The position numbers and the translations under genes were made by a program. DNA of 64,000 nucleotides from a virus, in IMG/VR virus record IMGVR_UViG_3300035670_000140, positions 1-64,000 of that record; one strand, 5' to 3'. Of the stretch, positions 1-64,000 are shown piece after piece. The notes below the pieces were generated by a model, which searched no databases, had not been told where the DNA came from, and was given only the letters and a program-made list of their open reading frames with translations. The stretch's first letter is position 1. The number at the start of each line of letters is the position of its first letter.

Positions 1-2
1 CA

Positions 3-143
3 GGAGTTGTGAGAGTTATGACAACTCAACAAGCACTCAACGAACAGTGTGGGACTAACTACAACTTCTTCCAAGTTGCTACTGCGGGTGATAATCTTTC
101 CCGTCTTTGCCAAATCAAAAATCAAACTGTGACGATCAAATGA
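3..143 (+). CDS. Hypothetical protein, probably 5'-truncated by the window edge
   Basis: Open frame to TGA 141-143, which overlaps the next ATG (ATGA coupling). Confidence 0.5.
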   Translation, partial: GVVRVMTTQQALNEQCGTNYNFFQVATAGDNLSRLCQIKNQTVTIK

Positions 144-307
144 CTGAACAACAAGAACTTCTCAAAGATTATCAAAAAGAAGTTGAGAAATGTTGGGAAC
201 TTGCTCAAAAACTTGATACTCTAAATCCTGAACTTGTTGGTGCCTTTACTGGAACTCCAAGTCAAAGGATTGAACGACAACTTTATGCTCTTGGTGTATT
301 GGAATGA
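140..307 (+). CDS. Hypothetical protein (55 aa)
   Basis: ATG140 coupled to upstream stop; stop overlaps ATG304. Confidence 0.7.
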   Translation: MTEQQELLKDYQKEVEKCWELAQKLDTLNPELVGAFTGTPSQRIERQLYALGVLE

Positions 308-471
308 AACTCTTAATCAAATTTCTATTTCAAATACCACTACTTTACTTTTTAGTCTTTGGAGTAAATTCAATCGTCGGTGATAACTTTTGGATTTCTT
401 CTCTGGTTATAACTGCTGTCTTATTCCTTTATACTACTGGTGATTACCTTGATGGAGAAAAAGATGACTGA
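304..471 (+). CDS. Small hydrophobic (membrane) protein (55 aa)
   Basis: Manually read ORF MKLLIKFLFQIPLLYFLVFGVNS...FWISSLVITAVLFLYT; two hydrophobic segments; fills the gap between coupled ORFs. Confidence 0.65.
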   Translation: MKLLIKFLFQIPLLYFLVFGVNSIVGDNFWISSLVITAVLFLYTTGDYLDGEKDD

Positions 472-691
472 ACAACGAAAACTATGTAAAGATTGTCTCT
501 ACTATGAGAAAAGTTGGTTAGGTCATCTTTTTGGAAATAACTCACTTGATAGGTGTTACAATCCAATCGTAACTGGTGATTTGATAACTGGAGATATAAA
601 GAGTAAATCTTGTGAAGATGCCAGAGATTTTGAGATGTATTGTGGTAAAGATGGCAAGCATTTTGAGCAACTATGGGAGGATAGGAAATGA
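464..691 (+). CDS. Cys-rich hypothetical protein
   Basis: MTEQRKLCKDC... with CxxC and further Cys; GGAG upstream of ATG464. Confidence 0.75.
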   Translation: MTEQRKLCKDCLYYEKSWLGHLFGNNSLDRCYNPIVTGDLITGDIKSKSCEDARDFEMYCGKDGKHFEQLWEDRK

Positions 692-870
692 ATAAAGTAA
701 AATTCACACAAGTATCACGAGTGATTGACCCGAAGACCCGTATTCATTATCTTGATGCTGTTGATGAGAATGGAATACACTGGGTTGCTCAACAAGAAAT
801 TGGTGTGGAACGGTGGATTACATACAAAGAAGTTTGGAAAAGAGACCCTCAACAACCATTAGACCTATGA
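688..870 (+). CDS. Hypothetical protein
   Basis: GGAGG SD; ATGA overlaps on both sides. Confidence 0.75.
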   Translation: MNKVKFTQVSRVIDPKTRIHYLDAVDENGIHWVAQQEIGVERWITYKEVWKRDPQQPLDL

Positions 871-1169
871 CTGAATTTCAACCAAAACCACAAACACCAG
901 AACAAGTGGATCAAGGGCTTCGTGATGCTATGAAACAAGCAAAAGAAGATGGTGTATTTGACCTCGATAAACTACTCGATAAACATTTCAGGCGCCCACC
1001 ATCATTGTGGAATGTAATGAGGCATCAACTTGGTTTCTCTATTGATATGTGTGATGAGATTGTGGATGCTGTGGAAGAATGGATGCCGAAAGAACATGAT
1101 ACAAACTCCTATGTATGGAACAAGTGTGTTAGAATGTTGAGAGAACGACTTTGGGACCAACCAGAATGA
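867..1169 (+). CDS. Hypothetical protein
   Basis: ATG867 coupled to the previous stop. Confidence 0.7.
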   Translation: MTEFQPKPQTPEQVDQGLRDAMKQAKEDGVFDLDKLLDKHFRRPPSLWNVMRHQLGFSIDMCDEIVDAVEEWMPKEHDTNSYVWNKCVRMLRERLWDQPE

Positions 1170-1537
1170 CTAGAGAACAAGCAGAAATGTTACGACACTT
1201 AATTCAAAGTGAAATTGAATATGCTCAGATTGATGGTATGGAGCATGGTGTTTGGGGTTGGGCAGAACAACAACTAAATCAAGGATGGGGAACCTTTGTT
1301 GATAGTTTCGTCACAGAAAACACAGAAGAAACAATGACCGACACACGAAAACTTGAGCTTCTGCTGACTGAAATCAAATCCACAGCAAAACGAAAAACCT
1401 GCTATGATGGCAAAGGTGGTGGAGATTATTATGAATATTCAGAAGATCAAGATATTATATTTGATGATGGTGATCGGTATGGTAGGATCACATTTGCCCG
1501 TGAATTGTTAGAAAGTATTGGTGAGAGTTATGAATGA
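1166..1537 (+). CDS. Hypothetical protein
   Basis: ATGA coupling; acidic phage-type ORF. Confidence 0.7.
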   Translation: MTREQAEMLRHLIQSEIEYAQIDGMEHGVWGWAEQQLNQGWGTFVDSFVTENTEETMTDTRKLELLLTEIKSTAKRKTCYDGKGGGDYYEYSEDQDIIFDDGDRYGRITFARELLESIGESYE

Positions 1538-1982
1538 AGATATGCCGTGGGTTAATCTCACACAAGAAGAAGTAGAAGAACTCCGCAACAAAAAACACGA
1601 ACTAACAGAATACGGCAAACAGAAAATAAAAAAACTCACAAAAGATGCGATTACAATGTATGATGAAGCATTAAAACAGATGAGCAATCAAGAACCATAC
1701 CCAGATGAAATGTTTGAGGAAGCTGAGCGTAGAGAACGTGCCAATCGTATCCTACAACGATACAATAACTTCTATAACATTGAATGCTCCTCCCTATCTC
1801 ATGGCACACCCATCACACCAGAATATCAACAAGCAATGACATTGGAGTGTATGTTAGATGCCCTACGTTGTGAAAATCTTAATCATGAGTTTGATAGTAT
1901 TCCCACGGATGATATCAATGATCTGATTGATAATCTGTATGAACAAGGTAGAAACTATTTGAAACGAGTGAAAAATGACTGA
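1530..1982 (+). CDS. Hypothetical protein
   Basis: 150-aa ORF overlapping both neighbours. Confidence 0.75.
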   Translation: MNEDMPWVNLTQEEVEELRNKKHELTEYGKQKIKKLTKDAITMYDEALKQMSNQEPYPDEMFEEAERRERANRILQRYNNFYNIECSSLSHGTPITPEYQQAMTLECMLDALRCENLNHEFDSIPTDDINDLIDNLYEQGRNYLKRVKND

Positions 1983-2181
1983 ACTCACACAAGAACAACG
2001 ACAAACAATTGAAGACGCACTCAATTCTCTTCCAGAAGTAGTAAAAAAAGGAATGTATGCTACTATGGAAGGAATTGAAGAACAACTTGCTCGTGGAGAT
2101 AAGATTATCTTTTATATGAAACCACATAATGTTCCTGGTGGTGTTTATATTGATAAAATGAAAGTGGGTGAAGATGACTGA
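1975..2181 (+). CDS. Hypothetical protein
   Basis: Overlapping ORF in operon. Confidence 0.7.
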   Translation: MTELTQEQRQTIEDALNSLPEVVKKGMYATMEGIEEQLARGDKIIFYMKPHNVPGGVYIDKMKVGEDD

Positions 2182-2482
2182 CAAACCATTCTATCGTTTC
2201 TTCGCCATTGATTATCTTGCTACAGGTGAAGGTAGATCATTCTGGTTGATGATTTGTCGTAACTATCAACGAGGTGATGATAAAGATCGTCAAAAAGAGA
2301 AGTTTGTAAATTTCGTTGGTATGGGTGCAAGTCATTACATGCACGGATTCGAAGAACTCACAGAGCGAGAGTTTCTAGACAAGTATACGAGATTCATCCC
2401 ATACTTTGTCGCTGAAATGATGCAACGAAGAGATCAACCAGCATTCACTTGGCAAACACATTTACATTTTAATTACTCATGA
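2174..2482 (+). CDS. Hypothetical protein
   Basis: Overlapping ORF in operon. Confidence 0.75.
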   Translation: MTDKPFYRFFAIDYLATGEGRSFWLMICRNYQRGDDKDRQKEKFVNFVGMGASHYMHGFEELTEREFLDKYTRFIPYFVAEMMQRRDQPAFTWQTHLHFNYS

Positions 2483-2673
2483 TGGACGATAAAACACTAT
2501 TCAATCCAGATGAATTCCTCCTTGACAACATCAAGAGCTATCATTATGAGGTGATGGATGAGGGTGAGCATGTGTGGATGGCATTCTATTTTAACAATGG
2601 TAATACAGGACACTTGAATATTTTCCTGAATAATGGTAAAATTAATACCAGATACGAGGAATGGGACGAATGA
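2479..2673 (+). CDS. Hypothetical protein
   Basis: ATGA coupling on both sides. Confidence 0.7.
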   Translation: MMDDKTLFNPDEFLLDNIKSYHYEVMDEGEHVWMAFYFNNGNTGHLNIFLNNGKINTRYEEWDE

Positions 2674-2918
2674 CAACACCAAAACAAGCAAAGGAAGAAT
2701 TACTCTACCCAACACCAACAATTAACCCAGATGCTAACCTAACCTTTGTTGAAATTGCCCAAACAAGCAACATCAACAATTTTTCTCATCATGTGTCATA
2801 CCTAGCTAACTTGGTCATTGGTGGTAAGACTAAACCAGAAGATGCGTATCAAGAGATCAAGAAATTGTATAAAGCACTGAAGCAATCACACAAGTCACTC
2901 AAAGGTTCATGGTTCTGA
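2670..2918 (+). CDS. Small protein resembling a conserved cyanobacterial family (DUF7219-like)
   Basis: NINNFSHHVSYLANLVIGGKTKPEDAYQEIKKLYKALKQS matches the recalled NLQEFAQRVSYICNLETGGKISPEEAY pattern. Confidence 0.65.
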   Translation: MTTPKQAKEELLYPTPTINPDANLTFVEIAQTSNINNFSHHVSYLANLVIGGKTKPEDAYQEIKKLYKALKQSHKSLKGSWF

Positions 2919-2919
2919 T

Positions 2920-3126
2920 ATGACTGATAGAGCACAGAAACTGATGGATTCCGTATGGCAAGAGCGTAACACATGGGCAGATACGGAAACTAAACTTGTC
3001 GCTGCGGTAATTCGTAAAACATTGGAACATGTGAGAACCATGACAGCACAAAAATTAAACAACTTGACGGTTATAGATAAGGGTGATATGATGACCCTAT
3101 CCAAAGAAGTGGAGAATCTCCCGTGA
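2920..3126 (+). CDS. Hypothetical protein
   Basis: ORF abutting neighbours. Confidence 0.75.
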   Translation: MTDRAQKLMDSVWQERNTWADTETKLVAAVIRKTLEHVRTMTAQKLNNLTVIDKGDMMTLSKEVENLP

Positions 3127-3368
3127 AACTATTTGATTACCACCACGTTTATGATTATGGACACGAATGGTATCTGAATGTATTCTGTACCAATCTATTC
3201 AACCTGTTTCAATTCAACGTGGATTGGTCACATTACCCATGCCGCCCTATCTTTCTAGCAAATATCCTAGGTGAGAGCATGTTTGGATTTAATCTCTCTG
3301 TGTACAGACTCACTATATCATTTGACTTCCTAGCTTATCGTCAACGTGATCTTAACTGGTATCGATGA
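3123..3368 (+). CDS. Hypothetical protein, paralogue of 4169-4417
   Basis: GTG start after GGAG; similar length and aromatic pattern to 4169-4417. Confidence 0.7.
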   Translation: MKLFDYHHVYDYGHEWYLNVFCTNLFNLFQFNVDWSHYPCRPIFLANILGESMFGFNLSVYRLTISFDFLAYRQRDLNWYR

Positions 3369-3700
3369 TCATACACAAGTGGATCATCGGATTTAAACCG
3401 ATTAAGTATACGCCATTGTGGTGGTGGTATCGTCTGATGTGCCATCACGGCTTCCGCTTTGATGATTATGGACTATGGAAAGAGTTCTGGTATTCGCTTA
3501 ACTCTGGCTGGCATCACCTAGAATATGTCTACCACTTTGAAGAATACTGGGGCAAAGGATCATACCCACCAGAGCGTATTACTCTACCAGAACAAGATTT
3601 TGATAACCTAATGGAGCGTATCATCGCCCCACCTGATCCACAAGTACAACAAAGACTCAAAGAACTGTTAAACCGTAAAGCACCATGGGACGATGATTAA
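3365..3700 (+). CDS. Trp-rich protein with C-terminal DUF1778/TacA-like segment
   Basis: C-terminus RITLPEQDFDNLMERIIAPPDPQVQQRLKELL resembles the DUF1778 C-terminal motif. Confidence 0.6.
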   Translation: MIIHKWIIGFKPIKYTPLWWWYRLMCHHGFRFDDYGLWKEFWYSLNSGWHHLEYVYHFEEYWGKGSYPPERITLPEQDFDNLMERIIAPPDPQVQQRLKELLNRKAPWDDD

Positions 3701-4049
3701 CTCAATTAAAGGAACAGCAACAAAGAAAACAACTCTTAATTGGTGGGAGTATTGGATTGGCCATTGTTGGATGACTGGTTGGCAAAGTATGAGAATGACG
3801 TTTCGTATCTGGGCTGATCTAATGACTTCTAATTATGATCACTATGCTCTACCTAGAACAGTAGAAGATCCAGAAGAAGAATGTAGAGAATGGTTCTGGG
3901 CTTCTATTAATGAAGATGATGTCTATCCAAGAGAATTTCTTGAATATCTCCTACAAATGGTAGAAGATATTGAACTAGGTAAGGTAGAGACAGTATCATG
4001 GGAAGAGATAAAGAAAGACATGGATGAGTTTCTAAGCGATGACGATTGA
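3693..4049 (+). CDS. Trp-rich acidic hypothetical protein
   Basis: 118-aa ORF overlapping neighbours. Confidence 0.75.
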   Translation: MINSIKGTATKKTTLNWWEYWIGHCWMTGWQSMRMTFRIWADLMTSNYDHYALPRTVEDPEEECREWFWASINEDDVYPREFLEYLLQMVEDIELGKVETVSWEEIKKDMDEFLSDDD

Positions 4050-4182
4050 AGTAATACAAGAAGAAGATCAATCATTGACTATTACATGGGATAAAGATGA
4101 TCCAATAGAATCACAACTTAATTACTGGACAGAAGAAGATTTTATTAATTGTATTAAGGAGAGAGTCAATGAAATTAATTAA
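4039..4182 (+). CDS. Small acidic hypothetical protein (47 aa)
   Basis: Manually read MTIEVIQEEDQSLTITWDKDDPIES...; fills the gap and overlaps both neighbours. Confidence 0.65.
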   Translation: MTIEVIQEEDQSLTITWDKDDPIESQLNYWTEEDFINCIKERVNEIN

Positions 4183-4417
4183 CTATGGTAGAGATACAAA
4201 GTTTGGTGAACTATTCTACTTCACTTTACTACAATACAAACGTTATGCACTCTTACAATGCTCATTCTCATGGGATGATGAACCAGGACTTCCGTATATA
4301 CAGATCACTAGTGGATATGGTAAACTATTGAGTGTACTATTCTGTGCTTATCGATTCGGTTTTGATATTGATTTGTTGGGTAGAGTATGGTATAAGGACG
4401 AAGATATTACATCTTAA
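4169..4417 (+). CDS. Hypothetical protein, paralogue of 3123-3368
   Basis: AAGGAG SD; similarity to 3123-3368. Confidence 0.75.
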   Translation: MKLINYGRDTKFGELFYFTLLQYKRYALLQCSFSWDDEPGLPYIQITSGYGKLLSVLFCAYRFGFDIDLLGRVWYKDEDITS

Positions 4418-4422
4418 AGCTC

Positions 4423-4884
4423 ATGTACGATAAACCACCACAATACTTAATTGATGCTGTTCGTCGTGGAGATTGGATCGATCCAAAAGATCCATATGTC
4501 CGTAAGATGATGAGAGAAGAGAAGAAAAAAGAAAAAGAAAGAAAAAAACTTTTACAACAACAAGAAGAAATTCCTTTTGAACTTGAACAACGCTTTATTG
4601 ATAGGCGTATAGAATATCTAGAACGTGAACACGAACTTTTCGAAAAACAACAGGATTCTATTCATCATACTATTAACTGGAACTATCCTCTAACTTGTAA
4701 ATACGATCATTGTGGATGTACATCGATGAGAATAGTTGAGAAACCTAATTACATACATTATGCTGAGTATGTGTGTAATCTGTGTCATCGTCATAATGCT
4801 TGGATACCATACAAAGATAAAGAAAAAGTATTAAGTTTTCCACAGGTTACGGAGCATATTGTGGAAAACTGTGTGGAAAACTGA
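4423..4884 (+). CDS. Hypothetical protein with charged coiled coil and C-terminal Zn-ribbon
   Basis: CKYDHCG...HYAEYVCNLC Cys pairs. Confidence 0.7.
   Translation: MYDKPPQYLIDAVRRGDWIDPKDPYVRKMMREEKKKEKERKKLLQQQEEIPFELEQRFIDRRIEYLEREHELFEKQQDSIHHTINWNYPLTCKYDHCGCTSMRIVEKPNYIHYAEYVCNLCHRHNAWIPYKDKEKVLSFPQVTEHIVENCVEN
4834..4882. repeat. DnaA-box cluster 1 (three boxes)
   Basis: AGTTTTCCACA 4834-4844 and TGTGGAAAACT 4860-4870 and 4872-4882; the core TTTTCCACA equals the cyanobacterial DnaA-box consensus. Confidence 0.7.
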
Positions 4885-4979
4885 ATAATTAAAAATATGT
4901 TAAAAAATATAGATAGAGTGAAATGTATTGAGTATAACTAAATGTCTTAAAAAGTCTTTTAAGGTGCTCTGTGGTCGTT

Positions 4980-5008
4980 GGCTTAGCGTGTAACCCATCG
5001 AAAGTCAA
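4980..5008 (-). promoter_or_regulatory. Possible leftward sigma70 promoter
   Basis: Minus strand TTGACT (5008-5003), N17, TAAGCC (4985-4980); weak -10; no ORF downstream. Confidence 0.3.
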
Positions 5009-5016
5009 CTCTAAGG

Positions 5017-5074
5017 GTGCCAGTACCCAAAGTGTCACACAGACCCCTTGTAGGTCCTCCTAGTGCCTTATAAT
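5017..5074 (+). promoter_or_regulatory. Early promoter cassette 1: dyad plus -10
   Basis: GTGCCAGT-N6-AGTGTCAC; TATAAT 5069-5074. Confidence 0.75.
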
Positions 5075-5098
5075 TACAGAGTCGAACACAGAGACCAC

Positions 5099-5272
5099 AT
5101 GCTTACAGTCACTGAGACCACCACGAGGCAACTCAATGCTAACGAGAAACTCTCCCTGGACACACAGAGGGTCACAGAGGCATACCTGAAGCACTTGGCA
5201 GCAGGTGAGAAGCACGAAGCAATTGCCTATGCTAAAGTGTTGATGCTTAAGGCAATGGCAATGGGTCGATAG
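5099..5272 (+). CDS. Early hypothetical protein (57 aa)
   Basis: ATG5099 follows promoter 1 and an A/C-rich leader. Confidence 0.7.
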   Translation: MLTVTETTTRQLNANEKLSLDTQRVTEAYLKHLAAGEKHEAIAYAKVLMLKAMAMGR

Positions 5273-5304
5273 TTTTCCACAACCTGTGGAAACTGTGGAA
5301 AACT
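5271..5304. repeat. DnaA-box cluster 2 (two perfect, one 1-mismatch)
   Basis: AGTTTTCCACA 5271-5281, TGTGGAAAC 5285-5293, TGTGGAAAACT 5294-5304. Confidence 0.7.
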
Positions 5305-5423
5305 CAATTTTCACTTTTTTCAAAAATCTCAAAAACTGAAAAATCTTAAAAACTCAAAAAGTCAGATTTTTAAGAATTTAAGATTTTTCAAAAACTTTAA
5401 TTTTTAAATTTTAAGGATTTTCA
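5305..5423. repeat. A/T-tract region with a perfect 14-bp inverted repeat
   Basis: TGAAAAATCTTAAA 5337-5350 / TTTAAGATTTTTCA 5377-5390; line 5341-5400 has 10 G+C in 60 nt. Confidence 0.75.
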
Positions 5424-5660
5424 ATGTTTTTTAATTCTTTCGAAAGCTCAGCTATTAAACAAATTGAATTTGATAGTAATAAGCTTTGTATTGTCTTTAA
5501 TTCTTCAGATAAAGTATATGAATATGAAGTAAAAGATGAAGATTTTCTAGATATGCTTCAAAATGTAATTGTAAATGAAGAAAGTATTGGTAAATTCATC
5601 AATACTGCTATAAAGAATAAAGCAATTGTTGAATATACTAATCTAAATACTGCTAATTGA
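5424..5660 (+). CDS. KTSC-domain protein
   Basis: SSAIKQIEFD..L.IVF....VYEY.V ... SIGKFIN..IK signature; AAGGA SD. Confidence 0.75.
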   Translation: MFFNSFESSAIKQIEFDSNKLCIVFNSSDKVYEYEVKDEDFLDMLQNVIVNEESIGKFINTAIKNKAIVEYTNLNTAN

Positions 5661-5687
5661 TTCTAATTACTAACTAATCACAGACTA

Positions 5688-5855
5688 ATGGCTAAAATTA
5701 ATCGTAATTCAGTTCAATCTTCGAAATATAATAATCAAATCGAAGATGATTACGAAGACTTCGGGTATGATGTAAAGAATGCCCGACGTTATAAAACACA
5801 ATCCAAACGTACACCAAAATTCAAAGATTACAGTGATGAGTATGACAGTTTCTGA
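5688..5855 (+). CDS. Hypothetical protein (55 aa)
   Basis: Manually read MAKINRNSVQSSKYNNQIEDDYEDFGY...; stop lies inside dyad 2. Confidence 0.65.
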   Translation: MAKINRNSVQSSKYNNQIEDDYEDFGYDVKNARRYKTQSKRTPKFKDYSDEYDSF

Positions 5856-5898
5856 ACTGTCCACTGATCACCCTATGGTGGCAGATCTGGTGTATTGT
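5842..5898 (+). promoter_or_regulatory. Early promoter cassette 2
   Basis: ATGACAGT-N6-ACTGTCCAC; TATTGT 5893-5898. Confidence 0.7.
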
Positions 5899-5922
5899 AT
5901 ATGAGTCGTCAGGAATTGACCT

Positions 5923-6093
5923 TTGAAAACTATTCGAATTCAAGTTGAAACTTACGATGGTTGTACAACTATCTGGTATGAGAAGTCCAGACTAAAGAAT
6001 CCCACCGACGCTATCTGTAAGCGTGTGAATGAACAATTGTGTGGATTGAATATTAAAAGGATCGAAGTGGCACTGTCACCAGCTACCGTGTGA
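5923..6093 (+). CDS. Early hypothetical protein (56 aa, TTG start)
   Basis: AGGA SD; MKTIRIQVETYDGCTTIWYEKS...; TGA inside dyad 3. Confidence 0.65.
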   Translation: MKTIRIQVETYDGCTTIWYEKSRLKNPTDAICKRVNEQLCGLNIKRIEVALSPATV

Positions 6094-6147
6094 CAGTTCA
6101 GCAAGTGTCCACAGGGGGTTGACTCTGCCCCCAATCCACCCTATATT
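6090..6147 (+). promoter_or_regulatory. Early promoter cassette 3
   Basis: GTGACAGT-N6-AGTGTCCAC; TTGACT-N17-TATATT. Confidence 0.8.
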
Positions 6148-6174
6148 GACTTCAGTTCAAACAACCGCTCTCAA

Positions 6175-6507
6175 ATGAGAAAGATCGAACGCCAAATGAA
6201 CGCTGCCATTCGTGACAGCAAGGATTGGCAATCTGGCAACACTCGTGTTGTGTTTGATGAGGCAGAGAACGTCTCCAAAGTGTTTCTCCATGGCAACCAC
6301 ATCGCTGATATCGGTGATAACTTCATCCGACTGTTTGACGGTGGTTGGCAATCCAACACCACCAAATCTCGGTTGAATGCTATTCTTCGTGAGCATGGTG
6401 AGACTGGTGATTGTGTGTTTCAGAAGAAGTTTGAGTGGTTTGTTCAAATGAACACTGCTCAAGGTTTGACCACTGTTCCTTTCTTTTCTTCGATGAGGTT
6501 GGGTTGA
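6175..6507 (+). CDS. Conserved cyanophage early hypothetical protein
   Basis: MRKIERQMNAAI...GGWQSNTTKSRLNA; directly downstream of promoter 3. Confidence 0.85.
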   Translation: MRKIERQMNAAIRDSKDWQSGNTRVVFDEAENVSKVFLHGNHIADIGDNFIRLFDGGWQSNTTKSRLNAILREHGETGDCVFQKKFEWFVQMNTAQGLTTVPFFSSMRLG

Positions 6508-6619
6508 GTCATACGACTTTCCCCTATCTTCCCACTTACGTTGAACTTTATAACTACCGAAATACAGGTAGTTTTTTTATTCTCAAAATTCTATATAAGT
6601 TAATCCAACGGAGGCACAA

Positions 6620-6739
6620 ATGACTTTTGAGGAGTATGTTGAGACAGAATTGGTTGAACAATTAATTGATGAAGATCTAGAGTTTGACGATAGATCTTCC
6701 ATTGTATCCATTGACTTTGATTACACTACCCAGGAATGA
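6620..6739 (+). CDS. Small acidic protein (39 aa)
   Basis: GGAGG SD; stop overlaps ATG6736. Confidence 0.6.
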   Translation: MTFEEYVETELVEQLIDEDLEFDDRSSIVSIDFDYTTQE

Positions 6740-6942
6740 TTATGACTAAAGATGTGATGATTTCACTGCTCCGTCGTTGCAACAATGGCAATGATATGCT
6801 AGCAGTTCTTGATACCTTGGTTGAAGATGTTCAAGCTGAGGTGATGGAAACTGTGACAGCAATTAGTGATACAATTGCTGAGAAGATGCCTGCCCCTGGT
6901 AACATCATCGTAGATGTTTACGGTCGTGAGGTAGTTTTTTGA
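6736..6942 (+). CDS. Hypothetical protein
   Basis: Coupled ORF ending just before dyad 4. Confidence 0.7.
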   Translation: MIMTKDVMISLLRRCNNGNDMLAVLDTLVEDVQAEVMETVTAISDTIAEKMPAPGNIIVDVYGREVVF

Positions 6943-6943
6943 T

Positions 6944-7001
6944 GTGACAGTCTAAGAGGTGGCACAGGGGGGATTGATTGCCCCCCTTTATCGTGTATTC
7001 T
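6944..7001 (+). promoter_or_regulatory. Early promoter cassette 4
   Basis: GTGACAGT-ctaaga-GGTGGCAC; TTGATT-N16-TATTCT. Confidence 0.8.
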
Positions 7002-7027
7002 ATAAAGGTCAAACGAACCGACACAAC

Positions 7028-7153
7028 ATGTGGGATGAGATTCAAGACATGCCTGGTGAGATCTTCGACATTGAAGAATGGGGTCATCCACTGGCAGAAT
7101 GTTGGCATGACATGGAATTGAATGAGTCTGAAACTGTCACCGAATCTAACTGA
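7028..7153 (+). CDS. Small acidic early protein (41 aa)
   Basis: ATG7028 after A/C-rich leader; MWDEIQDMPGEIFD. Confidence 0.65.
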   Translation: MWDEIQDMPGEIFDIEEWGHPLAECWHDMELNESETVTESN

Positions 7154-7160
7154 AACTATC

Positions 7161-7334
7161 ATGGATCGTAAAGAACTTCAGGATCAACTTGTCCAGCAAA
7201 TGTTGGATGACATGGATCTAAAGACCATGACCTGCCTTTGCTATGATTATCTCATGGAGGGTTATGATAAGTATTCTGATGAAGAATTGACTGAAGAGGT
7301 AGAACAATACTACCCCGAATTGCTGGAGGGTTGA
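7161..7334 (+). CDS. Acidic hypothetical protein (57 aa)
   Basis: MDRKELQDQLVQQMLDDMD...YYPELLEG. Confidence 0.75.
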   Translation: MDRKELQDQLVQQMLDDMDLKTMTCLCYDYLMEGYDKYSDEELTEEVEQYYPELLEG

Positions 7335-7495
7335 TGATGTTGAAAGAATACCATTTCACCGATGAGCAGATTGATTTTCTGCTGGACATTGTGAAGTCTA
7401 ATGCACAGTATGAAGATGATGATTTGAGGGAATGGATGACTGAATTAGCTAATCAGATTGAAGACCAAATTGTAAATCATCCAACGAACGAGTAA
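7334..7495 (+). CDS. Acidic hypothetical protein (53 aa)
   Basis: GGAGG SD; TGATG coupling; manually read MMLKEYHFTDEQIDFLL... Confidence 0.7.
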   Translation: MMLKEYHFTDEQIDFLLDIVKSNAQYEDDDLREWMTELANQIEDQIVNHPTNE

Positions 7496-7519
7496 GGTAT
7501 ACAAACTCGGCGGCCGCGG

Positions 7520-7578
7520 GTGGACGGTTGAGGCACTGTCCACCAACTGCCCCATTGCCCCCCGATCGGTGCCATACT
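7520..7578 (+). promoter_or_regulatory. Early promoter cassette 5
   Basis: GTGGACGGT-N6-ACTGTCCAC; TGC-CATACT 7573-7578. Confidence 0.75.
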
Positions 7579-7601
7579 AAGGGCATCAAACGAAACGAAC
7601 C

Positions 7602-7766
7602 ATGAACCGCTACGAAGTCTACGTCCCCTCTGCCCCTTACGAGTCCGAGTCCACCTTTGATCTCGACCGTGCCTGGGATCTGTGCCTGTCGATGTCTGAA
7701 GAGTTCGGATACGCTCAGGTCCGCCAGAATGGCATGATCCTGGGAGACTACACCAACGGGATGTGA
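7602..7766 (+). CDS. Early hypothetical protein (54 aa)
   Basis: Manually read MNRYEVYVPSAPYESESTFDLDRAWDLCLSMSEEFGYAQV...; TGA inside dyad 6. Confidence 0.75.
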   Translation: MNRYEVYVPSAPYESESTFDLDRAWDLCLSMSEEFGYAQVRQNGMILGDYTNGM

Positions 7767-7820
7767 CAGTCTAAGAGGTGGCACAGACCCCGTTGATCTG
7801 CCCACCTCACCCCCTATAAT
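7763..7820 (+). promoter_or_regulatory. Early promoter cassette 6
   Basis: 27 nt identical to cassette 4 (7760-7786 = 6941-6967); TTGATC-N16-TATAAT. Confidence 0.8.
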
Positions 7821-7936
7821 ACTTTCAGAAGCGAACCCTCCCCAGAAACCACCCGCCATCGGGACAGGTCTGACGGTAAGATCCTTCACTGCTGTAGGGG
7901 AGATCGGCACCCCAACCCAAACCAATTCTTTACATC

Positions 7937-8365
7937 ATGTCCGTCACTTTGACTGCTAGCTACAAAGAAGTCCTCGCTCCTGTTACTGTTGAGAAGATCG
8001 ATGAATTGATCGATGAGAACTATGCTCTCGATGACATGCTGGAGTTCATCGACAACCACAATGAGAACGATTTTGTTCACTATTATGAAGAGTATTGCCG
8101 TTGTGGTGAAGCAATCGGTTACGATGCTGTAGATGCTCTTATCGATGAAATGGGAGACGTTTCTGACATCGAAGGGTGTGATGATCGTTTCCGTGGTTGG
8201 TATGAATCTGAGGCAGACTTTGCTGAACAGTTCTACAACGACATCGAGAACATTCCTGCCTCTCTGGTGATCGATTGGCAAGCAACCTACGATTCTTCGC
8301 TTCGCTACGATTTCACCTCTTGTGAAGTAAAATACCGTCAGGTCGCCATCTTCAGCGACTACTAG
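7937..8365 (+). CDS. ardA: ArdA-like antirestriction (DNA-mimic) protein
   Basis: Very acidic; C-terminal FRGWYESEADFAEQFY...IPASLVIDWQATYDSSLRYDF resembles the ArdA C-terminal domain. Confidence 0.65.
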   Translation: MSVTLTASYKEVLAPVTVEKIDELIDENYALDDMLEFIDNHNENDFVHYYEEYCRCGEAIGYDAVDALIDEMGDVSDIEGCDDRFRGWYESEADFAEQFYNDIENIPASLVIDWQATYDSSLRYDFTSCEVKYRQVAIFSDY

Positions 8366-8423
8366 GACGGTTGAGGGGGTGGCACACTCCACCCCCAGAT
8401 CCCCCCGCCCTGGGCTCTATACT
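8364..8423 (+). promoter_or_regulatory. Early promoter cassette 7
   Basis: AGGACGGT-tgaggg-GGTGGCAC; TATACT 8418-8423. Confidence 0.75.
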
Positions 8424-8447
8424 GATCACATCGAAACGAAACGACCC

Positions 8448-8741
8448 ATGACCGTTCAATCCTTCATCACCAACCACGCCAGCGACAATACCTACAACGG
8501 GTGGGCAAATTACGAAACCTGGAATGTGGCACTGTGGATCATGAATGATTCATTTCTCTACAACACCGCCAAGGCATGTGTAGATTTTTGTGGTGACAAT
8601 GAGACCCCCTGGGATAAGTTCCAACGTTGCATGATGGAGGGTCAAATCGGACGTATGCTCGGGCAAACTCGGGACGGTGTGAAGTGGAACGATTCTAAGA
8701 TCAACGCCGCCGAGATCAACGACATGATGGCAGAGCTGTGA
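8448..8741 (+). CDS. Conserved phage protein with YNGWxNYETWNVALW motif (DUF7249-like)
   Basis: Motif; ATG8448 after AAACGAAACGACCC leader. Confidence 0.8.
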   Translation: MTVQSFITNHASDNTYNGWANYETWNVALWIMNDSFLYNTAKACVDFCGDNETPWDKFQRCMMEGQIGRMLGQTRDGVKWNDSKINAAEINDMMAEL

Positions 8742-8796
8742 CGGTTGAGGGGGTGTCCACCGATGCCCCCCATCCTGCCATCTGACCCTGTAGACT
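8738..8796 (+). promoter_or_regulatory. Early promoter cassette 8
   Basis: GTGACGGT-tgaggg-GGTGTCCAC; TAGACT 8791-8796. Confidence 0.75.
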
Positions 8797-8817
8797 GATC
8801 ACATCAGCAAACGACAC

Positions 8818-8994
8818 ATGCTCAAGACCCTCGCCATCCTTGCCCTCGGCGCCGCCTTCTACGCCCCCATCGCCACCGTGGGCGCTGCTGCCATCGGGTT
8901 CGCTGCCGACACCGTAGAGGCAGTCAACACCGCCACCGAGCGCCGCTGTGCCACCTACAACAGTGTCCTCCCTGGTGCCTGCCAGATGCCCTGA
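8818..8994 (+). CDS. Small secreted/membrane early protein (58 aa)
   Basis: Manually read MLKTLAILALGAAFYAPIATVGAAAIGFAA...RRCATYNSVLPGACQMP. Confidence 0.7.
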   Translation: MLKTLAILALGAAFYAPIATVGAAAIGFAADTVEAVNTATERRCATYNSVLPGACQMP

Positions 8995-9005
8995 CCCTGT
9001 AGACT
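8948..9005 (+). promoter_or_regulatory. Early promoter cassette 9, embedded in CDS
   Basis: GTGCCACC-N6-AGTGTCCTC; TAGACT 9000-9005; CTGACCCTGTAGACT also at 8782-8796. Confidence 0.7.
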
Positions 9006-9028
9006 AAACACATCAAACGAAACGACCC

Positions 9029-9190
9029 ATGACCTGCTCCAACGCCTACCGCTCCCAGTTCGCCCCCCAGTACGATGATCGCTTCCTGGACTGTGAGCAC
9101 GATGACCTGATGACCGCCGATGATTACGATGCCCGCCGCTGGGAGCGTGACGGATGGGGTGAGGCACAATACGATCGCCAGCGGTGGTGA
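9029..9190 (+). CDS. Early hypothetical protein (53 aa)
   Basis: Manually read MTCSNAYRSQFAPQYDDRF...; same leader as 7602 and 8448. Confidence 0.7.
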   Translation: MTCSNAYRSQFAPQYDDRFLDCEHDDLMTADDYDARRWERDGWGEAQYDRQRW

Positions 9191-9205
9191 CCCCTGCCCC
9201 CCATC

Positions 9206-9214
9206 TGCTACAAT
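9206..9214 (+). promoter_or_regulatory. Extended -10 promoter
   Basis: TGCTACAAT upstream of ATG9239. Confidence 0.55.
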
Positions 9215-9238
9215 ACCCTAGAACCTCTCCCCCTCATC

Positions 9239-9424
9239 ATGGCACTGTTCAACCAAGCAACCGACCTCAAGACCCGTCAGACCATCTGGGTCAGCACCAA
9301 CGTCGTTAAGGGTCGCCCCCAGATGAACTCTCACCGTGAGGGTCGCTGTGGCGCCTCACTGGCAGAGGCAGGCATCGATGGGTTCTGTGCTGCTGAGTGG
9401 GCAGGACTTCATCACGGGGGTTGA
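9239..9424 (+). CDS. Early hypothetical protein
   Basis: Downstream of extended -10; stop overlaps the next -35. Confidence 0.7.
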   Translation: MALFNQATDLKTRQTIWVSTNVVKGRPQMNSHREGRCGASLAEAGIDGFCAAEWAGLHHGG

Positions 9425-9449
9425 CCCCTCGCCCCCTACCCTGTACAAT
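9421..9449 (+). promoter_or_regulatory. Sigma70-type promoter
   Basis: TTGACC-N17-TACAAT. Confidence 0.75.
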
Positions 9450-9470
9450 ACACACAGCAACCAACACCCG

Positions 9471-9671
9471 ATGAACTTCGCCACAGCAACCAAAGCAGAA
9501 CTCATGGCAGCAGGATTCGAGATCCGAACCATTCGCCCACGTCGCCCACGTAAGGGTGAACTCATCTGCCAACGTGTAGGGTTTAAGACTAAGCGAGGCA
9601 GTCAACAGTGGCGAGATCGTGAGGCAATCTCTTCGCCCTCTGCTTATGCTGTTGTGATGGGTAACGGTTGA
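9471..9671 (+). CDS. Basic early hypothetical protein (66 aa)
   Basis: ATG9471 after promoter; Arg/Lys-rich; followed by a terminator. Confidence 0.7.
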   Translation: MNFATATKAELMAAGFEIRTIRPRRPRKGELICQRVGFKTKRGSQQWRDREAISSPSAYAVVMGNG

Positions 9672-9681
9672 CAGTATACAC

Positions 9682-9711
9682 AGGGGACAGTGATTTGTCC
9701 CCCCTTTTTTT
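9682..9711 (+). terminator. Rho-independent terminator ending the early island
   Basis: GGGGACAG-TGAT-TTGTCCCC stem followed by a T run. Confidence 0.85.
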
Positions 9712-9786
9712 ATACTTAAGGCGGCCGAGCGCCCCCCGATCCAAAAAAGTACCTTCTTTCTAACCTACAAACGTTTCCCAGCGCCC

Positions 9787-9794
9787 GATAAATA
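9787..9794 (+). promoter_or_regulatory. T4-type late promoter
   Basis: GATAAATA upstream of the first late-module ORF. Confidence 0.5.
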
Positions 9795-9854
9795 TTTCAG
9801 GGTCCCCCTATATAAAAAAAATTCCCCAGGTAAAAAATCTCAAAAAACCTCGAT

Positions 9855-10076
9855 ATGGAACACAAAGTAACTTACAAAAAGCCCGATGGCACTTTACAGG
9901 AGACATTATTTGATAATTTTGATGAATTTGCTGACAGTATGGAAAGTGTTGCCCAACAATATTATCAAGGATTGAAAGCCCCTAGCGATATTAATATTGA
10001 GACAGTTTTAGACAATGGAGAAATGAGAAATGAAAAAATTTCCTTCGATGGAAGAACTGAATGCTTATCTGAGTAA
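9855..10076 (+). CDS. Hypothetical protein
   Basis: 73-aa ORF. Confidence 0.7.
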   Translation: MEHKVTYKKPDGTLQETLFDNFDEFADSMESVAQQYYQGLKAPSDINIETVLDNGEMRNEKISFDGRTECLSE

Positions 10077-10200
10077 ATTAGAATTATTCTATAAGCCTCC
10101 TGGTGGAGATTATATGAAAATTACTGAATACTTAGATCAAGTAGAAGCAAGACTTAGAAATCTAGAAAATGCCACAGATAGTAACACCACAGACGAGTGA
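10030..10200 (+). CDS. Hypothetical protein (56 aa)
   Basis: Manually read MKKFPSMEELNAYLSKLELFYKPPGGDY...; bridges neighbouring ORFs. Confidence 0.55.
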   Translation: MKKFPSMEELNAYLSKLELFYKPPGGDYMKITEYLDQVEARLRNLENATDSNTTDE

Positions 10201-10537
10201 TACGGCAAGTACAGATGGAACCTGTACGTATCCTCCAAAACCCCTAGGAGGCGCTCCAATCGTGTCTCCGAATGTATACATAGGTAAGAAGCAGGTAGAG
10301 TTTTACACGTCCTCTACAGTGCCTTCTACAGTAGAGGGAGTGAAGATTAATCCTCTCAGTCCTTTGCCTTGTCAACCTGGCACTAGGGTAATTGTCCCTG
10401 GCATTAACAAAACTGTCTACATTAACAAGCAATTGCCAGCTGTACAGGGAGATAAGGCACAACTGTTAGGCATTGACAGATTACTGACAGCACCATTTGG
10501 TCCTGCCAGTGTGGTATTTGCTTCAAAGGGCAATTAG
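10169..10537 (+). CDS. PAAR-like baseplate spike-tip protein (gp5.4-like)
   Basis: SPNVYIG and TVYINKQLPAVQGD repeats; near gp25. Confidence 0.55.
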   Translation: MPQIVTPQTSDTASTDGTCTYPPKPLGGAPIVSPNVYIGKKQVEFYTSSTVPSTVEGVKINPLSPLPCQPGTRVIVPGINKTVYINKQLPAVQGDKAQLLGIDRLLTAPFGPASVVFASKGN

Positions 10538-10546
10538 TGCTATAAT
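10518..10546 (+). promoter_or_regulatory. Sigma70-type promoter
   Basis: TTGCTT-N17-TATAAT with extended TG. Confidence 0.7.
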
Positions 10547-10569
10547 ACACAAAGAGTTTAGAGAACACT

Positions 10570-10713
10570 ATGGCAAAAGCAACCATTAACGGCAAAACGA
10601 GTTATATTCCTGGCGCTCCTAAGAAATCTAGGCAAGGTGCTGGTGGTGGAACCAAATACGCTGCCAGTTCACGTAATTGTGCCAAGAAGAAATATCGTGG
10701 ACAGGGCAAATAA
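10570..10713 (+). CDS. Small basic Gly/Lys-rich protein (47 aa)
   Basis: Manually read MAKATING...PKKSRQG...KKKYRGQGK; has its own promoter and terminator. Confidence 0.75.
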   Translation: MAKATINGKTSYIPGAPKKSRQGAGGGTKYAASSRNCAKKKYRGQGK

Positions 10714-10724
10714 ACAATTTTGAG

Positions 10725-10751
10725 GCGTGGGAGTTTTCCTACGCTTTTTTT
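10725..10751 (+). terminator. Rho-independent terminator
   Basis: GCGTGGGA-GTTT-TCCTACGC plus T7. Confidence 0.85.
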
Positions 10752-10871
10752 ATATTTTGAGTGCTCTGAGAATCATATCTCTGAAGCCAGGACCGCTGAG
10801 GTTGTGTAAATAATAATAGAGGGATAGGAACCCCTTAAAAAGTTCTGTTTAAACCTTTACGGAGAAAACAG

Positions 10872-11054
10872 ATGGCTACTTCGCCTATTGATAAAAGTGA
10901 AGAATTTAAAAACTCGGGAATGACGTTGATTACCGAACTGTCTTCCGAAAAATATTTAAAAAAGTTAAAATATAAAATTCCTGAAGATCGTTATTCTAGA
11001 CCTTGTGGTGGTGCTAACGGTTTCGATGATTTTGTGGAGCGATGGCACGAATAG
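10872..11054 (+). CDS. Conserved hypothetical protein upstream of gp25
   Basis: GGAG SD; 60 aa. Confidence 0.7.
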   Translation: MATSPIDKSEEFKNSGMTLITELSSEKYLKKLKYKIPEDRYSRPCGGANGFDDFVERWHE

Positions 11055-11055
11055 T

Positions 11056-11063
11056 CATAAATA
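11056..11063 (+). promoter_or_regulatory. T4-type late promoter
   Basis: CATAAATA upstream of gp25. Confidence 0.6.
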
Positions 11064-11081
11064 GTCAATAAAACTATCTCT

Positions 11082-11474
11082 ATGCCTGAGTTCCAGACAT
11101 TTAAAGATTTTAATGTTAACTTTAAACCACATCCAGTAACAGGCGACTTGATGGTGGTTAAGGATTCTGCTGACATTAAGCAGTCCATTAAAAATCTTTT
11201 AATGACTAGAAAAGGTGAACGTTTGTTTCAGTCTGAAATTGGAACCAAATTATTTGACTTGTTGTTTGAACCTCTAGATTTTGCTACAGCTTCATTGATT
11301 CGTGATGAAATCATTGTAATTTTAAATAACTACGAAAAACGAGTTAGTGTCCAGAATTTATCTGTTGACACTAACTTTGAAGACAATGGTTATGACATTG
11401 AATTGTATTATACAGTTATTGGTAGAGATGATCTTCCCACCAACGTAGAGTTCTTCCTAGAGAGTGCTAGATAA
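11082..11474 (+). CDS. gp25: Baseplate wedge subunit gp25
   Basis: IKQSIKNLLMTRKGERLFQSEIG..LLFEP GPW/gp25 signature. Confidence 0.92.
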   Translation: MPEFQTFKDFNVNFKPHPVTGDLMVVKDSADIKQSIKNLLMTRKGERLFQSEIGTKLFDLLFEPLDFATASLIRDEIIVILNNYEKRVSVQNLSVDTNFEDNGYDIELYYTVIGRDDLPTNVEFFLESAR

Positions 11475-11476
11475 CT

Positions 11477-13279
11477 ATGGCATCATACGTACAAGTCTCT
11501 AATTTAGACTTCAATCAAATTAAAACTGCTCTAAAGGAATATCTTAGAGCACAATCAGACTTCACTTCGTATGATTTTGAAGGATCAGCGATGAATGTCC
11601 TTTTGGACGTTCTTGCTTACAACACTTATTACACAGCATTCAATGCTAACATGCTGGTGAATGAGTTGTTTCTGGACTCGGCAACCCTCAGGGACAACGT
11701 TGTAGCACTTGCTAAGCAGTTAGGGTATAGACCAAAATCAAAGGTCGCTCCTGAGGCGAAAATTACTTTTAGAGTGGAATATAATGGTACAGCTCCAAAG
11801 ACTGCTGTACTAAAAAAGGGCACAGGTTTCACAACTGTATTTGATGAGACTTTATATTCTTTCGTTTGTGTTGAAGATCAGTCAGCACCTGTGGAAAACG
11901 GTGTTGCTTACTTCGACGATATTCCCATTTACGAAGGAACTGTTGTTACTAACAAATTTGTTGTTAATACTTCACTGACTCAACGTTTCATTATTCAAAA
12001 TGCCGATGTTGATATCAGCTCCATTCGTGTTAAAGTTTTTGACAGTATTCAGTCAACTTTCTATGAAATCTACGAATATGCTGACAACATTCTGAATGTA
12101 ACTCCAAATTCTAGAATTTTCTTCCTGGAAGAGATTGAAGATGAAAGATATCAATTATTCTTTGGTGATGGTATTCTAGGTAAAGCATTGGAGAATGGAC
12201 AAGAGATTGAAGTTTCGTATTTGATTACCAACGGTGCTGCTACAAATGGCGCTAAAAACTTTACATACAATGGCGTACTAACAGATTTAATTGGTGCTAC
12301 TGGTTATCCAAATACTGTCATTATTAATCCTGCTGCTACTGTTGTTGCTAACGGCGGTGCTGACATCGAATCAATTGCTAAAATTAAATATAATGCCCCA
12401 AAATATTTTGGTACACAAGATCGTGCTGTTACTGCTGACGATTATGCTGCTATCGTTAGAAACATTTACCCAGCGATTTCCGACATTATTACGTTCGGTG
12501 GAGAAGAAGACGAACCACCTGAGTATGGTAAAGTAAAAATCGTAATCAAACCATCATCTGCTAGCTTCTTATCTTCTACTACAAAGAGAGATATTGTAGC
12601 AAAACTGAAGAAGTATATGGTTGCTTCGGTGATTCCAGAAATCATTGATCCATCAATTCTTTATATCGAAGCAACTAGTAATATCTACTATTCACAATCT
12701 ATCACCACCCAGAGACCAGAGGAGATTAGAAATAAGGTAGTTTCTGGTGTAGAAGCATATCTAGCACAATCAACGGTAGAAAAGTTTAACGGAAAGTTTA
12801 GATTTAGTAAATTTGTATCAACAATTGATAATTCTGATCGTTCAATCAATTCAAATGCTACAACGATTAAAATGAGAAAGGATTTCTATCCTCAAATCAA
12901 TTCTTCATCTTACTACGAGCTTTGCTTCCAGAATCCATTTGACAAAGATTGTGAAGGTCCAACGCTTCAGTCAACAGGATTCAAAGTCACCGAGTTCCCT
13001 ACCTACACAGTGTATTTCGAAGATAGGGATGGCATAATCGTCCTATATAGAATAGACAGTTTAACTGGTGAAAAAATTACATTAAATGATTCTCTAGGTA
13101 CAGTAGATTATGACAAAGGCGAAGTTAAACTATACAATTTAACTATCGTTCAAGGTAGTTTTGATGATAATAAGATTGAAGTACGTGTAAATCCACTTTC
13201 TAATGATATCAGTGCTTCAAGAGAAGTGTATCTAGATGTAGATATCAGCAAGAGTAAATTTACTGCGTATCCAGAGTAA
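11477..13279 (+). CDS. gp6: Baseplate wedge subunit gp6
   Basis: LDFNQIK..L..YL...FTSYDFEGS; QDRAVTADDY; follows gp25. Confidence 0.93.
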   Translation: MASYVQVSNLDFNQIKTALKEYLRAQSDFTSYDFEGSAMNVLLDVLAYNTYYTAFNANMLVNELFLDSATLRDNVVALAKQLGYRPKSKVAPEAKITFRVEYNGTAPKTAVLKKGTGFTTVFDETLYSFVCVEDQSAPVENGVAYFDDIPIYEGTVVTNKFVVNTSLTQRFIIQNADVDISSIRVKVFDSIQSTFYEIYEYADNILNVTPNSRIFFLEEIEDERYQLFFGDGILGKALENGQEIEVSYLITNGAATNGAKNFTYNGVLTDLIGATGYPNTVIINPAATVVANGGADIESIAKIKYNAPKYFGTQDRAVTADDYAAIVRNIYPAISDIITFGGEEDEPPEYGKVKIVIKPSSASFLSSTTKRDIVAKLKKYMVASVIPEIIDPSILYIEATSNIYYSQSITTQRPEEIRNKVVSGVEAYLAQSTVEKFNGKFRFSKFVSTIDNSDRSINSNATTIKMRKDFYPQINSSSYYELCFQNPFDKDCEGPTLQSTGFKVTEFPTYTVYFEDRDGIIVLYRIDSLTGEKITLNDSLGTVDYDKGEVKLYNLTIVQGSFDDNKIEVRVNPLSNDISASREVYLDVDISKSKFTAYPE

Positions 13280-13283
13280 TTAG

Positions 13284-16200
13284 ATGGCTCCAAAGAAGAG
13301 AAGGATATCATCCCTGATTGAGTCTCAACTCCCAGGGTTTATAACGACAGAGTATGAAAATTTCTCTAAGTTTGTAGAAAAGTACTACGAACATCTGGAA
13401 TCTGCTGGTCAACCACTAGACATAATCTCTAATCTCGACAAGTATAGAGATATAAACTATTACGAAGAGAATCTACTTAATCAATCAACTAGACTATCAT
13501 CAAATATTTTAGCTGATTCTACTACAGTTACTGTAGATGATGCAACTTCATTCCCAGAAGAGAATGGTTATATCAAGATCGGAAGTGAAGTATTATTTTA
13601 TCAAACTAGAACAGATACTCAATTTTTAGAAGTTTCTAGAGGAGTTAGTGGAAATACAACTCTAGGAGATCTATACGAGTCATCTTCATTTGTAACAACA
13701 GCTGCTGGTCCACATTATACTGGAGATACTGTATACAATGTCAGTAATCTCTTTTTATATGCCTTAGTAAAGAATTTCGAGCAGACTTATCTTGGTTCTT
13801 TCCCAGAAGCATATTTGAAGGGTGAAGTTGATAAGAGAACTTTAATTAAAAATATCAGTAACTTCTACAAAGCAAAAGGTACTGATAGATCAGTTAAATT
13901 TATTTTTAACTCAATTATTGCTAAGGAACCATCAGATGTTCCAGAAATTTATAACCCAAAAGATTTTACTTTAAAATCTTCAACATCTGATTGGACAAAA
14001 GACTATTCACTGAAGGTAAAGATTAGTAATGGGGATCCAAATAGTCTAATTGGTAATACTATTACTCAAAATTTAGATGATTATGATACCAGCATTACAT
14101 TTGCTTCCGCTGTTGTTGATAATGTGATTTTTATCGGCAATGATGGGCAAGATGACTTATATCAGTTAATTTTAGAACCAAGCACAGTTAATGGTAGATT
14201 TGAAGTATATGGCAGAACAACCACTACTAAAACTGTACCAAGTTCATATTCAACTGGTGATAGAATTACTGTAAAATCGACATTAGGATTTCCAAAGCAA
14301 GGGAAACTTCTAATTGGTGATGAAGTCATTACTTACAATGACAAAAATGCTACTCAGTTTATTATTGATACTCGTTTAGGCCCAATAAGAAATCATAATT
14401 CAAACAAGACTGTCTATCGTTATTCTACTATTTCTAGCAGCAGTGTTAGACTTATTACATTAGGATTAATTTATAATCTATCACCAATTAATGCTGCTCC
14501 ATATTCATCGTCTGGAGAAATGATTCAGGTTTCAGAACCTGGATTTGAAACTTTAGATCCAATTGCTTTTGATAGAAATATTGGTAGAACTAGATGGTTG
14601 ATTAATGAAAATCCAATTACAAACTTTGCTGAAATCAAAGGTGTAGAAAGTCCATTTTATTCAGACGTTGCTACTGTTCTAGAAGATGAGCAATATTTCT
14701 ACATCTGTTCCTCATCGTACCCATCTGAGAATATTTTAGTAAATACTAATTACAATGTAACATTAAGTGACCAAAAGCACCTGAAATTAATCAGAAAACA
14801 ACCTATTACAACGACTGAAGTTTATCCAACTACAAATAGAGATGTTGGTATTTTTATTGATGGGGTTCCTGCTTTAGGTTATAAAGATAATGAATCTATT
14901 AAGTATGGAAAAATCGTATCATCGAGTATTACTAATAAAGGTGTTTCTTATCAAGCGCCACCATTCGTTCTTATAAACGAAACTCCAAACAAAGCTAGAG
15001 CAATATTGTCTGGTTCTGTTGTAGACTCTATTGAAATTTTAACAGAAGAAGTATTTACAGAAGATCCTGAAGTAAGAATTACATCTGGTGAAGGTGCTGT
15101 GTTAAGACCCGTTATTACTAACGGTAGTATTACTAGTATGGATGTACTTGATCCAGGTCAGTATTATTCATCACCTCCTATTATTAGAATTGTTGATACT
15201 TTAGGTAAAGGTAATTTTGCTGAGTATGAAGCAGTACTGGACCCTAATGGTTCTATTATAGAAGCTCGTAAAATAGCAGGAGGAAGATTTTATACAAGAG
15301 GTAATACTATCGTAACTGTCGAACCTGTTGGTAAAAATGCTACTGCTAGGGCATCTATTAAAGAATGGGTATTCAATAGATACGAAAAATTAAAGAATAA
15401 CTTAGATAGTGATAACGGAACTGTTTTTGCTAGTTTCGATCCAAGCAAAAACTATGGTTATGCTTATGTGGCAAATCCATTGAATGTTCGTAAAAGATCT
15501 TATGTTAGTTTGACAGATTTCACATCTGATGATGGATCTGTTCATTCTCCTATTGTAGGATATGCTTATGATGGCAATCCAATTTACGGACCTTATGGAT
15601 ACGAAGATCCAACAGATTCATCTTCCAATATTGTCAGATTATCTTCTGGTTATCAAATAAAGAACTCAAGACCAAGCGGACCAGATACTGGAAGATATCC
15701 ACTAGGTAGTTTTATTGATGACTATAGATGGGTTCCTAGTGTTAATTCTGGTAAAACTGAGTTAGATCAAAATAATGGCAGATTCTGTGTAACTCCAGAT
15801 TATCCAAATGGAGTGTATGCTTATTTTATAACTATAGATTCTAGCGAAACACCTGTATTTCCTTACATTCTAGGTGTAAATTATTACTCTTTACCAGTAG
15901 ATTCAAATTATAATTCATCTATTTCACAAGATGATATTCCACGTACTTTAAAATCGATTCGTTCTGATGTATCAGAAAGAAACGGTAGTGGATTTATTGG
16001 ATTAATTCAAGATGTAAAAAATGGAAATATAACTTCTGGTTATGTCGAATCATCTTTACCAATTCACTCGCCAGGAAATGTTGTATACTTAAATAATTTT
16101 GAAACTGGTGGTAGTGGAGCTTCTGTTGTAGTAAATGAAGTTACTGGGAAACCAATTTCTTCAATTGAATCTATTCAAACAAAAGCTAATAGAATTTCCA

Positions 16201-19200
16201 TTCAAGAAAGTGCCTACTTATTTGATAATGATCTAATTACACAAACTGATGCCGATGGCGCAGTTCTAGCTAATGGTAGATTAGTTGGAGATGTTTTTAA
16301 TGCTAGCGAGTTAGTTTTAAGAAACGTCACTGGTCAGTTTAATTCTATTAGACCAATAGATTCGTCAACTCAAGTTTATAGATTGGTTCTCAATATTGAT
16401 TCAAACTTTACAGTAAATTCAACATTAGTACTAAGAAATGACGATGATGAAGTTATTGCTCAAGGTATTATTTTAGAAACTATTGTAAGACAAAATTCAG
16501 TTAAAGTTAAGTTAACTAGTGGAGATTTTATTGTTACTGAAGACTATTATCTGCGTAGTTCTAATTTAAGTGATACAAATAGAGCGGAAATTATTTCGTT
16601 AGAGTCTTTGAGTAGAGATTTAACACCATTTAACGTACAAGAAAATATTGCTATTGTACAAACATCACAACCACATAACTTAGGTGTTGGGGATTCTGTT
16701 AATATTGATGTAATTCCTAATGACGCTGTTTCCGAAACTCAATACTATGTAAGAAAAAGACTGTATCAGAATGCTGTAGCACTTGCTCCATCACATACTT
16801 CTAATATTATTGATCAAGGTATTGGTAGTGCTGATGTTTTAAATTCTGGTAGAGGATATGGTGTAGGAACATATACAGATGTGGAATTGATATTCCAAGA
16901 TGTCAATAAAGCAAGAACTAATATTGGCAAACCAGGAGATCTCAATAACGCCAAAGCTACTATTATCGTTAGCAATCCTGGTGTTAATGGATCTACTGTA
17001 ACTTCAGTAATTATAACTTCCAAAGGAAAGGGGTACAGAAAAGGTGATGTTCTCACTGTAGATGATGATGATCTTAATAGAAATGTTTCTGATACATCAC
17101 CACAAAGATTGGTATTAGAAGTTGATCACGTTGGTTTTGCTGCTAATAATACGGTTCTGAAGCTTTCTAACGTTAATAATATTTCTCAAGATGATTATCT
17201 TCAAATAAGTCAAGAAATTGTAAAAGTAGTATCAGTTGATGTAATTAAAAAGGAAGTTGTTGTATCTAGAGGGCAGCAAAATACAGTTCCTTTAAACCAC
17301 TATAATGATGCTGAAGTAACATTAAAAGATGGTTTCTATAGATTTGACAATAATTTCAGACCATTTGGTTCTGACATGTTAAAACCATTCTTGATTTCAT
17401 ATGACGAGAACACACAAAATATTAATGTTGCTTTTGAATATTCCGTTCAAAATCCACAGAAATTATCAATCAGCTCTACTTTCTTTGACGAAAGTCTTCC
17501 AAAAAAATTAGTTAAGTTTAGATCTGTTGATGAAGCTAATTTCAAATTAGAGTTTTCCACAGATAATTCTAATTTCGATACAAATCCAATTATAGAAATA
17601 CAAAAATATTACAAGTATAATTTTGACGTAGGTCATCCTTCCATGGGAGATACCTATCTAGATTTCTCTTCGAGTTCTAACTATAATATTTTTACAGAAG
17701 AAAAAGAAGTTAGTACAATTGCTCCTGGAAACTCAGGATCATTTGTTTCTATAAAATTGGGATTTGGTCCTGCTATTGCTAGCAATACATATCAGGAAAG
17801 AAAAGCAGTAAACTTCCAGAATTATTTTTATTTCATTAAGGTTTCTCCCGATGTAGATACTGGTCGATCATATTTAAAAATTGTTGATGATCCACTTGCT
17901 GGTACTAAAAATGTAATCTACACAACTGCTAATAAGTTTGTATATGAATTAGACAAAACTCCATCATATGATGGAAGTGGTGTAATGTCTTACACAACAA
18001 CTGCTAGGAATGCTATTGGTCAAATTAAATCAGTTAGAGTAGTTAACACTGGGGAAAATTATAAATTTATTCCTACTGTGTTTGGTGTTTCTCCAGCAGA
18101 ATCTAATGAAGCTATTGTTGATCCAATATGGGATCCTATATCAAAAGATGTGTTGGGATTTAATATTTTAGAGCAAGGTAATAACTATTCTAATCCAATT
18201 ATTGTAATGAGTGATGGAGATGGAATTGGATTTGAATATGAATGTTTGGTAGAATTAGGAAAAATAAGACAGATAAAAGTTATTAAAAAAGGTTCTTCTT
18301 TTACATATAAACCAACATTTAAAGTTGTAGAATCTAATGTGAAAATCTATATGGAATCCAATAATATTGGATCCCCACGAAATGTTAAAATTACAAATCC
18401 AGGAAGAGGATTTAATTCAGATCAATCACAACTAAGCACATACAAATCACCAACTACTTTTGTTTTGAGAAACATAAGTGGAAGATTTTTTGCTGGAGAA
18501 AAAATTATTCAACCATCCACAAATGCTACTGCTATAGTAGCAAAAGATGGATGGAGAGAGGGTAGTAACTTACTCAAAGTTCAAAAAATTACTGGTGTAT
18601 TTGAAAACGGTACTGTTATTAAAAGTACAAAGGACAATGGTAGATTTGGAACTTTATATGCTCAATTATCTACAGAGTTCAAACCAGAAATAAAATCATA
18701 TGTAGATAACGTAGGTTATTTTACTTCTGATAGAGGTAAATTAAGTAATGCCAATCAAAGATTACAAGATTCTTATTTTTATCAGGATTACTCATATGTC
18801 GTAAAGTCTAAGTCTTCTATTGAAGCTTGGAGAAATCTAATCAAAGAAACTACCCATCCTGCTGGTTTCTTGATGTTTGGTGAAATGGTTATTGACTCTA
18901 AGGCAGAGAGTCAAATGCCTACTGAGCAACAACCAATATCACATTTTAGTGTTATTGAATTAGATCCAATTCAAATTACATCTATTTCTACTTCTAAGAT
19001 CTTAACTGTTGTTCAATACAAGTTAGAGTCGTTAATTTTAGAAGATGGTATTGGATCAGTTTCTGTTGATACATTTGATACTTCCGAAACTCAAACATTT
19101 GATGTTAAGTTGTCTCCAGAGTTTAATGGAGACTTTGATCCAGACACAGGTCAGTTAATTGGTAATACATCATTTACTCTTATTAATAGAGCGAATAATA

Positions 19201-22200
19201 CAGCAGTAAGTTTAAATAATTCCCAACAATTAATTGTAACTTTAGATGGTATTTTCCAAGAACCTGGAGTATCATATACTGTTTCTGGATCTAATATTAT
19301 ATTCTCCGCTCCACCACTAGGAAAGAGAATTGTAGAAGGTCAAGAAGTCGAAGCTGTTAAGTTTTATGGAAGAGCGATTAAGTTTAAAACCCCTTCATTA
19401 TCATCAAGATACTTTAGAAAAGTAAAATCGATTGCTAATCAATTTGATGGAGTACAGTTCGAATTTGACTTATATTGGGAAGATGATAATTCATTAGTAA
19501 AAACTGATCCCAAAGAAAATTTAATTGTAGCACTCAATAGTGTTGTACAGAAAGCAAGATTAACTGAGAAAGAACCATTTGGAAATTCTTACAGTATTAT
19601 TAGATCAGAAGATCCAGCGGTTACTGATAAAATTAGATTTTCCAAACCACCTGTTGATAACGAAGATCTATATGGACCTCCAGAAGAAATTCCAGAAAGT
19701 CTAAAAAATTACGAAAAATGCTTTATCTATAGCGTCGGTAGTTATGAAAGATTGACTATCAATTCTAATCTATATGAGTATAGATTTGCTGGACCTTACT
19801 TAATTCAGGATGAAGTTACTGGTTCTATTAGAAAAATTGATGAACCTAGATATGCTCTGGTCTTTATCGATGGTGTTCTACAAAGAGATGTAGATGCCTA
19901 TCAAATTGTAGGACCTAACATTACTTTCACTCAAAACTTAAAAGTATATCAAGATCCTAATGGCGATAGAATTACTCAAGATGTAAATATTATCTTGATG
20001 TATGGTAGAGATGTAGCAAAGAGTTTAACTTTCTATGATTTCGAACCATATACTTTCAATAATACATTAATTGTAACTTTAGAAGGTGATGATATTTCTT
20101 CCAAATTTATAAAGTTATACAATTTTAATTCGCTAAGTGTTAATTATTTTAAGCAAGATGATACTATTGTTGGAAAAGTAATTCGATATACTGAATTAAA
20201 TAATGACAAAATAGAAATTTTATTCCAAAATCCAAAAAATATTAGTTTAAATCAAAATGAATTAACATTAGTTAACGTATCTAAAAATTCACAAGAAACT
20301 GTTTTAGCTGGTAATTATACAATATCATATTATTATAAAACCGATTCTGACGGCGAAAGAGTTTTAGAAAGAACTATTCCTTCATGGCTTTATGGATCTC
20401 AGTTGGGTAATGTAGCTTGGAGCAATAAAAATTCTATGCTTGGCAATCTTTTGCCTGGTGATAGAATTTTAATCGATGGAGAAAATGATTTTAGAACTAT
20501 AATTTCAACACCAGACACTACTAAAACTAAGTCTTACCGAGATGGAGACTTGGTACAAAACGAATATTATGCTAATACTAAAACAACAAATTACGAGGGA
20601 GACACTCAAGGTGAAGGTCTAAGTATTACGGCAAATGTAAATTCTTTTGGACAAATTACTACATTAAATGTTTCTGATGTTGATTGGAACCAAAGAGATC
20701 TTGATTTATATTTTGAACAAGGAATTCTACTTCAACCAACTGCCTACGAATATTACACAACGCCAGAAATTCATTTCATTCCCGTTGATGGCAACGGTGG
20801 TGGAGCAAAAGCTGAAGTAATTGCTTATGGCGGTCAAATTCTTGATGTTGTATTAATTGATGGTGGATCTGGATACACAGCACCACCAAAAGTAGTTGTA
20901 TCAAGAAGATACAAGAGAATTAAAGAATTAAGTCGTAAAGTTGATTCGTTGACAGTGCTGAATATTGGTACTGAAATTAGCGTAAAACAAGAGATTGTTT
21001 CTGATTCTCAAATCACTATTACTGGTGCTGGAGATATTTCTGGATTTATTTCTGTTGCTACTTTTGGTGGATTCGTTGCTGGAATAAACAGTGATATCGA
21101 TATAACAGAAATTGTATTACCATCACCAAAAATTGTGAGGATGACTGACAAGAAATTTGTCAGTGAATTTACTGTACAATCTCCAACTATTGAAGTTTAT
21201 TATATTGATAGATTAATTGATTCTTATGTATCCGTAGTAATTGGCGGCGTTTATGGATTCGAATCTAGTGCTTCTATTCAAACTATCTCGGTTGACGAAT
21301 TAACTTCAATTTTCCAAATTAAAGCTAATAAAGCATTTAGACAAGAAAAAGCTGATTCTGTTAATGGAATTGGAACATTTCTCGATGCTCCAATGGATCT
21401 TAATGATGTTATTGCTTTTGTTCCTAATACAGAAAGATTCCCAGATACTCCAAGCAGACTTAGAATTGGTCGTGAAGTAATTTACTATACCAACAAGAAG
21501 CAAGATCGTTTCTTGGGTTTAACTAGAGGATATCAAGGAAGTCCACTAGAAACACATAATGCTGGAGATTTAGTATTACATTATCCAGAATTTATTACTA
21601 TTGTTTCTGGTGGTATCAATACTATCCTCAGTGAAGGAAGTGTTTCTTCCAGTGACATTACTGTTTTAGAACAAAAGACATCTATTCAATCTATTATAGA
21701 AGTTAAGCAATTTGAAGAATCTTATAATGAAATCGATGTTAAACTACAAGTAGAATCTCCTAAAACTTTCCAACCAAAAGCTTTACCTTGGATTGCTATT
21801 ATTCCAAGAGATTCTTATAATATTGTCACCGAAACTTATTCTTCAGTTTCTTATATAACTCCAATTAATGCTCCATCTGCCCAAGTTGTTGGATCTGTTG
21901 TATCTCAAGTTGTTACATTAAATGAAAGAGAAATTCAGTTAACATCTGATCAACAAATTCAATTAGATACTTCCGCTGTTATTACATCAGTAAGTATTGG
22001 AAATATTGCCGCCACAATATCATCTTCATCGGCACTTGTTTCTTCTTCTTACGAAACAAGTGAAATTACACTATCACCTCAAATTCAAGCTGTAAACACT
22101 TTCACGACATTCTCCACTCAAATTATAGAAAATGTTCAAACATCAGATTTAGATATCCAATCATATAGTTCAACTGTAGTTTCATTAACTTCATTTGCTG

Positions 22201-22982
22201 GAAATGTAACATCGTTGATCAGTAGAGAAACTGTAAATGATCCATTTGTAATGTATCACAATACAGAATTAACAGCTACTGTTGCTGATATTAATACATT
22301 TTCTTCAACAGTGACGATGCTTATTGGTGGAGGTTTTGCTTCTGGTTCCACAAGAGAAACTGATTACAGATTTTCTTATGTTGATTTCTTGATTGAAGAA
22401 TATGTGTTAGAAAATTTTATAGTACAAAGAAGTAATAATGTTGTTAATTTAGATACTCCGTATAATGAAGTTTTTAATAGAAACGGTTCTTCAATTACTG
22501 TTGATAATAAAAATCAATATTCTCCAGAAGGATTTGAAGATTATACTTTAGGAAACGCTGGTCTTACTCTAGACATTTATGAATCCACAGCATTTGTTGA
22601 TACTGGTATAAATTACGGTACTAGCATTAATGATGTAGATTTAATCTATTCTGGATTAACTATAAAAGACTTTGAAATTCGATCGAATTCAGCTTTTACT
22701 TCCAATGGGACTAGATTTAATTTTGGTATACCAACATATCAAACTCCAGTAACTATTTGTGCTGCTGGTGGATCTATTGGAAATACATTACAAGTTCAAA
22801 ATACTGATTACTTTAGCAATCCATCTGTTACTGGAATCCCAGTACACTACTTGTTTACTGAATCTGGCACAGTTCTTTCATATACAGGATTAACACAAAC
22901 AACATTTACAGGAATTTCTGTTGTTAGGGGGCCCGCATCTATTAACATAAATGATGATATTATTCCCTTCACAATTGTATAA
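13284..22982 (+). CDS. gp7: Giant baseplate wedge initiator (gp7-like), with YHYH-like insert
   Basis: Between gp6 and gp8; FYKAKGTDRSVKFIF and LQDSYFYQDYSYVVKS...HPAGFLMFGE motifs. Confidence 0.8.
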   Translation: MAPKKRRISSLIESQLPGFITTEYENFSKFVEKYYEHLESAGQPLDIISNLDKYRDINYYEENLLNQSTRLSSNILADSTTVTVDDATSFPEENGYIKIGSEVLFYQTRTDTQFLEVSRGVSGNTTLGDLYESSSFVTTAAGPHYTGDTVYNVSNLFLYALVKNFEQTYLGSFPEAYLKGEVDKRTLIKNISNFYKAKGTDRSVKFIFNSIIAKEPSDVPEIYNPKDFTLKSSTSDWTKDYSLKVKISNGDPNSLIGNTITQNLDDYDTSITFASAVVDNVIFIGNDGQDDLYQLILEPSTVNGRFEVYGRTTTTKTVPSSYSTGDRITVKSTLGFPKQGKLLIGDEVITYNDKNATQFIIDTRLGPIRNHNSNKTVYRYSTISSSSVRLITLGLIYNLSPINAAPYSSSGEMIQVSEPGFETLDPIAFDRNIGRTRWLINENPITNFAEIKGVESPFYSDVATVLEDEQYFYICSSSYPSENILVNTNYNVTLSDQKHLKLIRKQPITTTEVYPTTNRDVGIFIDGVPALGYKDNESIKYGKIVSSSITNKGVSYQAPPFVLINETPNKARAILSGSVVDSIEILTEEVFTEDPEVRITSGEGAVLRPVITNGSITSMDVLDPGQYYSSPPIIRIVDTLGKGNFAEYEAVLDPNGSIIEARKIAGGRFYTRGNTIVTVEPVGKNATARASIKEWVFNRYEKLKNNLDSDNGTVFASFDPSKNYGYAYVANPLNVRKRSYVSLTDFTSDDGSVHSPIVGYAYDGNPIYGPYGYEDPTDSSSNIVRLSSGYQIKNSRPSGPDTGRYPLGSFIDDYRWVPSVNSGKTELDQNNGRFCVTPDYPNGVYAYFITIDSSETPVFPYILGVNYYSLPVDSNYNSSISQDDIPRTLKSIRSDVSERNGSGFIGLIQDVKNGNITSGYVESSLPIHSPGNVVYLNNFETGGSGASVVVNEVTGKPISSIESIQTKANRISIQESAYLFDNDLITQTDADGAVLANGRLVGDVFNASELVLRNVTGQFNSIRPIDSSTQVYRLVLNIDSNFTVNSTLVLRNDDDEVIAQGIILETIVRQNSVKVKLTSGDFIVTEDYYLRSSNLSDTNRAEIISLESLSRDLTPFNVQENIAIVQTSQPHNLGVGDSVNIDVIPNDAVSETQYYVRKRLYQNAVALAPSHTSNIIDQGIGSADVLNSGRGYGVGTYTDVELIFQDVNKARTNIGKPGDLNNAKATIIVSNPGVNGSTVTSVIITSKGKGYRKGDVLTVDDDDLNRNVSDTSPQRLVLEVDHVGFAANNTVLKLSNVNNISQDDYLQISQEIVKVVSVDVIKKEVVVSRGQQNTVPLNHYNDAEVTLKDGFYRFDNNFRPFGSDMLKPFLISYDENTQNINVAFEYSVQNPQKLSISSTFFDESLPKKLVKFRSVDEANFKLEFSTDNSNFDTNPIIEIQKYYKYNFDVGHPSMGDTYLDFSSSSNYNIFTEEKEVSTIAPGNSGSFVSIKLGFGPAIASNTYQERKAVNFQNYFYFIKVSPDVDTGRSYLKIVDDPLAGTKNVIYTTANKFVYELDKTPSYDGSGVMSYTTTARNAIGQIKSVRVVNTGENYKFIPTVFGVSPAESNEAIVDPIWDPISKDVLGFNILEQGNNYSNPIIVMSDGDGIGFEYECLVELGKIRQIKVIKKGSSFTYKPTFKVVESNVKIYMESNNIGSPRNVKITNPGRGFNSDQSQLSTYKSPTTFVLRNISGRFFAGEKIIQPSTNATAIVAKDGWREGSNLLKVQKITGVFENGTVIKSTKDNGRFGTLYAQLSTEFKPEIKSYVDNVGYFTSDRGKLSNANQRLQDSYFYQDYSYVVKSKSSIEAWRNLIKETTHPAGFLMFGEMVIDSKAESQMPTEQQPISHFSVIELDPIQITSISTSKILTVVQYKLESLILEDGIGSVSVDTFDTSETQTFDVKLSPEFNGDFDPDTGQLIGNTSFTLINRANNTAVSLNNSQQLIVTLDGIFQEPGVSYTVSGSNIIFSAPPLGKRIVEGQEVEAVKFYGRAIKFKTPSLSSRYFRKVKSIANQFDGVQFEFDLYWEDDNSLVKTDPKENLIVALNSVVQKARLTEKEPFGNSYSIIRSEDPAVTDKIRFSKPPVDNEDLYGPPEEIPESLKNYEKCFIYSVGSYERLTINSNLYEYRFAGPYLIQDEVTGSIRKIDEPRYALVFIDGVLQRDVDAYQIVGPNITFTQNLKVYQDPNGDRITQDVNIILMYGRDVAKSLTFYDFEPYTFNNTLIVTLEGDDISSKFIKLYNFNSLSVNYFKQDDTIVGKVIRYTELNNDKIEILFQNPKNISLNQNELTLVNVSKNSQETVLAGNYTISYYYKTDSDGERVLERTIPSWLYGSQLGNVAWSNKNSMLGNLLPGDRILIDGENDFRTIISTPDTTKTKSYRDGDLVQNEYYANTKTTNYEGDTQGEGLSITANVNSFGQITTLNVSDVDWNQRDLDLYFEQGILLQPTAYEYYTTPEIHFIPVDGNGGGAKAEVIAYGGQILDVVLIDGGSGYTAPPKVVVSRRYKRIKELSRKVDSLTVLNIGTEISVKQEIVSDSQITITGAGDISGFISVATFGGFVAGINSDIDITEIVLPSPKIVRMTDKKFVSEFTVQSPTIEVYYIDRLIDSYVSVVIGGVYGFESSASIQTISVDELTSIFQIKANKAFRQEKADSVNGIGTFLDAPMDLNDVIAFVPNTERFPDTPSRLRIGREVIYYTNKKQDRFLGLTRGYQGSPLETHNAGDLVLHYPEFITIVSGGINTILSEGSVSSSDITVLEQKTSIQSIIEVKQFEESYNEIDVKLQVESPKTFQPKALPWIAIIPRDSYNIVTETYSSVSYITPINAPSAQVVGSVVSQVVTLNEREIQLTSDQQIQLDTSAVITSVSIGNIAATISSSSALVSSSYETSEITLSPQIQAVNTFTTFSTQIIENVQTSDLDIQSYSSTVVSLTSFAGNVTSLISRETVNDPFVMYHNTELTATVADINTFSSTVTMLIGGGFASGSTRETDYRFSYVDFLIEEYVLENFIVQRSNNVVNLDTPYNEVFNRNGSSITVDNKNQYSPEGFEDYTLGNAGLTLDIYESTAFVDTGINYGTSINDVDLIYSGLTIKDFEIRSNSAFTSNGTRFNFGIPTYQTPVTICAAGGSIGNTLQVQNTDYFSNPSVTGIPVHYLFTESGTVLSYTGLTQTTFTGISVVRGPASININDDIIPFTIV

Positions 22983-22991
22983 ATATAAATA
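22978..22991 (+). promoter_or_regulatory. Overlapping tandem late promoters
   Basis: TATAAATA at 22978-22985 and 22984-22991 before gp8. Confidence 0.75.
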
Positions 22992-23023
22992 AATCAGACA
23001 AAACTTTTACAGAGAGATTTTCA

Positions 23024-24877
23024 ATGGCTGCTATTATCTCAGATAAATTTAGAATTTTTAATGCTACCCAGTTTCTTGAGTCGCTGTCTGAGGGTTCTTC
23101 CGACACTGGCGCTGAACGTACTAGAATGTATTTCTTCGTAGGTCGTCCCCAGCGTTGGGATGCTTACATTGAAATCTTCAATAAAAATGCTACTGCCTTT
23201 GTGGCAGGCAATGAAGTTTATGTAGGAGCTAATTATGCTTCTGCTACTTTCAAAGGAGTAATTAGAGAGGTTTACGAAAATTCTCTGTTACTTTATTCTA
23301 TTGGTCCAGCGACTAATTCTTCTCCTGCTGTTGGTTCTACCCTAAAAGGGTGGAATGGAACTGCTGACACTGGAGCAGAAGCAAGAACAGGTGTTTATCG
23401 CTATTCTACTGAAGACGTACCACCTGTTCCTCTCGATAACCAAACAGAAAAGTATGATATCTATGATGATATCATTGCTGCCAAGAGAATTACAACTGAT
23501 TTTGCTAGAGCTGTAATTCGTCGTTATAACTGGGATCCATCAGCAAACCCAATTTTTGATATGTGGAAACCTGATTACTCCTCTACTCCTGGTAGTGGTG
23601 GTCAGATTGGCAAACCTGCCGCTAATGGTGCTACCAACATTGCTGATGCTAAGTTCTATGTTCTAAATTCTCAGTACGAAGTATTCAAGTGTCTCTATAA
23701 CGGAGAAGATAAGGTTCCTGGTGGTGCTAACGTAACCAACGAACCAAAAACAACTCCTGCTGCTGGACAAGGAACATATTCAGGCGGTATCTTTAAAGAA
23801 GATCCTGGTTCAACTGGAGATTATATTTGGAAGTACATGTACACCATCCCAACTGATGATGTACTTCGCTTCCTTTCAACAGATTTCATGCCAATTGTTC
23901 TTCCTACTGATGCTACAAGAATTGCTACAGAAGCTATTGCTACTGCCGACCCAGATGCCGTTGATGTTGTTTATGTAGAAAATGTAGGAGCTAATCTTCC
24001 AAACGGCACTCATTACTCACCAATTCTGGGCGATGGAACTGGTGGTAAAGTAGAAATTGTTGTTTCTGGTGGTGCTATTACTTCAGCTACAGTTATTGAT
24101 AATGGTTCGGGATACACCTATGGTAGTATTGCCCTAAAGACTGGTGCTACAGTTGCTGGTGCTCCTTATGGTCTTTACAGTAATACTGGTCTCACATCAA
24201 GCGTTACTGTTGGTGCTACTGCTACTGGTGCTTTAGAAGTTATTATTCCTCCTCAGGGTGGACATGGTTCTAACTTTGAAGAAGAGCTTAATGCTAAGCG
24301 TGTCATGACAAACATTCGTTTGACATACGCTGAAGGATCTGGAGATTTCCCTGTTGATAACGACTTCCGTCGTATTGGTATTATCAAGGATCCATACGCT
24401 TATGGAACTACAACTTTTGCCACCACTTCAACATTGAATGGATTATATGCCATCAAGATCACTGGTGCTACAGCAGATTTCCAAATTGACGAAACAATTG
24501 AGCAAACAACTGCTAGTGGTGGCACTGCTTATGGTACTGTTGTTTCTTGGACATTAGATACTGGCAACCCAGGTCCTGGTGGTAGCGGTGTTCTTAAGTA
24601 CATCCAATCTCCTGCTCTACACACAGATGCTGGTGTTGTAAGACCTTTCGAAGCAAATGTTGCTAACGCTATTACTGGTGCTAACTCGCTTGCTTCTGGT
24701 ACTGTAAATACATCGGTAACTGGTGGAACAGTTCTCCAAGGTGTTGCTTTCAACTCTGGTCTAGCTACTCCAGAAATTGACAACAACTCTGGTGAGATCA
24801 TTTACGTTGAGAACAGAAGACTAATCACTCGTGCTGCTGACCAAATCGAAGATATCAAACTAGTTATCGAGTTCTGA
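23024..24877 (+). CDS. gp8: Baseplate wedge subunit gp8
   Basis: MAAIISDKFRIFNA; VFKCLYN; YIWKYMY; SGEIIYVENRRLITRAADQIEDIKLVIEF. Confidence 0.9.
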   Translation: MAAIISDKFRIFNATQFLESLSEGSSDTGAERTRMYFFVGRPQRWDAYIEIFNKNATAFVAGNEVYVGANYASATFKGVIREVYENSLLLYSIGPATNSSPAVGSTLKGWNGTADTGAEARTGVYRYSTEDVPPVPLDNQTEKYDIYDDIIAAKRITTDFARAVIRRYNWDPSANPIFDMWKPDYSSTPGSGGQIGKPAANGATNIADAKFYVLNSQYEVFKCLYNGEDKVPGGANVTNEPKTTPAAGQGTYSGGIFKEDPGSTGDYIWKYMYTIPTDDVLRFLSTDFMPIVLPTDATRIATEAIATADPDAVDVVYVENVGANLPNGTHYSPILGDGTGGKVEIVVSGGAITSATVIDNGSGYTYGSIALKTGATVAGAPYGLYSNTGLTSSVTVGATATGALEVIIPPQGGHGSNFEEELNAKRVMTNIRLTYAEGSGDFPVDNDFRRIGIIKDPYAYGTTTFATTSTLNGLYAIKITGATADFQIDETIEQTTASGGTAYGTVVSWTLDTGNPGPGGSGVLKYIQSPALHTDAGVVRPFEANVANAITGANSLASGTVNTSVTGGTVLQGVAFNSGLATPEIDNNSGEIIYVENRRLITRAADQIEDIKLVIEF

Positions 24878-24893
24878 TTTAGATTTTAACCAT

Positions 24894-24900
24894 CTAAATA
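24894..24900 (+). promoter_or_regulatory. Late promoter
   Basis: CTAAATA upstream of ATG24935. Confidence 0.55.
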
Positions 24901-24934
24901 ATTCTACGATATACTAGTGTAATGGCGGAGTACG

Positions 24935-27900
24935 ATGCCACAGAAGACAAATCTTAATGTATCTCCTTATTATGATGATTTTGACGTAAATAAAAACTTT
25001 TATAAAGTTTTATTTCGTCCTGGATATTCGATTCAAACTAGAGAACTAACTTCTCTACAATCAATTCTCCAGAATCAAATTGAAAATCATGGTAGGTTTA
25101 CTTTTAAACAAGGTCAACAAGTAATCCCTGGTGAAGTTGGTTTAAACACCAAACTTGATTACGTTAAGTTGTCTTCTGTGTCTGAGGTGGCTGTTAGTGA
25201 AAACGGTCAGGTTGTATACAAAAAATATGACATTAAACAACTAGTAGACACTCAATTACAAGGACTTAACTCTGGTGTTATTGGTCAAGTAATTGGAGCA
25301 GAATACGGTTCAGAAACTGAAGCTGATATTCTGTTTGTAAAGTACACTACTAGTGGTAATGCTAATAATGAATCCACCTTCAGACAGGGAGAAACTCTGG
25401 AGGTGGTAAATGGTATTAATACTCCATTGCTGGTTGTTGGAACCGATGGTAGCGTTCTCCCAACTAGCGTTAACGTAACCGATCCTATCACAGGAGCAGT
25501 AGCTACTATTCAAAGCCCAGCGATGGGATATGCTACTGCTGCTGAAGTACAAGAAGGTGTGTATTTTGTCAATGGATTTTTTGTTAGAAACAGAAAACAA
25601 CTTTTAATTATTGACAAATACTATAATAAAGCATCAGCAAAAGTTGGATTTGTTATCGAAGAAAACATTGTCACTCCAGAAGAAGACGCTTCTCTGTATG
25701 ATAATGCTAGAGGATTTTCCAATGCTTCTGCTCCTGGTGCTCACAGATTAAGCATTGATCTTGTTTTAAAAAGATATGATTATAATGCTACTACAGATAA
25801 AAACTTTATCCAACTTTTACAAGTTAATAAAGGTGTAGCAGAAAAGCAAGTAAGAGCAGCAGATTACACTCTTCTCGAAGAAACTTTAGCTAGAAGAACT
25901 TATGACGAATCTGGTGACTATGTAGTAGATGATTTTAATTTTGATATTAGAGAGTATTATCAGAAAAATGGAAATGGTGGATTATATAGTCTAAATTCGG
26001 AAACTGGTTTAGTCAATATCTATTCGCCAGTTGAAGCAGATAATAAAATGATTCTAGGCGTCAGTGCTGGTAAAGCATATGTCAAGGGTTATGAAATTGT
26101 AAATAAAGAAACTAAGTCTTTAGAGGTTGATAAAGGAAGAGATACTCTAACAAGAGATAACGCAACTCTAAAAACCAAAGGACTTCCAGAATTCAATATA
26201 ACCAACGTTTATGGTAGTGTACCATTGAATACCGTTGGTGATGAATTAACTGGATATCCAACAGTAACACTCAATAGTGTTTTTAATGATGGAACTATTG
26301 GATTTTCTGGATTACAACCAGCAGATTATTTTAGAACAACTGTTAATAGAAGATCACAATCGTTCCAGTTAAAGCAAGCGATTAAAACAATCTATGTTCA
26401 AGTAATTAACGAGCAACCAACACAAACTACTCAGTTACCAGATACAGTTTGGTTTGTCACAACAAGAGGAACAGGAACTGTAGAAGGAAAAAGTGCTGTA
26501 GTAATTAGTAAAGCAATTGTTAATAGACCAGAAGTTAGTGTTGTTAGCACAGCTGTATTTGCTGAATTAACAATTCTTGGTGATAAAGCAGTATTGGATA
26601 AATTTATCACAGAATATGATTCTGGAGAAACTGATTTAAGAAGATATATCTACACAACAGAATCTGGAGTAGAAACATCTACAGACCCATATGGATTCAT
26701 TGTAGATTACAATAGCAGCATTACTCCTATTGTTGGTGTTGCTAAACCAAAAAATTTAAGACTTCTAAGCAGAGGATCTGGATTTAATCCCGATACTGAT
26801 ATTGTTATTTCTAGAGGTAGAACTGGTACAAATCAACCATATAATGCTACCTTTGGATTTACATATTTTAATCCCGTTTTCTTTACCAAAATTCAATTAG
26901 AGAAAGAAATTGAAATTGGAACTTTTGAAAATGGAAAATATATCTTTGGTAGAGAAAGCAAAGCATATGGTGTTATCGAAAATGATAGCACTGGAAATTT
27001 TAGTGGTGTTTCTACACTTTTTGTAACTACCCTTTCTGGTAAATTTATTCCTGGAGAAACCATTATTGATGAAGCAAATAATGCTATCAAGATTGCTAAA
27101 GAAAATACAATTTCTCACTTCACTGTAAACAAGAGAGGTAGCAGCTACAACAGTACATCTGACATTGTAATCAATGGCGTAACTTTTGATCAATCAAAAA
27201 TTGAAGTTACATTATATGGTGGTTCTGTAGCAAAAGTTATTGTCAAGAATAGAAGTGCTGTACAAACTGTATATTCAAACCCACCTTCAGTTACATTTAC
27301 TACAGAAACTTCATCACAGTCAGATAAAGCAGTAGTAACTCCAGTTCTTTTTAAAGATACTGTTATTACTTACACACCACAGAACGTAAAATCATTTGCT
27401 TCAACTTTTAATAATTATAAGTTTACTGCTGATATTGATTTCACTTCAACATCTTATGCTACATACACTCAAATCAGTGACTTTACTTTCTTTGGATCAA
27501 AAGGTTCTAAGTATATTGAATGTAATGGATTTGGCGCTGATCTAACTGGTGAACTAGTTCAAGGAGACATCATTCAATTTACCGATGCTAATAACGATGT
27601 TATCAAGTGTATTGTTCAAAGCGTAACATCACCATCTGGTATCGAAAAATCAAGAATTTATCTTGACTACGCTCTACCAGCAAATGTTTCTAATGCTACC
27701 ATTATTAGGCTTCGTCCAAGAATTTCTAATACATCAGCAACACTAGTATTTCCAACAGGAAGTAAGCAAGTGGCGTCACTGGTTAGTGATACAAGCAATA
27801 CCAAGTTTAAGTATCACGCTAGAAAAGATTTTATCACTGATATGTCTGCTAGTGGTGGTAATATTACTTTCACTGCCCAACTTCCAGTTGGTACTCAAAA

Positions 27901-30900
27901 GTTCGTAGGATTTAATGAGGAAAATTTCTTGGTTACCGTTTTAAGCAAAGGTTCTTCAACCGTTGTCAATAATGGTGATATTGTTTATATCGATCCCAGA
28001 TACATTGAAGTTGAAGAATCTTTAGTTAGTGCCAATGAAGTAACAGCTGGCGCTCTTAGAATTAAGAATCTTCCAACAAGCTATTTTGGTACTATTTTAG
28101 ATAGCAATTATCCAACACTTAAGTTAACCGCTACTGTCGAAATTGACAAAGCGAGACCAAGATTAAAAACATCAATTACCAATAAGAGAGTTATTGTTAT
28201 TCCTAGTGGAGATAGAGTTATTCCACTTAGAGGTCAAGATTACGATTCTGATATTATCGAAACATTCTCATACTCGGATGTTTACAAATTAAGATATGTT
28301 TATGAAGGAACTACCACCAATCCTCCAGTTGTAGATAATGCTGGAAACCTAGTTAGTGGTACTGATGTAACATACAAGTATAATTTTGATGATGGACAAA
28401 GAGACACATATTATGATGTTTCTAGAATTGTTTTAAAACCAGGATTCGATGCTCCATCTGGACAACTAGTAATTGCTTTTGATTATTTCGAGCATTCTCA
28501 AGGAGATTTCTGTACAGTAGATTCTTATCTACATGAAGCAGGAGTTCCAGCAGAAGAGATTCCATTATTCAACTCATCGGTGAATGGAATTATTTCTTTG
28601 AGAGATTGTATTGATTTCAGACCAAAGGTAGATGGTAATTCAACTATTACTGGTTTCCAAGATCAATCTATTGTGTCACTATTTGATACAACAGATTATG
28701 TGACATTTGTGGGAACAGGTGGTATTCCTACATTGACACCAGCTCCAGATTTTAATCTGCCATTTACTATGACATTTAGTGAAAAGCAGTATTTGGATCG
28801 TATTGATGGATTATTCCTCACAAAGAAAGGTGAGTTTATTGTAAAAAAAGGAAACTCTTCTCTCAATCCATCAAAACCAGAATCAGTTGATGATGCTGTA
28901 GCTCTATGCTATCTACATATTCCTGCTTATACTAAGAGCAGCAAAGATGTACGTATTATTCCTGTGGATAATCGTAGATACACAATGAGGGATATTGGTA
29001 AACTTGAGAAGCGTATTGAACGTCTTGAGTATTACACAACACTCAGCATTCTTGAACAGCAAGCACTAAACATGCAAGTAAAGAATGAGATTGGTTTGGA
29101 TAGATTCAAGAGTGGTTTCTTAGTTGATAATTTTGAAACACATAAAGTAGGAAATCTTAAGTCAGTTGATTATAAGTGTGCTATTGATACCCAACAATCT
29201 GTATTAAGACCTCAGGCAAAAGAAGATAGTTTTGCTTTAAAAGAAATTAATACTAGAGAAGATCAAAGAGTTGTTGCTGGATATAGAGTAAATGATAATG
29301 TAGTGACATTGCCATTTACAAATGTTGTTCTATTGAGCAACCAAAATGCCACAACTACTATTAATCCAAATCCATTTGTTGTCATCCAATATGTTGGAGA
29401 ATCTATTATTTCTCCACAGCAAGATTCTTGGTATGATCAATCAGTTGCTCCTTTAGTTGTAGACTCCAATACAAAGATTAATTCTATTTTCTTGGCTAAG
29501 CAAGATAGCAATATTCAAGATGCTTATTCAAGTATCTATAATTCATTTATCGTAAACTGGGTTGGCATCAATCAGGTATTTGGAAATATTGAATCGTTTG
29601 CTAATATAAACAGTGAAGATATCGAATCAACTGTACAGTCTGCTTCGGTAGCTAGTTCTTCAAATGTAAGTCCACAAAATAACGAAGTTGGTAAAGGCAT
29701 AGCAACAAAAACAATTGATGAGAAGAAAGTTGCTAGTTCTATTCAATTCTTTGCTAGATCAACACCAGTTAAGTTTATCATTAATAGACTAAAACCAAAT
29801 ACAAAAGTTTATGTCTTTATGGAAGGCAGAGACATTAATTCGTGGATCATTCCTGATACAAGATTTACTGGCGTTGCTGCTAATAGTCTATCTACATTTG
29901 GTTCTTCTTTAGTTACTGATTCAAATGGTAACCTCAGTGGTTTAATTTTGATTCCTGCTGGATTACCTCCAGTTCCAAATAGTCCTTGGACTGGTAATGT
30001 AGATACTGTAAATTATGATGAAGGTAAAGAAGAAGTAAGATTTACTACTGGCGTCAAGACAATTAGATTTACTTCAAGTTCTACTGATGAGACTAAAGAT
30101 AATGTTGATACATATGCTGAAGTTAAGTTCTATGCTACTGGTTTGATTCCAGCAAATCCACCTAGCATCACTTCAACATCAGCTGCTTTCTTCAAGTCAA
30201 ATGAAGGTGTACAGTTAGTTGACAGTAATACAGATAATCCAGTTAAACCAAACCCACTTGCTCAAACATTCAAGGTTGAAAACTTTGAAGGTGGTGTTAT
30301 GGTCACTGGAGTCGATCTTTTCTTTAAGAAAAAGAGTTCAAATATTCCTATTAGAGCATACTTAACAGACACTGTTTCTGGAAAGCCTGGTAAGAATATT
30401 ATTCCTGGCACTCAAATTTCCCTAACACCAGAAACATACTTAAGAGTATATGTTACTGGTGAAAGCGAAACAATTACACTGTCAAGGGGCGAATTAGTTA
30501 CTGGAAAGAACTCAAATGCTTCTGGCCCAATTGATAAAGTTTTTGATGGTAATAATGTTAGAGTTGGTGATGATTCTAGCACAACATTTACATTAAACAA
30601 AGAGCAAGTATATACTCTTGTTTTAAACAACCACAATGGCAATTCTTTCTTGGCAAATGAACTGCTCACTATTCAATCAGTAACCACATTCAATGCTACC
30701 AATAACACCAACGTTGGTGTCTTTATTGCTAAAGACTCTGGCAAAGTTGTTGATTTGAGAATTTCCAGTGTTGGTAGCAATTACGAAACAGCATCTATTA
30801 CAATCGAAAGTCCACAGCTACCAGGAGGATCTGCTGCTACTGGATCTATCAATGTCTCTGGAGGAAAGGTCTACAACGCCGAGATATCGCTCTCTGGTCG

Positions 30901-33016
30901 TGGTTATACAGAACCGCCATCAGTAGTCATCAAAGGCGTTGGAACAGGCGCTGCTGGCGCTGTGATCGAGTCTGTGCTTGAGATAGATACTCCTGCTGTA
31001 AGAATGGGTGTTGCTACCGATGTAGAAGGTGTAATTGAGTCAACTACTCCAACTAGATTTAATTTCAGACATCCAGTTTACCTACAGAATAATTCAGAAT
31101 ATGCTTTAGCAATCGAAACTGATTCGATTGAGTATGAACTATGGACATCAAAATTAGGCGAGATCGAGATTTCCACTAGCAATGTTGTTACTACTCAACC
31201 TGGATTGGGTTCTGTTTATAAGTCACAAAATACAGATAACTGGACTGAAGACTTATTTGAAGATATTAAGTTTACTTTATATCGTGCTGAGTTTGATATC
31301 AGCAAAGAAGCTGAATTAGAAGTTACCAATGAAAATCTTGGTTATGAACTCTTGAATATTTCCCCATTCGAGACCAGTGTTCGTTCAGCAACAAATGCTA
31401 CTTCACCATTGTTCAAGAACAATAATTCTATTATCAAAGTCAACCACAGAGATAATGGATTTGAAGATTCTGGTAAGTCTTATGTATTCTTTAGAAATGC
31501 TGAAGATATTGGTGGTATCTCAAATGTTATTCTCAACGGAACTCTTTTTAAAGTAACTAATGGTGGTATTGATTTTTATAATATTGCTTCGCCAAATAAT
31601 GCTGGATCTAGTGTTCTTGGTGGAGGAAGCAAAGTCTTAGCTTCATATAACAGAAAGTATGAAAAACTATATGCTCAAGTTCCATATCTACAACTAGATG
31701 GCACAAAGATTGATTCGTTTGTTTATACAACAAATGTAGTTCCTGTAGATTCCAAAACTACAAATTATACTTCATATTCTGTAGAAGATTATGAAAAAAC
31801 ATTTTTGAATGAAGAGCACTTCTTTACAAATCAAAAAATGATTGCTTCAAGAATTAACCAAACAATTAATGGTTTACAAAATTCATTGAAGTATAAGTTC
31901 AGACTATCATCAACAAATTCAACTTTATCACCAGTAATTGATTTAAGAACTGCTACCGTAAAGACAGTTACAAACAGAGTTGAGAATGCTACTGGTTATG
32001 AAAATCGTTACGGAAAGAGAGATCAAATTTTAACATTCCAACCACTTTATATCTTAACTCTATCTGTAAGCGGTTCTAATGCTGCTCAAGTTGATGAGAA
32101 TAAGAGTTTAGTCGGTAGCTTGTCTAAGGCAGAGGGATTTATTACAAACTATGCTAATAATGATGCTACCATTAGACTAAGAACACAAACTCCATTCCAG
32201 CAAGGAGAATCGCTAAGTCTATATGATGAGCAAGGTGTTTTGATTGAATCTGTAGCAATCCAGATTACAGCAATTCAAGAAATTGAGTTTAATTTCAGCA
32301 AGGGATCAAACGTCATTGCTTATTACCCACAAGACACCGATGTTAATTATTCCAATAAGATTAACGGTAAAGTAGTTCTGTGGGATGCTGAAGATAAGAT
32401 TCTTATTATTGAGAATTCTTATTCTCCGATTAATAATAATTATACAGCTACGACTACTAGTGATGTAGTTTATGCCAGAGATCCTGAAGCGGCAGAACAG
32501 CAACCAGATATCTTTAGGGTTGGCGATGTTGTTCAATCAACTGGAGATGATGATCCTATTTTTGTTGAAATTAATACAATGGACTTTACTACTGGCATTG
32601 ATTATGTTTCAGAAACAGACGCTTCAAATAGTTCTTCTGTTGCTAAGTATGTAACTAAAGAAATTTCAATCAATAATCCAGGAACTTCAATTGATGTAAG
32701 AACTACTGTAAATCTAACTGATGTAAAAAACATTAAAGTATTCTATAAGATTAGAGAAGCATCCAGTGCTGTAAACTTTGAAGATATTAACTGGGTTCCA
32801 TTTAATGTAGATGGAAATCCAAATAATGATGATTTGGCAACACCTACCAATTCAATTTCTGGTCAGTTTGAAAAGCAATCTGATTACCAAGAACTAATTT
32901 ATAACGTTTCAAATCTTCCTCAGTTTACTTCTTTTGCTGTTAAGATTATCATGAAAACAGATAATCCTTCATATGTTCCAAAAATCCAAGATCTTCGTGC
33001 TGTAGCTTCATACTAA
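24935..33016 (+). CDS. Large virion structural protein (DUF4815/VrlC-like)
   Basis: MPQKTNLNVSPYYDDF...KVLFRPG..IQTRELT; RRYTMRDIGKLEKRIERLEYYT. Confidence 0.85.
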   Translation: MPQKTNLNVSPYYDDFDVNKNFYKVLFRPGYSIQTRELTSLQSILQNQIENHGRFTFKQGQQVIPGEVGLNTKLDYVKLSSVSEVAVSENGQVVYKKYDIKQLVDTQLQGLNSGVIGQVIGAEYGSETEADILFVKYTTSGNANNESTFRQGETLEVVNGINTPLLVVGTDGSVLPTSVNVTDPITGAVATIQSPAMGYATAAEVQEGVYFVNGFFVRNRKQLLIIDKYYNKASAKVGFVIEENIVTPEEDASLYDNARGFSNASAPGAHRLSIDLVLKRYDYNATTDKNFIQLLQVNKGVAEKQVRAADYTLLEETLARRTYDESGDYVVDDFNFDIREYYQKNGNGGLYSLNSETGLVNIYSPVEADNKMILGVSAGKAYVKGYEIVNKETKSLEVDKGRDTLTRDNATLKTKGLPEFNITNVYGSVPLNTVGDELTGYPTVTLNSVFNDGTIGFSGLQPADYFRTTVNRRSQSFQLKQAIKTIYVQVINEQPTQTTQLPDTVWFVTTRGTGTVEGKSAVVISKAIVNRPEVSVVSTAVFAELTILGDKAVLDKFITEYDSGETDLRRYIYTTESGVETSTDPYGFIVDYNSSITPIVGVAKPKNLRLLSRGSGFNPDTDIVISRGRTGTNQPYNATFGFTYFNPVFFTKIQLEKEIEIGTFENGKYIFGRESKAYGVIENDSTGNFSGVSTLFVTTLSGKFIPGETIIDEANNAIKIAKENTISHFTVNKRGSSYNSTSDIVINGVTFDQSKIEVTLYGGSVAKVIVKNRSAVQTVYSNPPSVTFTTETSSQSDKAVVTPVLFKDTVITYTPQNVKSFASTFNNYKFTADIDFTSTSYATYTQISDFTFFGSKGSKYIECNGFGADLTGELVQGDIIQFTDANNDVIKCIVQSVTSPSGIEKSRIYLDYALPANVSNATIIRLRPRISNTSATLVFPTGSKQVASLVSDTSNTKFKYHARKDFITDMSASGGNITFTAQLPVGTQKFVGFNEENFLVTVLSKGSSTVVNNGDIVYIDPRYIEVEESLVSANEVTAGALRIKNLPTSYFGTILDSNYPTLKLTATVEIDKARPRLKTSITNKRVIVIPSGDRVIPLRGQDYDSDIIETFSYSDVYKLRYVYEGTTTNPPVVDNAGNLVSGTDVTYKYNFDDGQRDTYYDVSRIVLKPGFDAPSGQLVIAFDYFEHSQGDFCTVDSYLHEAGVPAEEIPLFNSSVNGIISLRDCIDFRPKVDGNSTITGFQDQSIVSLFDTTDYVTFVGTGGIPTLTPAPDFNLPFTMTFSEKQYLDRIDGLFLTKKGEFIVKKGNSSLNPSKPESVDDAVALCYLHIPAYTKSSKDVRIIPVDNRRYTMRDIGKLEKRIERLEYYTTLSILEQQALNMQVKNEIGLDRFKSGFLVDNFETHKVGNLKSVDYKCAIDTQQSVLRPQAKEDSFALKEINTREDQRVVAGYRVNDNVVTLPFTNVVLLSNQNATTTINPNPFVVIQYVGESIISPQQDSWYDQSVAPLVVDSNTKINSIFLAKQDSNIQDAYSSIYNSFIVNWVGINQVFGNIESFANINSEDIESTVQSASVASSSNVSPQNNEVGKGIATKTIDEKKVASSIQFFARSTPVKFIINRLKPNTKVYVFMEGRDINSWIIPDTRFTGVAANSLSTFGSSLVTDSNGNLSGLILIPAGLPPVPNSPWTGNVDTVNYDEGKEEVRFTTGVKTIRFTSSSTDETKDNVDTYAEVKFYATGLIPANPPSITSTSAAFFKSNEGVQLVDSNTDNPVKPNPLAQTFKVENFEGGVMVTGVDLFFKKKSSNIPIRAYLTDTVSGKPGKNIIPGTQISLTPETYLRVYVTGESETITLSRGELVTGKNSNASGPIDKVFDGNNVRVGDDSSTTFTLNKEQVYTLVLNNHNGNSFLANELLTIQSVTTFNATNNTNVGVFIAKDSGKVVDLRISSVGSNYETASITIESPQLPGGSAATGSINVSGGKVYNAEISLSGRGYTEPPSVVIKGVGTGAAGAVIESVLEIDTPAVRMGVATDVEGVIESTTPTRFNFRHPVYLQNNSEYALAIETDSIEYELWTSKLGEIEISTSNVVTTQPGLGSVYKSQNTDNWTEDLFEDIKFTLYRAEFDISKEAELEVTNENLGYELLNISPFETSVRSATNATSPLFKNNNSIIKVNHRDNGFEDSGKSYVFFRNAEDIGGISNVILNGTLFKVTNGGIDFYNIASPNNAGSSVLGGGSKVLASYNRKYEKLYAQVPYLQLDGTKIDSFVYTTNVVPVDSKTTNYTSYSVEDYEKTFLNEEHFFTNQKMIASRINQTINGLQNSLKYKFRLSSTNSTLSPVIDLRTATVKTVTNRVENATGYENRYGKRDQILTFQPLYILTLSVSGSNAAQVDENKSLVGSLSKAEGFITNYANNDATIRLRTQTPFQQGESLSLYDEQGVLIESVAIQITAIQEIEFNFSKGSNVIAYYPQDTDVNYSNKINGKVVLWDAEDKILIIENSYSPINNNYTATTTSDVVYARDPEAAEQQPDIFRVGDVVQSTGDDDPIFVEINTMDFTTGIDYVSETDASNSSSVAKYVTKEISINNPGTSIDVRTTVNLTDVKNIKVFYKIREASSAVNFEDINWVPFNVDGNPNNDDLATPTNSISGQFEKQSDYQELIYNVSNLPQFTSFAVKIIMKTDNPSYVPKIQDLRAVASY

Positions 33017-33219
33017 TGAATAGATATCTAAAAGTCGAGGGACATGAAAATCTGGTTCGTGATGTTAATACTGGAGCGATTATTAATAGAGAAAAGCACG
33101 TTTCTAAAAATTTTACCAACACATTTAATAATGTACTTCACGACATAAATACTTTGAAGGAAGAAATATCTGAAATTAAACAGCTTCTTAGAGAGATAGT
33201 AAGAAATGGCAGTTCTTAG
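33016..33219 (+). CDS. Small coiled-coil protein
   Basis: KVEGHENLVRDVNTGAIIN; coupled to both neighbours. Confidence 0.8.
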   Translation: MNRYLKVEGHENLVRDVNTGAIINREKHVSKNFTNTFNNVLHDINTLKEEISEIKQLLREIVRNGSS

Positions 33220-36200
33220 ATCAGTTGCTAAAACAGACACCTTTGAGATTCAAAGGCAAAAAATTAATTTAATCGCTCAAGATGTATATGATGTACAAAC
33301 CACTGTGGGTGAAGGTGGTTTTAGTTTAAGTAATGGTTCTGTAACTTCTCCTTCCTTATTTTTTACTAATCAACCTTCGGTTGGCATATATAAAGGTATT
33401 GGAAAATCATTAAATTTAGCTTCCAACGGGAAAGGTATTGTTTCTTTTGAAGAAGATTTTATAACTGCCTTTCAAGATATAAGATCCTTAATTTCTTCTA
33501 TTCCAACTGGAACTTCTGGAGTTACAATTTCGAATAGCGGTTCAAATTATAATTCTGGAACATATACTAACGTGCCTCTAACAGGGGGGTCTGGAAATTC
33601 TGCTTACTCCACAGTAACAGTGTCTCCAATGAATGGTTCTGTTACTTCTGATGGAATTAGATATGTTGGTGGTACTTATACCAATGTTCCTTTAACTGGC
33701 GGCAGCGGTTCTGGAGCTCAGGCTACAATAGTTGTATCTCCTTTTGGGGGTAATGTATCAAATCAAGGTTCTGGTGGTTCTACAACATCGACTTTTACAA
33801 ATGTTGCTTTAACTGGCGGCGGCGGTTCTGGTTTATTGGCAACTGTAGTAACATCACAGTTGCCTGGAGGATCGATCGTAGTTTCATCTGTTACTATTAC
33901 TAATTTTGGATCTGGAACATATGCTGTAGGAAATATTTTATCTGCTAGTTCTGGATCAATTGGTGGTGTTACGGGTTTTCAATACACACTTACAGGAGTT
34001 GGTGAAGTTTCTTCCGTGACCATCACAAATGGTGGATCTGGATATATTGCTGGAGATATTTTATCAGCCTCATCAGCAAATTTGGGTGGTTCGGGAACTG
34101 GATTTCAATACACTGTAAATAAATTAAATTTTGTTTCCTCTGTTGAAATCACAAATGGTGGCGATGGATATGTAACTGGAGATGTATTATCTGTTCGTAA
34201 TTACGAACTATATCCAACAGTAATTAAATACGTAAAATTAGAAGCTACTCAGTTATTATCTTTTTCTGGAACTTATCCAACATCTGGATTTGCTGTCAAT
34301 TCCAATTTAACTTTTAATGGACAAACAAGAAGAATTGTAAAAGTTTTTACATCTGGACCAGACATAACAGCAGTTAGTGTAGATGCTACATCAGGTTCGA
34401 TACCATTTCCAGGAGCTGGTCAAACTGCCACATCTGGAGGTCAATCAGCTACTGTTTCTTCATCGTCATCAGCATTAAATTATTATTTTTCAGATACAGA
34501 AAATCCAAATAACGCTTCAGATTGGACAAATATACCAGATTTTACTTTCAGAAGAAATGAAAGATATTTGTTTATTCAAAAAGCTTCTTCAAATAATACA
34601 CATCCACTAAGATTCAGTATCACCAGAGATGGTTTCCACACTTCTGGTGGGGTAACATATAATGGTTCTGAAGTTAACTATGATTATGTTTTTCCAGGGG
34701 CAATTTACACAATAGAAATTATTCCTGATAGTAATACTCCATCTACTTTATATTATTTTTGTGGAGAAGGAATCACAGATCCATTTAATAATCATTTAGA
34801 TGAAGGAGGATTTGATAATAAAGAAGGTGTTATTACAGTAAGTGGATCTATAACTCCAAGTTTGGGTAGTGGTTTCCAATTAGTGTTGGGAAATATAACC
34901 GAAGAACAAAATGTTTTAATTGAAAGAACTGGAAACACTTCCATCAAAGATTTGACAGCTACTACAGGTTTGTTTTCACAAAATCTAACATGTCAACAAA
35001 ATTTTTCTTTATCTGGTGATTTAACAATAGGTGTAACTAAGTTAACAGTAGATTCTTCTACTGGAGATACTTATATTGACGGAGATTTAGAAGTAAACGG
35101 AGAATTAAACTTCTTAAACGATGCTTCTTTGGGAGGTACTCTATATATTGATTCTATAAACAATAGAGTTTCTATCAATAGAGATCCAGATACAACACCA
35201 CTAACATATGATTTGGAAATAGATGGATCATTATATAATTCTGACAATTCTGTTTTTTCTGCTCAATCTGGTACGTATACAAGAATTGGTAGTGGATTAT
35301 CTGGAACAGAAAAATTACAGGTAGGTGGTTCTATATATTCTTCGGAAAAGTTTTTGGGTTCAACTGCTGCTACATTACAAAATCCTCAATATAGTTTTTC
35401 TGCTAATACGAGACACGGAATACATTTTAATGATGTAGATAAAGAAACCTCCATAGTGTCTAGTAACGGAAAGTTACTTGGATTCAAATCGAATCAAATT
35501 GATTTTTATAGAAATACAAATTTTAATGTTACAGAAATTACTGAAATTAATTTGAATGGTGGATCTGGTTACACTGATGGAACTTATAATGGAATATTAT
35601 TAACTGGCGGAACTGGAAATGGCGCGGCCGCCAATGTTATCGTGGCGTTTTCATTGCCCATTGGATCTATATCAACAGTTAATAATATTTCGGCAGCCGA
35701 TCCATTAAAAGATGTTGGAATTTATACAGTTTATCAGGGAGATTATACCACCATTGGCGATGGCGAATATGCCGTATTTGAAATTACAATAGATGGTACT
35801 GGTGCTGCTTCTGTAGTAATAATTGAGGGTGGTAGAAAATTTTCTATTGGTGATACTGTTACAGTTCCAGGAAATGTATTTACTAGTTTAAATATCCTCC
35901 AATCTCCACAAGATGTCACATTTACCGTAAATTCATTAACTTCAAATCCAGGAGCTGGTTACACGGATGCTACATATGAAAATGTACCTTTAACTGGGGG
36001 TTCTGGAACTGGAGCATTTGCTACAATTGTTGTAGAATCTGGTGTTGTAACTGAAGCAATCGTCACTAATGCTGGAACGGGATATGTGGTTGGCAATACG
36101 TTATCATTTTCACACACGTCTCTACAAGCGATAGTCAATGGTTCTCCAATAACTTCAGTATCTCCGACTACGACAGCTTCATTAAAAATCGAAAAATTAG

Positions 36201-37600
36201 GAACAATATCAAAAGTTGATATAATTAATTATGGCGATGGTTATATAGTTGGTGATGTATTACAATTTAATAATATTGCTGGATCTCCCACATCAACCGC
36301 TTCTTTATCCATAGAAGCTGTATCATCAACAACTACCATAACAATAGATAAAAATTTAGGAAATATAACAGCATTAACACTAAAAACTACTGGAAGTGGT
36401 ATTAATGTTGACGATGTTTTATCAATTGATTCTAATAATATTTCTTCTTTAAATAATTCAGATATCATTATTTCTCCAGGATCTTCGTCCAGACTTTTGT
36501 CAGTTTCTGGCACTGGTGGCATCAAATTGCCAGTAGGCAATTCTACAAATAGACCAGCAGCTACTACAGCTGGTATAGTTCGTTATAACACACAGACATC
36601 TCAATACGAAGGATCCAACGGAACAAACTTTATTTCTTTAGGTGGAGTTAGAGATGTTGACGGAAATACCTATATTATTGCTGAAGAAGAAACTGGAGCT
36701 AATGATAATATTTTATATTTTTTCAATGATAACTACAACTCTGCTCGTTTAAATCGTACAGAATTAGAATTAGTAACATCTACAACTATTTCATCTAAAG
36801 ATACTGATGGTAAATTCAAATGGAAAGCAAATACAGCATATTCATTAAATGCTTTTGTTTATCATGAAACTAATCTATATCAAGTAACTACTGCTGGAAC
36901 TACTGAATCTGTTGCTCCTTCTCATACTACTGGATCAGCAACCAACGGAACTGTAACGTTAAATTACATAGGAGATACTTACGGTGATTTAACATTAAAA
37001 GCGAAAAATATTAATTTAAATGGTGGATTAACCTTAAGTTCTGCTTTGAAATTATATTCATTAAGTAACAATTTAGTATTTGAAAATAGTGACAATTCTT
37101 TTAAATTTGCTTTTGGTAATATTAGTGGCGTTCCTGATGTCGCTCTTTCAATTTCTAATGCTGGGCAATTGAGGGTTAACAAAAATTTTGATACATCAAA
37201 TCCAGAAAATAATATTAATGTAATTGATTACACAGCCAAATTTATAGAATTAGATGACGTTAAAATCCAAACTAGCGATCTCACATTAACTAGAGGAGCT
37301 ACAGATTCTGGCAATATTACTGCCTACAATCCATCAAATTCCAAAGGAGCAAAAATTATAATGGTTGCTGAAAATACCACAACTGGAGATAGTCATATTG
37401 TTGAATATAATATCATTTCTAAAGGAACTGATATATATGTTAATGAATATGGAAATTTAGATACTGGTATTGAACAATATTCGGTTGTTTGGAATTTCGA
37501 TCCTTCAAATAATATACAAGGATCTATAACTTTAAATAATTCTTTAACTGCTGGAAACGTTGTTATCATTACGTCATCAATTACTCAAATTAAGAAATAA
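33206..37600 (+). CDS. Gly-rich virion fibre/structural protein
   Basis: Repeated YTNVPLTGGSG.GA.ATIVV units; CBM-like and cupredoxin-like segments. Confidence 0.8.
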   Translation: MAVLRSVAKTDTFEIQRQKINLIAQDVYDVQTTVGEGGFSLSNGSVTSPSLFFTNQPSVGIYKGIGKSLNLASNGKGIVSFEEDFITAFQDIRSLISSIPTGTSGVTISNSGSNYNSGTYTNVPLTGGSGNSAYSTVTVSPMNGSVTSDGIRYVGGTYTNVPLTGGSGSGAQATIVVSPFGGNVSNQGSGGSTTSTFTNVALTGGGGSGLLATVVTSQLPGGSIVVSSVTITNFGSGTYAVGNILSASSGSIGGVTGFQYTLTGVGEVSSVTITNGGSGYIAGDILSASSANLGGSGTGFQYTVNKLNFVSSVEITNGGDGYVTGDVLSVRNYELYPTVIKYVKLEATQLLSFSGTYPTSGFAVNSNLTFNGQTRRIVKVFTSGPDITAVSVDATSGSIPFPGAGQTATSGGQSATVSSSSSALNYYFSDTENPNNASDWTNIPDFTFRRNERYLFIQKASSNNTHPLRFSITRDGFHTSGGVTYNGSEVNYDYVFPGAIYTIEIIPDSNTPSTLYYFCGEGITDPFNNHLDEGGFDNKEGVITVSGSITPSLGSGFQLVLGNITEEQNVLIERTGNTSIKDLTATTGLFSQNLTCQQNFSLSGDLTIGVTKLTVDSSTGDTYIDGDLEVNGELNFLNDASLGGTLYIDSINNRVSINRDPDTTPLTYDLEIDGSLYNSDNSVFSAQSGTYTRIGSGLSGTEKLQVGGSIYSSEKFLGSTAATLQNPQYSFSANTRHGIHFNDVDKETSIVSSNGKLLGFKSNQIDFYRNTNFNVTEITEINLNGGSGYTDGTYNGILLTGGTGNGAAANVIVAFSLPIGSISTVNNISAADPLKDVGIYTVYQGDYTTIGDGEYAVFEITIDGTGAASVVIIEGGRKFSIGDTVTVPGNVFTSLNILQSPQDVTFTVNSLTSNPGAGYTDATYENVPLTGGSGTGAFATIVVESGVVTEAIVTNAGTGYVVGNTLSFSHTSLQAIVNGSPITSVSPTTTASLKIEKLGTISKVDIINYGDGYIVGDVLQFNNIAGSPTSTASLSIEAVSSTTTITIDKNLGNITALTLKTTGSGINVDDVLSIDSNNISSLNNSDIIISPGSSSRLLSVSGTGGIKLPVGNSTNRPAATTAGIVRYNTQTSQYEGSNGTNFISLGGVRDVDGNTYIIAEEETGANDNILYFFNDNYNSARLNRTELELVTSTTISSKDTDGKFKWKANTAYSLNAFVYHETNLYQVTTAGTTESVAPSHTTGSATNGTVTLNYIGDTYGDLTLKAKNINLNGGLTLSSALKLYSLSNNLVFENSDNSFKFAFGNISGVPDVALSISNAGQLRVNKNFDTSNPENNINVIDYTAKFIELDDVKIQTSDLTLTRGATDSGNITAYNPSNSKGAKIIMVAENTTTGDSHIVEYNIISKGTDIYVNEYGNLDTGIEQYSVVWNFDPSNNIQGSITLNNSLTAGNVVIITSSITQIKK

Positions 37601-37605
37601 GTACC

Positions 37606-38112
37606 ATGGCAACTTCCATCAAAACTTTTAATTCAGAAGGTGGGTTTGGAATTAATCAAACCACAATTGCTGATGAAAATTTAAATTTACTAAATGTAAA
37701 TACTTTAGAAATTAAAAATTCAAATTACTTGGATGGAAGTAAAAAGAATTATATTATGAGAGGATTAAACAGTGGTGTTTTAACCTTAGATAATTTGGCG
37801 CCAATTTCTTTAGTATCAAATACCATTAATTTTATAACCGCTCATATTGTGGCAGTAAATCCCAATGGTTCTGGTAACTATTCTTTAAAAATAGAATCTA
37901 CTGTTTCTTGTAGTTCTTCTGGAGATGTCCAAGTTTTATCAGAACTAACTACAATTTTAAAAGATAGTATTCCCACTGGACAGACATGGACCGTATCTAC
38001 ATATGATACAGGAACAGCAAATCAATTTAGTTATTCCACTAATAGAGGTGGTACTACAGATACAATCAAATGGATCTCATCCGTAGAGATTACTTCTGCT
38101 ATCTGGGTATAA
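37606..38112 (+). CDS. Virion structural protein
   Basis: 168-aa beta-rich ORF within the fibre cluster. Confidence 0.7.
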   Translation: MATSIKTFNSEGGFGINQTTIADENLNLLNVNTLEIKNSNYLDGSKKNYIMRGLNSGVLTLDNLAPISLVSNTINFITAHIVAVNPNGSGNYSLKIESTVSCSSSGDVQVLSELTTILKDSIPTGQTWTVSTYDTGTANQFSYSTNRGGTTDTIKWISSVEITSAIWV

Positions 38113-38117
38113 AGAGA

Positions 38118-38125
38118 ACTAAATA
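38118..38125 (+). promoter_or_regulatory. Late promoter
   Basis: ACTAAATA upstream of ATG38155. Confidence 0.55.
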
Positions 38126-38154
38126 CATTAAGAATAAAAATAGTAGTTTGACAA

Positions 38155-41100
38155 ATGAGTTTAGAATTTAATGCTGATAAGCAAATAATTAAAGGTTCTA
38201 ATCCATCTATTATTGGATCTAGCGAGTTTTCTGTTAGATCTGGAACAGGAGCAAATGAAAAGGAAGTAATCCGCGCTATTCTAGACTCATCTACAAATCT
38301 TCCTAGAGTTGGCATTAATAGAACAGGAAGAAGAATTGAAAGAATTGAAATAAATCAAAACCAAGGCGGAACTGGTTATACAGTAACACCTTCTGTTTTG
38401 ATTGATCCACCAACTTTATCTGGTGGCGTACAAGCATTAGCATCAGCTGTTGTTGTAAATGGTTCTGTTGTTGCTATTATCGTAGACAATCCAGGAGATG
38501 GATATGCTACTGCTCCTTCTATTACAATTTCTGGAGGAAACGGTGCTGGGGCAGCTGCTACTGCTTTTCTAGATACGGTTGATTTTGAACTAGACATCAA
38601 TGGTGCTATCAGAACATCTACTTCTATCATTTCGGATACTGCTAGAATTCTAAACCTGGATATTGAAAATTTTGTTACCCCAGACGCCAATTTTAGGGGC
38701 CCAAACTTAAAAACCTGGGCAAATAATACTGGTATTCCATGGGCTCCTAGTGTTTCTTTACAAGTAAATGATTACAGATATTTTGGGCAAAATCTCTATC
38801 AAGTATTAGAATCTGGAATTACTGGCACTACTGGACCAATCCATACAGATGGACAGGCATTAAATGGCACAGTTTTACTAAAACATATTGGTTATAGAGT
38901 CAGTGATGTAAATCTTCCACACTATAATCAAACAGGAGATTCTGGCGTTTTCCCTAGATCTATTACTCCACTTCTAGGAGATAGATCCGATAAAATTGCC
39001 ACCACTGAATATGTATTAAATCTTGCTACTAATGATGTTGGTGGTCGTGTATATGTTTCACAGAGCATTGGTGATGATCAAAATGACGGTAGATCCGCTG
39101 CTGCTCCTGTAAGAACTATTAAGAGAGCATGTCAAATTGCTTCTCAAACAAAAGGTGTAAAAGAGACTGTTGTTATTTCTGGTGGAGATTATGTAGAAGA
39201 TAATCCAATTTCAATTCCACCAGATTGTTCTATTGTTGGTGATAACTTACGTCTAGTTATCGTAAGACCAGCAAATCCCAAAAAACACATGTTTAAATTT
39301 GGGGATAAAAATTATGTAACTGGTGTCACATTTAGAGATCAAATTGACTCAGCTGGAGATCCCGTTGCTACGTGGGATTTTGCTATGGTATTTGACGATC
39401 GTCAAAGAATTTATTATGATGTAACATCTGGCGGTGATTTTGGTAGAGATTTTTCAATTGGTCATCAAATATTTGGTCCACCAAGAATTAGAGTTAGATT
39501 CCAAACTAATACTGGTTTAGATGCTTTATCAGTAGGGGAGTCTGTAAGAGGTATTAACACTGGTGCTACTGGTATTGTAAGTGCTGTTACATTCGATACA
39601 ACAACTGGTCCACAGGCATATGTAAATGGTACTATTGATGTAGATGTTACTGGAGGATCATTTAATAATGGCGAAACATTCCAATATGAAATAGGTACAG
39701 CACCAAACATTGATACATACGAATTTGTATCTGTAGAGATCACTTCAATTAGGGCAGAAGGAGAAGTAGTTGATACTGGAACAGATTTATCAACTGCTCT
39801 TCCAATTTCTAGAATTGACTTTTCCCAACAAGGAACTCCATTAGTAACTGAAGGTGGATTTGGTTATGATGGTAATCCAGAAGATTTGGGCGGAATTATT
39901 TTATATACAAACATTCTTTTAGGAAGACAAAATATTCACGACTTTAAAGAAGGTCAAGAAATTTTGATTTCTGGAATGCCAACATCTTCGCCAGATTTGT
40001 CATTCTTGAATGGAAAAACTAGAATTTACAAAGTCTTGGACGACGCTGATGGTAGATCGAGAAGATTTGTAATACCAAAAAAAGTAGCACTAACAGATTC
40101 TAATTTTATTCCACCATCTGTTGCTAGTGTTAGATCATATTCTTACTATGTTACTTTAACATTACTAAATTCCCCAAATAAATTTGATGTTGCTTCTTCT
40201 ATTAGTAGAAGATTTCAAGATGCTTGTAATTTAATACGAAACAATATCGATTTTATTGTTGACGAAGCATACTTACAAATATTAGCAGAGTTTTCTAACT
40301 TCACTCCGCCAAATGTTTCTAAATGTCGTAGAGATATTGGACATTTTTTAAATGCTATTATTCGTGATCTAGAGTATGGTAGCAATTATAACGTAATTGA
40401 AGCAGCAAAATACTACGTAGAAAATACTACACAAATTGGATACGTAGATAATGAAATTACTGAGACTGTAAGAGCTTTTGATATTGCTAGAAGATTAGCA
40501 ATCATTGCTATGAGAAATTGGAGAACTGGTAATGGAACAATTTCTGATCCAATTTATACGCCAGTATATTCATCATTACAAAGATTTTTCGATAATACAG
40601 TAATTACAACGACAGCTGGATCTCCAGCTTGTGCTGATGTAGCAAGTGCTATCGATACTCTTGGTTATTTGTTTGTAACTGTACTCACCAATAATACTGC
40701 TGATAGATTTTTAGATGCTTCATATTTAATTGCTCGTAATGACGATTTTATTGCTTCTGAGGCTTTAGGATATACCAAAGCAACATATCCATCCCTTGGT
40801 TTATCTGTTCCAGATGAGACTAAGTGTAAAAGAGATATTAAGTATATTTTAGATGCTTTAAGAAGAGATTTATCTTTAGGTGGTAATGCTGGCATTGTGA
40901 CTGCTGCCGAAGCATACTTCACGGGAGCACAATTAACAGGAATTCCTACTTCAGAACTTGCTGCTACTAGATTTGCTTTCCAAAAAGCAAAAGATCTGGC
41001 AATTCTTGCTATGAGAAATTGGAAGACTGGCGACGGAACTGGTCCTACTTATACGAGAGTTTATGAGACTACAATTTCCCTATTTACAGATAGTACGATT

Positions 41101-44100
41101 ACTATCGATCCATCCACACCAATCTGTGCTAACGTAGCAGCTGCTATAACTACATCATTTACATTATTAGACGATATATTGGCAGGAACAATTCTTCCAG
41201 GTGCCACAACGAAGACATATGGAACTCTTTATAATCCAACAATTACATATCCAGATAATACAATTTATGATGCTGATAACAAAAGAGTAACGCCAAGAGT
41301 TACCTGGGACGAACTTCCTTATATTGAAGCATCTCCGTATACACAAAACTCTTCAATTATTTCATTCTTGGGAGGTAGTGGTGCTCTTGTTGATGGTAGT
41401 AAAGTTGCTCAACCAAACTGTCCATTCCCTGGTCTAGAACCAGATGGATCTGCTACTTATCCAAACCAAGGTAAATCAATGGTTGCTTCGGCATTCACCA
41501 TTGTTTCTTTTGGAGGTATTGGTTATAAAGTTGTTAATGATGGATATACTCAGTTAGTTTCTGTATTTGTTATCTTCTGTGCTGATGGCGTTCTTGCCGA
41601 AAGTGGTGGTTATGCTTCTATCACAAACTCAGCTACTAACTTCGGTATCTATGCGCTGAGAGCAAGAGGTTATAACAACTTTGCTTATTCCTTCGACATT
41701 GGAACAATTACTAATGTTTCCACAACACCGACTGGAAGAACTATCTTCACAATTGATGGTCTTGGTAGAGAACCATTAGAACATTATATTGTTAAAATTG
41801 ATGGTTACAGTAATGTAAATCCAGATATAGAATATTATATTGAAACTGTTGGTGCTGTTACTGTCGGTCCTCCTTTCTCTGCTCAGGTAACGCTCGAATC
41901 TGGAACTGGCGGTGGAGCAGAATTTATTAAAGATGCAACTGGTCAGGCGGTTTCGACTTCAATTGGAGAATTTTCTGGTAAAACTATCAGACTACACAGA
42001 CCATCTATTGTTAACTCTTCATCACATACTTGGGAATTCGCTGGGTCTGGCACCAACTATAATGCTCTTCCAGAAAATGGTGGAGTTAAAGTAGAGGCAT
42101 ACGAGCAAGTAAATGAAGATTATGGAAGAGTTTACGTATCAGGTACAGACGAACTAGGTGACTTCAAAGTTGGTACTTTTGCTAAAATTGAAAACAGAAC
42201 TGGTGCTATTACATTCACTGGTACAGTTACTATTTCAGAAGTTGAATTCCTCAAACTAAAAGGTGGCGATGTTGTTGTTACTGGATTTGATGCCTCCAAT
42301 ACTCTTGGTGGTGCTAACTCAACTGACTCCAAACTACCAACTCAGAAAGCAGTTAAAGATTATATAACAAATAATCTTGGTCCTTATATCAACAAACCTT
42401 ATTCAACAAACGCTGTTCCAAGAGCTCTCGTTGAACTAACAGATTCTGGTAAAATTTCTATTGATCAGATTCCTGCTCTACGTCCATTCAATGTTTATAC
42501 TGTACCAAACCAAGCAGCGAGACTATCTATTGAAGGTGCTCTGGCTGGTGACATTGCTATTCAGCAAGATACAAATCAATCTTTTATTCTGAATAATGAT
42601 TTAACTAGTCTATTTGCTACATTCCCTGTAGATACAGATTTAGTATTCAATACTGGAGATATTTTTACTGGCACACCTTCAACTGGTCAAATACAATCAA
42701 CTGAGTATAGACAAGGTGTTGTTTATACGATTAATATTACAAATCCAGGTTCTGGTTACACTGCCCCACCAACGATTACTATTTCTGGTGGAAATCCACA
42801 GGTAGGTGCTGTATCGGCAACCGCTACTTGTACGATTGCCAACGGACAAGTAGTAACAGTTACTATTACTGAGTTTAATGGATATCTCGGTGGTAAAGGA
42901 TACACAACACCACCAACAGTAACATTTAGTGCTCCTGGTGGCGCTGGTATTACGGCGACAGGTGCTGCTCTAATTGAGAGCAGATTATATGGCAGTATTG
43001 TCAATAACATCAAAATTTTAGATACTGATACAATTCAGTCAAGTAATTCTCCAGCAGAAACTGTAGATGTTAGTAGAGTAGTTAATACATCTTCTTCAGT
43101 AAACGGTAACTGGGTATCTCTATCCACTACTCAAATTGCTGCTTCTGATATTACATCTGGAGTTATTGATACTAGCAGACTAGCATTTAACTCTGCTGCT
43201 GCCAACTCATTCACATTCTTGAGAGGTGATAAATCATATGCTCCAGTTGTTCAGTCTCTAAAAGGAGCTGAGAATAGATATTTTGCTATTCTAGCACAAC
43301 AAGCAAATATAGGATCAAGTCAACTAGTATTTACTACTAACTCAAATACATTAAAAGGTCATGAAGTTGTAAACAATGTAACTGGAATTGCTGCTAACAC
43401 AAATATTACTGGTGTAGTAACTGCTGCTGGTCTCACCACAATTCAAATTAATAATCCATTGACATCTGCCATAACAGCAGGAACTGTTATTGAATTTAGA
43501 AGAGGATCTTCACCACTGATATTCGAATCTTCTTACACTCAAGGAAACTTTGTAGATTCGATTATTATCGTAAATGGAGGAAGTGGTTTTACGAATGGTC
43601 AATATTTCGATGTAAGTTTATCTGGTGGATCTGGATCTGGATTAAAAGCAAACATCATTGTTTCTAGTAATGCTGTAACAGAAATTCTTGTTACTAGTGG
43701 TGGCAGTAACTACACAGGCGATTTTAATATCACTTTATCCCCAACAGAAATTGGTGGTGGTGCTGGTCTAGTTCTAGCAGCAAAAATTAGTACAGTTAAT
43801 AGAAACTATGCCAACACTTCTATTGATATCAATCGAGTTACAGATCAAACTATTTCAGCCGACCCATTTGGAACAGTTGGTGTAGGAAGATTCCTCAAGT
43901 CACAGTTCTTCTTGGGAGATGCTGGTAATGGATCTATACAACTTAAAACTGGTGCTGATAGCGGATTGGACGCTGACCTACTCGATGGAGCACAGGGTTC
44001 CTATTACTTGAACGCCAGCAACTTAAATTCTGGCACAGTATCCGTAGATCGCTTATCTGGTACTTACAACATTAGTATTTCTGGTCAATCTGGTAATACT

Positions 44101-46164
44101 TTACGTTTGATTACGTCAACTAATAACCCAACATCTTCTCCATCTCCAAGTGCTTTCTCAGCTGGTATTATTGCTGACACAAGAAATAACACAGCAGATA
44201 GTTTAAGTGATGGAGGAACTCGTCACTTAGTAATGACGCTTAGAAACTTTGGTTCTGGTCTCGATGCCACAGGGGGCGGAGTAAGACAATTAGCGTTTAC
44301 CGACAACGATAACTTATGGATTCGTGGTTCTGGATCCACACTAGATGAATTCGGAACTTGGGCTAAAGTTTGGACATCACTCAATGATGGTACTGGTAGT
44401 GGACTTGATGCTGATAGGTTAGCAGGTAGAAGAGGTGTATGGTATCAAAATGCTTTAAACATCAACTATGGTTTATTAAGTGACAACAGGATACCAACAT
44501 ACTTAACTGCCAAGACATTTAATAATTCTGTAAAAATTAATACAACTACTAGTAATCCAAGATATAGAATTTATATTTCTGGTCAATTATTAACTGTTTC
44601 TCCTTTCCTTGCTGGTTTAACTGTAAACTTATACAATTCAAACTCACAGGGCGTTGGAACTATTTTAATCACAAATGTAGAAACATTTGATGATACAAAC
44701 GATAATGCTAATGACTATACTATTATTACTGGATCTCTACAAACAGGTACTTTTACTGGTGCTCTGACTATTGGTACTGCTAGCAATAGAGTAGAATTCC
44801 AAGATTACAGTTTAGATATCACTGGTTCATTTGAAACAGCAGAACTCTTTAGTGATACTGGAACAGCCAAGTTAAGACTTGGTAGAAAAGATGGCAATGC
44901 TTCATCTCCTGGCATTTTCTTCAATAGCAGTTCAGCAGCAGCAGATTTTAATGCTTCTATTGTAGCTTCTGGTGGTAATGGTACAACTGGAAGTGGATCA
45001 TTAAACGTTACAGTTGGATCTGTAAACAGTCTTACTGTTAACAACAATATTGTTTGGAATGCTGGTAACGTAACTTTTGCTTCAAATAATGTTGCTAGTA
45101 CAGCAGTTCTTCGTGATGCTTCTGGTAACTTCTCTGCTGGTACAATCACTGCTAGTGTGACTGGTGCTGCTTCCTTAAACGTATTGAAAGCAGGTGATTC
45201 AATGACAGGTGCTTTAAGCATTAATACTACTGGAGCAGCAGCAGACACTAATTACGAATTACAATTGTCAGGTTCTGCTGGTGGATGGGTTCAATTCCAT
45301 AACAGATTAAGTGGAGGAGCTTGGAACCCATTAGTATCTACAGATGATAAAGGTATTATATTTACTAATGCTGCTGGAGCAGAACCAGGCACTTCTACTG
45401 GTAGATTTATTATTGCTCCTTGGTCAAATACAAGTGGTGGATTAGTTGTTTGGAATAATGGTAATGTAGGCATTAAGAGAAATAATCCGCTCATGCCGCT
45501 TGATGTTGGTCCTTCAGCGGGTCCATTCCAATCGGTAGCCAGATTTGGTAACAGCGGAAATGATATTATTTTAACCCAAGGTAATGCCATAATTTCACAT
45601 AATTGTTATTTTAATGGGGGGTGGATTACTACAGGTGCTGGCGGTGGATGTTTATTAGATCTACAAGGTGGTAGATTCTTATTCCAAACTACAAATACTA
45701 CTTCATTAGCAGCAGGAGCTACTCCATCATTTAGCAAAACACCACTATCAATTTATAATTCTGGTAGAGTAACTGTCAATACAGGTACAGAAAATACTTC
45801 ATATGATCTGTATGTAAATGGTAGCTTTGGTGCTATTTCTAAGTCGTTCGTTATTCCCCACCCATCCAAAGAAAATTATGAATTACGTTATGGTTCATTG
45901 GAAGGACCAGAGCACGGTGTATATGTTCGTGGTAAGTCATCTGATGTTATTGAGTTACCTGATTATTGGACTGCTCTTGTCGATGAAAATACCATTACCG
46001 TTCAACTCACACCAATCGGAAACCATACATCATGGGTAGATAAGATTGAAGATAACAAGGTCTTCATTGGTGGCGGTGAGGCATTCTACTTCGTTCAGGC
46101 AATGCGTAAGGATATTGATAAGTTAGAGGTTGAAGTTGAGTTACTTGTACAGGAGGAAGAGTGA
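38155..46164 (+). CDS. Giant tail fibre-like protein
   Basis: GSGLDADLLDG fibre motifs; C-terminal KSFVIPHP...LRYGSLEGPE chaperone-type domain; two CxRD helical repeats. Confidence 0.82.
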   Translation: MSLEFNADKQIIKGSNPSIIGSSEFSVRSGTGANEKEVIRAILDSSTNLPRVGINRTGRRIERIEINQNQGGTGYTVTPSVLIDPPTLSGGVQALASAVVVNGSVVAIIVDNPGDGYATAPSITISGGNGAGAAATAFLDTVDFELDINGAIRTSTSIISDTARILNLDIENFVTPDANFRGPNLKTWANNTGIPWAPSVSLQVNDYRYFGQNLYQVLESGITGTTGPIHTDGQALNGTVLLKHIGYRVSDVNLPHYNQTGDSGVFPRSITPLLGDRSDKIATTEYVLNLATNDVGGRVYVSQSIGDDQNDGRSAAAPVRTIKRACQIASQTKGVKETVVISGGDYVEDNPISIPPDCSIVGDNLRLVIVRPANPKKHMFKFGDKNYVTGVTFRDQIDSAGDPVATWDFAMVFDDRQRIYYDVTSGGDFGRDFSIGHQIFGPPRIRVRFQTNTGLDALSVGESVRGINTGATGIVSAVTFDTTTGPQAYVNGTIDVDVTGGSFNNGETFQYEIGTAPNIDTYEFVSVEITSIRAEGEVVDTGTDLSTALPISRIDFSQQGTPLVTEGGFGYDGNPEDLGGIILYTNILLGRQNIHDFKEGQEILISGMPTSSPDLSFLNGKTRIYKVLDDADGRSRRFVIPKKVALTDSNFIPPSVASVRSYSYYVTLTLLNSPNKFDVASSISRRFQDACNLIRNNIDFIVDEAYLQILAEFSNFTPPNVSKCRRDIGHFLNAIIRDLEYGSNYNVIEAAKYYVENTTQIGYVDNEITETVRAFDIARRLAIIAMRNWRTGNGTISDPIYTPVYSSLQRFFDNTVITTTAGSPACADVASAIDTLGYLFVTVLTNNTADRFLDASYLIARNDDFIASEALGYTKATYPSLGLSVPDETKCKRDIKYILDALRRDLSLGGNAGIVTAAEAYFTGAQLTGIPTSELAATRFAFQKAKDLAILAMRNWKTGDGTGPTYTRVYETTISLFTDSTITIDPSTPICANVAAAITTSFTLLDDILAGTILPGATTKTYGTLYNPTITYPDNTIYDADNKRVTPRVTWDELPYIEASPYTQNSSIISFLGGSGALVDGSKVAQPNCPFPGLEPDGSATYPNQGKSMVASAFTIVSFGGIGYKVVNDGYTQLVSVFVIFCADGVLAESGGYASITNSATNFGIYALRARGYNNFAYSFDIGTITNVSTTPTGRTIFTIDGLGREPLEHYIVKIDGYSNVNPDIEYYIETVGAVTVGPPFSAQVTLESGTGGGAEFIKDATGQAVSTSIGEFSGKTIRLHRPSIVNSSSHTWEFAGSGTNYNALPENGGVKVEAYEQVNEDYGRVYVSGTDELGDFKVGTFAKIENRTGAITFTGTVTISEVEFLKLKGGDVVVTGFDASNTLGGANSTDSKLPTQKAVKDYITNNLGPYINKPYSTNAVPRALVELTDSGKISIDQIPALRPFNVYTVPNQAARLSIEGALAGDIAIQQDTNQSFILNNDLTSLFATFPVDTDLVFNTGDIFTGTPSTGQIQSTEYRQGVVYTINITNPGSGYTAPPTITISGGNPQVGAVSATATCTIANGQVVTVTITEFNGYLGGKGYTTPPTVTFSAPGGAGITATGAALIESRLYGSIVNNIKILDTDTIQSSNSPAETVDVSRVVNTSSSVNGNWVSLSTTQIAASDITSGVIDTSRLAFNSAAANSFTFLRGDKSYAPVVQSLKGAENRYFAILAQQANIGSSQLVFTTNSNTLKGHEVVNNVTGIAANTNITGVVTAAGLTTIQINNPLTSAITAGTVIEFRRGSSPLIFESSYTQGNFVDSIIIVNGGSGFTNGQYFDVSLSGGSGSGLKANIIVSSNAVTEILVTSGGSNYTGDFNITLSPTEIGGGAGLVLAAKISTVNRNYANTSIDINRVTDQTISADPFGTVGVGRFLKSQFFLGDAGNGSIQLKTGADSGLDADLLDGAQGSYYLNASNLNSGTVSVDRLSGTYNISISGQSGNTLRLITSTNNPTSSPSPSAFSAGIIADTRNNTADSLSDGGTRHLVMTLRNFGSGLDATGGGVRQLAFTDNDNLWIRGSGSTLDEFGTWAKVWTSLNDGTGSGLDADRLAGRRGVWYQNALNINYGLLSDNRIPTYLTAKTFNNSVKINTTTSNPRYRIYISGQLLTVSPFLAGLTVNLYNSNSQGVGTILITNVETFDDTNDNANDYTIITGSLQTGTFTGALTIGTASNRVEFQDYSLDITGSFETAELFSDTGTAKLRLGRKDGNASSPGIFFNSSSAAADFNASIVASGGNGTTGSGSLNVTVGSVNSLTVNNNIVWNAGNVTFASNNVASTAVLRDASGNFSAGTITASVTGAASLNVLKAGDSMTGALSINTTGAAADTNYELQLSGSAGGWVQFHNRLSGGAWNPLVSTDDKGIIFTNAAGAEPGTSTGRFIIAPWSNTSGGLVVWNNGNVGIKRNNPLMPLDVGPSAGPFQSVARFGNSGNDIILTQGNAIISHNCYFNGGWITTGAGGGCLLDLQGGRFLFQTTNTTSLAAGATPSFSKTPLSIYNSGRVTVNTGTENTSYDLYVNGSFGAISKSFVIPHPSKENYELRYGSLEGPEHGVYVRGKSSDVIELPDYWTALVDENTITVQLTPIGNHTSWVDKIEDNKVFIGGGEAFYFVQAMRKDIDKLEVEVELLVQEEE

Positions 46165-46835
46165 TGGCTATAGGTTATGGAAATACACTGCCAGGTTTAG
46201 ATAATATAGTTCTTTGTGTTGATGCAGCAAATCCACAAATTTATGTGGCTGGAAATACTACATTTACTTTAAACAGTGGTCTTTCTGCTCCATCAAATGG
46301 TTATTTTACTTTTGATGGAGCAGACGATAGCATTGGAGTACAAACACAATATTTAAATACTTCATATACTGGGAAAACTATAATTGTTGCTGCTTGGATG
46401 GATTCTGATGTTATTTTTACATCAAGTTATTATAGAGCTATGATAGGTAGTATTGGAGATAGGAATGTTAACTTTTACATTAGAACTAGAGGACCAAATC
46501 CAAATGAATATGATTTACATTTTAGCACAGGACCTTCTGGTGCTTATTACGGAACCTTAAGTGCTGGTATCACTTTAAATACTCAGCAATGGTATATTTT
46601 TGCAATCACACAATCCTCATCAGATGGTGCCCATAATTATTATATGAATGGATCTTTAATATCAACAAGTCCTTCTACTTGGTATTCTTATGGTCAGAAT
46701 TCCACAGAATTTTTGGGAAGAGCTGACAACTTTTGGAAGGGTAGAATTGGTTATTGGTATGTTTACAATAAAGCTTTTACTACCCAAGAAATTAAAACTC
46801 ATTACGATTTAACCAAAGGGAGGTTTGGACTCTAA
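46164..46835 (+). CDS. Concanavalin A/LamG-like lectin-domain protein
   Basis: FTFDGADD; YMNG; VYNKAFTTQEIK...KGRFGL. Confidence 0.75.
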   Translation: MAIGYGNTLPGLDNIVLCVDAANPQIYVAGNTTFTLNSGLSAPSNGYFTFDGADDSIGVQTQYLNTSYTGKTIIVAAWMDSDVIFTSSYYRAMIGSIGDRNVNFYIRTRGPNPNEYDLHFSTGPSGAYYGTLSAGITLNTQQWYIFAITQSSSDGAHNYYMNGSLISTSPSTWYSYGQNSTEFLGRADNFWKGRIGYWYVYNKAFTTQEIKTHYDLTKGRFGL

Positions 46836-47530
46836 TGGGATTATCTCACAACTACCAAATTCCTACTAATGGATTAAAATTATTTGTCGATGAGACTTTA
46901 AATCCATTAGGAACTTCTACAGGATTTCAGGGAATTGCTTATGGAGACAATCCGTATAGTGGTACATTTTCTGTTCCCCCAACTAGTGTAGAATGGGCAA
47001 GAAATATAACTAATATTACAGTAAGTGTTGTTGTATATAAATATGCTACTTCAGTAGGATACGCAACACACCCAATCAACATGTGGGGAACTGGTGGCAA
47101 TGGTTTGGATACTGCTGGATTAGTATTATATAATTTTGGCAATTATCAAGGAAATGGAGGTGATGGCGATATATCTTTTTATATGGGAGATTTTAATGGC
47201 TCTGTCGGTGGTTGGAGAGGACATGGAGTTGCTGGAGGTTCGACCAAAATACAAGTTGGAGAATATTATCATGTAGTTTTTCAGTTGGGTGGTGGTATTG
47301 GTTGGACTTGGAGAAATGGGCAAAAAGTAGAACAACAAAGCTATCCCAGACCAATAGCAAATAGTACTATTGCTGGGTATGGCCAAAATAATTTAAATAT
47401 TTACGGTCCTTTTCAACAAGATTTTGGTGTAATTAAAAGCGGTCTTTTCTACAATAGAACATGTAGTGACGAAGAAATTTTATCTCAATTAAATTATTTT
47501 AAAAGAAGATATCCAATCTCTAACAGATAA
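46835..47530 (+). CDS. LamG-like lectin-domain protein (divergent)
   Basis: NGLKLFVD; YYHVVF; FYNRTCSDEEI...KRRY. Confidence 0.65.
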   Translation: MGLSHNYQIPTNGLKLFVDETLNPLGTSTGFQGIAYGDNPYSGTFSVPPTSVEWARNITNITVSVVVYKYATSVGYATHPINMWGTGGNGLDTAGLVLYNFGNYQGNGGDGDISFYMGDFNGSVGGWRGHGVAGGSTKIQVGEYYHVVFQLGGGIGWTWRNGQKVEQQSYPRPIANSTIAGYGQNNLNIYGPFQQDFGVIKSGLFYNRTCSDEEILSQLNYFKRRYPISNR

Positions 47531-47542
47531 AGGAGAATTTAA

Positions 47543-48346
47543 ATGGGCTGTTTTTCTGGAGCAAATAATTTAATAGAATATCCAGTTTCTGTTATTAATA
47601 TTAGTAACGTTGTTACTAATGGTCTTCAAATGTATTGGGATGCCGCTAGAAATTTTTCATATGTTTCTGGCAATTCTCAATGGAATGATATTAGTGGAAA
47701 TTTAAACAAACCATTCACATTAAGAAGTAATGGGTATGGAAATAATGGAGAGCAAGCTCCATCAGCAATTGTTTTTTCTGGCGAAGGAGGTGGATCTTTA
47801 TTATTTGATGGTATAAATGATTTTGGAACTTTAGGAACATCTGCTTCTCCAACAGCAAATTCTCCTTATACAGCAACATCTAATATTACAGTATGTGTTT
47901 GGATGAAAACTACTGACGGAGGAGATAAAGGATTTTGGTCACATTGTAATGGAGGACCAGTAAATTTATCTTATGGAATTGCTGGAGGAAAAATGAGATA
48001 TTGGTATTATACCGCTCCTTGGCAAACATTAGATAGTAATGCTTCTATTAATGACGGAAACTGGAAATTTTTAGTTTGGGCAAAATCTGGAACTAATATG
48101 AAACAATATATAAATGGCTCTTTGGATAGAGATACTACTTTAGTTGGAGATGTTACTGGTCCTCTTTATAGTTTAGGTTCTCGCTGGGGTCCCTGTAATT
48201 CCGATAGTTATGGAGCTGGCACAAACAGTTCTGGAGGAAGTATATTTACAGGAAATTTAGCGATTATGATGGCTTATAATAGACAACTTTCTCAAACAGA
48301 AGTTAGTCAAAATTTTCAAAGTTTTAAGACTAGATTTGGATTATAA
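47543..48346 (+). CDS. LamG-like lectin-domain protein
   Basis: NGLQMYWDAA; INDGNWK; YNRQLSQTEVSQNF...KTRFGL. Confidence 0.78.
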   Translation: MGCFSGANNLIEYPVSVINISNVVTNGLQMYWDAARNFSYVSGNSQWNDISGNLNKPFTLRSNGYGNNGEQAPSAIVFSGEGGGSLLFDGINDFGTLGTSASPTANSPYTATSNITVCVWMKTTDGGDKGFWSHCNGGPVNLSYGIAGGKMRYWYYTAPWQTLDSNASINDGNWKFLVWAKSGTNMKQYINGSLDRDTTLVGDVTGPLYSLGSRWGPCNSDSYGAGTNSSGGSIFTGNLAIMMAYNRQLSQTEVSQNFQSFKTRFGL

Positions 48347-48349
48347 ATA
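48342..48349 (+). promoter_or_regulatory. Late promoter
   Basis: TATAAATA heading 48372-54154. Confidence 0.75.
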
Positions 48350-48371
48350 CTCAATAAAAGGCTTGTAACAA

Positions 48372-50375
48372 ATGGCGAATTCTGATAAGGATATCCTTAT
48401 AACGCCTAATAAAGGCACTACATCATTACCAGAAGTTAGTTTTGTCGGTCAAGTAAACTCACCGATTAGACTTCGTGTGCTTGATGATAACACGTTATCC
48501 TTTGAGGGTTCCGCTGGTCAATTATTTTCAATCAATAATAATTTAACGTCAGGAACTATTTTTGCTGCTTCTGATGTTTCTGGTGTTCCTGGAATAGCAT
48601 TGGATGCTAATGGAACTCTAAGGTTATCTCCCTTTTCTGGTGGAGTTGCTGTTGGTGGCAATGGATATTTTACAGCAACTGCTAAATTACATGTAAGATC
48701 TTCGTCAACTAGCGATGGTGCGGGTCCAATATATCTAGAAAGAACTTCTACTAATCAAGAATGCGCCATTAACTGGTTAACTAGTGGTGTTAGAAAATGG
48801 TGGTTGGGAACTGATAATGATTCTACTGATAACTTCTTAGGAATTTATAAGTGGGATGGAACTGGAGCAGGATATATACTCTCTTTTGTAGATAATAATC
48901 TTGCTATTAATGGAAGAACTCCAACTGCTAGACTCAATGTTTATGGTGATCACAACACAACTCAATTACGATTAACGCTCCCAGCAGCAAATAATGGTAG
49001 CGGAGCTGGTATTGCTCATTTACAAGCATGGTTGTCTGAACCAGGGCAAACTTGGAATGGCGGTGGTATTGGTGTTAACGTAACCAATTATTATAGAGGT
49101 CTTAATGGATCTGATGCTAACATAGGTACGTTTTTAAATGGTTATACAAACGTTAATAATGATACTTACTTTCCAAGATTTAATACTAATTTAGGTCAAG
49201 CCTATATTAGGATGTATCCTGGTAGCGGTAGCGATGATTTTGCTTTTATTGATTTTATAACATCTACCAGAACTGGAACATTTTGGCCAACAACCATGAG
49301 GGTAAGAAATGGTTGTGTTTCTATGGGAGGTATTGATATTAATGCTAGCTATAGATTAAATGTAAACGGTAATATTAATTTTGTTGGCGATTTATATAAA
49401 AATGGTGTTCTGTATGAATCACTACCAGCTCAAAGTAGTTCCACAAGAGGAGCTGTATTAAGATCTAACGGCACAGCAGCTTATTGGGATAATGACACAG
49501 CAGATACATTCACTGGTTCTACTGTCGTTCGTGGTTATACTCTAGGTGGATACCAGAACGCTACTGCTTGGTTAAATGTTAATAGAACTGACCATGCTAG
49601 CGACACAACATATAATTTGGGGGATCAAGTTTCCACTCTTGATGCTTATACTGCTGCTTGTTCCAATGGAACATATGCTTATGTATTACATCCAGGAGGA
49701 AACTGGTCAGCACAAGGTAGAGAAATTAACCGCTTTAACATGTTAACTGATACTAATGCCGATATTTCAACACAAATGCTCACAACTAAAGATAGAAACT
49801 CTTTGATGAGAAGTAAATTTATTTATGCTTATTCGTTTGGAAATAATCAACCAGAAAGATTTAATATTTTAACAGAAACTCCATCACTATTTTTATCCGC
49901 ATCAGATCAAAATGGTTCTACTGGAGCAAACCCAGCATGTGGATCTGGTGAACTTAGGGGATGGCATATGGTTGCTGGCACTAGAGGAAATTATTTAGAA
50001 TTTACAACAGAGTCTTGGAATTCTTGGTCACCACCAGGACCAGATGGAACTAATAAAACAATTAGTACATACACAGGGTTTATGTATTGGAATACTGGTG
50101 GGGGATATTCCACAGGCAATGCTTGGAGTAAGCGCCATGATTATAATGGATCTCAATACTTAACTATTGGTAAACCAGGGGCAACTGGAGAAGAATCTCT
50201 ACATACTGGAGAGGTAAAAGGATACATGGTAGGTATGTATAACGGTGCTCAGAATAATCAAGGAGGTATTATGAATTATGCCAACAATACATTTAGCTTT
50301 GTTTCTAGTGTAAATAGTGTTGGACCTGGCGGAAGAGCATCTGCTGCTGGTATTGAATACGGAAGAGGAGTATAA
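48372..50375 (+). CDS. Tail fibre-like protein with C-terminal beta-propeller-like repeats
   Basis: MANSDKDILITPN N-terminus; fibre-shaft motifs; repeated GY..GG blades. Confidence 0.7.
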   Translation: MANSDKDILITPNKGTTSLPEVSFVGQVNSPIRLRVLDDNTLSFEGSAGQLFSINNNLTSGTIFAASDVSGVPGIALDANGTLRLSPFSGGVAVGGNGYFTATAKLHVRSSSTSDGAGPIYLERTSTNQECAINWLTSGVRKWWLGTDNDSTDNFLGIYKWDGTGAGYILSFVDNNLAINGRTPTARLNVYGDHNTTQLRLTLPAANNGSGAGIAHLQAWLSEPGQTWNGGGIGVNVTNYYRGLNGSDANIGTFLNGYTNVNNDTYFPRFNTNLGQAYIRMYPGSGSDDFAFIDFITSTRTGTFWPTTMRVRNGCVSMGGIDINASYRLNVNGNINFVGDLYKNGVLYESLPAQSSSTRGAVLRSNGTAAYWDNDTADTFTGSTVVRGYTLGGYQNATAWLNVNRTDHASDTTYNLGDQVSTLDAYTAACSNGTYAYVLHPGGNWSAQGREINRFNMLTDTNADISTQMLTTKDRNSLMRSKFIYAYSFGNNQPERFNILTETPSLFLSASDQNGSTGANPACGSGELRGWHMVAGTRGNYLEFTTESWNSWSPPGPDGTNKTISTYTGFMYWNTGGGYSTGNAWSKRHDYNGSQYLTIGKPGATGEESLHTGEVKGYMVGMYNGAQNNQGGIMNYANNTFSFVSSVNSVGPGGRASAAGIEYGRGV

Positions 50376-50378
50376 AAA

Positions 50379-51137
50379 ATGGAAAATATATTTTATATTG
50401 TCAAAACAACAGACGATCTTTATAAAATCCCAGATCTAAAAATCTATTTTACCAACTATGGTTGGACTGTAGTATCTTTTGATAAGAAATATAGCGACTT
50501 ATTTGTGTCTTCGAAGTTTAAATATTTTGAATTGTCATATGATGATATTTTAGGATTTAAAGCATTTGGTGACATGAGATCAGAAATAAAAGTAATGGCA
50601 GATGATGAGATTGAACAACCATACATTCCATTAGGAACAGAAAGTATACGAGTAAAAATTCCTGTTACTGAACATCGTTATAATTGTATTTTAAATTCTA
50701 TGAAATTGTTTGCTACAATTTTATTAGAAGAAGAATTTGATGATAGATTTAATAAATTAAAATTAAATTTTTCTGAATTAGAAAAACAAACTTGGGAACA
50801 GCAATTACAAGAAGTTAAAAATTACGAGAATAAATTAGAAACTCCATTACTGAACAGTATATCTAAAGCAAAAAATATTACTACAGATGAATTAGTTAAT
50901 TTGATAGTCCAAAAAAAATTAGAATATGATCAAAAATCATCTGAATTATTTGTTAAATTAATTGAATTAAAAACTACTTTCAAAGATGTCAATGAGATAG
51001 AAAACATGAATTTATTGTACGCTAAATATTTCAACATACAATTATCTTTTACTCAGGAATATAAAGAATCCCATCCAGAAATTTTTAATGAGAATGGTGG
51101 ATTTATTGTTCCATTAGGTGTTGGTTACAATTTCTAG
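50379..51137 (+). CDS. Tail-fibre assembly-like protein
   Basis: EKQTWEQQLQE...TPLLNSISKAKNITTDELVNLIVQK resembles phage fibre-assembly proteins. Confidence 0.55.
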   Translation: MENIFYIVKTTDDLYKIPDLKIYFTNYGWTVVSFDKKYSDLFVSSKFKYFELSYDDILGFKAFGDMRSEIKVMADDEIEQPYIPLGTESIRVKIPVTEHRYNCILNSMKLFATILLEEEFDDRFNKLKLNFSELEKQTWEQQLQEVKNYENKLETPLLNSISKAKNITTDELVNLIVQKKLEYDQKSSELFVKLIELKTTFKDVNEIENMNLLYAKYFNIQLSFTQEYKESHPEIFNENGGFIVPLGVGYNF

Positions 51138-51145
51138 TATCTATT

Positions 51146-51901
51146 ATGGCATTATCTGAATCTGAACTACACGATTTTCTAGATGAAAATAATTCATCTA
51201 TGAGCAATTATCAAATTGATCATTTTGTTTTAAGATCACAAGTAACTGATTTTAGACAAGTAAAGCAATCTCTTCTAGAATTAGAAGGAAGAAAAGATAG
51301 CTTGTATCAAACTAAAGTTAATCTAAAAAGAAAAAAAATTACTAGAGATAAAATAGAATATGAAATCAAAAATGCTACTGACGAATTTCAGAAAAGATTT
51401 TTAGAAGTTGATTTAGAAGAAGTAAATAAAGATATCTATTTTATAGAAAGAAGATTAACAGTACAAGAAAAAGAATATAATTATTTTGCCGAAAAAATTT
51501 ATTCTAGATTCAACAGTAAAGAAGAATTAGAAAAATTTTGTAATAATCCAGAAGAAGAACACAAATATTGGATTGCTCGTATGGGCAAACAAGCAGCTAT
51601 AGATATGATTTCTCTTGGTAGAATTAGCGTTGGTAATATGGATTCTATTGCTATGATGAGCGAAGAAGATCAAATTCAAACTCTCAAAGTAGCAATTCAA
51701 TATTCTGGTTTGATGAATGTAGGTATTAATAAGCTACAGCAAGAAATGATTCCATATCTCAAGCAAGTAGAAAATAATTCTAATAGATTACTTCCTACGT
51801 TTGATGGAATTGAAGATAATTTAAATATCAATTTAGTGAATCAATTACAAAATGAAAAGCAAAAACTTCAGCTTACCGATAAACCCAAAATCATCGAGTG
51901 A
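51146..51901 (+). CDS. Coiled-coil hypothetical protein
   Basis: 251 aa; long E/K-rich helices. Confidence 0.75.
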   Translation: MALSESELHDFLDENNSSMSNYQIDHFVLRSQVTDFRQVKQSLLELEGRKDSLYQTKVNLKRKKITRDKIEYEIKNATDEFQKRFLEVDLEEVNKDIYFIERRLTVQEKEYNYFAEKIYSRFNSKEELEKFCNNPEEEHKYWIARMGKQAAIDMISLGRISVGNMDSIAMMSEEDQIQTLKVAIQYSGLMNVGINKLQQEMIPYLKQVENNSNRLLPTFDGIEDNLNINLVNQLQNEKQKLQLTDKPKIIE

Positions 51902-53531
51902 GTTTGTACACGAAACATTTATACCATTTTTAAAAGAACATAAAGATTCTATTTTCGATCTTTACTTCACTTGTAGAATGCCTCCCTTTGATCAAGATGC
52001 TATGGGAGATGTATTTGTTTCAGATCCTAGACAAACAACTTTTGATGCTCTGTACATCTCAAAAGAATCTGGTATTCCTTTGTCTGCTACATTTAATAAC
52101 ATTTATGTAAGACCATCTCAAAAGAATCTTGATCTATTCATAGAAAATTTTAAAACCCTGTACGACAAAGGAATTCGTATAGTTACTTTACCCCATACTA
52201 TTTGGGTTTCTACTGGGCAAATACAGAAAGAGTTTCCAGAACTCTACATTAAGAATACTATTCTTAGAGAAGTTCGTCAAGCAAACGAAATTGTTTCTTT
52301 AGCGAAAGCTGGGTTTCATTATATCAATCTCGATAGAGATCTGATGAGGGATCGTGATGCTTTGTTAGAGATCAAAGAAGCAAAGGATTATTGTGAGTCC
52401 ATAAACAAACCAATAAAATTATCATTGTTGGTTAATGAGACTTGCTGGGGTGGATGTCCAATTATGGTAGAACACTATCACTATAACAATACCAGAAAAG
52501 ATGAAGACCCTCAATTTTTTAATGATCCTATTAGTAGAAATTCTTGCTCTAAGTGGGAAATACTAGACCCATCTCATTCTCTCAAAGCAGCAAACCTTCC
52601 TCCTTGGAAAAAGGATTGGGAAGAGTTTATTGATCTTGGTATTGATGTATTTAAACTTCATGGAAGAGAATCCATGATGAGATTAAAAGAATCGATGGAT
52701 CTTATTGAAAGATGGGATAACAATGAAGAGTTAATGTTCCCTCTGTTTAATGAATATATTGAAAATGTTTCTTTACAAGAACGTCCAATCGATATCTGGA
52801 GAGAAAAAATTAAGACTTGTAAGTTTGATTGTTGGAAATGTAATTATTGTGAGTCAGTTGTAGAATCTAGATTAAAAAAACAAAACAGATTACTTCATCC
52901 ATTGGTAGAGAATATTATTAAATCTATTGACAACTCAGCTAACCAGAAAGATTATTCTATTCCAGGTCTCAGTTCTAACAGAGTAAGAACTTTACTTAAT
53001 TCTATTTGTTCTGATAATAGTATTAAGTATTTGGAAGTGGGTGCTTATCTTGGTAGTACATTCTGTGCTGCTATAGAAAACAATAATATCAAATCTTATG
53101 CTGTTGATAATTGGAAGACTCCCGACCTAAAACCATTTGAAAATAAATTAGTTTTTGCTGGCATTGCTTCCATAGAAGATTTTAAAAATAATGTAAGTTC
53201 AACTAAATCAGGATCAACTGTAAAAATTTTAAATAAAACATGTTTAAAGTTAATTGATGGAGATATAGAAGATAAGATTAATTTTGTATTTTATGATGGA
53301 GATCATGAATACAATGAACAACTAAAAGCTTTAAACGTCATCAAAGATTTTGTTGATAGTACATTTGTTTTGATATTAGATGATGCTAATTTCGAAGGTG
53401 TTGTTTCTTCTGCTAATCAGTTTATTCTAGATAATAATTTCAAAGTTTTGTTTGAAAGAAAGCTTTTAAACAAAGTGGAAGATCCTTCAATGTGGTGGAA
53501 TGGTTTGTATATACTTGTTTTACAAAAATGA
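51852..53531 (+). CDS. U32-family Fe-S protein fused to class I SAM methyltransferase
   Basis: INLDRDL, VNETCWGGC, VFKLHGRE, CKFDCWKCNYC; C-terminal YLEVGAYLGST, FYDGDH, LILDD. Confidence 0.75.
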   Translation: MKSKNFSLPINPKSSSEFVHETFIPFLKEHKDSIFDLYFTCRMPPFDQDAMGDVFVSDPRQTTFDALYISKESGIPLSATFNNIYVRPSQKNLDLFIENFKTLYDKGIRIVTLPHTIWVSTGQIQKEFPELYIKNTILREVRQANEIVSLAKAGFHYINLDRDLMRDRDALLEIKEAKDYCESINKPIKLSLLVNETCWGGCPIMVEHYHYNNTRKDEDPQFFNDPISRNSCSKWEILDPSHSLKAANLPPWKKDWEEFIDLGIDVFKLHGRESMMRLKESMDLIERWDNNEELMFPLFNEYIENVSLQERPIDIWREKIKTCKFDCWKCNYCESVVESRLKKQNRLLHPLVENIIKSIDNSANQKDYSIPGLSSNRVRTLLNSICSDNSIKYLEVGAYLGSTFCAAIENNNIKSYAVDNWKTPDLKPFENKLVFAGIASIEDFKNNVSSTKSGSTVKILNKTCLKLIDGDIEDKINFVFYDGDHEYNEQLKALNVIKDFVDSTFVLILDDANFEGVVSSANQFILDNNFKVLFERKLLNKVEDPSMWWNGLYILVLQK

Positions 53532-54154
53532 AATTATTTGAAATTTTCCCCAACCCAATCTTTATGGAAACTTGTAATTTTCAAAAAGATGTAAAAAATA
53601 TTATTCAAAATTTAAATGTCGAGTTTAATCAAAATGAAGTAAGTAATAAATTATTTCATTATGGCAATGACTTAAATCAATCGGTTTTATATTTGCCAGT
53701 GTTTGAACGATTTAAATTATGGATAGAAAAATGTTGCTATCAATATGTAACAGAAATACTTGGATATCATTTAGATGATAAAATTATTGTTACAGACAGT
53801 TGGATAAACAAATGTGATGAAGGTGGTTATCAATATCCTCATTATCATACTAATTCATATATCTCAGGAACATACTATATTAACATACAAGATGGTCATG
53901 CTCCTATAGTTTTTAGGCATGATGATAGTTCTACACATATTCCTAAGCAGTCAATTACATTGAAGAAGCAATCATCGACAAAATATAATTCAGATGTTTT
54001 ATTTCACCCAAATCCAGGTGAATTATATCTTTGGCAATCTCATCTAACCCACGGGGTACTTGACAATAACCTAGATGATAGGTTATCATTATCTATGAAT
54101 TTCATGCCTTCTGTGGTTTCTAACTACAAGTATGGGTATAAAATCTCGGTATAA
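53528..54154 (+). CDS. 2OG-Fe(II) oxygenase (TIGR02466-like)
   Basis: SWIN...HYHTNSYISGTYY; SHLTHGV; RLSLSMN; ATGA coupling. Confidence 0.85.
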   Translation: MKLFEIFPNPIFMETCNFQKDVKNIIQNLNVEFNQNEVSNKLFHYGNDLNQSVLYLPVFERFKLWIEKCCYQYVTEILGYHLDDKIIVTDSWINKCDEGGYQYPHYHTNSYISGTYYINIQDGHAPIVFRHDDSSTHIPKQSITLKKQSSTKYNSDVLFHPNPGELYLWQSHLTHGVLDNNLDDRLSLSMNFMPSVVSNYKYGYKISV

Positions 54155-54157
54155 ATA
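54150..54157 (+). promoter_or_regulatory. Late promoter
   Basis: TATAAATA. Confidence 0.7.
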
Positions 54158-54187
54158 TTAACGTTATTATTTTTACACAATAAGCAT

Positions 54188-54367
54188 ATGGACACTGAAA
54201 CACTAAAGAAAAATTTCGAAGATCAACTAGCATCAGCTGATAGACAAATTGCTGAACTAGAAGATAATCTAGCAAAAGCAAAAGAGTATCGCCTCAAGCT
54301 CCAAGGTGGATTAGAAACCTTAGCACTTCTCAATCCACCAGAAGAAGAAACAACGACCGAAGAATGA
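54188..54367 (+). CDS. Small coiled-coil protein (59 aa)
   Basis: Manually read MDTETLKKNFEDQL...EYRLKLQGGLETLALL; flanked by promoter and terminator. Confidence 0.75.
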   Translation: MDTETLKKNFEDQLASADRQIAELEDNLAKAKEYRLKLQGGLETLALLNPPEEETTTEE

Positions 54368-54369
54368 TC

Positions 54370-54405
54370 AAATCCCTACTTCCTAAATAGAAGTAGGGAT
54401 TTTTT
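54370..54405 (+). terminator. Terminator hairpin with a late-promoter-like loop
   Basis: AAATCCCTACTTC-CTAAATA-GAAGTAGGGATTT followed by T run. Confidence 0.8.
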
Positions 54406-54417
54406 GTATCTAGATAA

Positions 54418-55242
54418 ATGGCACAGCCATCTACAAGACAGGAATTAATTGACTATTGTAAAAGACAATTAGGTGCTCCTGTTCTACAGATTAATATTGA
54501 TGATGCTCAAGTAAGTGATATTATTGACGATGCAATTCAATACTACAATGAACATCATTTTGATGGGTTAGAAAGAATGTATTTGAAACATCAAATAACT
54601 ACTGATGATGAGATTAGATTTACCACATCAGATGTAACAACTGTTGCCCCTAATAGCGATGAATGGGAGAATAGAAATAATTATATTCAAGTTCCCGATC
54701 ATGTTTTTGGTATTCAAAAAGTATTTGGAGTTTCTTCTAATTGGATTAGAAATGATTTATTTGGTTTAAGCAATCAATATTTCTTGATGGATATTTTTTC
54801 ATTCTCGTCGGGATTTGCTTTTGGAAATTTTGACATGTCTAATTATTATATGATTCGTCAGTACTTTGAAACTTTAGACATGATTGTTAATAGTGGAGCT
54901 TTAGTAGAATTTAGATTTACAAAAAGACAAGATCGTTTGTATATCGATATTGATCCTTCTCGTATTGTTCCTGGTAATTATATTTTGATAGATTGCTGGA
55001 GAGCGATAAATCCAGCAGAGTATTCACAAGTTTATAACGACAGTTTTTTAAAGAGATATGCTACCGCTTTGATGAAAAGGCAGTGGGGAGCAAATCTTAT
55101 TAAGTATAATAACGTTCAACTTCCTGGTGGTATAACTTTAAACGGTCGTCAAATCTGGGAAGATGGAAATAATGAAGTTCAGCAATTAGAATCTGATATG
55201 CTGAATACTTATTCATTACCACCAATGGATATGATCGGATAA
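54418..55242 (+). CDS. gp13: Neck protein gp13
   Basis: MAQPSTRQELIDYCKRQLGAPVLQIN; KRQWGANLIKY..QLPGGITLNG. Confidence 0.93.
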   Translation: MAQPSTRQELIDYCKRQLGAPVLQINIDDAQVSDIIDDAIQYYNEHHFDGLERMYLKHQITTDDEIRFTTSDVTTVAPNSDEWENRNNYIQVPDHVFGIQKVFGVSSNWIRNDLFGLSNQYFLMDIFSFSSGFAFGNFDMSNYYMIRQYFETLDMIVNSGALVEFRFTKRQDRLYIDIDPSRIVPGNYILIDCWRAINPAEYSQVYNDSFLKRYATALMKRQWGANLIKYNNVQLPGGITLNGRQIWEDGNNEVQQLESDMLNTYSLPPMDMIG

Positions 55243-55243
55243 G

Positions 55244-56128
55244 ATGCCTACCAGTCCTTATTTTCCTACCTACTATCAAGGTCATCCAGGAGAACAAAAC
55301 CTGGCACAAGATCTTGCCGACGAACAGATCAAGCTGTTTGGAACAGATATTTATTATCTACCAAGAACTATTCTTAAAGATAATACACTGGATGATATCA
55401 TTTATTCCAAGTATCAAGAACAGTTTCAAGTAGAAATGCTTCTACAAAACGTAGAGGGTTTTGGAGAGCAATCGGAATTTATCAGTAAATTTGGTATTCG
55501 TATTACCGATGAAGTTAAATTCATTGTTTCTACTAGAAGATGGGAACAATCAGAAATTCAATATAGTCCATCTTTGACTGTTCCTGGTAGACCAAATGAA
55601 GGGGATCTTTTGTATTTTCCTCTCACAACAGATATCTATGAAATAAAATTTGTAGAAAGAGAGACACCATTCTATCAGTTTGGTAAAATTCAATTCTTCA
55701 TTCTAACTGCCGAAATTTATGAAGTTGGCAATGATCTTATTGATACTGGTGTTCCAGAAATAGATGAGATAGAAACTCTATTCTCTTCTTCTATGTCATT
55801 GATTATGTCTATTGGCGGAACTGGAAATTTTGATGAGGGAGAAATAGTTACTGGATCTACCACAGGAACAGTAGCTACTGTCATATCTTGGAATCCATCA
55901 ACAAGATTACTTCAGGTAATCAATAGAGACGGAACGTTCATTACAGGAGAGGCGCTCACAGGCGACGACAGTGCCGCTGTATGGTCAATTGGATCATTTG
56001 ATACTCTAAATAATTCAAACAGTCTCTACGACCAAAATAGAGAGATTGAAGACGAGGCAGATAATATTATTGATTGGGGAGAAAAGAATCCTTTTGGTGA
56101 GTATGGTAATTTTACAGGTAGTATCTAA
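55244..56128 (+). CDS. gp14: Neck protein gp14
   Basis: EQIKLFG.DIYYLPR; RPNEGDLLYFP; PFYQFGK; NPFG. Confidence 0.92.
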   Translation: MPTSPYFPTYYQGHPGEQNLAQDLADEQIKLFGTDIYYLPRTILKDNTLDDIIYSKYQEQFQVEMLLQNVEGFGEQSEFISKFGIRITDEVKFIVSTRRWEQSEIQYSPSLTVPGRPNEGDLLYFPLTTDIYEIKFVERETPFYQFGKIQFFILTAEIYEVGNDLIDTGVPEIDEIETLFSSSMSLIMSIGGTGNFDEGEIVTGSTTGTVATVISWNPSTRLLQVINRDGTFITGEALTGDDSAAVWSIGSFDTLNNSNSLYDQNREIEDEADNIIDWGEKNPFGEYGNFTGSI

Positions 56129-56931
56129 TGTTAGGATCACATTTTTATAACGAAGCTATTCGTAAAACTGTTGTTGGATTTGGAACTCTATTTAATAATA
56201 TAGAGTTACATAAAAAAGATCCACAAAGCGGCGATATTTTGGAAGTGGAAAAAGTTCCATTAGCATATGGTCCAAAGCAAAAGTTTCTTGCTCGCTTAGA
56301 GCAAAATCCAGATGTTGGCAGAAAAGTGGCAATCACTTTACCACGTTTGTATTTTGAAATGACTGGTATATCATATGATTCTTCTAGAAAAACTAGTCCC
56401 GTCCAAAAATTCAAAAACACAGTTGGAGACAACGGCGAAGAACTAAGAGTTCAGTATGTCCCTGTTCCATACAATATGGAATTCGAGTTGGGAATTATTG
56501 CCAAGAGTCAAGATGATGGGTTACAAATCCTAGAACAGATACTACCATACTTCCAACCAAATTTCAATATCACTCTCAACATGATTCCAGATATGGATGA
56601 GAAGAAAGATATTGCTATTGTTTTAAATAATGTCAATTACGAAGACGATTGGGAAGATGATTATCTCCAGAGAAGAAGTATTCTTTGGACACTTAACTTC
56701 ACAGCTAAGTCTTATATCTACGGTCCATTCACTAATACTGGTATTATTAGAAAAGCTATTATTTACGAAACATATGGAGATTTGGCAGCAAGCAAGAGAA
56801 CTGCCGAATATACATATTCTCCTAAAGCACTTGAAGATAACAACAGTGATGGCGTTATCAACGCTGCCGATGATGAACTTGTAATGTCAACTGATGACTT
56901 TGGATTCAATGAAGGTATTACTCTACTATGA
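56128..56931 (+). CDS. gp15: Tail sheath stabilizer/completion protein gp15
   Basis: HFYNEAIRKTVVGFGTLFNNI; VPLAYGPKQKF; QILEQILPYFQP. Confidence 0.93.
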   Translation: MLGSHFYNEAIRKTVVGFGTLFNNIELHKKDPQSGDILEVEKVPLAYGPKQKFLARLEQNPDVGRKVAITLPRLYFEMTGISYDSSRKTSPVQKFKNTVGDNGEELRVQYVPVPYNMEFELGIIAKSQDDGLQILEQILPYFQPNFNITLNMIPDMDEKKDIAIVLNNVNYEDDWEDDYLQRRSILWTLNFTAKSYIYGPFTNTGIIRKAIIYETYGDLAASKRTAEYTYSPKALEDNNSDGVINAADDELVMSTDDFGFNEGITLL

Positions 56932-57350
56932 GCGAATTTGAAAAGAATATGGAACAAATATTTGATATTGATGTTTCAGCGACAGATGTTGAAAAACCAC
57001 CTCTTATTAAAAAGAAAAGAGAAGAAAAGAACGATCAAGATAGTGACTACGAATATACTAGAGGTCAACTATATGATCTAATAGAAAAAGGTCAAGAAGC
57101 TTTCAACGGAGCATTGGAAGTTGCTCAGGAATCTGGGCACCCTAGAGCATATGAAGTAGCAGTGAATGCCATGAAGCAAGTTGCTGATGTAGCAGATAAA
57201 CTTATAGATCTTCAGAAAAAAATGAAAGATTTAGATGCTCCAACTAAGACTGGACCAACTACTGTTAACAATTCTTTGTTTGTTGGATCTACTGCTGATC
57301 TCCAAAAGATGATAAAGGAGATGGGCAAAGGTGACGCTGAAGATAAATAA
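56928..57350 (+). CDS. gp16: Terminase small subunit gp16
   Basis: DYEYTRGQLY; HPRAYEV; FVGSTADL. Confidence 0.92.
   Translation: MSEFEKNMEQIFDIDVSATDVEKPPLIKKKREEKNDQDSDYEYTRGQLYDLIEKGQEAFNGALEVAQESGHPRAYEVAVNAMKQVADVADKLIDLQKKMKDLDAPTKTGPTTVNNSLFVGSTADLQKMIKEMGKGDAEDK
57342..57349 (+). promoter_or_regulatory. Late promoter
   Basis: GATAAATA. Confidence 0.5.
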
Positions 57351-57369
57351 TCAATAAAAGTCTAATAAG

Positions 57370-57651
57370 ATGAGAATCAAAATTTTAGATGAGGCAGAAA
57401 TATTAAGCTCTGCTTCAAAAACAGATGTAACTAAAGCATCTGATGTGTATCTATACAATACACATTCAGATTTAACAGGTTCTGCTTCTACCAGAACTGT
57501 TTCTGTTTACGAAGAAGATGGTACTACGGTAGTTGGTAGTTTTGCTTTGACTGTTGGTATTCCTCTTATTATTCATAAAGAACCCCAACAACAAATTACT
57601 GTTGACAGTACATCAAATGTCACAGCTACTAAAGTCGCTTACTTAGGATAA
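57370..57651 (+). CDS. Hypothetical (probable virion) protein
   Basis: 93-aa beta-rich ORF. Confidence 0.75.
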   Translation: MRIKILDEAEILSSASKTDVTKASDVYLYNTHSDLTGSASTRTVSVYEEDGTTVVGSFALTVGIPLIIHKEPQQQITVDSTSNVTATKVAYLG

Positions 57652-58370
57652 TGGCACAATTTAACTGGGACGATAATTTTAAATTGAATGTTTCCATGGG
57701 CAAAGTCCGTGGTGCTACACCAGTTCATAAGTTTGGTGCTGTGCCAGCGATGTCACAAAGCGCCACAGGAACTATCTGGGACAAGAACGATACCGTTTAT
57801 CCTTGGAGTGCTTTTGATACTGCTGGAGTAATTACTGCTTCTATTGCTAATGCTTCAGACAACGGTAAGATTGTGACAGTTCTTGGATTGGATAATGACT
57901 TTAACGAAGTATCTGATACTTTTACATTATCCAGTACAGCAACTGTAGCAGGCACAGTTTCCTTCCGTCGTGTGTTTAGAGCATACATTTCAACTGGCAC
58001 TAATAATGTTGGTGATGTAAATTTTACCAAGAATGGATCTGATGTCTTGAGAATTACTGCTAGTAAGGGTCAAACTCTTATGGCAATCTACACAATCCCT
58101 GCTGGTAAAACTGGATATCTTTATAAGGGAGTTGCTACAGCTCAATCGGGTGCTGATGGTAGCGGAAACATGTTTGTTAGATACTTCGGTCAAACAGCAT
58201 TTAGGATCGGTCATTCATTTGAAGTTACTGGTGGTGGGGAATATGATTATGAGTTTGCTTTCCCCATTCGTATTCCAGAGAAATCTGATATTGATGTGAG
58301 AGTAACAACCAGATCAAACAACGGGCGCTATACAGCAGCATTCGATCTATTACTACTAACAGAGCAGTAA
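57651..58370 (+). CDS. Hypothetical (probable virion) protein
   Basis: VHKFG; GQTLMAIYTIPAGKTGYL; IPEKSDIDVR. Confidence 0.8.
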   Translation: MAQFNWDDNFKLNVSMGKVRGATPVHKFGAVPAMSQSATGTIWDKNDTVYPWSAFDTAGVITASIANASDNGKIVTVLGLDNDFNEVSDTFTLSSTATVAGTVSFRRVFRAYISTGTNNVGDVNFTKNGSDVLRITASKGQTLMAIYTIPAGKTGYLYKGVATAQSGADGSGNMFVRYFGQTAFRIGHSFEVTGGGEYDYEFAFPIRIPEKSDIDVRVTTRSNNGRYTAAFDLLLLTEQ

Positions 58371-58371
58371 G

Positions 58372-58998
58372 ATGAAAAACTACAAAGAGATCAAACAACT
58401 TGCCGAAGAAGCAAAGAAAAAAGAAAAGGAAGAAAAGCGTTTTTGTAAGCTTTGCCAAAAACCAGAAACAAGAAGTGAGTGCTCTTATGGCGAGAAAGCA
58501 TGGGATCGTTTTGCTGTTCCAGTTAAGTCAGTAAAGATGGAATCTTATGACAAAGGAGAATATGATTATGAAGGTGACATGGCAAAGACTCAATTAAAAG
58601 GAGTCATTAGAAATGCTCAGGAACTTCATGATATGCTAAAACCAGATGATAATCTTCCAGAATGGGTACAGTCTAAAATAACACTTGCTTTTGATTACAT
58701 TCAAACAGCATCTGATTATATGAAAAGTGTAAATGAAGAATTAGAACTAGATGAATCTACTTGGACCAAAAAAGCAGGTCAAAACAAAAACGGTGGTCTT
58801 AATGAAAAAGGTCGTAAATCATATGAACGTGAAAATCCAGGCAGTGATTTGAAAGCGCCATCAAAAGAAAAAGGAAATCCTCGTAGAAAATCATTCTGTG
58901 CCAGAATGAAAGGAATGAAAGCAAAGCTGACATCTAAAAAAACTGCCAGAGATCCAGATAGTAGAATTAATAAATCACTAAGAGCCTGGAACTGCTAA
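58372..58998 (+). CDS. Modular protein, possibly an internal head protein (DUF6321-like C-terminus)
   Basis: MKNYKEIKQLAEE N-terminus; GGLNEKGRKSY...RRKSFCARM...SLRAWNC. Confidence 0.65.
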   Translation: MKNYKEIKQLAEEAKKKEKEEKRFCKLCQKPETRSECSYGEKAWDRFAVPVKSVKMESYDKGEYDYEGDMAKTQLKGVIRNAQELHDMLKPDDNLPEWVQSKITLAFDYIQTASDYMKSVNEELELDESTWTKKAGQNKNGGLNEKGRKSYERENPGSDLKAPSKEKGNPRRKSFCARMKGMKAKLTSKKTARDPDSRINKSLRAWNC

Positions 58999-59074
58999 CA
59001 AAAGTATATAATTTGTTACTTTACATTCTCTAATTTTGATATATAATATCATTACCGTATCAAGGTAAGACTAA

Positions 59075-59299
59075 ATGGATACTAAAACCTGCCCTAAATG
59101 TGGGGCTTGCTGGATTGGGGGTCAACACTTCTGGGCTGGCACAAATAAGAAGGGCAATGAATTAGATTTAGCAGGTCTAGTTTGTAATAAATTTGGAGAT
59201 GATTCCTGTATTAATCCATGCAAAGGAAAAGATGGTGGAGATACGTGGGAAAAAAGATTTGAAGATCTACAAAATAACATGGGCAAGAACGATATCTAA
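59075..59299 (+). CDS. Small Cys-rich protein
   Basis: CPKCGACWIGGQHFW...DLAGLVCN...CINP. Confidence 0.75.
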   Translation: MDTKTCPKCGACWIGGQHFWAGTNKKGNELDLAGLVCNKFGDDSCINPCKGKDGGDTWEKRFEDLQNNMGKNDI

Positions 59300-59302
59300 A
59301 TA
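59295..59302 (+). promoter_or_regulatory. Late promoter
   Basis: TCTAAATA before gp17. Confidence 0.55.
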
Positions 59303-59325
59303 TTTTGTAGTGATTTAAACAATTA

Positions 59326-60978
59326 ATGGCTAGACAAGATGATGTATATCTTGGCAATCCGCTGCTTAAAAAAGCAAACGTTGCTATTGATTTCACAAAA
59401 GAACAGGTAGAAGAATATATTAAGTGTAAGAACGACCCTGTTTATTTCACAAAACACTACGTCAAGATTGTTTCTCTTGATGAAGGTCTAGTTCCGTTTA
59501 AAATGTGGGACTTCCAGGAAGAACTTATTATGAAGTTCCACCAAAATAGATTTAACATTGCTAAACTTCCTAGACAGACTGGCAAATCCACTACTGTGGT
59601 TTCATATCTTTTACATTATATTCTATTCAATGATAATGTCAATATTGGAATTCTAGCAAACAAAGCATCTACAGCTAGAGATCTTCTTGCTAGATTAGCA
59701 ACAGCATACGAAAACTTGCCTAAATGGATTCAGCAAGGTGTTGTTGTGTGGAACAAAGGTAATATTGAATTAGAGAATGGATCAAAGATCCTTGCTGCTT
59801 CGACATCAGCATCTGCTGTTCGAGGAATGTCATTCAACATTATCTTCTTGGACGAATTTGCTTTCGTTCCAAACCACATTGCTGATTCGTTTTTTGCTTC
59901 TGTTTATCCTACAATTACATCAGGTAAAAGTACAAAAGTTATAATCATTTCAACGCCCCAGGGCATGAACCACTTCTATAAGATGTGGACTGATGCTGTT
60001 AATGGGAAGAATGGATATACTTTCCACGAAGTACACTGGTCTCAGGTTCCAGGTAGGGATGCTAAGTGGAAAGAAGAAACTATCAAGAACACATCAGAAA
60101 GACAGTTTACTCAAGAATTCGAATGTGAATTTTTAGGATCTGTTGATACTTTAATTTCTGCTCCTAAGTTAAGAGCATTGACATTTGAAGATCCAATAAG
60201 CTCCAATAAAGGATTAGATATTTACGAACAACCAAAAGAAAGATCCGAATATTTGATGACGGTTGACGTAAGTCGTGGAATTGGTGGAGACTATTCTGCT
60301 TTCATTATATTTGATATAACAACAGTTCCATATAGGATAGTAGGAAAATATAGGAACAATGAAGTTAAACCTATGCTGTTTCCAAATATTATAAACGATC
60401 TTGCTAGAGCATATAATAATGCTTGGGTATTATGTGAAGTAAACGATATCGGTGATCAGGTAGCTTCTATTTTGAATTACGATCTTGAGTATCCTAATGT
60501 GCTCATGTGTGCTATGAGAGGTCGTGCTGGGCAGATTGTGGGGCATGGATTCTCTGGTACTAAAACTCAACTTGGAGTTAAGATGAGTATAACAGTCAAG
60601 AAGGTAGGTTGTGCCAACTTAAAAAGTATTGTAGAAGATGATAAGTTAATTTTTAATGATTACGATATTATCAATGAGCTTACTACATTCATCCAGAAAA
60701 AGCAATCCTTTGAAGCAGATGAAGGATTCCATGATGACTTAGTAATGTGTATGGTTATCTTTGCTTGGTTGGTCCAGCAAGATTACTTCAAAGAAATGAC
60801 GGATAATGATGTCCGTAAGAGAATATATGATGAACAGAAAAATCAAATTGAACAAGATATGGCTCCTTTTGGATTCATTACTACTGGTTTAGAAGGAGAC
60901 GAAGGTTTCGTAGAGGATGGGTCTTTGTGGGAATATGGTGATACTCAAGAAGACGTAGCTTATATGTGGAACTACTAA
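59326..60978 (+). CDS. gp17: Terminase large subunit gp17
   Basis: Walker A PRQTGKST; Walker B IIFLDEFAF; STPQG; nuclease VDVSRG..GDYSA and HDDLVM. Confidence 0.97.
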   Translation: MARQDDVYLGNPLLKKANVAIDFTKEQVEEYIKCKNDPVYFTKHYVKIVSLDEGLVPFKMWDFQEELIMKFHQNRFNIAKLPRQTGKSTTVVSYLLHYILFNDNVNIGILANKASTARDLLARLATAYENLPKWIQQGVVVWNKGNIELENGSKILAASTSASAVRGMSFNIIFLDEFAFVPNHIADSFFASVYPTITSGKSTKVIIISTPQGMNHFYKMWTDAVNGKNGYTFHEVHWSQVPGRDAKWKEETIKNTSERQFTQEFECEFLGSVDTLISAPKLRALTFEDPISSNKGLDIYEQPKERSEYLMTVDVSRGIGGDYSAFIIFDITTVPYRIVGKYRNNEVKPMLFPNIINDLARAYNNAWVLCEVNDIGDQVASILNYDLEYPNVLMCAMRGRAGQIVGHGFSGTKTQLGVKMSITVKKVGCANLKSIVEDDKLIFNDYDIINELTTFIQKKQSFEADEGFHDDLVMCMVIFAWLVQQDYFKEMTDNDVRKRIYDEQKNQIEQDMAPFGFITTGLEGDEGFVEDGSLWEYGDTQEDVAYMWNY

Positions 60979-61208
60979 TGGACTTAGCAGATCAGTTTTC
61001 ATTAGATTATTTGATCTTTAAGGAAAGACAATGTAGAAAATGTGGTAAAACTAAAAGTTTGTTGGATGATTTTTATTTAACAAGAAAAAATAGACCTACT
61101 GTACTTTCGGCATATTCATATGAGTGTAAAGTATGTACAGTAAAACGAATTGTTGAATCTAGAAAAAAGAAAAAACAAGATGTTTTGTGGGAATATCCAG
61201 ACTGGTGA
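60978..61208 (+). CDS. Zn-ribbon protein
   Basis: CRKCG...DFY...YECKVC; TAATG coupling to gp17. Confidence 0.75.
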   Translation: MDLADQFSLDYLIFKERQCRKCGKTKSLLDDFYLTRKNRPTVLSAYSYECKVCTVKRIVESRKKKKQDVLWEYPDW

Positions 61209-61247
61209 GTGTTCGTGTTTCATTTCCCCACTTGAAATAGAGAAAAT

Positions 61248-61255
61248 AATAAATA
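61248..61255 (+). promoter_or_regulatory. Late promoter
   Basis: AATAAATA before gp18. Confidence 0.55.
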
Positions 61256-61292
61256 ATTCTAGATTTAATCTGGATACCTACAGGAGAAAAAC

Positions 61293-63260
61293 ATGGCAAG
61301 TCAAATCTCGCCTGGTATTGTAATCAAGGAACGTGACCTCTCTAATGCCGTTGTAACAAATGCACAAGCAATTGTCGGTGCTTTTGCTTCAACCTTTCAG
61401 AAAGGTCCCGTTGGACAGATTGTAAATATCAGTACACAAAGAGAACTATTAGATATTTTCGGCAAACCAAATAATGATAATGCTGAGGATTGGTTTGTAG
61501 CTTCAGAATTTTTAAACTATGGCGGTAGACTTGCCTTAGTTCGTGTGGAAACTGGTACTAATTCAGCAAATAGTGGCAACAATAGTGCTTTAAATGTAAA
61601 AAACTCCGCCGACTGGGATGCTGGTCTGGGTGCTGGAGAAACTTTTGTTGCTAAGAATCCTGGTGCTTGGGGCAACTCACTAAAAGTTATTGTTGCTGAT
61701 AGAGGTGCCGACCAAATCATCACCCTTGCTACTGCTCCTGCCACACCACCTGTTGCTGGTGGTGCTGTTACTTTTAACGTTGGTGGAACAACCAAAACAG
61801 CAGAAGTAATTTCTTACAACGCCACATCAAAAGTTCTAGTTGTTGTTCTAGATGATCCTTCGGTTCTAATTACAACATCTAATACTCTAGAAGATGGTGC
61901 TACCGACGTTGCTATTACCGAAGCAAAAGATTGGTGGAGTAACACTTCAGTAGATGGTATTGCTCTTTCTTCAATCGGTCCTCGTCCTGGAACTTCACAG
62001 TATGCTGTTGATAGAGGAATCAAGTATGACGAAGTTCACGTTGCCGTTGTAGACAGCACTGGAAATATTTCAGGAACTGCTGGAACAATTATCGAGCGTT
62101 TAACTTACCTCTCGAAGTTAGAAGATGGTAAAGGAACAGAGAATCAAGTTTCATACTATAAGACAGCAATCAACGAGTCTTCTGCTTACATCTATACTGG
62201 CGCTACCATCGTCGGTGGGTATGCTCCACTTTCGACTGCTGCTGGCGTAGCATGGGCACAAGATTCTGGTGATTTAAATTCAGGAGATCTTTTCCGTCTT
62301 GCCCTAGCTACTTCGACAGCGTTAGCAGATGGTGCCGATGATTATGCTTATGATTCTGGAGAAATTGGCGATGCCTATGATCTTTTCCTAGAAACAGAAG
62401 AGTCAGAAATTGATTTCGTTCTAATGGGCGGTTCAATGGCATCGGAAGCTGATACAAAATTAAAAGCAGCTTCTGTAGTGGCGGTTGCTCAAACTAGAAA
62501 AGACTGTGTTGCTTTTGTTTCTCCTCACAAAGGTAATCAAATTGCTACTTCGGGTGGAGCGTTGACAAGAAGTGTACAGAAGTTAAATACAATCAACTTC
62601 TTTAATACTCTTTCTTCAACTTCATACGCTGTGTTTGATAGTGGTTATAAGTACATGTATGATCGTTTCAACGATAAGTATCGTTGGATTCCATGTAACG
62701 GAGACGTTGCTGGTTTGTGTGTTTCTACTTCCGCCACTCTTGATGATTGGTATTCACCTGCTGGTACAAATCGTGGTGGTCTAAGAAATGCTGTTAAACT
62801 AGCATTCAACCCAACACAAGCTGATAGAGACGAACTCTACCAGGCAAGAATCAATCCTATTGTTTCTTTCCCTGGATCTGGAGTTATTCTATTCGGTGAT
62901 AAGACTGCTCTTGCTTCTCCTTCTGCTTTTGATAGAATTAACGTTCGTCGTTTATTCCTCAATATTCAAAAGAGAGCTGAAGAACTTGCTAAGGGAGTTC
63001 TATTCGAGCAAAACGATGCTACAACCAGAGTTGGTTTTGCTTCTGCTCTAAACTCATATATGAGTGAAGTTCAAGCAAGAAGAGGAGTTACCGACTTCCT
63101 CGTGGTTTGTGATGAAACTAACAATACTCCAGAAGTTATTGATAGAAACGAGTTTGTTGCTGAAATTTATATCAAACCAACCCGTTCTATCAACTACATC
63201 ACAGTAACTTTAACAGCTACTAAGACTGGTGTATCGTTTAGCGAAGTTATCGGTGCCTGA
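61293..63260 (+). CDS. gp18: Tail sheath protein gp18
   Basis: SPGIVIKERD; WYSPAG.NRG; GDKT..SAFDRINVRRL; IKPTRSINYI. Confidence 0.96.
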   Translation: MASQISPGIVIKERDLSNAVVTNAQAIVGAFASTFQKGPVGQIVNISTQRELLDIFGKPNNDNAEDWFVASEFLNYGGRLALVRVETGTNSANSGNNSALNVKNSADWDAGLGAGETFVAKNPGAWGNSLKVIVADRGADQIITLATAPATPPVAGGAVTFNVGGTTKTAEVISYNATSKVLVVVLDDPSVLITTSNTLEDGATDVAITEAKDWWSNTSVDGIALSSIGPRPGTSQYAVDRGIKYDEVHVAVVDSTGNISGTAGTIIERLTYLSKLEDGKGTENQVSYYKTAINESSAYIYTGATIVGGYAPLSTAAGVAWAQDSGDLNSGDLFRLALATSTALADGADDYAYDSGEIGDAYDLFLETEESEIDFVLMGGSMASEADTKLKAASVVAVAQTRKDCVAFVSPHKGNQIATSGGALTRSVQKLNTINFFNTLSSTSYAVFDSGYKYMYDRFNDKYRWIPCNGDVAGLCVSTSATLDDWYSPAGTNRGGLRNAVKLAFNPTQADRDELYQARINPIVSFPGSGVILFGDKTALASPSAFDRINVRRLFLNIQKRAEELAKGVLFEQNDATTRVGFASALNSYMSEVQARRGVTDFLVVCDETNNTPEVIDRNEFVAEIYIKPTRSINYITVTLTATKTGVSFSEVIGA

Positions 63261-63289
63261 TATCACAAACAAACTAGAGGTAAAAAACG

Positions 63290-63919
63290 ATGGCAACTAA
63301 AATTAACGAGTTTATCACTACTATTGGGCAAGGTGTCAAGCCCAATATGTTCTCCATTGATATTCAATGGCCTAGCACTGGATTTGCTAGTGGACAACCA
63401 GACAACAATGATAAGGATCTTACAAATATTCTTTGTAAGTCTGCTGCTCTCCCAGCATCCAACCTAGGTGTAATTGAAGTTCCTTTCCGTGGTCGTACAG
63501 TAAAGATCGCTGGAGATAGAACATTTGATACTTGGACTGCTACATTTTTTAATGATAAGGATATGAAACTACGTTCATACTTTGAGCAGTGGTTGGAAGC
63601 GATGAATACCCATGAAGGTAACTACGCTCCTCTATTCGTTCCTAACCAGACTGATGGTTACATGTGTGATGTTAAAGTTAAGCAGTTAGAGAAGAACGCT
63701 AATACTAGCGGTGGTCAAGTTCTAAGAGAATATATTCTCAAGCACTCTTTCCCAACTAACGTTTCTCAGATTGATCTTGCTTATGATAGCAATGATCAGG
63801 TTGAAGAATTCTCAGTTGAATTCCAATATTCATACTGGTTAGTTCAAGCTCCTACTTCAAGTAACATTGAAGGTGGTTCAAGCGGAAGAACTGGTACTTC
63901 AAAACTGATCGAAAACTGA
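63290..63919 (+). CDS. gp19: Tail tube protein gp19
   Basis: LCKSAALPAS; VPFRGRTVKIAGDRTFDTW; EEFSVEFQY. Confidence 0.95.
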   Translation: MATKINEFITTIGQGVKPNMFSIDIQWPSTGFASGQPDNNDKDLTNILCKSAALPASNLGVIEVPFRGRTVKIAGDRTFDTWTATFFNDKDMKLRSYFEQWLEAMNTHEGNYAPLFVPNQTDGYMCDVKVKQLEKNANTSGGQVLREYILKHSFPTNVSQIDLAYDSNDQVEEFSVEFQYSYWLVQAPTSSNIEGGSSGRTGTSKLIEN

Positions 63920-63922
63920 TTA

Positions 63923-63930
63923 AATAAATA
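63923..63930 (+). promoter_or_regulatory. Late promoter
   Basis: AATAAATA, followed by palindrome TAGATCTAT-aga-ATAGATCTA (63929-63949). Confidence 0.5.
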
Positions 63931-63958
63931 GATCTATAGAATAGATCTACACAATACT

Positions 63959-64000
63959 ATGAGTCAACTGTTTGGTTTTTTAATTAACAAAAAGGGGGGA
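63959..64000 (+). CDS. gp20: Portal protein gp20, N-terminal fragment
   Basis: MSQLFGFLINKKG directly after gp19 (T4-like synteny); only 14 codons visible. Confidence 0.75.
   Translation, partial: MSQLFGFLINKKGG

Follow-up and report, generated by a model that had tools for sequence, protein, structure and literature searches.

The 64,000-nt stretch of viral DNA analysed here (the window; positions 1 to 64,000 of IMG/VR record IMGVR_UViG_3300035670_000140) carries two clusters of boxes that match the DnaA box of cyanobacterial origins, each cluster with one forward box followed by two reverse boxes. Judged by sequence, the architecture of these arrays is not that of an origin and matches that of DnaA regulatory or recycling sites. 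Our leading explanation, which we hold tentatively and give slightly under an even chance, is that the arrays are a non-origin docking site for host DnaA that would gate the adjacent early promoters and/or sequester or modulate DnaA. The phage belongs to the Kyanoviridae, as indicated by Kyano_Gp96 at 6175-6507. Viruses of this family rank with the most numerous that infect primary producers in the ocean, and we know of no map of their replication origins or early control circuits. A host-initiator site array was unexpected in phages with a complete T4-type replisome. If the docking explanation is true, phage development would be coupled to the state of host replication or growth, itself light-dependent in cyanobacteria, and the arrays would be the first element of the DARS, datA or DnaA-regulon type on a lytic phage.

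Two box clusters and their match to the cyanobacterial DnaA box

The first-pass annotation had described five perfect copies of an 11-mer and one single-mismatch box within 470 bp, arranged in the same forward, reverse, reverse order in two clusters, with AT-rich DNA after each. All of this was re-found: the perfect copies of AGTTTTCCACA and the 9-mer TGTGGAAAC, one mismatch from the box, lie where they had been placed (Table 1), and the layouts are F-15-R-3-R in cluster 1 and F-3-R'-0-R in cluster 2 (F, forward box; R, reverse box; R', imperfect reverse box; numbers, spacers in bp). GC content was ~0.26 at 4850-4949 and ~0.19 at 5300-5449, and 5301-5440 was joint lowest in GC among all 120-nt spans of the window. 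The box 9-mer, TTTTCCACA, occurs seven times in the 64 kb against 1.2 expected, a number reached by none of 100 shuffles, and the genome-wide count that had been proposed as a check found no copy in the whole 76-kb contig beyond these seven. The two isolated 9-mers reported outside the clusters were likewise present, at 11890 and 17553, as lone copies within long structural ORFs; the one near 17553 is a perfect 11-mer too (starting at 17551). A weak near-box also lies in the spacer of cluster 1; if it is counted, the cluster becomes F-R'-R-R with 12-nt phasing, and CGGAA-type near-boxes occur at the equivalent position in relatives.

Table 1. Positions, in window coordinates, of the DnaA boxes and of the genes and control elements around them
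Feature	Position	Strand	Remark
Small zinc-ribbon protein gene	4423..4884	+	Last ~18 codons span cluster 1
Cluster 1 forward DnaA box (AG-TTTTCCACA)	4834..4844	+	Perfect 11-mer; kept in relative L258 (alignment)
Possible degenerate reverse box TACGGAGCA	4848..4856	-	5/9 matches, weak; in the 15-nt spacer of cluster 1
Cluster 1 reverse DnaA box	4860..4870	-	Perfect 11-mer; kept in L258 (alignment)
Cluster 1 second reverse DnaA box	4872..4882	-	Perfect 11-mer; 3 bp past the first, the pair forming a 'double DnaA box'
AT-rich flank	4885..4960	.	By composition; conserved AT element TTAAAAATATGTTAAAAAATATAG at ~4889-4916
Conserved CTTAGC..GTCAA module	4977..5009	-	Minus strand TTGAC-N17-CTAAG, resembling a leftward promoter
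Dyad GTGCCAGT..GTGTCACAC	5017..5040	.	Heads the early-gene cassette
Early promoter-like site	5048..5074	+	-10 TATAAT at 5069-5074, weak -35
57-aa GC-rich ORF	5099..5272	+	Between promoter and cluster 2; closest relatives only
Cluster 2 forward DnaA box	5271..5281	+	Perfect 11-mer; overlaps TAG stop of the 57-aa ORF
Cluster 2 reverse box (TGTGGAAAC)	5285..5293	-	One mismatch
Cluster 2 reverse DnaA box	5294..5304	-	Perfect 11-mer
A-tract, inverted-repeat AT-rich leader	5305..5423	.	16.7-19% GC; directly upstream of KTSC gene
KTSC-domain early gene	5424..5660	+	Downstream of leader; Pfam PF13619, phrog_4357

The sequence TTTTCCACA has been described as a cyanobacterial DnaA box (PMC5987646). Of 30 cyanobacterial genomes sampled (Cyanobacteriia), 26 had box arrays at a distance of 150-900 bp upstream of dnaN, and in two genomes inspected the largest box cluster lay just upstream of dnaN; together with the published description, these arrays bear out the earlier claim that the motif is the DnaA-box consensus of cyanobacterial oriC. 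Host origins were located via dnaN, and the initial matches to bacterial contigs lay mostly away from dnaA or dnaN. The flanks read (A/G)G-box-G(G/A) in hosts and AG-box-G/A in phages, and the start-to-start gaps of the phage boxes (9, 12-14 and 20-24 nt) all recur in host origin arrays. E. coli DnaA prefers in vivo tandem boxes 2-3 bp apart, the 'double DnaA box' (PMC11317965), and the pair at 4860/4872, with its 3 bp spacer and 12-nt period, has this form; the same 12-nt period between reverse boxes is the commonest among relatives. The boxes are quite probably read by host DnaA, as their match to the host box, its flanks and its spacings suggests.

A Bac_DnaA_C domain (PF08299) was not found in five phage records, one of them a complete genome. 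Small cyanobacterial genomes hold 14-21 perfect boxes in total, with 6-7 of these at oriC, so that one phage genome would add a comparable number. A Prochlorococcus-like 1.7-Mb genome showed no clear perfect-box cluster, though P-SSM7, an array-bearing isolate, infects Prochlorococcus.

Distribution of the arrays and the control module around them

Relatives for comparison of the module were gathered by DNA pattern and by the gp96 protein. Gp96 was found in 40 of the 120 pattern-found viral loci, and 26 of 80 gp96-anchored relatives, about a third, carry at least two perfect boxes. Conservation in related cyanomyoviruses, which the first-pass annotation had named as a check, is thus present in these relatives, isolates included; perfect boxes are missing from the other two thirds, S-WAM2 among them. 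The isolates with arrays are Syn9 (at 52,565-52,597), P-SSM7, ACG-2014g and S-RIM44, and since they are cultured, genetically tractable and share the module, the idea of a DnaA-docking array is directly testable. Clusters were confined to a single locus in nine complete or near-complete cluster-bearing genomes and in two partial contigs. When the window was aligned with two relatives (L258 and L266), the boxes were invariant while the spacers and the upstream gene diverged. Our search of the published literature found no report linking DnaA boxes to cyanophages, and Sullivan 2010, which included P-SSM7, mentions neither DnaA nor an origin.

The order of the module common to relatives is a box cluster with the AT element, the CTTAGC..GTCAA module, the dyad, a TTGACA/TATAAT early promoter, sometimes a second box cluster, the AT-rich leader, the KTSC gene, a small gene and gp96. 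The AT element lies at most ~35 nt from the box clusters, on either side, and is kept where boxes are absent; the CTTAGC..GTCAA module matches S-WAM2 and more than 25 relatives, boxes present or not. Both are present in box-less S-WAM2 and in two further box-less relatives (L048 and L315), so the boxes are an optional extra of the control region. At the early promoter-like site relatives have TTGACA-N17-TATAAT, placed directly before the AT leader, while in the window the 57-aa ORF and cluster 2 lie in between. The leader contains a 24-nt inverted repeat, is conserved in S-WAM2 and others, and is a candidate unwinding element or 5' leader; it goes with the KTSC gene rather than with the boxes. 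The placement of the arrays at the head of the early island, as the annotation had it, is roughly right, but small same-strand ORFs extend further upstream. Scans of 4300-6000 against Rfam and for tRNAs returned nothing, and psbA was not found in the contig.

Boxes are found in three slots: one by the AT element, one separating the early promoter from the AT-rich leader, and one upstream of the promoter of gp96. Across relatives the clusters occur in different slots and bracket variable cassettes, which consist of the 57-aa ORF in the window and of the KTSC gene with the next gene in another relative (L019). Such movement would be expected of a recombination scar or mobile repeat without present function, left at cassette-shuffling junctions or captured as a host fragment. 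We consider this highly improbable, since the boxes stay perfect amid diverging adjacent DNA and their internal layout is non-random; the arrangement is also unlike that of a host oriC and therefore does not point to a simple capture.

The zinc-ribbon ORF and the KTSC gene were each considered as partners of the boxes. Homologues of ORF 4423-4884 (P0002-P0006) stop near the equivalent of nt ~4828, ~18 codons earlier, so cluster 1 sits in an unconserved tail, and the ORF had no Pfam or PHROG match. A link of the boxes to this ORF was rejected, as tblastn did not find the ORF in the retrieved loci of relatives and the boxes are placed in its unconserved tail. The KTSC gene showed a weak link to the boxes (odds ratio 4.2, p = 0.011, uncorrected for relatedness or truncated loci). 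These results bear on the possibility that the arrays are sites for a protein other than DnaA, be it an early protein of the phage or a factor of the host, with the match to the DnaA box coincidental or a form of mimicry. A family-specific reader would predict arrays restricted to one family, and among the cyanophages sampled they occur in Kyanoviridae only and are placed in a family-specific control module; box clusters were absent from the T7-like cyanophages S-CBP42, P-SSP7 and Syn5, and convergence across families, which would have implicated a host factor, is therefore not seen. Another protein nevertheless seems unlikely to us. The match to the host box is 9/9 and extends to the preferred flanks and to the spacing rules seen in host origins (9, 12 and 21 nt), and the extended box pair is frequent in genomes from many bacterial phyla, DnaA being common to them. 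The arrays tolerate spacers of 3-5 and of 14-15 nt as well as boxes in a single orientation, which would not suit a rigid dimeric repressor, and neither the zinc-ribbon ORF nor the weakly linked KTSC gene qualifies as a co-occurring candidate gene.

Box orientation compared with replication origins

Among the 33 independent phage clusters of the unbiased gp96 set, 22 are convergent (FRR 11, FR 5, FFR 4, FFRR 1, FFFR 1), seven are built of boxes of a single orientation, one (RF) is purely divergent, and three (RFRF, FRFR, FRF) are mixed with some R-F junctions. The extended pair showed the same tendency in IMG/VR, where it was convergent in at least 119 stretches vs divergent in 40. In contrast, divergence (R..R then F..F) is the rule without exception in the 26 host arrays, which contain 2-11 perfect boxes and typically 4-7. 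The CACA ends thus point outward in a chromosomal-type oriC, and inward in the convergent majority of phage clusters. The phage arrays share with the cyanobacterial oriC the identical TTTTCCACA, the flanking G/AG preference, spacings of 9, 11-12 and 21-23 nt and nearby AT-rich DNA; they differ from it by being convergent, with three boxes per cluster and without a dnaA or dnaN context.

The position of the AT-rich DNA was compared in the same manner. In bacteria, the unwinding element and the DnaA-trios are placed past the CACA side of a tandem box pair (PMC8287927), an orientation known also from E. coli and B. subtilis oriC. The AT-rich flank is on the TTTT side of the nearest box at both window clusters and at 17 of 21 clusters of relatives, and so is mostly not in the position of a bacterial unwinding element. 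An AT-rich flank as such was found at 68% of box clusters vs 8% of random positions. GC and AT skew in two complete genomes rose monotonically, driven by gene orientation, with no inflection at the locus; the GC-skew check that had been suggested for an origin therefore gave no signal. The description of the element as oriC-like found no support in these comparisons, given the convergent phage and divergent host boxes, the AT-rich DNA on the TTTT side and the boxes missing from two thirds of relatives.

A phage origin of another kind was also weighed. The early promoter and the AT-rich palindromic leader could form an origin like T4 oriF or oriG, with an R-loop priming the leading strand and with DnaA at the flanking clusters opening or marking the region. 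Several features speak for such an origin. Each genome has a single such locus, and the promoter and AT-rich block are enclosed by two sub-clusters, 0.4-1 kb from each other, in the window and in several relatives. P1 oriR, too, has DnaA boxes on both sides. The leader is joint lowest in GC in the window and carries its 24-nt inverted repeat, box clusters are enriched beside AT-rich DNA, and the two clusters of a complete 194-kb phage genome (G068) enclose the DNA of lowest GC content in that whole genome. T4 oriF and oriG are defined by a promoter followed by an A+T-rich unwinding element (PMC3016281), but they lack DnaA boxes and rely on MotA middle promoters, and the AT-rich block of the phage is the KTSC leader, which follows the KTSC gene and not the boxes. 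T4-type replication needs no DnaA, which is never mentioned in PMC3016281. The box orientation is opposite to that of all 26 host origins examined, the AT-rich DNA is on the TTTT side, and two thirds of relatives keep the rest of the module without boxes; in P-SSM7 the lowest-GC DNA is elsewhere, and the GC skew is monotonic through the locus. On balance we regard a DnaA-assisted origin as unlikely, though a serious rival to docking.

Likeness to DnaA-regulating sites and the putative docking role

In DARS, box I opposes box II across a 5-bp spacer, and boxes II and III are in tandem (PMC6868365); E. coli DARS1, as we read it from NC_000913.3 (MG1655), is F-5-R-3-R. Both window clusters share the arrangement of the DARS1 and DARS2 core, three boxes of which one is opposed to two tandem boxes with the CACA ends facing. 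The spacings, 5/3 bp in DARS1, are 15/3 and 3/0 in the window and 3-5 or 14-15, then 3, in relatives. Cluster 1 ends in R-3-R as DARS1 does, and relatives show F-(3-5)-R-3-R, the G068 genome having the exact DARS1 spacing of 5/3 bp (14 and 12 nt start-to-start). Unlike DARS, the window has spacers of 15 and 3 bp, not 5, between its forward and first reverse boxes, the reverse boxes of cluster 2 abut, and the phage arrays imply no IHF or Fis sites. To our knowledge, DARS have not been described in cyanobacteria or in any virus, and we know of no description of DARS or datA activities outside proteobacteria.

Two further kinds of site were compared. E. coli datA and the B. subtilis DnaA-box clusters are non-origin sites that can lower initiation potential when amplified. 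The phage arrays are likewise non-origin clusters of DnaA boxes, but smaller, with three boxes per cluster. The double boxes of the E. coli DnaA regulon (PMC11317965) are tandem pairs 2-3 bp apart near promoters, and cluster 1 has such a pair, TGTGGAAAA-CTG-TGTGGAAAA; the phage differs in its additional, opposed third box and in its cyanobacterial host. These comparisons suggest that a DARS-core or double-box regulatory site comes closer to the layout than datA or oriC. As the layout resembles DnaA-regulating or recycling sites and not the host origin, docking would probably serve control and not the opening of an origin.

In the docking explanation that we favor, host DnaA would dock at a single box set against a tandem pair, the CACA ends turned inward. 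The boxes border the conserved AT element and lie in the leader between the early promoter and the AT-rich KTSC leader, and DnaA bound there would gate local early transcription, because the boxes cover the -35 region or follow closely on the start, the position of a repressor or roadblock. With multiplying phage genomes the arrays would come to outnumber the perfect boxes of the host itself and might act as a DnaA sink, in keeping with the datA-like decoy suggested in the first-pass annotation, or as a modulator of its nucleotide state, disturbing host initiation. We infer both the binding of DnaA at the arrays and these consequences. A more specific version, in which the arrays are a cis element of T4-like cyanophages that is DARS-like or datA-like and alters the nucleotide state or availability of DnaA, is rather unlikely; if true, initiation of the host chromosome would be reprogrammed or stalled by DNA sites and not by a protein.

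Some observations weigh against docking. The distance of the boxes to presumed promoter elements varies, and the AT element is a putative promoter; the arrays, with 3-7 boxes, are small for a sink; and their presence is patchy, two thirds of relatives having no perfect boxes. The Prochlorococcus-like genome without a clear box cluster, the array-free T7-like cyanophages and the apparent confinement of DARS and datA activities to proteobacteria point the same way. Mixed clusters can also form hairpins of -14 to -18 kcal/mol.

The hairpins allow a reading at the level of RNA, in which inverted boxes would terminate or stabilise transcripts at gene ends in the manner of PeSL-like cassettes. The predicted energies (-14.6 to -18.1 kcal/mol) have z-scores of -1.5 to -4.6, a U-rich tail follows cluster 2, whose start coincides with a stop codon, and the minus strand of cluster 1 runs into a U-run. 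PeSL cassettes resemble the arrays in having inverted repeats by early promoters and at cassette borders in a hyperplastic early region (PMC2839356, PMC4122927), and the early island is rich in cassettes and in other stem-loop promoters (PMC4122927). We nevertheless consider hairpins very unlikely to be the basis of the arrays. The seven single-orientation clusters of the gp96 set cannot fold; such arrays in relatives read FF, FFF, RR, RRR and RRRR, with RRR in S-RIM44, which indicates that the unit is the box and not the hairpin. The spacers are bimodal, one helical turn apart (4 vs 14-15), which suits a constraint on the DNA face better than one on a loop, a U-tail is missing from most copies, and a promoter/terminator scan called no terminator at either cluster. 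A DNA-level protein site is thus favored by the single-orientation arrays, the bimodal spacers and the few U-tails. Nor would hairpins explain why the boxes agree exactly with those of the host, flanks included. PeSLs, with G(n)-loop-C(n) or similar stems, occur in many copies per genome at ORF borders, unlike the arrays, which are found at one locus and match the binding site of a host protein. Elements of the PeSL type, G5-TTGAC-C5, occur elsewhere in the window at 6114, 9183 and 9416.

Conserved elements beside the DnaA boxes

The CTTAGC module (GTTGGCTTAGCG..ATCGAAAGTCAAC) matched near letter-for-letter across more than 25 Kyanoviridae loci, including those of S-WAM2, Syn9, ACG-2014g and S-RIM44, and its conservation was independent of predicted DnaA boxes, the module being kept with or without them. 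The minus strand of the module reads TTGAC-N17-CTAAG, a sequence that resembles a leftward promoter pointing to the AT element and the boxes. The AT element was also present in relatives without DnaA boxes; where relatives carry a box cluster, the two lie at most ~35 nt apart, with the element on either side. The AT element may be a promoter, bend or unwinding site. In Syn9 (L366, NC_008296.2), the annotated CDS gp86 (52477-52635) is probably not a real gene; it runs across the two paired DnaA boxes (52565/52589), the AT element and the beginning of the CTTAGC module.

Sequence features of the window
Feature	Position	Remarks
AT element	4889-4916	TTAAAAATATGTTAAAAAATATAG, followed in relatives by TAnTGTG
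CTTAGC module	4977-5009	Promoter-like on minus strand; conserved in relatives
57-aa ORF	5099-5272	~50% GC vs 36% GC for the genome
A-tract leader	5305-5423	Holds 24-nt inverted repeat, 5337-5360 / 5367-5390
G5-TTGAC..C5 stem-loops	6114-6132, 9183-9201, 9416-9434	Overlap early-promoter -35

The 57-aa ORF and the A-tract leader

Inserted between the early promoter and box cluster 2, the 57-aa ORF was restricted to the closest relatives (L253, L256, L258) and looks like a cassette gained recently. The A-tract leader, which co-travels with the KTSC gene, tied for the lowest GC within the 64-kb window. In the complete 194-kb phage genome G068, the equivalent block is the lowest-GC DNA of the entire genome and sits between its two box clusters.

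Promoter stem-loops and the Gp96 family

The G5-TTGAC..C5 stem-loops resemble PeSL promoter/stem-loop cassettes of the RB49 type, which occur in other T4-type phages; one of the early promoters whose -35 they overlap is TTGACT-17-TATATT (6119-6147). Homologues of Gp96 (6175-6507) were also found in the T7-like cyanophage S-CBP42 and in Vibrio, Stenotrophomonas, Pseudomonas and Ralstonia phages, and the range of the family therefore exceeds Kyanoviridae.

A box cluster in a cyanobacterial chromosome

Perfect DnaA boxes in forward, reverse, reverse order were also observed outside oriC in a cyanobacterial chromosome (G005; L251, 5115228-5115278), within an AMP-binding enzyme gene. This cluster might be the equivalent, in cyanobacteria, of DARS or datA.
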